Both the position numbers and the translations under genes were made by a program. A stretch of DNA of 32,000 nt from Staphylothermus marinus F1 (lineage in GTDB: Archaea; Thermoproteota; Thermoprotei_A; Sulfolobales; Desulfurococcaceae): contig NC_009033.1 of the NCBI RefSeq assembly GCF_000015945.1, positions 1,290,001 through 1,322,000 of the forward strand. Direction: 5' to 3'. Below are positions 1 through 32,000 of this stretch, one piece after another (the stretch's first letter is position 1; the number at the start of each line of letters is the position of its first letter). The notes under the pieces are model-generated. The model saw only the letters and a list, made by a program, of their open reading frames with translations, searched no databases and was not told the DNA's origin.

Positions 1-2837
1 GGTCAACAACTACATATGTTGACATAGCATTAAACCCAGCAGCCAACGTGATCGATCCTAATGCAAATGGTACAGTAGAACTAGTTGATAAAAACCTAAC
101 TGGTAGACAAATACCAGGACTACTCGTATGGGATCCACCGACAAACTGGGTAAACTGGACACAGATAGGACAAAACATTTCTTGGAGCCAAGTCCACTTT
201 AACCCATGGGGCATCCGCGAGATGAGATATGCTCTAGAATTCCTAATAGACAGAGACCTAATTGTTAGAAAGATCTATGGTGGAAGCGCTGCACCTGCAT
301 TAGGAGCAATTAGACCCAGTCATCCATGGTATGATCATGCTAAACAAATATATGAACAACTAGGATTAACTCCGACCGGCGACAAACAAAAGGCACAACA
401 GATCTTCTTAAATGCATTAAACAAGGTTAGGCAGATCTATCAACAATACGGAATGGATCTTCAGTTAAGAGACGCTTCTGACGCTCCTGGAGGAAAATGG
501 CTGTATTTTGTGAAAGGTGATGGTAGCGAGGAACCTGTAACTGTCTACTTTGTAATACGTGTAGAAGATGAGAGATTATATATTGGTAGACAAATCGCTG
601 ATTGGATAGAGAAATACTTCTACATACATGTAGAAAGAATAGAGAAAGAAAGAAGTGTAGTAACACCTGTAATTTATGGAACAAACCCAGTAACAACTAG
701 CACTGCACTAGGCGGAGTAGTATGGAGCATGTATACTGAAGGATGGGTAAGCATGGGCGAAGACATTGATGTATGGGCAAGATATGATACAGCATTCTTC
801 TATGCACCACTAAGAGGATATGGTCCAAACCACCAAGTCAAAACGTGGTGGTACTGGTTTAACAGGACAATGTATGAAAAAGGAGTAGACCTATATTATG
901 GTACATATACTGAGAAAAACGTAGACCAATTATTCAATGAGATCGCATGGATGCTGAGAGCTGGTATTGAACAATCCATAAGAGTATTCGTAACAGAAAA
1001 CTGGGAATACACAGCTGTCAACAAGGACAGAGTAGTTTCTCTAATTCCAGGAAAGGCCAGTGGATTCTGGACACCATGGGCTATAAGAACATTGACAACA
1101 ACTGATGGAAAACTAAAGATCATTGAATACTCATCATCTGGAGCATTATTCATGAGTGCATGGAACACTGTGCTAGGATTCACTGATGTATACAGCGAGT
1201 TAATGGGTAGGCAAATAAGAGACTTCGCATTCTACAGCAGACCTGATACAGGTATTCCAGAGCCGGTACGTGTACAAAGCTTCGATGTTGAACGCGGAAA
1301 CTTCACAATACCAAATGATGCCTACGTATATGATCCTGTACAGGACAAGTGGGTTAACATACAGAACATGAATGATCAGGCAGCAGACTACTTCTACGGC
1401 GGCAAGCCTACATCGGCACCTGTAAAGGTCATATTAAACTACAAGTTTGGTAAATGGCATGATGGATCAGACATAACAATGGCTGATGTCCTATACTGGT
1501 ATGGATTCTACTGGGAATGGAGCTTTGATGATTCACGAGTCACTAATGAAACTGATCCATACTATGATCCAGAAATAGATTCTAGTATGTCATGGATTAT
1601 GGGCACTATTTATGGTATTAAGGTACTCAACAGCACTGCTATTGAAATCTATACATCATATGATGACGTATATAAAGTACTAGTTGCAGCACAAGTTGCA
1701 TTCTGGCCTGATGTACCATGGCATGTGATGGCTGCCGCAGAGTATTTGATTGTGAACAAGGAAACACCGCCAGGTTCATCCTATCCATTCGGATGGACCG
1801 ATCGTGAAGGACAAAGTGTTGGCATAAGCTTCATTGATCCAGGACATGCATCAAAAATACAGAGCGCATTACAAACTCTACAATCACAAAACTTCATACC
1901 ACCATACATATCAACATTCCCAGGATTAACAGTTAATGATGCATCAACAAGATACACAGATGCAATCAACTTTATAACAACATACGGACATGCCATGATC
2001 AGTAATGGACCATTCTATGTAGAATCCTATAACCCGTCAACCAACGAGCTAGTAATGAAATATTTCCAGCCATATGATAACGTATATCCGAAGGGATACT
2101 GGACCAATAAGTTCAGGCTAGTAGTTCCACAGCTCGTAGACATATCAGCACCAGAAATAGTCATCGGCGCATTCGACGTACAAATAACATTGAAGCTCGT
2201 ACAAATAGCTCCACAATACCAAGAATTAACACCTTCAGGTTTCAGCATATTAGCAACAGTTTACAAGCCAACAGAGAACGGATCAGTTAAGGTCGGCGAT
2301 GTTCCTGAGGACGCCATTATTGATCTGGGTGGTGGCGTCTATAATATCAGCTTCAGCGACGAACTAGCAGCACAATTCTTCAATGAGTCAGGCACATATT
2401 ACCTCGTGATAGTAATTCAGCATCCAGAGTCTGGAACAGCAATAATAAGATCATTAGAATTAACAGTTATTGCTGCAGCTCCAACTACAACAACTACGAC
2501 CACAACCACCACTACTACAACGACTACGACAACAACTCCGCCACCAACAACTACAACCACTACATCGCCTCCTACAACGACTACGACAACCACGACTACT
2601 ACAACAACTACTACTACGACCACTACTACTACGACTACTACTACCACGACCACAACTACAACCACAACTCCCCCAGCAACCACGACTACAACTACTACGA
2701 CAACATCTCCGCCACCAACAACACCAACAACACCAGCAGCAGGTGGAGTAAGCACAACAACATGGGCAATAATAGTAGCAATAATCATAATCATAATAAT
2801 AGCAATAATAGCATGGTACTACACAAGAAAGAAATAA
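1..2837 (+). CDS. ABC transporter extracellular solute-binding protein (Opp/Dpp/Nik-type by context), 5'-truncated at the window edge, with a Thr-rich linker and C-terminal TM anchor
   Basis: The reading frame is open from base 3 with no upstream stop, so the N-terminus lies outside the window. It is a large soluble domain rich in W/Y/N. It is followed by a ~85-aa T/P/S linker, a hydrophobic helix (WAIIVAIIIIIIIAIIAWYY) and a basic tail (TRKK). Two Opp-type permease genes follow directly. Confidence 0.8.
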   Translation, partial: STTTYVDIALNPAANVIDPNANGTVELVDKNLTGRQIPGLLVWDPPTNWVNWTQIGQNISWSQVHFNPWGIREMRYALEFLIDRDLIVRKIYGGSAAPALGAIRPSHPWYDHAKQIYEQLGLTPTGDKQKAQQIFLNALNKVRQIYQQYGMDLQLRDASDAPGGKWLYFVKGDGSEEPVTVYFVIRVEDERLYIGRQIADWIEKYFYIHVERIEKERSVVTPVIYGTNPVTTSTALGGVVWSMYTEGWVSMGEDIDVWARYDTAFFYAPLRGYGPNHQVKTWWYWFNRTMYEKGVDLYYGTYTEKNVDQLFNEIAWMLRAGIEQSIRVFVTENWEYTAVNKDRVVSLIPGKASGFWTPWAIRTLTTTDGKLKIIEYSSSGALFMSAWNTVLGFTDVYSELMGRQIRDFAFYSRPDTGIPEPVRVQSFDVERGNFTIPNDAYVYDPVQDKWVNIQNMNDQAADYFYGGKPTSAPVKVILNYKFGKWHDGSDITMADVLYWYGFYWEWSFDDSRVTNETDPYYDPEIDSSMSWIMGTIYGIKVLNSTAIEIYTSYDDVYKVLVAAQVAFWPDVPWHVMAAAEYLIVNKETPPGSSYPFGWTDREGQSVGISFIDPGHASKIQSALQTLQSQNFIPPYISTFPGLTVNDASTRYTDAINFITTYGHAMISNGPFYVESYNPSTNELVMKYFQPYDNVYPKGYWTNKFRLVVPQLVDISAPEIVIGAFDVQITLKLVQIAPQYQELTPSGFSILATVYKPTENGSVKVGDVPEDAIIDLGGGVYNISFSDELAAQFFNESGTYYLVIVIQHPESGTAIIRSLELTVIAAAPTTTTTTTTTTTTTTTTTTPPPTTTTTTSPPTTTTTTTTTTTTTTTTTTTTTTTTTTTTTTTTPPATTTTTTTTTSPPPTTPTTPAAGGVSTTTWAIIVAIIIIIIIAIIAWYYTRKK
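2484..2735 (+). repeat. Low-complexity ACN-codon tract encoding the poly-Thr/Pro/Ser linker of the binding protein
   Basis: Runs of aca/act/acg/acc codons are interrupted by ccN/tcN codons. They translate as T20-PPP-T6-SPP-T~44-PPA-T9-SPPPTTPTTP. The coding strand is almost G-free here. Confidence 0.9.
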
Positions 2838-2878
2838 AAACTATCTAGGGTCGTAATATTTAAACTCAAATCAATATC

Positions 2879-2884
2879 TTTTTT
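2879..2884 (+). terminator. Oligo-T tract downstream of the binding-protein gene (possible archaeal terminator)
   Basis: A T6 run lies about 40 nt after the TAA stop. A 160-nt AT-rich spacer follows, with a TATA-like 'ttaaatttataag' and a GGAGGAG RBS before the permease ATG. Confidence 0.25.
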
Positions 2885-2999
2885 AAACATCAAAAACACT
2901 TCTTATATGTTTATTGAATAAAATGTTTTGACTTGTTAACCTTAAATTTATAAGTTATATCGATATTAATCTACAAAGGGACTAGGAGGAGTGTGAATA

Positions 3000-4106
3000 A
3001 TGGCGGCTGGTATAGGTCGTGTAGTTGCTACTACCATTATAAATATTATAGTTGTTCTCGTTATAGTTGCTATAATAATGTCGACAATATTTGTGATCCA
3101 AGCAGATACTTATCTCAAGGGTTTAGCTAAAGAGATGTATAATTTGAGAGCTAGACAATTAGAAGAACAGATGGCAAGAACCGGCGCGCCCAAGCAGGTG
3201 ATACAGCAGAAGTTAAAGCTTCTAAACAAGACCATATGGGAAAGCCTAGGATTAACAAAACCTTTACATGAGAGAATATTGATGTATGCGTGGAATGCTA
3301 TAATATTTAATTTTACAGCTTTCCCTATTAGGCAAGGTGTAGCGTATCCGGGAGGAGGCACTAATGCTGCAGAAGTAGTTTTCAACGCATTAAGAGCTAC
3401 AGCAATATTATTTACTACTGCAACAATAATAGAATTAGCTATCGCGATCTATCTGGGCTTGCAATCTGCTAAACGTGCTGGAAGTGTCCTGGATAGAACA
3501 ATAACAGGTATTGCACTACTATCTGCTAGCTTGCCAATGTGGTGGGTAGGGATACTAATGCTTCTTGTATTTTCGTATCATCTAGGATTGTTCCCATATG
3601 CTGCTAAAGAAGTATATGCTGCAATAGGAAAACTTAATCCGAGCTCGCCATTCTATATTTTCGACTATATAAGGACATGGCTATACTATATGGCTCTACC
3701 ACTAATCACTATTGTCCTTGTCACATTTGGTGGTGGAGCATATATTGTGAGAAACATAGTGTTGGGAACACTTAGAGAAGACTTCGTAATGGTTGCCAGA
3801 GCAAAAGGATTGCCTGAAAGACTTGTTCTATACAAACATGTCTTAAGAGCAGCTAGTCCACCAATAGCTACTATGACAGCATTATCCCTAGTAGGCTCGC
3901 TGGGTGGCGCTATAATTACGGAAACAGTATTTCAATGGCCTGGAATGGGTCTAACATACTGGATAGCAATACAAAATGGTGATTCAGGAGTAGTAATGGC
4001 GAATACATGGATAACAACATTCCTATTCATCGTAGTCATATTCACTCTAGACTTCATCTACATGCTCCTAGATCCACGTGTCAGAGTGGGTAGGAGACAA
4101 GGTTAA
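3000..4106 (+). CDS. ABC transporter permease, DppB/OppB-like
   Basis: It is a multi-TM protein. The motif 'ARAKGLPERLVLYKHVLRAASPPIATMTALSLVGSLGGAIITETVFQWPGMG' and the C-terminal 'LLDPRVR' are hallmarks of the OppB/DppB family. A GGAGGAG RBS lies upstream. Confidence 0.9.
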   Translation: MAAGIGRVVATTIINIIVVLVIVAIIMSTIFVIQADTYLKGLAKEMYNLRARQLEEQMARTGAPKQVIQQKLKLLNKTIWESLGLTKPLHERILMYAWNAIIFNFTAFPIRQGVAYPGGGTNAAEVVFNALRATAILFTTATIIELAIAIYLGLQSAKRAGSVLDRTITGIALLSASLPMWWVGILMLLVFSYHLGLFPYAAKEVYAAIGKLNPSSPFYIFDYIRTWLYYMALPLITIVLVTFGGGAYIVRNIVLGTLREDFVMVARAKGLPERLVLYKHVLRAASPPIATMTALSLVGSLGGAIITETVFQWPGMGLTYWIAIQNGDSGVVMANTWITTFLFIVVIFTLDFIYMLLDPRVRVGRRQG

Positions 4107-4118
4107 AGGTGATAAGAC

Positions 4119-5870
4119 ATGCCGCTCTCAGAGTCTATTAGAGAATTCTGGTTCGAGATTAGAAGACAAAAAATCGGTATAGCTGGATTAATATTATTAT
4201 TTATCCTTGTAGGTTTAGTAGTGTTCTTCCCAGTTATAGCTAATCCAGCAGATGTGGATCACTGGTATGATAACGAGTATTGGCAAGATAGAATGTTGCC
4301 CAAATTGGCACCTCCAACATGGGCTAACGCTTTAGATCCAAATCCCTACCCGGTAACTCACGATATACCGGATAACAATATTAAGATCACAATAAAGAAA
4401 TATAACTTAATGACATTTGATGGATACGTAAAATATATGAATGAAACAGGAAAAACACAGCAAATAATAAAACAATTTAGAGAAAAATACCATGTTAATC
4501 TAACATGGAGTCAGCTACAACAAATACTCCAACTGTTATGGAAAAAATCTGTTCAGCAAGGTCAAGTTGGCGAAGTAATATATGCTAATCTAACGTACAT
4601 CTTCGATCTAAACTCCGGCAAACCGCCAAAGGATATTGCGTTTAGATTAAGACTAAACTTTGGAAACATATTATATAACGATCTAAAGCAAGGTGTTGGA
4701 GTATATATTAAGAGACCTGATAATATCACGATATCATTAATACCTGGCTATAGTTATCCCTCCAACCCATACGATATTAACCAGTATGCTGAGCTTGGAA
4801 AAAGAGAGATCCTAGATCTATTGAAGATCCCGTATACATATGTTAAGGTAGAAAATGAGACAAGACTATTTATAAAGAATGATACTGATTGGTTCTTTAT
4901 CTTGACAGAATACGCTAGTGCAGCAAGAAACTATCAACAAGGACTAGGATTAATACAGGTTCTAAAACCTATAACGGATAAAGCAGGTGTAGAGCTTGTT
5001 CCAGGACAACTTATTGATTTCATGAAAATAACGTTTTCCAAGGCAACACCAGAGATCATTAGTGGACAACCAGGTGTATTAAAAGGAACATATAAGGCAG
5101 AATTTCTATTTCTCCTAAGAATAAAGCCTAATGACGTAGGTAAGGTCAACGTATCAATAACTCCTGTAAAGGCAAGAATAATGGGAGCTTATGGGCTTCT
5201 AGGAACCGATAATAGGGGAAGGGATTTATGGTCTGCTATAACATATGGTGTTAGATGGGCATTATTAATAGGTTTATTAACGGCATTTGGAGCGGTAATG
5301 ATTGGCGTCATATATGGTATGACTTCTGGATATAGTGGAGGCTATACTGATGTTGCAATGCAGAGAATAGCGCAAGTAGTATATTCATTACCTGTTCTAC
5401 CATTATTGATCCTACTATCATATTTCGTAAGCAGAAGTATATGGATACTTATAGCATTATTAATAGCGTTTGGATGGGTAGGTCTACAGTTTACAGTGCG
5501 TTCAATGGTTCTACAAATCAGAGAAGAACCATATATAGAGGCTGCTAGAGCACTTGGCGCTTCCAACCTGAGGATACTGTTTAAATACGTGTTCCCACAA
5601 CTACTACCATACGCATTTGCATCTATGGCTCTAAGCGTACCAGGAGCAATTCTAACAGAGGCTGGCCTAAGCTTCCTCGGATTAGGAGACCCAGATATAG
5701 TAACATGGGGTAAAATACTCTATGAAGCCAACAGGGGTGGTGCAGTATTAGCTAATGCTTGGTGGTGGGTGCTTCCGCCAGGATTAATGATTGCAATAAC
5801 AGCATTAACATTCGTAATGATCGGTATGGCTTTAGAGAGAATCGTAGAGCCTAGGTTAAGGACAAGGTAA
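4119..5870 (+). CDS. ABC transporter permease, DppC/OppC-like, with a ~290-aa extracytoplasmic insertion after TM1
   Basis: OppC hallmarks are 'LLGTDNRGRDLWSAITYGVRWALLIGL' and 'AARALGASNLRILFKYVFPQLLP...LTEAGLSFLGLGDP'. Residues ~50-345 are a hydrophilic domain bearing N-x-S/T sequons, placed between TM1 and the conserved core. Confidence 0.88.
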   Translation: MPLSESIREFWFEIRRQKIGIAGLILLFILVGLVVFFPVIANPADVDHWYDNEYWQDRMLPKLAPPTWANALDPNPYPVTHDIPDNNIKITIKKYNLMTFDGYVKYMNETGKTQQIIKQFREKYHVNLTWSQLQQILQLLWKKSVQQGQVGEVIYANLTYIFDLNSGKPPKDIAFRLRLNFGNILYNDLKQGVGVYIKRPDNITISLIPGYSYPSNPYDINQYAELGKREILDLLKIPYTYVKVENETRLFIKNDTDWFFILTEYASAARNYQQGLGLIQVLKPITDKAGVELVPGQLIDFMKITFSKATPEIISGQPGVLKGTYKAEFLFLLRIKPNDVGKVNVSITPVKARIMGAYGLLGTDNRGRDLWSAITYGVRWALLIGLLTAFGAVMIGVIYGMTSGYSGGYTDVAMQRIAQVVYSLPVLPLLILLSYFVSRSIWILIALLIAFGWVGLQFTVRSMVLQIREEPYIEAARALGASNLRILFKYVFPQLLPYAFASMALSVPGAILTEAGLSFLGLGDPDIVTWGKILYEANRGGAVLANAWWWVLPPGLMIAITALTFVMIGMALERIVEPRLRTR

Positions 5871-6007
5871 CAGATATAACTAATCATGATTGTATATGAG
5901 AAGCTTTTTACAATATATTCGGGATAACCCTTAATTTCTTGGTCTCCATAATCATTATTAGTAAACCATTAAGAATAATATTCATTTGTTATTCTAAGGT
6001 GTAAAGT

Positions 6008-7066
6008 ATGAAAATTCCCGAGAAAGAAGCAGGAATAATTGGTTGGGGATCATATATTCCTCGGTGGAGGCTTAAACTAGAAGAAATAACGAGAATATGG
6101 GGTTTTGCGCCAGAAACCCCTCATGGATTAATGGTTGAAGAAAAATCTGTGGCTGGAATCGATGAAGACGCTGTAACTCTTGGATGGGAAGCTGCTAAAA
6201 ACGCTTTAGCCAGAGCAGAAATTGATCCTAAAGAGATAGGTGCTGTCTGGTTCGGTACAGAATCAAAACCCTACGCAGTCAAACCTTCAGCAACAATTAT
6301 TGCTGAAGCATTGGGGATCACACCAGATACTATGGCTTCAGACCTAGAGTTCGCTTGTAGAGCAGCTAGTGAAGCATTGAGAATAAGTATTGCTACAATA
6401 GCATCTGGCATGGTTAAATATGCTTTAGTAATCGGTTCTGACACTGCACAAGCTAATCCTGGAGATGTACTCGAGTATACAGCATCGTCTGCAGCAACTG
6501 CTTTTATAACAGGTCCTGCAGACCAAGCTGTCGCAGTATTTGAGGCGAGCTATACCTATGTAACCGATACGCCTGATTTTTGGCGCAGAGCACATGTTCC
6601 CTACCCACTGCACGGGGAAGGATTCACTGGTGAACCAGCATATTTTCACCATATAATAAACGCTGTAAAGGGATTATTTGAGAAAACAGGGCTTAAACCA
6701 GATGATTTCGACTATGCAATATTTCATCAACCCAACGGTAAATTCCCATTAACTGTTGGAAGAAGACTTGGTTTTCCAAAAGAAAAAATATTACCAGGGC
6801 TCATTACACCATATATTGGCAATAGCTACAACTCATCAGCCCTAATAGGTTTATCCAGAGTTCTCGACATAGCTAAACCCGGGCAAAGAATATTATTGGC
6901 ACCATTCGGAAGCGGTGCTGGTAGCGATGCTTACAGTATTATTGTTACCGATAAAATACTTGAGAAACAAGATAAAGCACCGCGCGTCGACGACTACTTG
7001 GCTAGGAAACATTATATTGACTACGCACTATATGCAAAATATAGGGGCTTAATAAAGAGAATATGA
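6008..7066 (+). CDS. Archaeal-type hydroxymethylglutaryl-CoA synthase (thiolase-fold condensing enzyme)
   Basis: It is ~350 aa with the N-terminal '[14 protein letters not shown]', the active-site context '[10 protein letters not shown]' and 'FHQPNGKFP'. It is followed by a DUF35 gene, as in the archaeal thiolase/HMGCS/DUF35 arrangement. Confidence 0.85.
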
Positions 7067-7083
7067 TAGAGGATTGATCAACC

Positions 7084-7506
7084 ATGCAGTTCTCAATACC
7101 TAGATTTTGGCGTGAAAGAGCGTCTCATTATAGATTAAAAGCTGTTAAATGTAGAAAATGTGGAAGAATAAATTATCCTCCATCAAGCGTATGCAGATAT
7201 TGTGGCTCAAAGGATCTCGAGGAAATATATTTGGATAAAGAAAAAGCAAAACTTCTTACATGGACAATAATATATACCACACCTATAGGATTCGAGGATA
7301 AGAAACCAAGAATAATAGGAATAGTTGAAACAGTTGAAACACACGTCAAAATACTTGCACCAATAACTGATGTATTGCCCGAAGAACTTAAAGAGGGAAT
7401 TTTATTAGAACCCGTTCTAAGAAGAATAAATCAGGACCGGGAAGCAGGTCTAATCCATTACGGTATAGCTTATAGACCGGTGATAAAAACAATTGGGGGA
7501 ACGTAG
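7084..7506 (+). CDS. DUF35 zinc-ribbon/OB-fold protein (scaffold subunit of the archaeal thiolase-HMGCS complex)
   Basis: It is 140 aa with a four-Cys ribbon 'CRKCGRINYPPSSVCRYCGS' followed by an OB-fold-like beta region. It sits immediately downstream of HMGCS. Confidence 0.85.
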   Translation: MQFSIPRFWRERASHYRLKAVKCRKCGRINYPPSSVCRYCGSKDLEEIYLDKEKAKLLTWTIIYTTPIGFEDKKPRIIGIVETVETHVKILAPITDVLPEELKEGILLEPVLRRINQDREAGLIHYGIAYRPVIKTIGGT

Positions 7507-8587
7507 ATCTAGCATAAAAGATTTTTTATCAAAACTTAAATCATCTAAAAAGCCCTTAGAAGAAGTAGATGAACTAGTTGAAAACCAAAATATAGCTACA
7601 CTATTAAGAAGAAAAATCCTAGAAGAAAAACTAAATATATCGCTATCAGCAACTGGTTCATCCATATTAGACTTCGTGGAAACAGAGGGAAAAATATCAT
7701 ATAAATCCATAGGCGCCATCCAAATACCCGTGACAGTAATAGGTCCGTTAAAAATAGATGGATACTATATAAGGGACGAGAAATACATTCCTCTGGCATC
7801 AATTTATCCGGCACTAATGGAAGCAGTAGATTTAGGAGCTAAAATTATTGGAGATACACGTATACGAGTAAAAATAAATAGATGCTGGTTAAGATTATTC
7901 ACAGTTTCCCCTAGAAGAAGTCCAATTGATCTATGTAGAATAGTGGAATCAGAAATACAAGCTCTTAATGAATACGAGAAACTAAAAGTGCTATGTTTCG
8001 GTAGGGGTGCGGGACATATAATAAATACTGTTATGATAGGAGAAAATGGAATTTGCGAGACTCTCTCAAAATGGATTGAGAAAAACGATCTCAATGAATT
8101 ATTAATAAAAACTATAGGGTCTAAAATACCAGTGATTACTCCATACTTAGTATTTGATACCAGTATTAATACTGATATTCATAAAGGAAGATTTGGAGAC
8201 TACAATATCGAGCCTAATCTATTCCTCGAAGCATATAATGCATTAGAAGACTTAAAACCAATAGATAACTCATTACAACCCGTAATACTTGGTGTTCTAA
8301 CATCATTTTATTCATCCATAGGTATTAAACCAGAATATGCGCTCAGATCAGATATTCGCCAATACAATGTATTTACTAAATTTAGAAAAATAACTGTATC
8401 TATTAATTCAAGAATAATACTTCCTCTAACTATTAATATTAATGAATTATCGATTATGAATAAGGAGGTAGTAGGCATTCTTAAATTAGAATCTCTGAAA
8501 TCCAAATACTTGTCAGAGATAGCATCAGCGCTAGTATTAGTTGCTTATATAGGATTAATAGCTAGCATAGCTAAAGAATCTGTCTAA
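7493..8587 (+). CDS. HMG-CoA reductase (class I)-like protein lacking the catalytic motifs (probable pseudoenzyme or neofunctionalised paralogue)
   Basis: Collinear landmarks are 'IGAIQIPVTVIGPLKIDG' (cf. IGY.QIPVGVAGPL..DG), 'IPLASIYPALMEAVDLGAKII' (cf. PMATTEG.LVAS.NRG), 'GRGAGHIINTVMI' (cf. TGDAMGMNM) and 'EIASALVLVAYIGLIASIA' (cf. the LAGELSL.AALA helix). The catalytic residues are substituted. The TTG start overlaps the DUF35 stop by 14 nt. Confidence 0.65.
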   Translation: MGERRSSIKDFLSKLKSSKKPLEEVDELVENQNIATLLRRKILEEKLNISLSATGSSILDFVETEGKISYKSIGAIQIPVTVIGPLKIDGYYIRDEKYIPLASIYPALMEAVDLGAKIIGDTRIRVKINRCWLRLFTVSPRRSPIDLCRIVESEIQALNEYEKLKVLCFGRGAGHIINTVMIGENGICETLSKWIEKNDLNELLIKTIGSKIPVITPYLVFDTSINTDIHKGRFGDYNIEPNLFLEAYNALEDLKPIDNSLQPVILGVLTSFYSSIGIKPEYALRSDIRQYNVFTKFRKITVSINSRIILPLTININELSIMNKEVVGILKLESLKSKYLSEIASALVLVAYIGLIASIAKESV

Positions 8588-10146
8588 CCATTTAAGATTC
8601 TTGTCAATGCATAATATTCGCTTTCAAGAGTTTTCTCAACATATTCGTCCAGAACTATATCATCCCAGGGTAGGGGTTCACCATACCTATAACCATTGAA
8701 TAAATACGATGTACTATAACTATTATTTCTCAGAGCTCTTCTCCAACTACCGAGATCACCTCCGCTCAGACTCCACTCAACTAATACCTTGGAAATATTA
8801 TTATTAGCCAATGCAATACTGCCTTGTATCCATGCCCAATTCACATATAATGGTCTAGTATCAATTAATCCTTTGAGTTCTCCACGATAATATCGTACTA
8901 TATTTTTTGCTTTTTCAAGATCGATCATACCAAACCATTGAAAAACTGTTTTAGGTTTAGGAACTAATGGGTTAAGCGTAATAGTTAGCTTCAAATTCTT
9001 CTCTCTGATCTTCTTCGCTATTTTCCTTAAAGCATTTATATTTGTTCTATTATCATTTAAAGATTCATTTTTTACTCCGAAAATGATGTAAAGCTTTAAA
9101 TTAAAATTCTTGCTTATTATTTTATCTATTGATTCATTAACTATATTAAGATCAAAATATTTTCCATAAATTCTTTGAATAAATGTGTTGAATGATTCAG
9201 GAGCTATGGTTAAGTTTTTCTGCCCAAGATCCTTTACTAGTTCTAAGAAATAATCGTTAACATATTCAACCCTTAGGGAAGGTAGCGAACCTTTAATCTC
9301 GTTAGAAACAAGATATTCTAATAATTTAATATCTTCTTTTCCTCCGGGGAAAAGTAATGAATAAATAATAACGCGTTTTAGAAGATTAACTAATAAACCT
9401 CTATTTATTAGGTTAAATAATGTATTATTACTTCTCCTCCTATATGGTTTAAATAATCTTGATTCCATACAGAATCTGCACCAGAACCTGCACCCTCTAC
9501 TTACCTCTAATAAAAATCCACGTCCATATACTGGTTCGATCTCAGTATTTTGTATTTGTTTTATAGGATAGTAGGCTTTGTCAAGATTTTTAGTCCATTC
9601 TTTATATACTAGTTCATCGGTATAGTCTGGAGAATAAACATATTTATACGATGATATCTTTTCTAGAAAACCACTTTTATTATCTCTATAGGTTATGAAA
9701 TCATCTATTATTTTAGGTAATGTATCCTCTGCTTCACCTATAATGAAGGCGTCAATAAAATCTTCATATGGATGAGGATTTGCAATTACTCCAGGTCCAC
9801 CGGCAATAATCGGAATTCTTCTCTTATCTCTGTAAACTTCTAATCCGGAAGAATATAGTATCCGTAGTAATCCCGAAATGTTTGGTTCATAATGAATACT
9901 TGTTATTATTAGATCAAAATCTTTTAATGGACTATTTGTCTCAATACTTCTAGGATCCTCCTCGGTTCCAAACAAGTTTTTCAAATAAAATCTCTCGACA
10001 TAGACTTCATCATATAATTCGTTTAACATGTAATAAATTAGATGAGTAACTATACTGGAAAGCATGGATTCATATGTGCTGGGATAGACATATGCTATCC
10101 TAATTAGTTTTTTACTAATCTTTTTTCTAACAACATTATATTCCAA
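8584..10146 (-). CDS. Radical SAM protein with an N-terminal B12-binding-like (Rossmann) domain, uncharacterised family
   Basis: The motif 'SRGCRFWCRFC' is a CX3CX2C cluster, and its three Cys are the only cysteines in the protein. The N-terminus 'IRIAYVYPSTYE...IIAGGPGV' resembles the cobalamin-binding-type domain. A C-terminal 'LPWDDIVLD' motif is present. Confidence 0.8.
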   Translation of the reverse strand: MEYNVVRKKISKKLIRIAYVYPSTYESMLSSIVTHLIYYMLNELYDEVYVERFYLKNLFGTEEDPRSIETNSPLKDFDLIITSIHYEPNISGLLRILYSSGLEVYRDKRRIPIIAGGPGVIANPHPYEDFIDAFIIGEAEDTLPKIIDDFITYRDNKSGFLEKISSYKYVYSPDYTDELVYKEWTKNLDKAYYPIKQIQNTEIEPVYGRGFLLEVSRGCRFWCRFCMESRLFKPYRRRSNNTLFNLINRGLLVNLLKRVIIYSLLFPGGKEDIKLLEYLVSNEIKGSLPSLRVEYVNDYFLELVKDLGQKNLTIAPESFNTFIQRIYGKYFDLNIVNESIDKIISKNFNLKLYIIFGVKNESLNDNRTNINALRKIAKKIREKNLKLTITLNPLVPKPKTVFQWFGMIDLEKAKNIVRYYRGELKGLIDTRPLYVNWAWIQGSIALANNNISKVLVEWSLSGGDLGSWRRALRNNSYSTSYLFNGYRYGEPLPWDDIVLDEYVEKTLESEYYALTRILNG

Positions 10147-10216
10147 TTTTACCTCACCGGCTCTTATCGATATTTTTTTAGACTTGTTCCTGATTATATC
10201 ATTACTCGGTGGACGC

Positions 10217-11437
10217 GTGTTGACTGCTTACGATAACTTCTTTAGTTCTATAGCTAAAAGTATTAAGGCATCAGAGATCAGAGAGATCCTGGCAATTATT
10301 AGGGAGAGAAAAGACGTAATAAGCTTAGCTGGCGGCATACCGGATCCTAAAACTTTTCCACGAGAAGAATTAGCAGAGATTGCTAAGAGAATGATTATAG
10401 AATACGGCGATCAAGCACTTCAGTACAGTGAGACCAAAGGGATATTGGAAGTAAGAGAAATGCTTTCACACTTCCTCTTAGAAAGCAGAGGTATTAGTAT
10501 CGATGCTGAAAATATTATTGTTACAACAGGTAGCCAGCAGGCTCTAGATCTAGTTGCCAGAACACTTTTAGATCCGGGAGATATAGTAATCACTGAAAAT
10601 CCATCATACCTTGCATCTCTGGGAGCTTTTAAGATTAGAGGTGCTCAGCTTGTAGGTATAAAAATAGATAAACACGGTATGAGGACTGATTTGTTGGAGG
10701 AAACAGTTAAAAAACTAGTTAGCGAAGGCAAGAAGATAAAATTCATATATACAATTCCTGTCTCACAGAATCCTGCTGGAACTACTATGCCACCTGATAG
10801 AAAGAAACACTTAATAGAAATAGCTAATAAATACAATTTACTTGTAGTAGAGGATGATCCGTATAGTTACTTCGTATATGACGAAACAGTAGATGTTTCA
10901 CCTATTAAAGCATATGATAGCGAAGACAGGGTATTATATATGAGTACAGTAAGCAAGATACTTGCTCCAGGACTACGAATAGGCTGGATCGCTTCTCCCG
11001 AAAAATTAACGAGAAAATTAGAATTAGTCAAACAATACATGGATCTACATAGTCCTACACTAAACCAGTTTATAGTAGCTGAGGCTATTAGGTCAGGGCT
11101 GGTAACTAGGCATGCACACAAATTGTCTCCATTCTATAAGAGAAAACGTGATGCTATGATCAAGGCTATAAAGGAGTATTTCCCAGAAAACGTATGGTAT
11201 ACGGAGCCAGTCGGAGGATTCTTTGTATTTGTATATGTCAATAAAGAAGGATTCGATACAGGAAGACTGCTGAGAAAAGCTATAGATAAGTATAAAGTAG
11301 CATATGTTCCAGGGCAAAGCTTCCACACTGATGGAAGCGGTGCTAACAGTATGCGTTTAAGCTTTAGTTATCCGCCCCCTGAAATAATAGAAGAGGGAAT
11401 TAGAAGAATAGCTGAGCTAATCAAGAATGAAAACTAA
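10217..11437 (+). CDS. PLP-dependent aminotransferase, class I/II (2-aminoadipate/aromatic type)
   Basis: Family motifs are 'IKASEIREIL', 'PSYLAS', 'NPAGTTM' and the PLP-lysine motif 'STVSKILAPGLRIGWI'. The ORF opens at TTG 10184. GTG 10217 (or TTG 10220) behind GGTGG gives the family-typical N-terminus. Confidence 0.85.
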   Translation: MLTAYDNFFSSIAKSIKASEIREILAIIRERKDVISLAGGIPDPKTFPREELAEIAKRMIIEYGDQALQYSETKGILEVREMLSHFLLESRGISIDAENIIVTTGSQQALDLVARTLLDPGDIVITENPSYLASLGAFKIRGAQLVGIKIDKHGMRTDLLEETVKKLVSEGKKIKFIYTIPVSQNPAGTTMPPDRKKHLIEIANKYNLLVVEDDPYSYFVYDETVDVSPIKAYDSEDRVLYMSTVSKILAPGLRIGWIASPEKLTRKLELVKQYMDLHSPTLNQFIVAEAIRSGLVTRHAHKLSPFYKRKRDAMIKAIKEYFPENVWYTEPVGGFFVFVYVNKEGFDTGRLLRKAIDKYKVAYVPGQSFHTDGSGANSMRLSFSYPPPEIIEEGIRRIAELIKNEN

Positions 11438-12299
11438 TAACAGCTCCAAGGCCTCGTGGAGGAAGTAAACCTATAGTCTTAGAAATATCATTTACTCTTA
11501 TAATCTTAATATCTTTTTTTAACGAGGAAATTATTTTTTCGACCATATGAGGCGATTCTCTATCTGTCTTCATCGTATATAATACATTGTATGTTTCACT
11601 AAGCTTAAGAGGGAGGAAATTAATGAAACTAAACACTGATATAATTATATTGTTGAAATAAATATGTGTTAAAACCTTATGGATTAAACCAAACATGGAA
11701 TCTAATATTACGATGGAATCATAATATGGATCAAGTTCTCCCAAGTTAACATAAACTCTACCATTAATTCTCCTCAATACCCTTCTATTATCATAGCATA
11801 GTAAAGCATAATTATGCTTTTTATTTTCATCGAAAAACTTCGCTATAATATATGCTAGGATATTACAGCCTATAATCAAGGTCCTTCCATGGCTGTGTTT
11901 TCCTAAAAATATTCCATGTTCTATTAGGGGGATAAGAGACAAATATGGATCATTTTCATCAACGAGTTTATATATATTTTCTTCACGAATAGTTGCGTAA
12001 GAACCTAAAATACCATCGATATCTAGCCCTAAAATACCATTAGAAGTAATAGGATTAACTACTGCTATTTTGCCTGAATACCCTTTATTAGAATATGGCT
12101 CCTCTAATATTCTAACAATACCGAAAGAACCAGGAACTATAGGGTACTTTGATGGATAAGTATACCTTATATATGAATTTTCCAATAACCCAATATAAAC
12201 ACTCAAAGGTTTAACTAGTAACTCTCCTTTTTTCACTGGTAAGATCTCTCTTTCAGAGACATAATATTCTCCATTATAAACAATCTGCCTAATTATCAT
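11421..12299 (-). CDS. Medium-chain dehydrogenase/reductase (Zn-ADH)-fold protein lacking the zinc ligands and the GxGxxG motif
   Basis: The GroES-like N-domain reads 'GELLVKPLSVYIGLLEN' (cf. G.VLVKV.A.GICGSD) and 'PIVPGSFGIVRILE' (cf. P...GHE..G.V.EVG). The structural-zinc lobe is absent. 'TLIIGCNILAYIIAKF' replaces V.G.G..G. It overlaps the aminotransferase 3' end by 17 nt in convergent orientation. Confidence 0.55.
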   Translation of the reverse strand: MIIRQIVYNGEYYVSEREILPVKKGELLVKPLSVYIGLLENSYIRYTYPSKYPIVPGSFGIVRILEEPYSNKGYSGKIAVVNPITSNGILGLDIDGILGSYATIREENIYKLVDENDPYLSLIPLIEHGIFLGKHSHGRTLIIGCNILAYIIAKFFDENKKHNYALLCYDNRRVLRRINGRVYVNLGELDPYYDSIVILDSMFGLIHKVLTHIYFNNIIISVFSFINFLPLKLSETYNVLYTMKTDRESPHMVEKIISSLKKDIKIIRVNDISKTIGLLPPRGLGAVISFHS

Positions 12300-12534
12300 A
12301 ACAATGACACCTATAAGGAATAACCATAAGGGTACTTGTTATCAATAATAAATTGTTGCCTATATATGTTTAAACACACAACTCCATATTTAATATTTGA
12401 AATAATGCATAACTACACGATTTTACCGCTATAAATTTGAATATATCTAAGTAATGTTTCTTAATTATATGAATATTTAAGTAACTGCCAAATAATTCAA
12501 TTAAATTTTTAGAAACAGTATATGTTGAGAAAGC

Positions 12535-12552
12535 CAGCTATTAAATAGGCTG
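12535..12552. promoter_or_regulatory. Imperfect palindrome (cagctatt-a-aataGgctg) ~50 nt upstream of the HTH gene, a candidate operator
   Basis: It has 8-nt arms with one bulged G. It is followed by the TATA-like 'ttaataaataaatat' and lies at the 3' end of a 300-bp ORF-free AT-rich spacer. Confidence 0.2.
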
Positions 12553-12600
12553 TTAATAAATAAATATGGTAAGGTATAACATTTTAGAAGGGTACAAATC

Positions 12601-12954
12601 TTGACCGAGAAAATAGAGAAGATCAATCTCCCTATTCACTGGTTAAGCAAGCAAGCCAGGTTTAAAATAATTGATTTAATGTTATCTACTAGGAGCATTA
12701 GACAACTAGCTGAGGAATTGGGTGTATCAACAACAGCTATTAGAAAATACATTTACAGGAAAACACATCCAAGCGATGAAACAGTTGAAAAAGCATTAGA
12801 GATCATGGCTCCATATGAAGAGGAAAAGTTGATAAAAATAATTATTGATGATTTAGCAGAGGCCTTAAAAAGACTCTATGAAAGTATAGATAAGAGTGAA
12901 TATCGAGAATATTTATTGAGAAAGCTAAAAGAGGTTATAAAAGAAATTGAGTAA
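12601..12954 (+). CDS. Small helix-turn-helix DNA-binding protein
   Basis: 'SIRQLAEELGVSTTAIRKYI' is a classic HTH segment, and the C-terminal half is helical and charged. It has a TTG start, and its stop overlaps the next ORF by 8 nt. Confidence 0.6.
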   Translation: MTEKIEKINLPIHWLSKQARFKIIDLMLSTRSIRQLAEELGVSTTAIRKYIYRKTHPSDETVEKALEIMAPYEEEKLIKIIIDDLAEALKRLYESIDKSEYREYLLRKLKEVIKEIE

Positions 12955-13336
12955 TAATGAGGAGCTTCCCTTCTTTGCTGATAAATCAGTAGTCGGCGAC
13001 TATTCCCCTTTAATCAAGTATTGGAAAATATTGAGAAAGAAAGGAATACCCGTGGAAGATGCTCTTCTCGCGCCCCATGACTTCACATATTTAAAGGAAC
13101 AAGTTGAGATTCAACAAAAAATAAATTTAGCTGATCTTCTTGAGCAATTAACTGACTATTTCCTAAACAGGATTAAATGCGATATTGCTAAAGAAGCATA
13201 TAGAGAGGCTTACTCTATAGAACTAGACGAGAAGGATGCTTGTAGGAGATTGGCAAAAATTCTTGCCGGATGGTTAATAGAGGCTTCTAAAAATACTGGA
13301 TTAATAAAGCTCACCTACCCCTGGAGAAAAAGATAG
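12947..13336 (+). CDS. Hypothetical protein (129 aa), coupled to the HTH gene
   Basis: It is a long ORF with coding-like composition and an 8-nt overlap with the upstream gene. It has a TTG start and no in-frame ATG near the 5' end. No motif was recognised. Confidence 0.5.
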   Translation: MSNNEELPFFADKSVVGDYSPLIKYWKILRKKGIPVEDALLAPHDFTYLKEQVEIQQKINLADLLEQLTDYFLNRIKCDIAKEAYREAYSIELDEKDACRRLAKILAGWLIEASKNTGLIKLTYPWRKR

Positions 13337-13363
13337 ATCTTTATATGCAGTTGCTCTACGTAT

Positions 13364-13630
13364 TTATTGTTTTGATAAAGCGATCTTTCGTATATATTGG
13401 TTTTTCTCCAGAAACAAATTATATGCTTCCTTGGTAATAGCAACAATTTCGGAATCATCTATTATACTCGAGATAAGATCATCTGTTATAATATCGCAGT
13501 ATTTATTATTTACATGATATTTATCAACACATATAACGATATGGTTTTTACATATAGTATTTAGAATCTCTATTGGCAGATATTGTTCAACTCCATAAAT
13601 TAATATGAGTCTAAAACATTTTGGAGGCAT
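13364..13630 (-). CDS. Hypothetical small alpha/beta protein (88 aa)
   Basis: It has an ATG start with a TATA-like 'tttattaat' ~27 nt upstream on the minus strand, compatible with a leaderless mRNA. The alternating hydrophobic pattern is 'FRLILIYGV...IVICVD...IVAITKE'. Confidence 0.45.
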   Translation of the reverse strand: MPPKCFRLILIYGVEQYLPIEILNTICKNHIVICVDKYHVNNKYCDIITDDLISSIIDDSEIVAITKEAYNLFLEKNQYIRKIALSKQ

Positions 13631-13635
13631 ATGTC

Positions 13636-13926
13636 ATGCTATCTTTACCGAGATTAATAAACATATTAGAAAGATTATTGAAAGAATTCAGACAAAAATA
13701 TGGAGAAACATATATTTCTAGGATTAAGGAATATAAGTCAAAGTTTGAAATAAGTATGATTGTTGATAAAAACCGCGTTAAAATAATAGTATATAAAAAC
13801 AAAGTTAAAGCAAGAGTCTATGCTGGGAATTTACGTGGATTAGAAATTTCCATTCGAAGAATGTTTTTGAGAGAATATGATAAAGAGATGAGGTTGAAAC
13901 AGCGTGAGCGAGAGGGATCCATATAG
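13636..13926 (+). CDS. Hypothetical protein (~96 aa)
   Basis: The in-frame ATG at 13636 is preceded by GGAGG 8 nt upstream, while the ORF opens at TTG 13621. The 3' end overlaps the next ORF by 23 nt. Confidence 0.5.
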   Translation: MLSLPRLINILERLLKEFRQKYGETYISRIKEYKSKFEISMIVDKNRVKIIVYKNKVKARVYAGNLRGLEISIRRMFLREYDKEMRLKQREREGSI

Positions 13927-14656
13927 GAAAAGAATACAAATTCTTGTTAACTTATTAGGCGAGATAATTAAGAAACAAAACAAATTAACACGAAGAGATG
14001 TTGCTGATCTTCTAAGGAAAACTTATGAGAAAAACAAAATTAAACCATTAAAAGGCAAAGCTACACCACCAGATCTATATGATAAAGAACTAGCTAGCCT
14101 ATATGTTATAGGTAAATATGGTTTAGGAATAGATAATGAATACCCTGAATTATTTGATAAAATCTTCTATTTAGAGAAGGGATTTGAGGAAGCCATAGAT
14201 AAAATACTAGCTGGACAGTATAGTGAAGCAAGAGCAATATTGAAGAAAACCAGCTCCGCAGCAGTTATTGATAGTAATACAGTAGCACGAATGCTTAGAA
14301 CTGCCTTTACAAGGCTCTTACTGGGCTTTTTAGATGAAGAAGCGTTTGCTAAAATATTGAAGAAAACACTTGAAGCTATACCCGAGGAGGAAAGGACTGT
14401 TAGGAACTATGTAAGATTCTATATAGCATATAAAGTCGCAGAGGGAATTTATAGGGGGGAAATAAGGAATAAAATATTCAAAGAAGCATTTAAAAGAGCA
14501 ATGGCTTTAAGACTAGGCTTCCCAAGAACAATACCTAGCGATGAGTACGTAGCAATAATTTCTAAAGAAGTATTCAACATACCCGATAAGATTTTGTCAA
14601 GAATCTTATCGATAAATAGGAAAGATAAGGATAATACTAGTGAAAACCAGAATTAA
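13904..14656 (+). CDS. Hypothetical all-helical protein (250 aa)
   Basis: It is a long ORF with a GTG start and coding-like composition, and it is co-directional and overlapping with the upstream ORF. No catalytic motif was recognised. Confidence 0.6.
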   Translation: MSERDPYRKRIQILVNLLGEIIKKQNKLTRRDVADLLRKTYEKNKIKPLKGKATPPDLYDKELASLYVIGKYGLGIDNEYPELFDKIFYLEKGFEEAIDKILAGQYSEARAILKKTSSAAVIDSNTVARMLRTAFTRLLLGFLDEEAFAKILKKTLEAIPEEERTVRNYVRFYIAYKVAEGIYRGEIRNKIFKEAFKRAMALRLGFPRTIPSDEYVAIISKEVFNIPDKILSRILSINRKDKDNTSENQN

Positions 14657-14667
14657 CCAATTGTTTG

Positions 14668-17301
14668 CTAAGATAGTTTTCTCAACCTAAGATACTCTAT
14701 TACTTTTTCATGGAGAAGCATCAGCAACTTTCTCATATCTTCCATTAATACAACATCACTATATCCATGAACAATTATACTGTGCGAGAACGGGCTCGGT
14801 ATATTATTAGGTCCCATCACGGATATTTTAATCTCACCTTTTCTAACATTATCTAATACTTCCTTAGCAGCTTCTATATGCATATAATCCTCTAGTATCT
14901 CCCTATATGTTTCCTTTAAAACAGGAAAATCGGGCAGATCCTCTATAGCCTTCAATAATTCCTCAGCATTTATTTGTAGTCTATGAACGCTTCTCTCCCT
15001 ATCTCTATACCTTCTTAGAATCATGAATGATCTTACTGCACAATGTCTAAATCTCCTTTTAAGCATTTCTGTTCTTTTAAGAACCTTCTTTAAAATATCC
15101 TCAATGTTTTCAGGCGTTAGTTTTTTGAACGCCAAAGCCCAATCAATGCTTTTCTTAATTGGAATTGTAAGCATGAAACCATTGTCTGTTACTGTTATCT
15201 TTACGTTCACACCTAATTCATTACTTATTATGTATGCGTAAGCCCTAGATAATGCGGCGTTAACTCTTCTACCAAATAGGCTGTGTACTATAATGTTTCT
15301 TCTCCCAGGCTCATCGAAGATCTCGATCATGATGAGTTTGTCGCTCGGAATTATTCCTCCAGTGAACAATAGTTGCTCCTTAATATAATCATATATTGAC
15401 TCAGCCGCATGCCTCTGCAATCTATACTCTTTTCTTAACCAATCAATAACTTGGCTTCGAGGAAGATTTATTATTTTTTCAGCGATAAGTCTTCTAAATT
15501 TTCCAATTTCTAGTGCTGAATCATAAGCTAACGGAAGCATTTCACTAAACCAGCTTGGAACAGTTGGTCTTGCCCCCTCAGCTGGCTTAACATATACTTT
15601 AAACCCCACACTCTTCACGTATTCGTATACGCGTCCACCTAGAACAAATAGATCCCCAGGAATTAAATATTCCACAAAAGCTTCTTCTAGATCCCCAACA
15701 TATTTTCCATCAATTGTGAATACATGTGCTTTGCTCTCGTCCGGTATCGTACCAATGTTTTGATAATAGATCATTCTCGCAGTTCTTTTTCTACCAAAGA
15801 CCCCCTCATTTTCGTCAAACCAGATCTTAGCATAGACTTTGGCATGTTCAAAATAGTCTCCATACTTGCCTGAAAGATATTTTAGAACATTAATATAATC
15901 ACTCCACGATAAAGTGTGGAAAGAATAACTTCTCTTAATTAATCTATACGCTTCTCTAATATCCCATTTCTTTTCAAGAGATAAACCTACAATGTGCTGT
16001 GCAAGCACATCTAGTGGATTTCTAGGTATACGTACCCTGTCAATTTTGTGTTGATATGCGGCTTTTACTAGGACAGTGCATTCAACAAGATCATCTCTAT
16101 CAACAACTATTACTCTCCCCTTACTTACTTGTCTAATATGATGACCCGCTCTTCCAATTCTTTGAAGGAGTCTTGAAACACTTTTCGGACTACTGAGTAG
16201 TACTACTAAGTCTATATATCCTATATCTATTCCTAGTTCTAAGCTTGTAGAGCTTACTATTACACGAAGCTTTCCTTGCTTAAGTTTTTCTTCAATTTCA
16301 AGGCGGACATCTCTACTCAAACTACTATGATGAGCTTCTATTTCATCTATATCCACGATTCTTTCTTTCTCCATGATCTTTCTAAGTTTATACACAACTC
16401 TCTCTGTAGCACTACGTGTATTAGTGAAGACTAATGTTGTTCTATGCTTTTTAATAAGTTTCACAAGCGTAGAATATATTGCATTATTTATTTCTTCTGC
16501 GGAAGCATGAACTAAGTCTTTAACAGGAGCAATAACTTTAATATCTATCGGCTTAGAAAATCTTGCGTCAACAATTAGGCAATCCCTAGGTTCGCCATCA
16601 TCTCTATATCCAACGAGAAACTTAGCCACCTCTACTAGAGGAGCTATTGTTGCACTCAATCCTATTCTTTGAAGCGGTTTTCCAACTAGGTTTTCTAGTC
16701 TTTCAATACTTAGACTTAAATGACTTCCTCTCTTACTATTCGCTAGTTCATGTATTTCATCTACGATTAGTATTCTAGTATTCTTTAATCGTTCCCTAAA
16801 CTTGGGAGCATTTAATGCAATTGCTAAGCTTTCAGGTGTTGTGATCAATATATGTGGTGGATCCCTTATCATTTTCTGTTTCTCATACGGGCTTGTATCA
16901 CTTGTTCTAACAGCCACTTTTATCTCTGGGAGATCAATACCATGGTTCTCAGCTACTTCTCTGATCCCCTGTATAGGTTTTAACAAGTTTCTACGCATAT
17001 CATTATTTAAAGCTCTTAAGGGGCTCACATAGACTACATAAACACCTTCAGGAAGTTTTCCCTCTTTTTCAGCCTTTGCATAAAGGTTATCAAGTATTCC
17101 TAGAAAAACAGCTAATGTTTTACCAGTACCTGTAGGACTTGATATAAGCACGTTGTGTCCATTTTTGATCAAAGGAATAGCCATTTTCTGGGGTGGTGTG
17201 AATTTCTTATATGTTTTACTAAACCATTCAGCAACATATGGTCTGAGCATAGATAATATTTTTCTATCACTATACTTGTGCTTGGCAAACTCTATTACCA
17301 A
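14668..17301 (-). CDS. lhr: Lhr-type superfamily 2 ATP-dependent DNA helicase (Lhr-core)
   Basis: Motif I is 'SSPTGTGKT', motif II is 'VDEIHELANSKRGSHLSLSIERL', motif III is 'LSAT' and motif VI is 'QRIGRAGH'. A long C-terminal winged-helix/Lhr-specific region follows. It has a TTG start, with an alternative ATG at 17250. Confidence 0.9.
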   Translation of the reverse strand: MVIEFAKHKYSDRKILSMLRPYVAEWFSKTYKKFTPPQKMAIPLIKNGHNVLISSPTGTGKTLAVFLGILDNLYAKAEKEGKLPEGVYVVYVSPLRALNNDMRRNLLKPIQGIREVAENHGIDLPEIKVAVRTSDTSPYEKQKMIRDPPHILITTPESLAIALNAPKFRERLKNTRILIVDEIHELANSKRGSHLSLSIERLENLVGKPLQRIGLSATIAPLVEVAKFLVGYRDDGEPRDCLIVDARFSKPIDIKVIAPVKDLVHASAEEINNAIYSTLVKLIKKHRTTLVFTNTRSATERVVYKLRKIMEKERIVDIDEIEAHHSSLSRDVRLEIEEKLKQGKLRVIVSSTSLELGIDIGYIDLVVLLSSPKSVSRLLQRIGRAGHHIRQVSKGRVIVVDRDDLVECTVLVKAAYQHKIDRVRIPRNPLDVLAQHIVGLSLEKKWDIREAYRLIKRSYSFHTLSWSDYINVLKYLSGKYGDYFEHAKVYAKIWFDENEGVFGRKRTARMIYYQNIGTIPDESKAHVFTIDGKYVGDLEEAFVEYLIPGDLFVLGGRVYEYVKSVGFKVYVKPAEGARPTVPSWFSEMLPLAYDSALEIGKFRRLIAEKIINLPRSQVIDWLRKEYRLQRHAAESIYDYIKEQLLFTGGIIPSDKLIMIEIFDEPGRRNIIVHSLFGRRVNAALSRAYAYIISNELGVNVKITVTDNGFMLTIPIKKSIDWALAFKKLTPENIEDILKKVLKRTEMLKRRFRHCAVRSFMILRRYRDRERSVHRLQINAEELLKAIEDLPDFPVLKETYREILEDYMHIEAAKEVLDNVRKGEIKISVMGPNNIPSPFSHSIIVHGYSDVVLMEDMRKLLMLLHEKVIEYLRLRKLS

Positions 17302-17328
17302 TACATTTTCACCATTACCATAAATAGT

Positions 17329-18741
17329 TTATTTAAATAGGAGATCTCTGCCCCACCTATAAATTCCATAGATGTATCCAGTACTGTAGAATAAACACCA
17401 AAGACCAGTATAAACTATTCCATATATTATCAGTACTATCCCTGTTAATAGAATTAATATACCTATAATGATTTCTATTGGTACACGGTAATGACTAGTT
17501 ATATGCTCGTATGTGCCCTTAGGGGTTCTCTTAAAACTCATTTTAATTCTTAGAAAAGCCTTTAATAAAGCAATGCTTATTGTAGGAGTTAGTAGAGTGG
17601 TTATGGCCGATGATCTTCCCAGGTTAACTATTGATCTCCAAACACCGTATCCGCATTCTCCTAAGCTTCTAACATAGTATCTAATATAAAGAACCGCTGA
17701 TACAAGCCATGGAACACCTAGTATCCATAACTCTTCGAAGAAATCATATTTTAGAAAATAGCTTATGGGAGCAACAATGAGAAATCCTAGAAATACAAGG
17801 AAAGCCGGCAGGTATTGTAGTAGGAAATTAAAAGCTTCAAGTTTAGCATACCATGGAAGAGGAGCTTTTAATATATCTTTAAATCTAGCAATAGCTGTAT
17901 CGGCTGATCCATAAGCCCATCTCTCTTGTTGAACCCTCAAACTTTTAAATCTCCTTGGAACTTCAACATAGACTTTTTCATCATTCAAAAACAGTATTTC
18001 CTTACCTCTAGCCATTATTCTACAGCCGATCTCCATATCATCTTGAATTCTCTCCTCATCCCATCCACCTAGTTCTCTACGTATAAATTCTGCATCAAAC
18101 AATGTTCCTGTACCGACGGGGAATACTGGCAGTTTTAAAGCACTTCTACCCTTATAGAGAGCATCAACAATAAACTTCATTGAAGCAAATACTGCTTCAG
18201 CCACCCTGGTATCTCTGTTTTTACCAGTCCATCTCGCAACAACAGCTACAACATTTTTATTCCTCATCATTATATTGACAGCTTTAACTATGAAGCTAGG
18301 GGATACTCGACTATCAACATCTACAATATATAGGTATTTGCCGCGGGAAGCATATAATGCAGTATTTAATGCTCCAGCCTTGTAGCCTCTTGGCTCAGAA
18401 CGCCATATAAGATGAATATTTAATCCGCGCTGTCTCCAAGAATATACTAGTTCCTCAATATAGGCTAATCTTTCAGGAGGATCATCTGAGACGATAATTA
18501 CTTCTATATTATCCCTTATATTCCAATTATATATATTATTGAGAGCTTCCTGCATTAACTCGATCGGCTCATTCCTTACAGGAATAATAATTGATACTAT
18601 ATCGTTAAAGGAAGTATTTTGTGTTTTAGGCAATCTATATCTTGTTCCATAATGGTAGAATACAATATATATAAGAAGGAAAATTGTTGAAGGAATAAAT
18701 ATTAGCAATAAACCAATTAACCCTATCATATATAAAATCAT
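17329..18741 (-). CDS. Membrane-integrated family 2 glycosyltransferase of the processive (cellulose/chitin/hyaluronan synthase-like) type
   Basis: It has an N-terminal TM helix, 'IIIPVRNEP', 'VIIVSDDP', 'YIVDVDS' (DxD) and 'RVQQERWAYGS' (Q(Q/R)xRW). At least four C-terminal TM helices follow. Confidence 0.85.
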   Translation of the reverse strand: MILYMIGLIGLLLIFIPSTIFLLIYIVFYHYGTRYRLPKTQNTSFNDIVSIIIPVRNEPIELMQEALNNIYNWNIRDNIEVIIVSDDPPERLAYIEELVYSWRQRGLNIHLIWRSEPRGYKAGALNTALYASRGKYLYIVDVDSRVSPSFIVKAVNIMMRNKNVVAVVARWTGKNRDTRVAEAVFASMKFIVDALYKGRSALKLPVFPVGTGTLFDAEFIRRELGGWDEERIQDDMEIGCRIMARGKEILFLNDEKVYVEVPRRFKSLRVQQERWAYGSADTAIARFKDILKAPLPWYAKLEAFNFLLQYLPAFLVFLGFLIVAPISYFLKYDFFEELWILGVPWLVSAVLYIRYYVRSLGECGYGVWRSIVNLGRSSAITTLLTPTISIALLKAFLRIKMSFKRTPKGTYEHITSHYRVPIEIIIGILILLTGIVLIIYGIVYTGLWCLFYSTGYIYGIYRWGRDLLFK

Positions 18742-18847
18742 TTCAAACCGCCTAGGTGCTTATTTCTCAATATAAATAGTATTAATAATCTATTTCCAAG
18801 ATAACATATTATCTGGGTTAAAAATAATCTGATTTATAGGTGATCAC

Positions 18848-20230
18848 ATGTTAACCGAGGACGAATTGTCTAAACTAATAAATTATGGATTAGAGAAAGG
18901 CGCTGATTTTATCGATATAAGAATTGAAGACTATGTTGAAATCTCGATCACAATTCGTGATTATATAGTTGATGAAGTCTCTAGCACAATTATGACTGGT
19001 GCAGGTATCCGTGTATTATATAATGGTGGATTAGGCTTTGCATCAACAAATAATTTATCATGGGATAATATGGTTAAAACACTTGAATCAGCATTAAAAA
19101 TTGCTAAGCTTTTATCAAGTAAAACAAATGTTAAATTAACAATTCTTCCAGCGAGGCATGATATTGTTCAGTCTAAACTAGAGGAGGATCCTAGGAGTGT
19201 TTCTCCAGAACAAAAAATAAATGATTTATTGAAGCTTAGTAAAGAAGTACTTTCGAGAAACGAAGCCATTAAAACTATTACTACAAGATACAAAGACATT
19301 ACTGGTAGAACAATATATGTATCAAGCGAGGATCGCTTTATTGAGCAACACTATAACTATACATGGCTTTATTCATGGGTTACAGGTAGGGAAAACGATG
19401 TTGTAGCTTCTGCGAGAACAGAGCTAGGCACACGTAAGGGATACGTTATTTTTAATAAATATCCCCAGGAAGAAATTGCAGATACACTAGTTAAAAGAGT
19501 TCTTAACCAGTTAAAAGCCGTTACTCCAAAAGGAGGATTGTACCCAGCAATACTAGCTCCCGAAGTTGTTGGTGTCTTCGCTCACGAAGCATTTGGTCAT
19601 TTAGCAGAAGCAGACCTCACAGTTTCTGGCAGTATATTAGCTGATAAGCTAGGCAAAAAGATTGTTAGTGAACTAGTTACAATAGTTGATGACCCAACAA
19701 TACCGGATGCCTATGGTACATTCAAATATGATGATGAAGGAGTTGAGACAAGACCTGTTAAAATTGTTGAGGACGGAGTGCTTAAAGAATTAATGGTTGA
19801 TCGAAAATTTTCTGCAATGCTAAATATGAAACCAACTGGTAATGCTAGAGCCGAGGACTATAATGTTCCTCCTCTGATTAGGATGAGAACAACATATATT
19901 GCACCCCGCGATATGTCTTTAGAAGAACTACTTGAAGATATCAAGTATGGCTACTACCTAGTAAGTTTTCGTGGCGGACAAGCTAATTTAGATGGAACAT
20001 TTCAGGTAGGGATCCAGGAAGCATATGAGATTGTTAATGGAGAAATAGGAAGACCTGTTAGGAATATGAGTATCAGCGGAAACACTATTGATACACTAAA
20101 ATATGTGAGCGGAGTGGGTAAAGATTTTCAATACTTTTATGGTAGGTGTGGTAAGGGACAAACAGCTTATGTCTCAGATGGTGGACCCCATATTAGAGTT
20201 GATAAAATATTAATTGGAGGTGCTAAGTAA
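18848..20230 (+). CDS. tldD: TldD-family metalloprotease
   Basis: It is 460 aa with the zinc motif 'HEAFGH' (HExxxH) and the C-terminal 'GGPHIRVDKILIGG' typical of TldD. It is followed by a PmbA-like partner with a 1-nt overlap (TAATG). Confidence 0.88.
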   Translation: MLTEDELSKLINYGLEKGADFIDIRIEDYVEISITIRDYIVDEVSSTIMTGAGIRVLYNGGLGFASTNNLSWDNMVKTLESALKIAKLLSSKTNVKLTILPARHDIVQSKLEEDPRSVSPEQKINDLLKLSKEVLSRNEAIKTITTRYKDITGRTIYVSSEDRFIEQHYNYTWLYSWVTGRENDVVASARTELGTRKGYVIFNKYPQEEIADTLVKRVLNQLKAVTPKGGLYPAILAPEVVGVFAHEAFGHLAEADLTVSGSILADKLGKKIVSELVTIVDDPTIPDAYGTFKYDDEGVETRPVKIVEDGVLKELMVDRKFSAMLNMKPTGNARAEDYNVPPLIRMRTTYIAPRDMSLEELLEDIKYGYYLVSFRGGQANLDGTFQVGIQEAYEIVNGEIGRPVRNMSISGNTIDTLKYVSGVGKDFQYFYGRCGKGQTAYVSDGGPHIRVDKILIGGAK

Positions 20231-21582
20231 TGGTTCGTTCAGAAATAAACATATATGATTTAGGAATACTTGCTCTTCGCGAAGCTATTAGGCATGGAGC
20301 TGATGAAGCGGAAGTCTATATTGTTAAAACAAAGGAGATAGAATCTACGATACAAAATAATAAAATAACAGAGATGACAACAAGCAGGGATGGAGGAATA
20401 AGTTTACGCGTATCAATCGGTAAAAAACTCGGTTTCGCATCAACAAACAAGCTTATCTCAAACGAACTAGGGAAACTTGCTGAGAAAGCCGTAGCAATCG
20501 CTAAGGCTTCAAATGAGGATAAGGACTGGCCAGGATTTCCTCCCCCACAAGAATACAGTATGGTTAAAAAGATATTTTCTCCACAGCTAGCGGAAATAGA
20601 TGAGGATACAATTATTGAGAAAACAAAGCAATTATTAGAAAACGTATTAGTAGATAAAAGAATAACCATGGTTTATGGAGGCATCAGTGTTCATAGAACA
20701 AGTATTGCTGTACTAAACACTAATGGTTTATCCAATATACAACATTTAACAGCTAGCATAGTATTCACCGAAACACTAGCAACTGAGACTGGCAATACTA
20801 CACCAATCGTCACACTTGTTGATCACTCGAGAACCTCGATACCAAGCATTGACAACTTAGCTAAGAGAGCAGTTGAAGAAACACTTTCATGTCTGAAACC
20901 AGTCAAAATCGAACCAGGAAACTACCCTGTTATAATGACTGCTTCAGCTATTGAGAGCTTGTTCAACTATACATTATTTGAAGCTCTAAAAGGAGATAAT
21001 GTGGTTCGTGGTAGAAGTCCTTATAAGGGCAGAGAAAACGATAAAATAGCCTCGGAAAACCTTACATTAATCGATGATGGAACACTGAATCAGGGCCTCT
21101 TTACAGCATTATTTGATCACGAAGGAGTAAGTATGAAGAAGAAAATACTGATAGAAAACGGTATACTTAAACAATTCTTATTCAATCATTATTGGGCAAA
21201 AAGATATGGTGGGGAAAGCACCGGGAACGCTATGCGTAGCTCCTATAATTCTATTCCTAGAATATCTCCGACAAACATCTTGATAAAGCCGGGTGATACA
21301 AGCTTTGAAGAGATGATCAAGGAAACCAAGAAGGGACTACTAGTTAAAGGTCTACAAGGAGCGCATAGTAGTAACCCAGAAACGGGTGAATATAGTGTAG
21401 TAGCTACTCCTGCATGGCTCATTGATAACGGAGCAATAAAACCTGTTAGAAATGTTATGATTGCTGGAAAAATATATGATGAACTATTCAGAATAGATAT
21501 GATTGGTAGGAGAACTGAGAAATGGATACATGTATGGACACCGCCAATAAGGTTTTCGAATATAAGAGTAATACCTAGGTGA
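20230..21582 (+). CDS. pmbA: PmbA/TldE-family protein (non-catalytic partner of TldD)
   Basis: It is 450 aa with the same fold pattern ('FDHEGV', 'LLVKGLQGAHSSNPETGEYS') but no HExxxH. It is translationally coupled to tldD. Confidence 0.85.
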   Translation: MVRSEINIYDLGILALREAIRHGADEAEVYIVKTKEIESTIQNNKITEMTTSRDGGISLRVSIGKKLGFASTNKLISNELGKLAEKAVAIAKASNEDKDWPGFPPPQEYSMVKKIFSPQLAEIDEDTIIEKTKQLLENVLVDKRITMVYGGISVHRTSIAVLNTNGLSNIQHLTASIVFTETLATETGNTTPIVTLVDHSRTSIPSIDNLAKRAVEETLSCLKPVKIEPGNYPVIMTASAIESLFNYTLFEALKGDNVVRGRSPYKGRENDKIASENLTLIDDGTLNQGLFTALFDHEGVSMKKKILIENGILKQFLFNHYWAKRYGGESTGNAMRSSYNSIPRISPTNILIKPGDTSFEEMIKETKKGLLVKGLQGAHSSNPETGEYSVVATPAWLIDNGAIKPVRNVMIAGKIYDELFRIDMIGRRTEKWIHVWTPPIRFSNIRVIPR

Positions 21583-21587
21583 TATAC

Positions 21588-22229
21588 ATGGTCATAGTTG
21601 AATGGCATGGACACGCATGCGTTTCCATAAAGAAAAGCAATGATTATACAATAGTTTTCGATCCACATGATGGAGTAAGCATAGGCTTACCTAGACCTAA
21701 CGTGAAAGGCGACCTGATACTGGTTACTCATGATCATTTTGACCATAATGCTGTCGATATTGTTAAGAAAGAAAGTAGCAGGGTATTCAAAGAATTTCAT
21801 GGAGAAGCATTAATAGATGACGTCAAGATAGAGGGGATAAAAACATATCATGACAAATTCCAGGGAAGGAGAAGAGGCATCAATACAGTTTATGTTGTAG
21901 AAGTTGAAGGATATAGGATAGCGCACCTAGGAGACTTAGGACATAAATTATCTGATGAATTAATTGATAAGCTCAGAAACATAGACTTATTAATTATACC
22001 GGTTGGAGGCACATATACTATAGGCCCTGATGAAGCATGGGATATAATTACAGAGGTTCAACCTAATAATGTCTTACCAATACATTACTGGGTAAAAGGA
22101 TTAAATCTACCATTATTCCCAATAGATGATTTCCTTGTATATGTTAAGAAGTACCATGTAGTCCGACTAGACACTAGATCATTCAAATTAGGAGAGTATG
22201 AGAAAAGCATAATTATACCTAGAATCTAG
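21588..22229 (+). CDS. Metallo-beta-lactamase-fold hydrolase (UPF0173-like)
   Basis: Family motifs are 'VEWHGHACV' and 'LILVTHDHFDHN' (HxHxDH). ATG 21588 lies behind AGGTGA, while the ORF opens at GTG 21579 and overlaps the pmbA stop. Confidence 0.8.
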   Translation: MVIVEWHGHACVSIKKSNDYTIVFDPHDGVSIGLPRPNVKGDLILVTHDHFDHNAVDIVKKESSRVFKEFHGEALIDDVKIEGIKTYHDKFQGRRRGINTVYVVEVEGYRIAHLGDLGHKLSDELIDKLRNIDLLIIPVGGTYTIGPDEAWDIITEVQPNNVLPIHYWVKGLNLPLFPIDDFLVYVKKYHVVRLDTRSFKLGEYEKSIIIPRI

Positions 22230-22296
22230 TATTTCCTATTACATTGATAAATAATGAAGCCTTGCAGAAAACAAGATAATCGAGGCATAGATCATA

Positions 22297-22485
22297 ATGG
22301 AACATGATAGAGTTAAACACTTAGAATCTATTGTTAAAGAACTAGAAGAACTAACAAATTATAGTAGAGAATTTCTCAAACTAGTTTACAGAGATAAACA
22401 TGATTACCAGATAAACATGATAATAAAAAAGGCTACAATGATATATAAAATACTAGTTGATACATCATATCATGGAGTTCTATGA
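22297..22485 (+). CDS. Hypothetical small helical protein (62 aa)
   Basis: It has an ATG start and a charged helical sequence, and it is co-directional with the TldD-PmbA-MBL genes. Short length limits confidence. Confidence 0.35.
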   Translation: MEHDRVKHLESIVKELEELTNYSREFLKLVYRDKHDYQINMIIKKATMIYKILVDTSYHGVL

Positions 22486-22529
22486 TGAAAATTAATTCTG
22501 ACCGAAAAGGATGAAGAAGGATCAACCGG

Positions 22530-22587
22530 CTGATCAGTTCGCTGAAAGCTCATCATATACTCAGACACTGGCGGTTTCCTCACCCAA
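22530..22587 (-). ncRNA. C/D box sRNA (2'-O-methylation guide)
   Basis: The minus strand reads 5'-uugg GUGAGGA(C, 22583-22577) AACCGCCAGUGU(12 nt) CUGA(D', 22564-22561) GUAU AUGAUGA(C', 22556-22550) GCUUUCAGCGAA(12 nt) CUGA(D, 22537-22534) ucag-3'. A 4-bp terminal stem (two G.U pairs) closes it. A TATA-like TTTTATATT lies 26 nt upstream of box C. Confidence 0.55.
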
Positions 22588-22609
22588 TTAGGATAATACT
22601 TATGAGTGG

Positions 22610-22618
22610 AATATAAAA
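22610..22618 (-). promoter_or_regulatory. TATA-like box for the candidate C/D sRNA
   Basis: The minus-strand TTTTATATT ends 26 nt upstream of box C. That spacing fits an archaeal TATA-to-TSS distance with a start a few nt before box C. Confidence 0.3.
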
Positions 22619-22832
22619 CAGTTATTATAAGGGGATGAACGACTCCTGCCCCATATGATAGAGGCTATATTTGCCGATGATTTTGCCAGGCCGGAGGCGA
22701 CCCCTTTATTTAATCATGTTTTCTATGACTTAGTTATTCTTTAATTATCTTGAACTGTTTAATAATATGTTTTTTGATACTTTTATAAACATAATAAAAT
22801 ATTGTTAAGACGAGTTTTGTGTGGTGTTCGTT

Positions 22833-23126
22833 ATGGCTTATACTTGGGAGCCTAAATGGGAGAAATATAGGGTTGAAGTGGACGGTATAATTCTTTACAC
22901 TTGTAGAGATAAGATTACTGGAATGATTGCTTGCCCTATATGTATACATGCAGCATCCACTTGTTTAGAAACCGAAAAAAGGCGTCCTAGAGATTATACT
23001 GTAGAAAATAGTTTCTTTTTCTCTCCGCATGATCTGATTGTTCATATAAGAGAGTATCATGCTAGAGGATTGAATAAGAAATATCTAGTTTCTTCGGAGA
23101 AAAAGTATAAGAAGTTGATAAAATGA
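22833..23126 (+). CDS. Small putative zinc-binding protein (Cys2/His-rich)
   Basis: 'ACPICIHAASTC' and 'HDLIVHIREYH' provide CxxC plus spaced His ligands. ATG 22833 lies behind GGTG, while the ORF opens at GTG 22821. The stop overlaps the next start (ATGA). Confidence 0.5.
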   Translation: MAYTWEPKWEKYRVEVDGIILYTCRDKITGMIACPICIHAASTCLETEKRRPRDYTVENSFFFSPHDLIVHIREYHARGLNKKYLVSSEKKYKKLIK

Positions 23127-23983
23127 GGTACGATATTAGATTATATGGTAACTTCACATATGATATAATAGTGATTCGAAGAGAATTGCTTAGTGAAAGA
23201 TTAGGTGGAGGAGTGTATTATTCATCCATACCTTTTATTATTGACAATAAATACAATGTGAAAATATATGCAGTTATATCTCCGATCATCTATTATAGCA
23301 GTAAACTACTGAGATACATTGTTCAAGAACATTTCTCTACGAGAACAAATATATTTAAACTAATATATAATGGAGCAAAGAGAACCATTATAGTAGTTGA
23401 TCGAGCGCCGCAAATTGATATGTGTATTAAAAGCGAGAAAGCAGATGTATCTATAGTAAATCCTGTTCTCGGAGAAGTATCAACATCGTTGCTGAGACGA
23501 ATAAGGGTGGATTCAAAAATAGTTGCAATCGATATTCAAGGATTTGCACGTATAGTTAACAAGCATAACATCATTGTTACTAGACGTACAAGTGATTCTT
23601 TAGAAGCAATTAAGTTATCAAACATAGTTCATATGAGCTTAGATGAAGCTATTCAATTAACACAGGCAAACAATATAGATCATATAACAACAAAACTTAG
23701 CAGAATAAGTAAGAATACATTATTTATAATAACAAATAGTGAAAATCCACCTATTCTAATTTTCAGAAATAAATATAGGATCATAGGATCTAGACAAAAA
23801 CCAGTACAAGACCGTACAGGAGCAGGTGATTATTTCTTAAGTGTCTTCACAAAAGAATACATTGAAATTAATGACGAAATAAAATCAATGCATTATGCTT
23901 TAAGAGAAACAACTAAATGGTTGGAGAGGAGAAATGCCTCATCGCAGTCCACCGCCCCTAAACCACCACCGCCTAACCCATAG
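23123..23983 (+). CDS. PfkB/ribokinase-family carbohydrate or nucleoside kinase
   Basis: Family motifs are 'RLGGGVYYSS' (GG lid motif), 'IITNSENP' (NxxE) and 'DRTGAGDYFLSVF' (DTxGAGD anion hole/catalytic Asp). The last ~14 codons (SSQSTAPKPPPPNP) run into a GC-rich inverted-repeat element. Confidence 0.75.
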   Translation: MRYDIRLYGNFTYDIIVIRRELLSERLGGGVYYSSIPFIIDNKYNVKIYAVISPIIYYSSKLLRYIVQEHFSTRTNIFKLIYNGAKRTIIVVDRAPQIDMCIKSEKADVSIVNPVLGEVSTSLLRRIRVDSKIVAIDIQGFARIVNKHNIIVTRRTSDSLEAIKLSNIVHMSLDEAIQLTQANNIDHITTKLSRISKNTLFIITNSENPPILIFRNKYRIIGSRQKPVQDRTGAGDYFLSVFTKEYIEINDEIKSMHYALRETTKWLERRNASSQSTAPKPPPPNP

Positions 23984-24210
23984 CCTCCCGGAGGCCTTCT
24001 GCTCGGCCTCCTCGGGAAAAACCCTAGAGGCTATGGGTTAGGTGTGTTAATTGTTATGTTGAATTAACTTGTTTGGCATAAATGCCGTTGAATATGTAAG
24101 ATATCGTTTTGTTAAAGGCAATGTATGGGTATGGCAAATTTATTAAACATGCCATATTACCGGGCGGTGGTGGTATTATGTATAACGATTTCTTGTGGGC
24201 GGTGGACTGC
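23944..24210. ncRNA. Candidate large structured RNA or DNA element: four nested GC-rich helices around a ~120-nt AT-rich core
   Basis: There are perfect nested complementarities of 14, 12 and 14 bp plus a 9-bp bulged hairpin (coordinates in the findings). It lies in a convergent intergenic spacer. The GC-rich arms contrast with the AT-rich genome. The strand is undetermined. Confidence 0.4.
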
Positions 24211-24260
24211 TCGGCATTTATATATTTTGTTTAATCATCCTTATAAATATTTGTTCGTGA

Positions 24261-24656
24261 TTAGAACGCATCAACTAGAGCGGCGGCTAGAAACCCGTGA
24301 TCCCATATTCTAGCTGCTGTAATAAATGCTTCTTCTTTAATGAATGTGCCTTTATTGACTCTATCTAGAATAGCCTCGATGAATTCTTCTTTTGTGGGTG
24401 CTCTTCCTATAAACATGGTTTTACCATTAATTATGATCTTAGGTAAATCAGCATATTCAATACCTAAAGGTTCTCCAATCCATGTATGAATAGGTATAAC
24501 TTCGACCCAAATATTTTCTTTATCGAGTAGTTCTTCTGCAATATTCCAAGCTAGCTGTAAAGCTTTCTCACTTTCCTCGTCAAAATCAAGTAAAAGCATT
24601 ACTTGAACCTTTGAAACATCAAAATCAAATATTTCCTTATCGTTATTCAATAACAT
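24261..24656 (-). CDS. Thioredoxin/glutaredoxin-fold-like protein without a CxxC motif
   Basis: The beta-alpha-beta pattern is 'VQVMLLLDFDEESEKALQLAWNIAEELL...WVEVIPI'. The C-terminal 'LPKIIINGKTMFIGRAPTKEEFIEAI' resembles small Trx-fold proteins. The protein contains no cysteine. The start is GTG-ATG tandem. Confidence 0.4.
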   Translation of the reverse strand: MLLNNDKEIFDFDVSKVQVMLLLDFDEESEKALQLAWNIAEELLDKENIWVEVIPIHTWIGEPLGIEYADLPKIIINGKTMFIGRAPTKEEFIEAILDRVNKGTFIKEEAFITAARIWDHGFLAAALVDAF

Positions 24657-24776
24657 CACCCGTTCTTAAATAATCAAGTAGTATACCTTATAATATGCGT
24701 AGAAGAATAATACGCTAGAATTACTAGGAGTGACTATTTAAAAACAAATAATTATGTAGGCGATTTAAAGAATTGT

Positions 24777-26183
24777 TTAGTTCTTTTCTTTCTTGACAGG
24801 GTGAATAGCATCTATTGGTGCAGATTTAAATACTTCTAGATACTTCCTCAACACCTTTGGAACAATAACTGTTCCATCTGGTTCCTGGAAGTTCTCAAGT
24901 ATTGCAGTAATTGTTCTAGTACTAGCTATCGCGGTACTATTAAGTGTATGGAGATATTCTTTAACCATTCCTTTCCTCCTTATAAGCCTTATTCTAAGTC
25001 TGAATGCTTGCCAATCAGTTACATTGCTACAACTAACCATTTCACGATACCTTCCCTGAGCAGGCATCCAAGCTTCTAAATCGTATTTCTTCGCTGCAGG
25101 CGCTCCTAAATCTCCACTAGCTATATTTACTATTCTATACGGTATACCTAAGCCTCGGAATAAATGTTCAGCATTGCTTATTAATTCCTCCATAATATCC
25201 CAGCTATCCTCAGGTTTTGCATATACGAATTGTTCAACCTTGTGGAATTGATGCACTCTAAAAATACCTTTTAGATCCCTATTACCCGCACCAGCTTCTT
25301 TTCTAAAACAGGGACTTATACCAACATATTTTAGTGGAAGTTCTTCCTCAGGGATATCTTCCCATGCATGAAGAGCTGCTAATGGATGTTCTGCAGTTGC
25401 AATTAAGTATAAGTCTTCCCCCTCAATCTTATATATGGCGTCTTTGAAAGTATCCATATCTATTACTCCCATCATAACCTTATGTCTCAACATATAGGGT
25501 GGTAATACTAATGTATAGCCCTTACTTGTTAAGTAATCGATCGCATAAGCTAGCAATGCCATATCTAGAAACACTATGTCGTTGAATAAATAATAGAACC
25601 TGCTTCCAGCAACTTGTCCAGCTTTAAAAGTATCTCCAAGCCTTAATACTTTTTCCAACATATCAGCGTGTCCTACAGGTTTCCAATCAATTACTTCATA
25701 TTCTACTTTGAAACCATATTTTTCTGTTTGCTCCTTAAATTGATCAATGAAACCTTTCCAAACTCTTGGTTTCCCCCAAAACCTTATGGGCACATTATAT
25801 GTATCGTCCGGACCCACAGGTACTGTTTCATGAACAATATTTGGTAGTGAAAATAGAAGTTTTTGTCTCTTCTCCTCTAATTCTTTCAATTTCTTCTCTA
25901 CTTCTTCGAGTTCTTTTAATAGTTGCTTTGCCTCCTTTATTTTCTTCTCCTTATCTACCCCCTTCAGCTTCGGTATTTCACGGCTTACAACATTATGTTT
26001 GTGTCTAAGCTCTTGTATATATGTAAGAGTTCTTCTCCACTCCAGATCAGTTTTATATGCTTCATCAACAATGCTTGGATCCATGAATCTTTTTTTAACA
26101 TGCTCCTTTAATTCCTCTGGTTTCTCCCGTAAAAGCTTAAGTATGCTCCAACTCAATGCTTCACACCCATCTTTACTATTCAT
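24777..26183 (-). CDS. serS: Seryl-tRNA synthetase
   Basis: It has an N-terminal coiled-coil arm rich in K/E. Class II motifs are '[10 protein letters not shown]', '[27 protein letters not shown]' and '[13 protein letters not shown]'. An alternative TTG start at 26156 gives the typical '(M)[10 protein letters not shown]' N-terminus. Confidence 0.93.
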
Positions 26184-26247
26184 GAAATAAAATAATGTAA
26201 TAACATAAGTGTTTTCCTAGAATAGGGAATTTTTATTGAAGAATTCA

Positions 26248-26616
26248 TTATCCCTGTTGTGCTTTCTTATATTCTTCCACGATATCGTATCCGTAGCGTT
26301 CCTTGAATATTCTCCTACCCTTCTCAGTCATCATCAACGGTGTCCATGGTGGTTCCATTACTATTTCAATATCAGCTTCTATACCTAGTTTTCTCTTCAA
26401 TTCATCGACAACCATCATCGGCAACATATTTGCTAATGGACAGAAAGGAGTAGTTAGAGTCATCTTTATTTTAACATGTTTCTCATCTATAATGTCTATT
26501 CCATAAATCATACCGAGATTATATACGTCAATCCCTATTTCAGGATCAGCAATGGTTTCAAGAACAGCTATAATCTTCTTTTTCAGCTCTTCTTTCTCCT
26601 TCCCATCCATATTCAA
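26248..26616 (-). CDS. DUF59/MIP18-family Fe-S cluster assembly protein (SufT-like)
   Basis: 'IADPEIGIDVYNLGMIYGIDI' and the conserved 'TLTTPFCPLANM' are typical of DUF59. The size of 122 aa fits. Confidence 0.8.
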   Translation of the reverse strand: MNMDGKEKEELKKKIIAVLETIADPEIGIDVYNLGMIYGIDIIDEKHVKIKMTLTTPFCPLANMLPMMVVDELKRKLGIEADIEIVMEPPWTPLMMTEKGRRIFKERYGYDIVEEYKKAQQG

Positions 26617-26645
26617 ACACCACTATCAAGAATCAAATAGGATGC

Positions 26646-26708
26646 GGGGGACAAGTCCCCCCAAGTCATCCAATACCCCCTATGGACGGGGGCGTCAAAC
26701 TTGGGGGG
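26646..26708 (-). ncRNA. GC-rich structured element (leader or small RNA) with alternative hairpins upstream of the DUF59 gene
   Basis: A 10-bp helix (26657-26666/26699-26708) encloses a 5-bp hairpin (26676-26680/26688-26692). A competing 6-bp hairpin (26646-26651/26656-26661) uses the same C-run. A TATA-like aataattatt lies ~20-25 nt upstream on the minus strand. Confidence 0.4.
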
Positions 26709-26783
26709 CGGCGCGCATGTATGAATAATTATTGTTTAAGGGTTAATAATTAATTTCCCTATGTTTTACTAAAAACAATGTTA

Positions 26784-27122
26784 CTATATGAATCTTAGGA
26801 AGCTTCTAAGCCTTGATTTCTTATTCTTGGATTCATTTTCTTTCTCAGTACCATAAACTGTTCTTCTCAGATATAATGCCCATGCTTCAGAATCTGAAAC
26901 TCTTGAATACTTTAGTGCTAGATTATATAATACATCAATTTGATCCGGGGAAGCATAGTCTAATGGTATGCCTTCTCTATTGTTTTTCTCCCATAGCTCA
27001 TAGATTTTATCCAGTATCTCTACAACAAGGGGGTCTGAGTAGAACGCTATTTTTCTCCCATTCTGCTTGCTATCATCTATTAATCTTATTATTTCATTTT
27101 TCTTTTTCTCTAATGAATTCAA
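26784..27122 (-). CDS. Hypothetical protein (~112 aa)
   Basis: The ORF has no ATG. TTG 27122 sits 8 nt behind GGAGGAG and 4 nt after the upstream stop, while the ORF opens at TTG 27149. The sequence is helical with a basic tail. Confidence 0.5.
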   Translation of the reverse strand: MNSLEKKKNEIIRLIDDSKQNGRKIAFYSDPLVVEILDKIYELWEKNNREGIPLDYASPDQIDVLYNLALKYSRVSDSEAWALYLRRTVYGTEKENESKNKKSRLRSFLRFI

Positions 27123-27126
27123 CTGA

Positions 27127-28119
27127 TTACTCCTCCAATGTTTCTTCAAATAATAGTTTTCCTAATCCCCCCTGTTTAATCTTCTCCAAAGCCCAACCGA
27201 ATCTCTCAAGTAGTACAAGGATAGCTGATTGAGGAGGAATAACTCCTTGCTCAGTAATTATTGCATCAATATATTCTGGCGGGGTAACATCGAATGCTGG
27301 ATTCAATACCTCTACATTTCTATGCTTATCTATCCATTCCTGCGGAACTATCTCTGTTGGAGACCTATACTCTATTGGTACTAGTTCTCCTATCAATGTA
27401 GCTGGTGAAAACTTATATGTTTCCGCTGCCACAAAAACTCTTACACGTGCTTCGTGAGCCGCTAACGCTACTTGGCTAGTTCCAATCTTATTAACAACAG
27501 CTCCATTACTAGCAATGGTATCTGCACCGACAACAACTTGGTCAACTTCGTTCATAATATATCTCACAGCACTATCAGGGATCTGAATAACCGGCACACC
27601 ATGCTCAGATAAGTGCTTATAAGTTATTCGTCCCTGATAAAACGGCCTAGTCTCCGTACTATAGACTTTCACAATTTTTCCCATCTTATAAGCTGTAATT
27701 ATTACTGATGCTGCAGCTGTGCTGTGACAATGAGTTAGAACAACAGCGTTATCCTTAATCCTCCTAGCACCGATCTCACCTATTTTCTTAATAGCATTCA
27801 GGCTTTCCTCAATAAATTTCTCAGCCGCATTAACAACAGCTTCTCTAAGCTCTTCCACATTTCCTGAAGCTCTACTTAAATTATACATTACATATATTAC
27901 AGCGTTTGGTAAACTAACCGCTGTAGGCCTTGTCGAGATTACTAGGTTAGCTATTCTAGACATATATTTTCGGAACTCCTCGGGATCGTTTGAGCCTTTA
28001 TAGTTTTCAGCCGCTATCTTCAATGCTTCAGCGGCAGCTCTAGCAATTTTACCAGCACCACGTATCCTCATAGTTTTTATTCCTTCAGCTATTTCTAATA
28101 CCTTAGATGGTATCTCCAT
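27127..28119 (-). CDS. eIF-2B alpha/beta/delta-family protein, ribose-1,5-bisphosphate isomerase type
   Basis: It is collinear with the Thermococcus enzyme as I recall it: 'IRGAGKIARAAA', 'TRPTAVSLPNA', 'VVLTHCHSTAA' (catalytic Cys context), 'TETRPFYQGR', 'VVVGADTIASNGAVVNKIGT' (catalytic Asp context) and 'NPAFDVTPPEYIDAIITE'. Confidence 0.75.
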   Translation of the reverse strand: MEIPSKVLEIAEGIKTMRIRGAGKIARAAAEALKIAAENYKGSNDPEEFRKYMSRIANLVISTRPTAVSLPNAVIYVMYNLSRASGNVEELREAVVNAAEKFIEESLNAIKKIGEIGARRIKDNAVVLTHCHSTAAASVIITAYKMGKIVKVYSTETRPFYQGRITYKHLSEHGVPVIQIPDSAVRYIMNEVDQVVVGADTIASNGAVVNKIGTSQVALAAHEARVRVFVAAETYKFSPATLIGELVPIEYRSPTEIVPQEWIDKHRNVEVLNPAFDVTPPEYIDAIITEQGVIPPQSAILVLLERFGWALEKIKQGGLGKLLFEETLEE

Positions 28120-28125
28120 AATTCC

Positions 28126-29058
28126 TCACCTCATCTTCTCCAATATTTCTTCAATACTAGGTATAGGAGGCGGGAAGCCGCCGTAAACCTGTCTAAGAAT
28201 AACAGGTACAGCTTGGGGAGCGAATAAACCATACTCAGTCGCTATAGCATCTATATAATTTGGCGGTGTTACATCGTATATGGGTGCTCTAGCATTATAG
28301 TTTTCTGGAAGAGTCTTACGGACTTCTTCATTCATCAAACTCCTCCAATCACCTTCCGGAAGTTCAATTAGTTCTCCATGTATTGTTTCATAGCTGAACT
28401 TGTAGAGAGGGGCAACTGCAAAGACTCTAACACGTGCTTCATTAGCTGTTAAGCAAAGTATACTTGTACCAATCTTTCCAACTAGAGCTCCATTAACAGC
28501 AATTGCTTCTGCTCCAATGAAAACTTTATCAACATTTTTCATGAAGAAACGAGCTGCTGAATCAACTATTAAATATGTTTTAACCCCAAGATCATCTAGA
28601 TAAGAAGCTGTCTCCAATCCTTCCATGCCAGGCCTAGATTCTAAAACATACACACTATACTTAATGCCTTCGTCAACGAGGATCTTAAACATTCTCCTAA
28701 CACATAAACTGTTACTAATAGTCATCAATACTTCTCCATCAACTACTCTCTTAGCAGCAATATTTGCTGCATCCCAGCAAGCCTTATCATATTTCTCACG
28801 TAGCTCCAAGATTTTTTCCTTTAACCCCACAAATTCATTCTCAACAAAATGATGCCCTATTTCTCTCAAAAGATTCCATGAAGCCATACTTGCAGGTCTT
28901 TCTCTCTCTAAACTATTAACAATGCTTTTATAGGATTTAACAAATCCTTCACGATCACCTCGCTCAACAATATTGAGCAGTCTATTAATAATTGTAAAAG
29001 CATATTCTGTACCAGTTGATCGCTTTGCATAACCATGTTTTAAAAGCTCTTCAAACAA
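28126..29058 (-). CDS. eIF-2B-family paralogue lacking the isomerase Cys/Asp pair (regulatory-type aIF-2B subunit-like)
   Basis: It has the same fold motifs ('ERPASMASWN', 'LESRPGMEG', 'APIYDVTPPNYIDAIATE'). However, it reads 'VLMTISNSLC' in place of THCHS and 'VFIGAEAIAVNGALVGKIGT' in place of GAD. It has a TTG start, and its stop lies 6 nt before the next ATG. Confidence 0.7.
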   Translation of the reverse strand: MFEELLKHGYAKRSTGTEYAFTIINRLLNIVERGDREGFVKSYKSIVNSLERERPASMASWNLLREIGHHFVENEFVGLKEKILELREKYDKACWDAANIAAKRVVDGEVLMTISNSLCVRRMFKILVDEGIKYSVYVLESRPGMEGLETASYLDDLGVKTYLIVDSAARFFMKNVDKVFIGAEAIAVNGALVGKIGTSILCLTANEARVRVFAVAPLYKFSYETIHGELIELPEGDWRSLMNEEVRKTLPENYNARAPIYDVTPPNYIDAIATEYGLFAPQAVPVILRQVYGGFPPPIPSIEEILEKMR

Positions 29059-29094
29059 CTAGTGAACCACCACACTTATCTTTATATAATTTAT

Positions 29095-29985
29095 TTAAAT
29101 ACTCCTGGTAATAAACTCGGCGATATTATCGAAAACAGCTCTATATTTTTCTGAGTATAGTTTTAATGGAATATCATATTTTTCTAAAGGCTTACCAAGT
29201 ACTTCGAAAATATTTGATAACTTAACACTCCACGGATAACCTCTATAAGCAGAAACCAATACTGCCTTTTTAAATCTATCACCCTCATAAATTAATGCTT
29301 TACCGGGAGAAACAATGAATACATAGTCGGAATCCAGAGAACCCATTGTCGGTGCTGCTGCATCATTGTAGCTTTCTATCAATAATACACTATACTTATC
29401 TAGGAAAACAAGGTTTTCATCAATGGTTTTATATATTTGTGGGTTCTCAAGGAATTTTTCTACAAACAACGTATTTGCTTCGATAAATAATGCATTATCT
29501 CGTTTCAAGGAATTAATTAGATTCTCAAAGGTTTCTCTTAGATCATTAGTGAGTTTTTCAACAGTATCCCTACAAATTATGTATAAGTGCTGATTAACTA
29601 GTTTATGGTTTTGGATAAAGTTTCGAGTATATCTTATTAAAACAGTTATTTTTGATGTTGATGACATATGCTCCATATAGCTCCTGCTACTATAAACCTT
29701 ACCTAACGGGTCTATTGGGAAAGTTAGAATGTCTAGTGGAGAAATGATTGGTAATAAATTTATGAGACCAAGTTTTTCAGCAACAATATATGCATCGTGA
29801 CCTATAAGTAATCCAGTATTATTTGAATATATTAGGGTTTCATATTGATACCATCCATTATGCCCAGCCAATGGTTTAAAATAACCTATATCAAATCCTA
29901 GCTCCTTCAAAGACTCGCTTAAACCCAAAACAAACTCGGTTTTCCCAGAGTCATAGGGTAAAAGACCTGTTATAAGGATCCTCAT
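29095..29985 (-). CDS. Dethiobiotin-synthetase-like (BioD/Pta-N-type) P-loop protein, function unknown
   Basis: 'MRILITGLLPYDSGKTEFVLGLSESLKELGFDIGYFKPL' resembles the BioD-type N-terminus (TG....GKT ... G.FKP). ATG 29985 lies behind GGTGA, while the ORF opens at ATG 30042. Confidence 0.45.
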   Translation of the reverse strand: MRILITGLLPYDSGKTEFVLGLSESLKELGFDIGYFKPLAGHNGWYQYETLIYSNNTGLLIGHDAYIVAEKLGLINLLPIISPLDILTFPIDPLGKVYSSRSYMEHMSSTSKITVLIRYTRNFIQNHKLVNQHLYIICRDTVEKLTNDLRETFENLINSLKRDNALFIEANTLFVEKFLENPQIYKTIDENLVFLDKYSVLLIESYNDAAAPTMGSLDSDYVFIVSPGKALIYEGDRFKKAVLVSAYRGYPWSVKLSNIFEVLGKPLEKYDIPLKLYSEKYRAVFDNIAEFITRSI

Positions 29986-30124
29986 TAAGCGCTCACCATT
30001 TAAAATTATACAATACTCGTCTAGTTTAATTTGTAATCTCATGGTTTCTGGATAAATGTTATTAAATATAACCCTCTATTTTTATTGTCTATGAGTAATC
30101 GATGAAGAATGTGTGGTGTAGGCT

Positions 30125-31849
30125 ATGAATAAGAAATACGTGATGATAGCTATAATAACTATGTTGTTAATCCAATTAATAACACCTATTACAACAATTA
30201 CTTATTCACAGCAACCAACGTATCTAAGGTTTCTATTTCTATATGTGCCGGGATTCTCTCTCGAAAAAGCTGTTAATGTTTCTTCATTGAAGTACTTGGA
30301 GAATGCCACTTTTAAAGCATACATAAATCCAATACCACCATATACGTTATCATATAATGAAATAGTTCTAGTTAATAATTCATGGGATCTATCAAAAGCT
30401 ATTGTGTTAGATAACAATACAGCATTACTTCCAAACAATACCTATACTCAACTATATAAGCTAGTACCTAAACAAGTATTAACCAATTTATGGGGAACAC
30501 TTGATACAATGTTTCTAGGCTTATCCTCCATTGATCCACGAGTTCATAGTAGAACAATGAATCCATATTTTAACGAGACAAATAAAATAATAGAGCCTGC
30601 AATCTTCATCATACCAATTAATGGAACAACTATATGGGACCAATTAAATACAACAATAAAATTATCAGTGTCAAGCCAATACTTCGTCTTATCTATTGAA
30701 AACTATGTGGATGGAATAAAGTTTAGTAAGGAAACAAATGTTACTCCAATATTAAAGTTTAATATAACTAATGAAAAATTATCAGTCGAGCCTGGAATAT
30801 ATTATCTTAGATTTAGAGTTTTAAAAATGAACAGTACACATGTTATACTATTTACTCCTGGAACAAGAAAAGCCGATCAATGGTTCTCAGAATACTTTGA
30901 GAAGTTTGATAGACCTGTTGTTCCGAGAATACCGTTTAAATATACTAGGTATATGGATGAAGATGATCTAGAATGGCTTGTAAATGAAGTAATCAACTTC
31001 TATAAGTCCATGTTAACAACAGCATATAAATATAGATCGGCGACAATAAACTTTGTAGAATATCCCCTAATCTATGATTTATGGACTGGATATATACACG
31101 GCTATATTAATTGGGAACAGCTAAGTAAACTTGAGGAACTAGCATATAATGGTTTGTCCGAAATAATAAATACTACGAAGAACATGATCAATGAAAACAT
31201 TACCACAATAATATATTCTCCCTTCACAATCAATAACCACGAAGAGAACTTATCAATACAGGGACTAAGATATGTTGAGCCAGGACTCTATTTTGTTGAA
31301 GGAGATGAAACCAGTGTTTTATCGGAGCTAATTAGTAGAAACATATCTTATACAACAATGTCCTTCGGCGATAAAAAACTAGTATTGATTAATAACCCGG
31401 GATACTATGGTGTCAGCAAAGGAGAACTAATAGTATATGGTAAAGAATTGAGAAAAATACTATCAACATTTACATTGCAACCAACTAATGTAGCATCATT
31501 TATATTATCACTAGTTAGAGGATACGGTGTTGGATTATCTAATGCTATAAATGAGATCTCCTTTATCAATCTAAAAATACAGAGCTTAAACGATGAAATA
31601 AGTAATTTACAGAAAAAGTTGAGCACACTTAACCAGACATTATTCAATGTTAACCAATCTCTTGGGAAATACAGAGCAGAAAATATCAACCTCACAGATC
31701 AAATTAGCAGTTATAAAGCAAAGATTAATGAGTATAGACAGAGAGAACAACAAGCACTACTATATGCAACTATAGGAAGCATAAGTGTTCTAGTTATAGT
31801 TATATTGCTATATATTATCGCGACAAGAGGGATCACTAAGAAGCGCTAA
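30125..31849 (+). CDS. Surface-exposed N-glycoprotein with an N-terminal signal/TM segment, C-terminal coiled coil and TM anchor
   Basis: The N-terminal hydrophobic segment is 'VMIAIITMLLIQLITPI'. I count about 18 N-x-S/T sequons by eye. A heptad-like segment 'LKIQSLNDEISNLQKKLSTLNQTL...YKAKINEYRQREQQ' is followed by the TM helix 'LLYATIGSISVLVIVILLYIIA' and the basic tail 'TRGITKKR'. Confidence 0.7.
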   Translation: MNKKYVMIAIITMLLIQLITPITTITYSQQPTYLRFLFLYVPGFSLEKAVNVSSLKYLENATFKAYINPIPPYTLSYNEIVLVNNSWDLSKAIVLDNNTALLPNNTYTQLYKLVPKQVLTNLWGTLDTMFLGLSSIDPRVHSRTMNPYFNETNKIIEPAIFIIPINGTTIWDQLNTTIKLSVSSQYFVLSIENYVDGIKFSKETNVTPILKFNITNEKLSVEPGIYYLRFRVLKMNSTHVILFTPGTRKADQWFSEYFEKFDRPVVPRIPFKYTRYMDEDDLEWLVNEVINFYKSMLTTAYKYRSATINFVEYPLIYDLWTGYIHGYINWEQLSKLEELAYNGLSEIINTTKNMINENITTIIYSPFTINNHEENLSIQGLRYVEPGLYFVEGDETSVLSELISRNISYTTMSFGDKKLVLINNPGYYGVSKGELIVYGKELRKILSTFTLQPTNVASFILSLVRGYGVGLSNAINEISFINLKIQSLNDEISNLQKKLSTLNQTLFNVNQSLGKYRAENINLTDQISSYKAKINEYRQREQQALLYATIGSISVLVIVILLYIIATRGITKKR

Positions 31850-31929
31850 TTAAAAACATTCTAAGATAATAATATAAATAATCTAACGCATTTTCTAAAC
31901 CAATACTTCTAATCCAGAAATAATACATT

Positions 31930-32000
31930 ATGAAAGACAAAATAATAAATAAAGTATTGCCAACTAGGCTAGAGCTTTTAAAGATAGGTATTCTTAAGCG
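31930..32000 (+). CDS. 5' fragment of a gene resembling A/V-type ATP synthase subunit D (truncated by the window end)
   Basis: It translates as MKDKIINKVLPTRLELLKIGILK. The 'KVLPT(R/K)..L' N-terminus is characteristic of archaeal AtpD. Only 23 codons are visible. Confidence 0.35.
   Translation, partial: MKDKIINKVLPTRLELLKIGILK

Follow-up and report, generated by a model that had tools for sequence, protein, structure and literature searches.

A degenerate reductase in a mevalonate operon

All membrane lipids of archaea derive from the mevalonate pathway, of which the step taken by HMG-CoA reductase (HMGR) is considered both committed and indispensable. Thermoprotei as a rule encode this enzyme in the fourth gene of the thiolase/HMGCS/DUF35 operon, and comparison of these operons indicates that its catalytic machinery has been lost at least six separate times. 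One such locus, situated in a stretch of 32,000 nucleotides of the Staphylothermus marinus F1 genome (hereafter the window), raises the question of what reduces HMG-CoA in an archaeon whose operon ends in an HMGR-like protein, Smar_1337, that carries the annotation "hypothetical protein" (Table 1).

Table 1. The HMGCS-DUF35-Smar_1337 operon of S. marinus F1 and segments of Smar_1337, with positions counted from the first nucleotide of the window.
Feature	Position	Strand	Evidence and remarks
HMGCS (HMG-CoA synthase), operon gene 1	6008..7066	+	NCBIfam NF003274 574.8 bits (cutoff 244); TIGR00748 524.6 bits
DUF35/ChsH2-type zinc-ribbon and OB-fold protein	7084..7506	+	Pfam PF12172 E 1e-12; PF01796 E 9e-12
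GGTGAT, Shine-Dalgarno-like motif	7479..7484	+	Within DUF35 coding sequence, 8 nt 5' of the Smar_1337 TTG; read from sequence
Smar_1337 (364 aa), homologue of class I HMGR with degenerate catalytic sites	7493..8587	+	Third and last gene of the operon
Residues 1-125, N-domain and first L-domain segment	7493..7867	+	Pfam, TIGRFAM and PDB sequence matches all confined here; most constrained part
Residues 52-79, SATGSSILDF...SYKSIGAIQIP, replacing ENxIG (Glu to Tyr70)	7646..7729	+	Most conserved stretch of the family; invariant columns
Residues 102-106, ASIYP, replacing ATTEG	7796..7810	+	HMMER and hhalign; catalytic Glu to Tyr105, invariant in 13 family members
Residues 172-178, GAGHIIN, replacing NADPH-site GDAMGMN	8006..8026	+	hhalign; columns at motif Asp and first Met variable in family
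Residues 277-282, GIKPEY, replacing GQDxAQ	8321..8338	+	hhalign; catalytic Asp to Lys279; G277, K279, P280, E281 and Y282 invariant
Residues 313-325, TININE-L-SIMNKE, replacing TVGGGT-x-LPTQRE	8429..8467	+	hhalign; Gly-rich loop gone; N323 and E325 invariant

The open reading frame of the original prediction was reproduced in full, including its TTG start codon and its 14-nt overlap with the end of the DUF35 gene (stop codon at 7504-7506). Directly upstream are the genes for HMGCS (Smar_1335), whose ATG is preceded by GGTG 7 nt upstream, and for the DUF35/ChsH2-type protein (Smar_1336), taken here as the subunit that scaffolds the thiolase/HMGCS complex of archaea. HMGCS is still a high-scoring equivalog, so that HMG-CoA is presumably still being made. 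The overlap, the Shine-Dalgarno-like motif and an arrangement conserved in all loci of the Smar_1337 family and in S. hellenicus, in which the genes around the Smar_1337 counterpart are arranged identically, point to co-transcription and translational coupling with HMGCS and DUF35, and lend support to the co-translation proposed at the outset. The overlap had also been taken as a special feature of this gene, but canonical HMGRs are equally tightly coupled (median gap 0 nt, n = 51). A Pfam scan of 25 of the 28 open reading frames of at least 120 aa (the other three, of 125-141 aa, overlap scanned ones) found no thiolase in the window, in agreement with the earlier reading; the idea that Smar_1337 fills the thiolase position is not supported, since thiolase is normally encoded between HMGCS and DUF35.

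Homology to class I HMGR and loss of catalytic sites

The end-to-end homology to class I HMGR that had been claimed for Smar_1337 was borne out by hhalign and Foldseek, and the profile search and predicted-structure comparison proposed as checks both returned HMGR with significant matches. The Pfam family PF00368 scores 37.8 bits (cutoff 27, E 1.5e-9) in a match confined to the N-terminal residues 39-120; no other Pfam family rises above its cutoff and no new cofactor motif is recognisable. TIGR00533 reaches 55.5 bits, below its equivalog cutoff of 441.8, over residues 10-120 only, and sequence comparison with PDB entry 6hr7 gives E 1.5e-11. Alignment of the Smar_1337 family to 12 canonical HMGRs using hhalign covers residues 6-361 against canonical positions 4-398 of 417 (342 aligned columns, 99.6% probability, E 5.5e-25). 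Among the Foldseek matches listed for the AlphaFold2 model (pLDDT 80.7) against the PDB, HMGRs make up 50 of 50, the best being 6hr7_B (E 6.9e-14, about 410 columns). Judged by sequence and predicted fold, Smar_1337 is a full-length class I HMGR homologue.

The catalytic residues of HMGR are Glu559, Lys691, Asp767 and His866 in human numbering (PMC11948995), and none of them has a counterpart in Smar_1337. Besides the replacement of the Glu and Asp (Table 1), a 13-column deletion in the hhalign alignment runs across SGNxCxD of the catalytic Lys loop SGNxCxDKK, the leftover positions being variable in the family, and the protein ends at residue 364, about 10 residues short of the catalytic His, so that the C-terminal flap helix (AHxxLGR) is missing. 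The positions that bind HMG are mostly replaced or deleted as well (NRG Arg, DKK loop, GRGK Lys and NAH His). Of the hallmarks of a functional HMGR, the PF00368 fold and homology are present, while the tetrad, the DAMGMN and GTVGGGT motifs and a TIGR00533 score above cutoff are not. Every substitution of the original prediction (ASIYP, GAGHIIN, GIK, TININE and the missing His flap) recurs in the hhalign alignment, and the outcome that could have overturned it, a proper alignment restoring Glu, Lys, Asp, His and DAMGMN, was not obtained. We infer that Smar_1337 is devoid of HMG-CoA reductase activity.

The ancestral HMGR slot

The usual Thermoprotei order, HMGCS-thiolase-DUF35-canonical HMGR, is found in 39 of the 80 loci listed. 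In close Desulfurococcaceae relatives (L041, L043 and L065) thiolase has gone from the operon, leaving HMGCS-DUF35-canonical HMGR. In one shared order, HMGCS-thiolase-DUF35-X-Rpb6-M50 peptidase-topoisomerase, X is canonical in L010, L011 and L012 and degenerate in L006, L013 and L014. HMGCS is 84-86% identical in the relatives that carry the Smar_1337 family and 80-82% in the nearest ones outside it (L065 and L043, with a canonical HMGR, and L052, at an early stage of degeneration). The protein of the third slot is 46-61% identical over its full length within the family; outside it, identity jumps down to about 43% and is confined to some 115 residues at the N-terminus. The canonical HMGR in the same slot of sister operons places Smar_1337 in the ancestral HMGR slot, with its tight coupling inherited from the canonical enzyme, and the coupling is therefore by itself no sign of a new role in a complex. 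On synteny, Smar_1337 and the operon HMGR are orthologues by position, so that no copy has been added, and the earlier view of an extra paralogue embedded in the mevalonate entry module is not supported, as canonical and degenerate proteins share an identical syntenic slot in sister genomes. The HMGCS-DUF35-HMGR-like order, whose conservation had been left to be surveyed, is kept in the family loci and S. hellenicus, but close Desulfurococcaceae have a canonical HMGR in that place.

Recurrent degeneration in Thermoprotei

Other degenerate operon HMGRs (P0014-P0018, P0020, P0022, P0025 and P0027; loci L006-L009, L013, L051, L052, L058, L071 and L106) resemble Smar_1337 in occupying the same slot and in having lost the TTEG Glu, DAMGMN and the DKK Lys while keeping the N-terminal third; the His flap is missing in all but P0015. 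They differ from Smar_1337 in the replacing residues and are less than 30% identical to it outside the N-terminus, and several retain GQD or LPTQRE. The degenerate proteins are spread over at least six positions in the tree of HMGCS, and on this count the operon HMGR has degenerated independently at least six times in Thermoprotei, an early-stage intermediate included. The latter, L052, is an in-place intermediate with an N-terminus near-identical to that of the canonical L065; its catalytic body is relaxed, with a dN/dS of 0.31 for residues 119-245 as compared to 0.06 for residues 1-118. One JGI record labels such a degenerate protein HMG-CoA reductase.

Selection on the Smar_1337 family

The family comprises 13 clusters of intact open reading frames (359-368 aa, identity down to 46%) with 74 invariant columns; it is sharply set apart in an exhaustive search, in which scores drop from 554 to 114 bits, and both cultured Staphylothermus species keep the gene. 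The dN/dS is 0.042 between L034 and L035, as compared to 0.039-0.057 for canonical HMGR pairs of similar divergence, and 0.116 between the S. marinus and S. hellenicus orthologues. Smar_1337 is under purifying selection like that on canonical HMGRs (dN/dS 0.04-0.12) and shows no decay. Such selection and a clear homology to an enzyme family whose catalytic residues are lacking are two of the traits of a pseudoenzyme, a third being the loss of the ancestral activity, which another gene would then supply. Residues 1-125 have lower values (0.024 for L034/L035 and 0.063 for S. marinus/S. hellenicus) than the remainder (0.053 and 0.155). Within them, residues 53-76 have a pLDDT below 50 in the monomer model, and this low confidence suggests an interface segment.

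Positions of the former pocket are conserved in the family yet altered relative to canonical HMGRs (Y70, SIYP103-106, L114, Y248, K279, E281, R285 and N323); the motifs of the NADPH site, like the DKK loop, vary or are deleted. The columns conserved in the family overlap with those conserved in canonical HMGRs (odds ratio 2.8, p 5e-5), a part of which would be given by fold constraint alone. An obligatory metal site formed by four conserved Cys was ruled out, as P0003 is without two of them.

Searches for a second HMGR

The only matches of word-indexed homologue searches, run with Smar_1337 and with the profile of its family, were the 13 family clusters. With an Acidilobus HMGR as query, none of the best 120 of 7017 matches (down to 63% identity) was named Staphylothermus, a result uninformative on S. 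marinus. No assembly occurs twice among the 80 loci listed from a profile scan with a mixed canonical and degenerate alignment, the genomes covered being other than S. marinus. Nor do canonical and degenerate proteins co-occur by NCBI accession blocks, those of Acidilobaceae coming from different MAGs. P0318 and P0189, each on a contig of about 1.1 Mb, belong to different species and occupy the same slot. Literature searches on Smar_1337, degenerate HMGRs of archaea and the HMGR of Staphylothermus or Desulfurococcales found nothing, and the S. marinus genome paper makes no mention of HMGR or thiolase.

Possible roles of Smar_1337

The reading we favour, held with about even confidence, is that Smar_1337 serves the module that forms HMG-CoA as a partner of the pseudoenzyme type, without catalysis of its own, and that the true reductase is encoded elsewhere. 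The operon HMGR would have ceased to be a reductase at the base of the Staphylothermus clade, losing its catalytic tetrad together with the motifs that bind NADPH, the Lys-bearing loop and the flap at the C-terminus. The HMGR fold and the strongly constrained N-terminal third, which matches the dimer-interface region, would have been kept, and positions of the former substrate pocket re-fixed as new invariant residues. Probably still sharing a transcript with HMGCS and DUF35 and translationally coupled to them, the protein may have a metabolite of the pathway as its ligand (HMG-CoA, CoA or mevalonate), or may attach to another subunit, and thus organise or regulate flux, with HMG-CoA presumably reduced by another enzyme whose gene lies elsewhere in the genome. 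On this reading, a physical association of Smar_1337 with HMGCS/DUF35 would be expected. The roles suggested earlier for the protein, a scaffold or regulator or else an enzyme with new chemistry, are both plausible.

The second of these is rather unlikely: the HMGR fold would have been rebuilt for an NADPH-independent reaction on HMG-CoA, a related CoA-thioester or a mevalonate-pathway intermediate, carried out by a new set of Tyr, Lys, Glu and Arg residues. The re-fixation of the pocket is equally compatible with a new catalytic activity, as old active-site positions are fixed as invariant polar residues (Y70, Y105, Y248, D258, K279, E281, Y282, R285, N323 and E325), purifying selection acts on the remodelled body (dN/dS 0.053 and 0.155) and FcrA shows that an archaeal HMGR homologue can be put to another use (PMC11948995). 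However, FcrA keeps the whole tetrad and the NADPH site, while Smar_1337 has lost everything for hydride transfer; its only linkage conserved across lineages is that to HMGCS, DUF35 and thiolase, with no other gene that would make up a plausible new pathway; and the other lineages that lost catalysis settled on different residues, which argues against one shared new chemistry. That Smar_1337 is still the sole HMG-CoA reductase of the cell, with a radically rebuilt active site and perhaps another reductant, is decidedly improbable. It sits in the ancestral slot behind an intact HMGCS whose product needs a consumer, no assembly with a second HMGR was seen among the 80 loci listed or by accession blocks, and purifying selection matches that on canonical HMGRs in strength; against this, the four catalytic residues, both nucleotide motifs and most HMG-binding positions are replaced or deleted, the NADPH-site columns vary within the family, and independent lineages (L052, P0014-P0027) have lost different subsets, as expected from a release from catalytic constraint and not from a redesigned catalyst.

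A prior second copy would be the easiest account of a tolerated catalytic loss, and the wide separation of the family from all else (554 to 114 bits) would also fit an old HMGR duplicate inserted after DUF35, with the canonical HMGR always elsewhere. Such a true extra paralogue is nevertheless improbable, as a canonical HMGR occupies exactly this slot, in the same operon without thiolase, in the closest relatives by HMGCS (L065, L043, L041 and L038), L052 with its L065-like N-terminus is an intermediate in place, and no two-copy genome occurs among the 80 loci listed. The relaxed catalytic body of L052 (dN/dS 0.31 as compared to 0.06) recalls a functionless relic heading for loss, but for Smar_1337 this is effectively refuted by the selection data (dN/dS 0.04-0.12), besides the intact reading frame of constant length in 13 clusters with 74 invariant columns and the retention in both cultured species. 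Finally, it may be that no canonical HMGR of class I or II exists in Staphylothermus or in the five or more other Thermoprotei lineages in which the catalytic residues of the operon HMGR were lost independently, mevalonate being made either by a non-homologous reductase that has so far escaped recognition or by the remodelled protein aided by a new partner or cofactor. This is unlikely, although an absence of canonical HMGR would explain why an "essential" HMGR has been disabled so often.

The choice lies between a new function for the dead copy, alongside a reductase encoded at another locus, and an unrecognised way of making mevalonate. As Staphylothermus has two cultured, genome-sequenced species in which the copy is kept under enzyme-like selection with a newly fixed pocket, two questions become testable in a culturable organism: whether HMG-CoA is reduced in these archaea by a second HMGR or by something new, and whether a structural or regulatory role of HMGR in a mevalonate-entry metabolon can outlive its catalysis. 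Caution is also called for in annotating such degenerate proteins as HMG-CoA reductase.

Comparison with known systems

FcrA, an HMGR-like fatty acyl-CoA reductase of Halobacteriales and bacteria, is a class I HMGR homologue found in archaea that no longer reduces HMG-CoA, and as such a precedent for functional divergence of the fold (PMC11948995). It is an NADPH-dependent four-electron reductase that keeps Glu559/Lys691/Asp767/His866 and the C-terminal helix, has an extra N-terminal lipid-binding (Lad) domain and is encoded by a second copy linked to wax-ester genes (PMC11948995). Smar_1337, in contrast, lies in the mevalonate operon and has neither the tetrad and C-terminal helix nor a Lad domain, its residue 6 aligning to canonical position 4 in a protein of 364 aa, which leaves no N-terminal extension.

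With canonical class I HMGRs (EC 1.1.1.34), such as that of Methanothermococcus thermolithotrophicus (PDB 6HR7) and those of Desulfurococcaceae and Acidilobaceae operons, Smar_1337 has in common the fold, the operon slot after DUF35 and the tight coupling; its sequence is shorter by some 50 residues, and over the N-terminal 115-120 residues or so it shows about 43% identity to the canonical operon HMGRs. Two of the three subunit genes of the archaeal thiolase/HMGCS/DUF35 complex, which Vogeli and co-workers are said to have described in PNAS in 2018, namely HMGCS and DUF35, appear to be co-transcribed and coupled with Smar_1337. The operon of Staphylothermus and its Desulfurococcaceae relatives is without the thiolase gene, and we know of no HMGR or HMGR-like subunit described in the complex. 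A parallel to the proposed partner role may be offered by the AdoMetDC and deoxyhypusine synthase prozymes of trypanosomatids, pseudoenzyme partners of active paralogues for which the active partner and the heteromer have been demonstrated. Like these, Smar_1337 appears to be a dead homologue, under purifying selection, of an oligomeric enzyme with active sites at its subunit interfaces, and its role as a partner is put forward here as a proposal.

Smar_1337 and its operon

The operon containing Smar_1337 of Staphylothermus marinus F1, the source of the window, consists of three genes, since the convergent B12/radical-SAM gene ends at position 8584. Smar_1337 is the last of them, after the genes for HMG-CoA synthase (HMGCS) and the OB-fold scaffold protein DUF35. 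Its TTG start codon overlaps the DUF35 stop codon by 14 nt, as originally predicted, and a Shine-Dalgarno-like motif (GGTGAT) is located 8 nt 5' of the TTG. The predicted absence of a thiolase also held, as neither a thiolase nor another HMG-CoA reductase (HMGR) was found among the 25 of 28 window ORFs (at least 120 aa) scanned against Pfam, the other three (125-141 aa) each overlapping scanned ORFs. The radical SAM gene overlaps Smar_1337 tail to tail by 4 nt, a pairing kept family-wide, though merely within general synteny. Elsewhere in the window, the Lhr-type helicase is 877 aa long (881 aa in S. hellenicus), whereas its counterparts in related MAGs contain an intein (PF14890) and reach 1020-1026 aa; intein presence thus varies within the clade.

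Features of the window and their positions
Feature	Position	Strand	Remarks
HMGCS, archaeal	6008-7066		Before DUF35; unambiguous, NF003274 575 bits vs cutoff 244
DUF35 gene	7084-7506		Directly before Smar_1337
Smar_1337	7493-8587	+	ABN70428.1; UniProt A3DP68; annotated hypothetical protein
Cys131 codon	7883-7885		
Cys148 codon	7934-7936		
Cys168 codon	7994-7996		
Cys188 codon	8054-8056		
B12/radical-SAM gene	8584-10146	-	PF19864 + PF04055; TIGR03960-like, 176 bits, below cutoff
Lhr-type helicase	14668-17301	-	Compared with loci L001 (15025-17107) and L004 (14842-17104)
TldD/PmbA metallopeptidase paralogues, two adjacent	18848-20230, 20230-21582	+	
IF-2B-family paralogues (eIF2B/sugar-phosphate isomerase type), two adjacent	27127-28119, 28126-29058	-	

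HMGR homology and loss of catalytic landmarks

By sequence search, HMGR is recognisable only in the first ~120 residues of Smar_1337 (PF00368, 37.8 bits vs cutoff 27; TIGR00533, 55.5 bits vs equivalog cutoff 441.8; PDB 6HR7, E 1.5e-11). The proposed end-to-end homology to class I HMGRs was corroborated by a profile-profile comparison (hhalign) of 13 homologues (359-368 aa, 46-100% identical and conserved over their whole length) with 12 canonical class I HMGRs, which gave 99.6% probability and E 5.5e-25 over 342 columns (family residues 6-361 on 4-398 of 417). An AlphaFold2 model (pLDDT 80.7, pTM 0.78) agrees: all 50 Foldseek PDB matches listed are HMGRs, the best of those listed being 6hr7_B (E 6.9e-14, ~410 columns, TM 0.5).

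The HMGR catalytic tetrad, Glu559/Lys691/Asp767/His866 in human numbering, is conserved in archaeal HMGR (PMC11948995). Each landmark reported as substituted in the original prediction is indeed replaced in the hhalign alignment: ATTEG reads ASIYP, the Glu being an invariant Tyr105, GDAMGMN reads GAGHIIN, GQD reads GIK, the Asp being an invariant Lys279, and TVGGGT reads TININE. In addition, ENxIG reads YKxIG and NRG reads (D/E)LG. The SGNxCxDKK loop with the catalytic Lys is deleted, and the chain ends before the His flap, as noted earlier, ~10 residues short of the catalytic His. The four cysteines of the protein are family-conserved and all lie inside the former NADPH-binding small domain; because the homologue P0003 lacks Cys131 and Cys188 jointly, they are more likely to be paired in disulfides (131-188 and 148-168) than to bind a metal.

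Recurrent degeneration in the operon slot

Searching 1.84 billion proteins exhaustively with the family profile delimits a family of 13 clusters at 90% identity (2 at 50%), found in S. marinus, S. hellenicus, Staphylothermus sp. MAGs and Desulfurococcales MAGs, after which the score drops from 554 to 114 bits. One member (P0336, RKX82855.1, in the P0004 cluster at the 90% level) bears the database label 'Spirochaetes bacterium', but its contig of 3.5 kb is almost certainly mis-binned archaeal DNA. The order HMGCS-DUF35-X, X being the position held by Smar_1337, occurs in all family loci, and as the entire neighbourhood is syntenic this conservation says little by itself. The next-best matches are not canonical HMGRs, with all catalytic motifs, but other degenerate proteins (PLATIKG, PLATTRK, PIATTTK, PLALIDI and others) of Thermoprotei and Acidilobaceae MAGs, encoded directly 3' of the entry genes of the mevalonate pathway, in surroundings that are unrelated (HMGCS-thiolase-DUF35-X in L006 and L008, HMGCS-X in L007 and L009). 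In MAGs of Acidilobaceae, Desulfurococcaceae and other Thermoprotei, the HMGR slot is taken by at least five more degenerate HMGR-like proteins of independent origin (further degenerate set: loci L006-L009, L013, L051, L052, L058, L071, L106; proteins P0014-P0018, P0020, P0022, P0025, P0027), and some carry the annotation HMG-CoA reductase (e.g. RLG81190.1).

Among the best 80 Thermoprotei loci listed from a genome scan, HMGCS-thiolase-DUF35-canonical HMGR is found in 39, HMGCS-canonical HMGR in five, and HMGCS-DUF35-canonical HMGR without thiolase, the Staphylothermus layout, in four Desulfurococcaceae MAGs (L038, L041, L043, L065). Hence the HMGR gene normally closes the mevalonate operon. 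The tight coupling of Smar_1337 to its upstream gene is matched by canonical HMGRs, which show a median gap of 0 nt (n=51). A canonical Acidilobaceae HMGR with all motifs (P0211) holds the same slot as degenerate P0027 and P0189 in sister genomes (HMGCS-thiolase-DUF35-[X]-Rpb6-M50 peptidase-topoisomerase). The otherwise canonical L038 HMGR has Asp for the catalytic Glu (ATTDG, in PLATTDGA) and may be an active variant or the very first degeneration step. In Thermocladium modestius JCM 10088 (L100, BBBF01000028.1) three ORFs (134/101/93 aa) stand in place of a single operon HMGR and jointly carry the canonical motifs, reflecting either a frameshifted pseudogene or draft-assembly errors. Distinct standalone canonical HMGRs (409-412 aa), with ATHEG for ATTEG and no HMGCS/DUF35 linkage, occur at L088, L091, L097 (Ignicoccus pacificus) and L098.

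Measured against the S. marinus operon proteins, the family and its nearest outside relatives (L052, L065, L043) show identities of 84-86% and 80-82% for HMGCS, 68-83% and ~60% for DUF35, and 46-61% (full length) and ~43% (first ~115 residues only) for the third gene. In an NJ tree of the adjacent HMGCS, which carries no bootstrap support, the family is sister to these Desulfurococcaceae loci, and degenerate slot-3 proteins appear in at least six different places, each time next to a canonical sister. L052 has an N-terminus near-identical to that of canonical L065, reads GDTIGPN, SSDAYFDKK, YNIN and GQE, and has no His flap; it is an early-stage intermediate adjoining this canonical sister. 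Given the slot, the per-gene identities, the HMGCS tree and this intermediate, Smar_1337, previously termed a paralogue, is better described as the operon-HMGR orthologue, remodelled in place. Judging from these comparisons, catalytic-residue loss in the operon HMGR gene is recurrent in Thermoprotei.

Selection on the remodelled protein

Substitution ratios indicate that Smar_1337 is functional, not decaying. Between L034 and L035 (dS 0.26), dN/dS is 0.042 for the slot-3 protein, 0.027 for HMGCS and 0.111 for DUF35; canonical HMGR pairs of like divergence give 0.039-0.057. Between S. marinus and S. hellenicus the slot-3 protein gives 0.116 (residues 1-125, 0.063; residues 126-364, 0.155), neighbouring genes 0.047-0.206. 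In the early-stage pair L052/L065 constraint is relaxed in the former catalytic body only (residues 1-118, 0.059; residues 119-245, 0.31). Family-conserved columns coincide with canonical-conserved ones (odds ratio 2.8, p 5e-5), as is partly expected from fold constraints alone. Conserved but different are Y70, S103-I-Y-P106, L114, Y248, K279, E281, R285 and N323, while the DKK loop and the NADPH-site columns (Asp and first Met of DAMGMN; GGGT) either vary or are missing. Residues 52-79, the most conserved stretch, have pLDDT <50 in the monomer model and may become ordered only at an interface.

Possible function

Smar_1337, derived from the operon HMGR, may now be of the pseudoenzyme type and no longer reduce HMG-CoA. 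The oligomer-forming N-terminal third would be kept and the pocket rebuilt without cofactor, and the protein, co-produced with HMGCS and DUF35, would join the HMG-CoA-forming module or the real reductase as a subunit that organises or regulates, HMG-CoA being reduced by a separate enzyme. As a whole, this scheme has in our view about an even chance of being correct. A neofunctionalised, NADPH-independent enzyme, consistent with the re-fixed polar pocket and with FcrA as a precedent, is rather unlikely, since other lineages have arrived at different residues and linkage to genes of a new pathway is not seen. A true inserted paralogue, against which the shared slot, identities and HMGCS tree argue, is improbable, and a decaying relic, at odds with the dN/dS values, extremely so.

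Such a separate reductase would presumably be encoded elsewhere. With HMGCS intact, the cell still makes HMG-CoA and must also have a way to consume it. Among the best 80 loci listed, the eight degenerate-bearing species representatives show no second pattern-matching locus, which is weak negative evidence, and no co-occurrence of canonical and degenerate HMGRs was seen in the accession blocks. That genomes with a degenerate copy have no canonical reductase at all is unlikely, and if true would make the finding far more important; that Smar_1337 itself is still the sole HMG-CoA reductase, with a rebuilt site, is improbable given the tetrad loss.

Comparison with known systems

We know of no HMGR-like subunit in the thiolase/HMGCS/DUF35 complex, and no description of Smar_1337 or of degenerate archaeal HMGRs was found in the literature. 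Smar_1337 has the fold of class I HMGRs and shows none of the functional hallmarks scored for that class: the equivalog score, the four catalytic residues and the NADPH-site motifs. FcrA, so far the one archaeal HMGR homologue described as repurposed, is different again: its catalytic tetrad is complete, the C-terminal helix is present and a lipid-binding domain has been added (PMC11948995). Smar_1337 would rather represent a derivative of an essential pathway enzyme that is catalytically dead yet conserved and sits in the operon slot of its parent enzyme, as one case of a phenomenon that recurs.

Follow-up and report, generated by a model that had tools for sequence, protein, structure and literature searches.

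The spacer between two convergent genes of Staphylothermus marinus F1 most probably (at a probability of about 0.78) contains a gene for a stable non-coding RNA. This gene is single-copy, syntenic and independently promoted, runs on the minus strand from about 24219 to 23932 (~288 nt) and lies beside the same two genes throughout the Desulfurococcaceae. All positions refer to the window, the whole stretch of 32,000 nt which was analysed. As judged from the sequence, the RNA would be transcribed from the minus strand, and the probable ends of the mature form (23932..24219, minus strand) were placed according to promoter spacing and the terminal stem. We read it as a new RNA of an L7Ae-type ribonucleoprotein (RNP) which matches no described family.

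The original prediction had located the element at 23944–24210. This range lies inside the element, but the true extent is 23932–24219, with a promoter reaching to 24253. The classification as a structured RNA of no assigned class, rather than a palindrome or MITE, is borne out by covariation, strand asymmetry of G·U pairs, a conserved promoter, single-copy synteny and the lack of an Rfam match. Members of the family are 190–300 nt long and form two size classes, of ~190 nt and ~285 nt. The promoter, a K-turn, helix A and some motifs of the interior are common to both, but the AU-rich interior as such is evolving rapidly.

Neighbouring genes and promoter

The convergent open reading frames (ORFs) end at 23983 (plus strand) and 24261 (minus strand), as originally described. 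The last 17 codons of the PfkB-like kinase ORF (23932..23983, plus strand, ending in NASSQSTAPKPPPPNP and the stop codon) are antisense to the 3' portion of the RNA. These codons had been explained as the arms of the structure read as protein, and homologues agree with this, as a '..R(N)ASS..' tail is found wherever the RNA is present and is missing where the RNA is absent. The tail is the K-turn strand GCC TCA TCG in translation. The odd kinase terminus 'ASS…PPPP' (..NASS…PPPP) is thus due to the RNA 3' end being antisense to the last kinase codons, an overlap which we read as a by-product of genome compaction.

It had been supposed that the convergent spacer needs no promoter. This is wrong, as a conserved archaeal BRE/TATA promoter is present on the minus strand (24240..24253), consisting of the TATA box TTTATAAG (24247 to 24240) and, ahead of it, an A-rich BRE-like stretch (24253 to 24248). 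The predicted RNA start, near 24219, is ~23–26 nt downstream of it. In a comparison covering Staphylothermus, Thermosphaera, Desulfurococcus, Thermogladius and MAGs, the BRE/TATA sequence AAAG-TTTATAAGGG is conserved and its distance from the K-turn constant in all 23 loci with upstream sequence; in each genus examined, it precedes the RNA 5' end by 25–27 nt. No clear oligo-T terminator was found beyond the 3' stem, because this region is constrained by the kinase ORF. A U5 run inside the RNA, present in many short-class members, could end transcription by archaeal RNA polymerase early. A scan for sigma-70 promoters and intrinsic terminators gave nothing informative, the models not being relevant to archaea.

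The element lies ~40 nt downstream of the stop codon of the trx-like gene on the same strand, an arrangement kept at all loci. This would suit a cis-acting element in the 3' UTR of the trx-like/SerRS transcript, namely an L7Ae-bound module for stability, processing or termination, possibly releasing a 3'-UTR-derived sRNA. L7Ae indeed binds K-turns of archaeal mRNAs (PMC5539422). We nevertheless consider such a role unlikely, as a pure 3' UTR would have no need for BRE and TATA elements that keep a fixed spacing from the 5' end and are more conserved than the remaining short spacer. Either explanation implies one and the same RNA structure, including the K-turn.

A predicted K-turn at the two RNA ends

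Two features had been missed in the original prediction. The pairing continues outward beyond arm A (AAATGCC, 23932–23938; GGCATTT, 24213–24219), and, read from the minus strand, the asymmetric loop (TCATC versus TC) that separates this terminal stem from helix A conforms to the K-turn consensus. In the predicted RNA, the 5' strand AAAUGCC of the NC stem (24213..24219) pairs with its 3' strand GGCAUUU (23932..23938), which is the probable 3' end region. The non-bulged strand (Kt-n, 24211..24212) is GA, whereas the bulged strand (Kt-b, 23939..23943) consists of a 3-nt bulge, GAU, and a second GA, which forms tandem G·A/A·G pairs with 24211–24212. All these segments are on the minus strand; from the sequence, the K-turn cannot form on the plus strand.

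The general layout is ..GCC-GA-GC.. on the 5' strand and ..GC-RAU-GA-GGC.. on the 3' strand, with 5'-GA-3' opposite 5'-RAUGA-3'. GA and RAUGA are both invariant among the 24 distinct sequences, and the bulge is 3 nt long in every one of them (24/24). The NC stem comprises 3–7 bp and covaries among genera (GGC/GCC, AGCC/GGCU, GACC/GGUC); its 3b·3n position is occupied by G-C, A-U or A·A, and the next pairs covary. The sequence hence provides each part of a K-turn motif, namely a C stem (helix A), a 3-nt bulge followed by tandem G·A/A·G pairs, and an NC stem. L7Ae is the universal K-turn protein of archaea and would be expected to bind this motif at the RNA ends.

Known RNA families

Scanning with the Rfam 15 covariance models, which had been proposed as a check, revealed no family match at the gathering score in the whole window and in 20 orthologous loci. 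At E ≤ 10, the locus and one short-class orthologue gave noise only, for example miRNA and snoRNA models with E near 1. ARAGORN identified no tRNA or tmRNA in the window, and the arms contain no T-loop motif. Archaeal SRP RNA and RNase P RNA (types A, M and T) were rejected in the absence of an Rfam match at E ≤ 10, and no GAGGAAAGUCC or GGCUUA motif is visible. These family tests agree with the earlier view that the element has no tRNA T-loop, RNase P motif, SRP helix 8 or C/D or H/ACA layout. Resemblances seen by eye, to RNase P CR-I/CR-IV, to U6 ACAGAGA/AGC and to the sarcin–ricin loop, were dropped, as the P4 partner pairings are absent and the matches occur in single sequences. The best antisense targets of the RNA within the 32 kb window are 10–11 nt long, which is at chance level. 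A full-text literature search yielded no description of such an RNA and no matching non-coding RNA from Desulfurococcaceae.

Most archaeal K-turn sRNAs are guides, and we therefore considered an atypical modification guide, C/D-like or H/ACA-like, in which the K-turn would recruit L7Ae with Nop5/fibrillarin or with Nop10/Cbf5 and part of the interior would be complementary to rRNA or tRNA. Such a guide is also suggested by the K-turn polarity, which is that of C'/D' and H/ACA K-turns, by the ACA within AUACAG, the most conserved interior motif, and by a normal C/D sRNA candidate elsewhere in the same window. The comparison with both guide types makes this explanation quite improbable.

As in archaeal box C/D sRNAs, which assemble with L7Ae, Nop5 and fibrillarin, the K-turn arises from the two ends of a small RNA that is independently transcribed (here by prediction). 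The bulged strand xRUGA resembles box C and the non-bulged strand ..GA resembles box D, L7Ae is the expected binder, and the K-turn probably sets the termini of the RNA and protects them. The polarity, however, is inverted, with the D-like GA strand at the 5' end, the C-like RAUGA strand at the 3' end and the canonical stem pointing inward. The RNA has no 5' C box and no 3' D box, its interior in the window sequence has neither RUGAUGA nor CUGA, and a C'/D' pair and guide segments are absent. Only 3–7 nt lie outside the K-turn, too few to accommodate a guide. Box C/D sRNAs also lack the long covarying GC helix and the large AU-rich interior, and at 50–70 nt they are much shorter than this RNA (190–300 nt), which is 3–5 times as long as guide RNAs.

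With archaeal H/ACA sRNAs the RNA shares the polarity of the K-turn (NC stem toward the base, bulged strand on the 3' side), ACA motifs and GC-rich stems. In contrast to these, it ends directly below the K-turn, after 3–7 bp, so that no pseudouridylation pocket follows there, and the domain formed by helix C and hairpin D is bulged on one side only, instead of having a two-sided pocket. AUACAG is internal, and is neither 14–15 nt from a pocket nor 3' of a pocket-bearing hairpin. Apart from this locus, the 32 kb window contains at least two further RNA gene candidates.

Helices and covariation

Arms A (23944–23957/24197–24210, 14 nt) and B (23962–23973/24163–24174, 12 nt) were recovered by an inverted-repeat search exactly as predicted, with 100% complementarity. 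Helix A, the canonical (C) stem of the K-turn, is formed on the minus strand by the 5' strand GCAGUCCACCGCCC (24197..24210) and the 3' strand GGGCGGUGGACUGC (23944..23957); it is GC-rich, 14–17 bp long and supported by covariation across genera. The single-stranded A–B junction ACAAGAAAUCGUUAUACAUAAUA (24175..24196, minus strand, 22 nt) is found in all long-class RNAs, where it starts with ACAG or ACAA and finishes with ..UACAU.A. Helix B pairs ACCACCACCGCC (24163..24174) with GGCGGUGGUGGU (23962..23973), both on the minus strand, the latter having 2 nt in common with helix C. Its sequence is invariant across all nine long-class RNAs, which come from three clades, and helix B is for this reason without covariation support.

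Helix C is perfect and placed as predicted, but is 2 nt longer, with 16 nt in each strand (5' strand CCUAACCCAUAGCCUC, 24027..24042; 3' strand, 23972..23987; minus strand); the extra CC competes with B. Among Staphylothermus relatives, a single compensatory change occurs in it, as does one pair that is G·U when read from the minus strand. In the relative L004, two adjacent mismatches on the minus strand would be G·U pairs on the plus strand, which is a point against the minus-strand reading. Helix C is followed by a U-rich bulge, UAGGGUUUUU, and by hairpin D (together 23988..24026, minus strand; CCC-GA-GGAGGCC, loop GAGCAGAA, GGCCUCC-GG). Hairpin D proved to be real, with 7 bp (GGAGGCC/GGCCTCC) and 2–3 more pairs across a 2-nt bulge; its loop is variable among relatives. 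The succession of stem, 5' U-rich strand and hairpin recurs with other sequences in the L019–L023 and L032 clades.

A 276-nt stretch folds with −125 kcal/mol on the plus strand (z = −8.7) and with −122 kcal/mol on the minus strand (z = −12.0), and for either strand none of 200 dinucleotide shuffles was as good. Covariation in relatives, another check proposed originally, is evident for arm A across genera. Taking helix A and the terminal stem together, 97.2% of the cells are paired in 24 distinct sequences and both sides change in 15 of 19 pairs; for helix A itself, the values are 99.7% and 12 of 15. The covariation score of 0.62 was reached by none of 500 shuffles (0.22 ± 0.02), and slid partners scored at most 0.135. 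Identity to L004 is 84–89% in the helical parts, compared with 68% in the kinase coding sequence and 68% in the AU-rich core, which is thus about as diverged as the flanking coding DNA.

These data also bear on the suggestion in the original prediction that the element is a DNA-level site. Its inverted repeats would then bind proteins and enclose an AT-rich region for unwinding, like those of an origin or recombination site. GC-rich inverted repeats do surround an AT-rich core, and the arms share GGGCGGTGG, which occurs three times in the 32 kb window, always within the element (0.02 expected). Nonetheless this is very improbable. The arm sequences differ among genera yet stay complementary, and they contain 17 G·U cells when read from the minus strand but 2 when read from the plus strand, neither of which is expected for DNA sites. 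The invariant loop beside the arms (5 nt versus 2 nt) suits a K-turn and not a palindrome. Matches to the ORB core of Sulfolobus are about as many in the window as chance predicts (10, with 7.1 expected) and none lies within 3 kb, and no orc1/cdc6 gene is found within ±10 kb.

The AU-rich interior

The interior (24043..24162, minus strand) comprises 120 nt with the semi-conserved motifs UUUGCCAUAC (CCAUACA) and AACGAUAUC. Three hairpins had been proposed for this core. The one at 24130–24156 (UAUGGCA/UGCCAUA) is kept in relatives, while the other two, at 24046–24068 and 24075–24086, do not persist there as hairpins. The motifs of the interior are short, and their enrichment is modest. A consensus search across genera (MAFFT and RNAalifold) recovered only the terminal helix and K-turn stem. 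In one short-class clade, a helix with tandem G·A pairs (ACGAGU × ACGAGU) was noticed by eye only.

A minus-strand ORF of 33 codons (MACLINLPYPY..) is located in the core, and another ORF of 33 codons occurs in the same register in L027. That the transcript is the mRNA of a small protein is hardly credible, as the frame is closed by a stop at codon 9 in S. hellenicus, whereas in L004 it lacks a start codon and is shifted by 1-nt indels; short-class relatives, too, differ by 1-nt indels in the best-conserved stretch.

Distribution

When Desulfurococcaceae loci (368 kb in total) were scanned for sequence and structure together, each gave exactly one perfect instance, always in the interval between the trx-like gene and the kinase gene; in 1 Mb of unrelated viral DNA, the same scan found no perfect instance. 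The homologues found for the trx-like neighbour were again all from Desulfurococcales. A scan of viral contigs with the helix-B motif GGCGGTGGTGGTTN{1,2}GGGG returned at least 120 unrelated matches, none with the K-turn/helix architecture. It is uninformative, because the motif is of glycine-codon-like low complexity, and serves only as a negative control. The search for repeat copies, also proposed originally, detected one copy in the 32 kb window and one in each orthologous locus of 4–20 kb; despite its terminal inverted repeats and ~280 bp size, a MITE, other repeat or mobile-element remnant can thus practically be dismissed, as the element also keeps its syntenic place from Staphylothermus to Thermosphaera, Desulfurococcus and Thermogladius, lacks a target-site duplication (flanks CCTCATC and TCGGCAT) and has covarying arms.

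Discussion

Binding of L7Ae to the K-turn would kink the non-coding RNA, lock both ends together and shield them from exonucleases. The organism grows at ~85–92 °C, a range in which the GC-rich helices may be the sole stable parts. They would keep the AU-rich interior closed into a loop that is largely single-stranded or weakly folded. In the long class, of Staphylothermus type, the rod runs on via B, C and D, with a 120-nt AU-rich segment inserted at the B/C junction. The loop may expose short conserved motifs (AUACAG, ACGAU(U)AUC, and GGAG…GUUUUU or the U-rich bulge). Our best guess is that it is the working surface of a trans-acting RNP, at which a protein or a nucleic acid is bound. The RNA would then be a scaffold, decoy or regulator and not one of the canonical guides for methylation or pseudouridylation.

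Resemblance to known RNAs beyond the guides is partial. SRP RNA of Sulfolobales has an L7Ae-bound K-turn in helix 5 (PMC5539422). The RNA described here is likewise a rod of ~300 nt with paired 5' and 3' ends and a crenarchaeal K-turn (to which L7Ae would bind), and the Staphylothermus arms begin GGGCGGUGG-like. Unlike SRP RNA, it has no match to archaeal SRP in Rfam at E ≤ 10 and no helix-8/S-domain motifs, its K-turn is at the very end instead of mid-helix, and its interior is AU-rich. OLE RNA, a large bacterial non-coding RNA, requires its K-turn for protein recognition (PMC9723947). The combination of a conserved closing helix with a less conserved, partly open interior, and the restriction to a lineage, are common to OLE RNA, 6S RNA and the present family, although there is no sequence or structural homology and the bacterial RNAs belong to another domain of life. 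Further, the rod of 6S RNA is two-stranded and opens into a bubble at its centre, whereas the interior here is a one-sided insertion or multi-hairpin loop.

We know of no archaeal counterpart to 6S RNA or to protein-sponge RNAs. It is tempting, if rather speculative, to regard the RNA as filling an analogous role, as the first representative of a new class of L7Ae RNPs in archaea. In this class, a K-turn-locked, hyperthermostable GC clamp would present a fast-evolving AU-rich loop, which would serve some cellular machine or protein as a scaffold or decoy.

To our knowledge, archaeal K-turn RNAs fall almost entirely into a few classes, namely C/D guides, H/ACA guides, rRNA, RNase P and SRP. An RNA of 190–300 nt with a promoter, covariation, family-wide occurrence in the genera examined and an L7Ae-type K-turn at its ends stands outside these classes, and would therefore represent a new type of substrate for L7Ae. 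It further illustrates how the C-terminal tail of a protein can be determined by an RNA gene which converges on the end of its coding sequence. The GC-rich islands of AT-rich hyperthermophile genomes still conceal unannotated RNA genes, and the candidate described here is defined well enough to be taken up in functional studies of Desulfurococcaceae.

Nested helices between two convergent genes

The element lies between the genes for a PfkB-family kinase (23123..23983, plus strand) and a thioredoxin-fold ('trx-like') protein (24261..24659, minus strand; weak match to Thioredoxin_3, E = 1.8e-4). The convergent ORFs end at 23983 (+) and 24261 (−), and direct reading of 23700–24500 and an inverted-repeat search confirmed all four helical arms, A–D, of the original prediction. 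Helix A (23944–57/24197–210, 14 bp), helix B (23962–73/24163–74, 12 bp) and helix C (23972–87/24027–42, 16 bp) are perfect, the first two pairs of helix C being in competition with helix B. Hairpin D consists of GGAGGCC/GGCCTCC plus two to three further pairs beyond a 2-nt bulge. The 276-nt stretch has a fold energy of −125 kcal/mol on the plus strand (z = −8.7) and −122 kcal/mol on the minus strand (z = −12.0), none of 200 shuffles being as good in either case. All three copies of GGGCGGTGG in the 32-kb window lie within the element (0.02 expected). The nested helices are genuine and well past chance.

The trx-like gene is directly upstream of the predicted RNA gene on the same strand and is syntenic in all loci; the gene for seryl-tRNA synthetase (SerRS) is located past it. 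The encoded protein is entirely free of cysteine, which excludes a redox thioredoxin, and the homologues found were confined to Desulfurococcales.

Conservation in related genomes

Orthologous loci were sampled from assemblies with an identical or 99%-identical kinase, from Staphylothermus hellenicus (CP002051; 83% kinase identity), from L004, a metagenomic relative whose kinase is 61% identical, from 27 genome loci of Thermosphaera, Desulfurococcus, Thermogladius and Desulfurococcaceae MAGs, and from 18 metagenome loci. Within the Staphylothermus clade the spacer can be aligned end to end; arms A–D are near-invariant even at 61% kinase identity, and the AT-rich core is variable. Between the window and L004, the helical parts are 84–89% identical, the kinase coding sequence and the AT-rich core 68% each. 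Among three hairpins proposed earlier for this core, that at 24130–24156 is kept in relatives, the other two are not.

Nearly all loci have the same layout 3' of the kinase gene: GCYTCATCGC, helix A, 150–250 nt of AT-rich DNA, the helix A complement, GCTC(T/G)GC and, after about 25–30 nt, CCCTTATAWA. In one metagenomic relative (L044), the RNA locus has a CRISPR repeat (819–842; Rfam CRISPR-DR45, gathering score) at a distance of about 1.5 kb.

Kink-turn motif and predicted promoter on the minus strand

The pairing extends outwards, AAATGCC (23932–38) being complementary to GGCATTT (24213–19); TCATC opposite TC separates this terminal stem from helix A. Read on the minus strand, this gives 5'-AAAUGCC-GA-GCAGUCC…GGACUGC-GAU-GA-GGCAUUU-3'. 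Helix A is the canonical stem, and a bulge of 3 nt and tandem G·A/A·G pairs lie between it and a non-canonical stem: by its sequence, a consensus kink-turn (K-turn) at the RNA ends. The plus-strand sequence makes a K-turn impossible. In 24 distinct sequences, GA, RAUGA and the length of the bulge are invariant, and the non-canonical stem covaries (GGC/GCC, AGCC/GGCU, GACC/GGUC, A·A at 3b·3n).

In a K-turn-anchored alignment, AAAG-TTTATAAGGG is conserved upstream on the minus strand in 23/23 loci with upstream sequence, its centre being 25–27 nt ahead of the first nucleotides of the terminal stem. This motif is a predicted BRE plus TATA box. In the window the TATA box is at 24247→24240, and the predicted start is therefore near 24219. 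The spacer had originally been regarded as needing no promoter, a view which this conserved box at a fixed distance from the RNA start contradicts. The same fixed distance disfavours the main rival explanation, in which the upstream trx-like/SerRS transcript ends in this structure and the element is no gene of its own.

In kinase homologues across the family, the C-terminal '..R(N)ASS..' is the translation of the K-turn strand, GCC TCA TCG. The last 15–20 residues of the window kinase (..NASSQSTAPKPPPPNP; 23932–23983, plus strand) are dictated by the antisense RNA gene. Among the homologues P0004–P0012 the tails are very different between genera (..ASSHLHYSV.., ..ASSRPATPNHHRH, ..PPPPPPP), and all begin with the K-turn-encoded ASS. 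No RNA was found between the kinase and trx-like genes, which are adjacent, in four Desulfurococcaceae MAG loci (L013–L015, L025), and their kinases are also without the ASS tail. The proposal that the kinase tail is the helical arms read as protein is thereby borne out.

Covariation of the terminal helices

Minus-strand RNAs were extracted from the loci, their terminal segments were aligned, and the terminal stem and helix A were counted on 24 distinct sequences. Across both, 97.2% of cells are paired (99.7% in helix A alone), and 15 of the 19 pairs change on both sides. The sequence of helix A diverges strongly among genera (e.g. GCAGUCCACCGCCC, GCACCCUCACUACUCAA, GCGGGGCUCACCC, ACAACCCGCUACCG). 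The covariation score is 0.62 compared with 0.22 ± 0.02 for column shuffles (0/500 reach the observed value) and at most 0.135 for slid partners. G·U cells number 17 on the minus strand versus two on the plus strand. The strong covariation, the one-sided G·U and the invariant K-turn indicate that selection acts on an RNA of the minus strand and not on the DNA. The sole discordant case is helix C of L004, with two adjacent minus-strand mismatches for which the plus strand would have wobble pairs.

Short and long classes

The short class (about 175–205 nt; Thermosphaera, Desulfurococcus, Thermogladius and many MAGs) consists of the K-turn, a helix A of 13–17 bp and an AU-rich interior. The long class (about 280–302 nt; Staphylothermus and two MAG clades, L019–L023 and L032) has in addition a one-sided junction of 22–25 nt starting with ACAG/ACAA, and helix B, CCACCACCGCC/GGCGGUGGUGG, identical in 9/9 long RNAs. 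In its 3' domain, a GC stem encloses a strand rich in U (GGGUUUUU, GUUUUAC or AUAUUUUAU) and, after it, a variable-loop hairpin, which L021 lacks. The interior cannot be aligned between genera, and RNAalifold yields the terminal helix only. Motifs common to both classes are UGCC-AUACAG, ACGAU(U)AUC, and GGAG…GUGUUUUUAG or the related ACACUUWAGG; ATACA is present in 13 of 20 representative sequences and occurs 21 times overall, against an expectation of 6.7.

A structure-aware scan (RAUGA after 12 nt pairing with a GA-preceded 12-mer 100–340 nt upstream) of 368 kb of Desulfurococcaceae loci revealed a single perfect instance in each locus, invariably in the syntenic position, and a handful of AT-rich 11/12 chance matches. 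No perfect instance was present in 1 Mb of unrelated viral contigs, used as control.

Other candidate RNAs in the window

A candidate box C/D sRNA of textbook form, not called by Rfam, is located at 22480–22537 (+), reaching about 22575 (C, AUGAUGA, 22482–88; D', CUGA, 22498–501; C', AGGAUGA, 22508–14; D, CUGA, 22530–33). It overlaps the stop codon of a 62-residue ORF (22297..22485). S. hellenicus and the 61%-identity relative have an identical second guide, AGAAGGAUCAACCGG, and the first guide varies. Conservation continues beyond the candidate, where the minus strand reads AUGAUGAG…CUGA and may encode a second, antisense C/D RNA.

The GC-rich island at 26640–26720 (GC 0.65 versus a window mean of 0.36; probably minus strand), between an FeS-assembly gene and ORF 26784..27149, has a long-range helix, CCCCCCAAGU/ACUUGGGGGG, that encloses a K-turn-like loop (GA…GGAUGA) and an apical hairpin (CCCCC/GGGGG). 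S. hellenicus has kept the stems and has a different apical loop. Rfam gave no match at E ≤ 10; this is a candidate L7Ae-binding sRNA, possibly of the H/ACA type. A further island at 22620–22710 (GC 0.53), conserved in L004 and not in S. hellenicus, starts with TTATTATAAGGGG, the TATA-box consensus of the main RNA promoter, with GGGG…CCCC pairings and a GAUGA after it.

Identity and possible function

Rfam 15 gave no match at gathering score for the window and 20 orthologous loci, and nothing above noise at E ≤ 10 for the locus and a short-class orthologue; a tRNA search of the window found none. A modification guide is disfavoured by the architecture: the C-like strand is 3' and the D-like strand 5', with neither internal boxes nor guide segments for a box C/D sRNA, and there is no pocket beneath the K-turn for H/ACA. 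The 33-codon ORF of a conceivable small-protein mRNA is interrupted by a stop codon in S. hellenicus and by frameshifts in L004 and short-class relatives. A DNA-level site, the original alternative, is rejected: for a replication origin there is no ORB-like motif within 3 kb and no orc1/cdc6 within ±10 kb, and the G·U asymmetry favours RNA. A MITE is incompatible with a single syntenic copy per locus, covarying arms and no target-site duplication. SRP and RNase P RNA show no model match, and their core motifs are absent. The original prediction of an RNA was right in kind; strand, K-turn, promoter and true boundaries were absent from it.

From sequence comparison, we regard as established the conserved promoter, minus-strand orientation, terminal stem, K-turn and helix A, together with the rod-like scaffold of GC helices in the long class and a fast-evolving AU-rich interior with few conserved motifs. 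L7Ae on the terminal K-turn would clamp both RNA ends, setting and shielding the termini following 3' trimming, which we propose because there is no oligo-T terminator past the 3' stem. At 85–92 °C the GC helices alone would be stable, and the AU-rich interior would therefore be a closed loop, largely single-stranded or weakly folded, with conserved motifs that may contact a partner. A trans-acting RNP serving as scaffold, decoy or regulator seems to us more likely than a modification guide; no antisense targets were found within the 32-kb window.

Sulfolobus L7Ae binds further ncRNAs and mRNAs, including the K-turn in helix 5 of SRP RNA (PMC5539422). Full-text literature searches yielded no description of the present RNA, and its architecture is unlike that of C/D, H/ACA, SRP and RNase P RNAs. 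On its comparative features, this K-turn-capped RNA of Desulfurococcaceae represents a genuine ncRNA family not classified before, which would be a new family inside the known archaeal L7Ae/K-turn RNPs.
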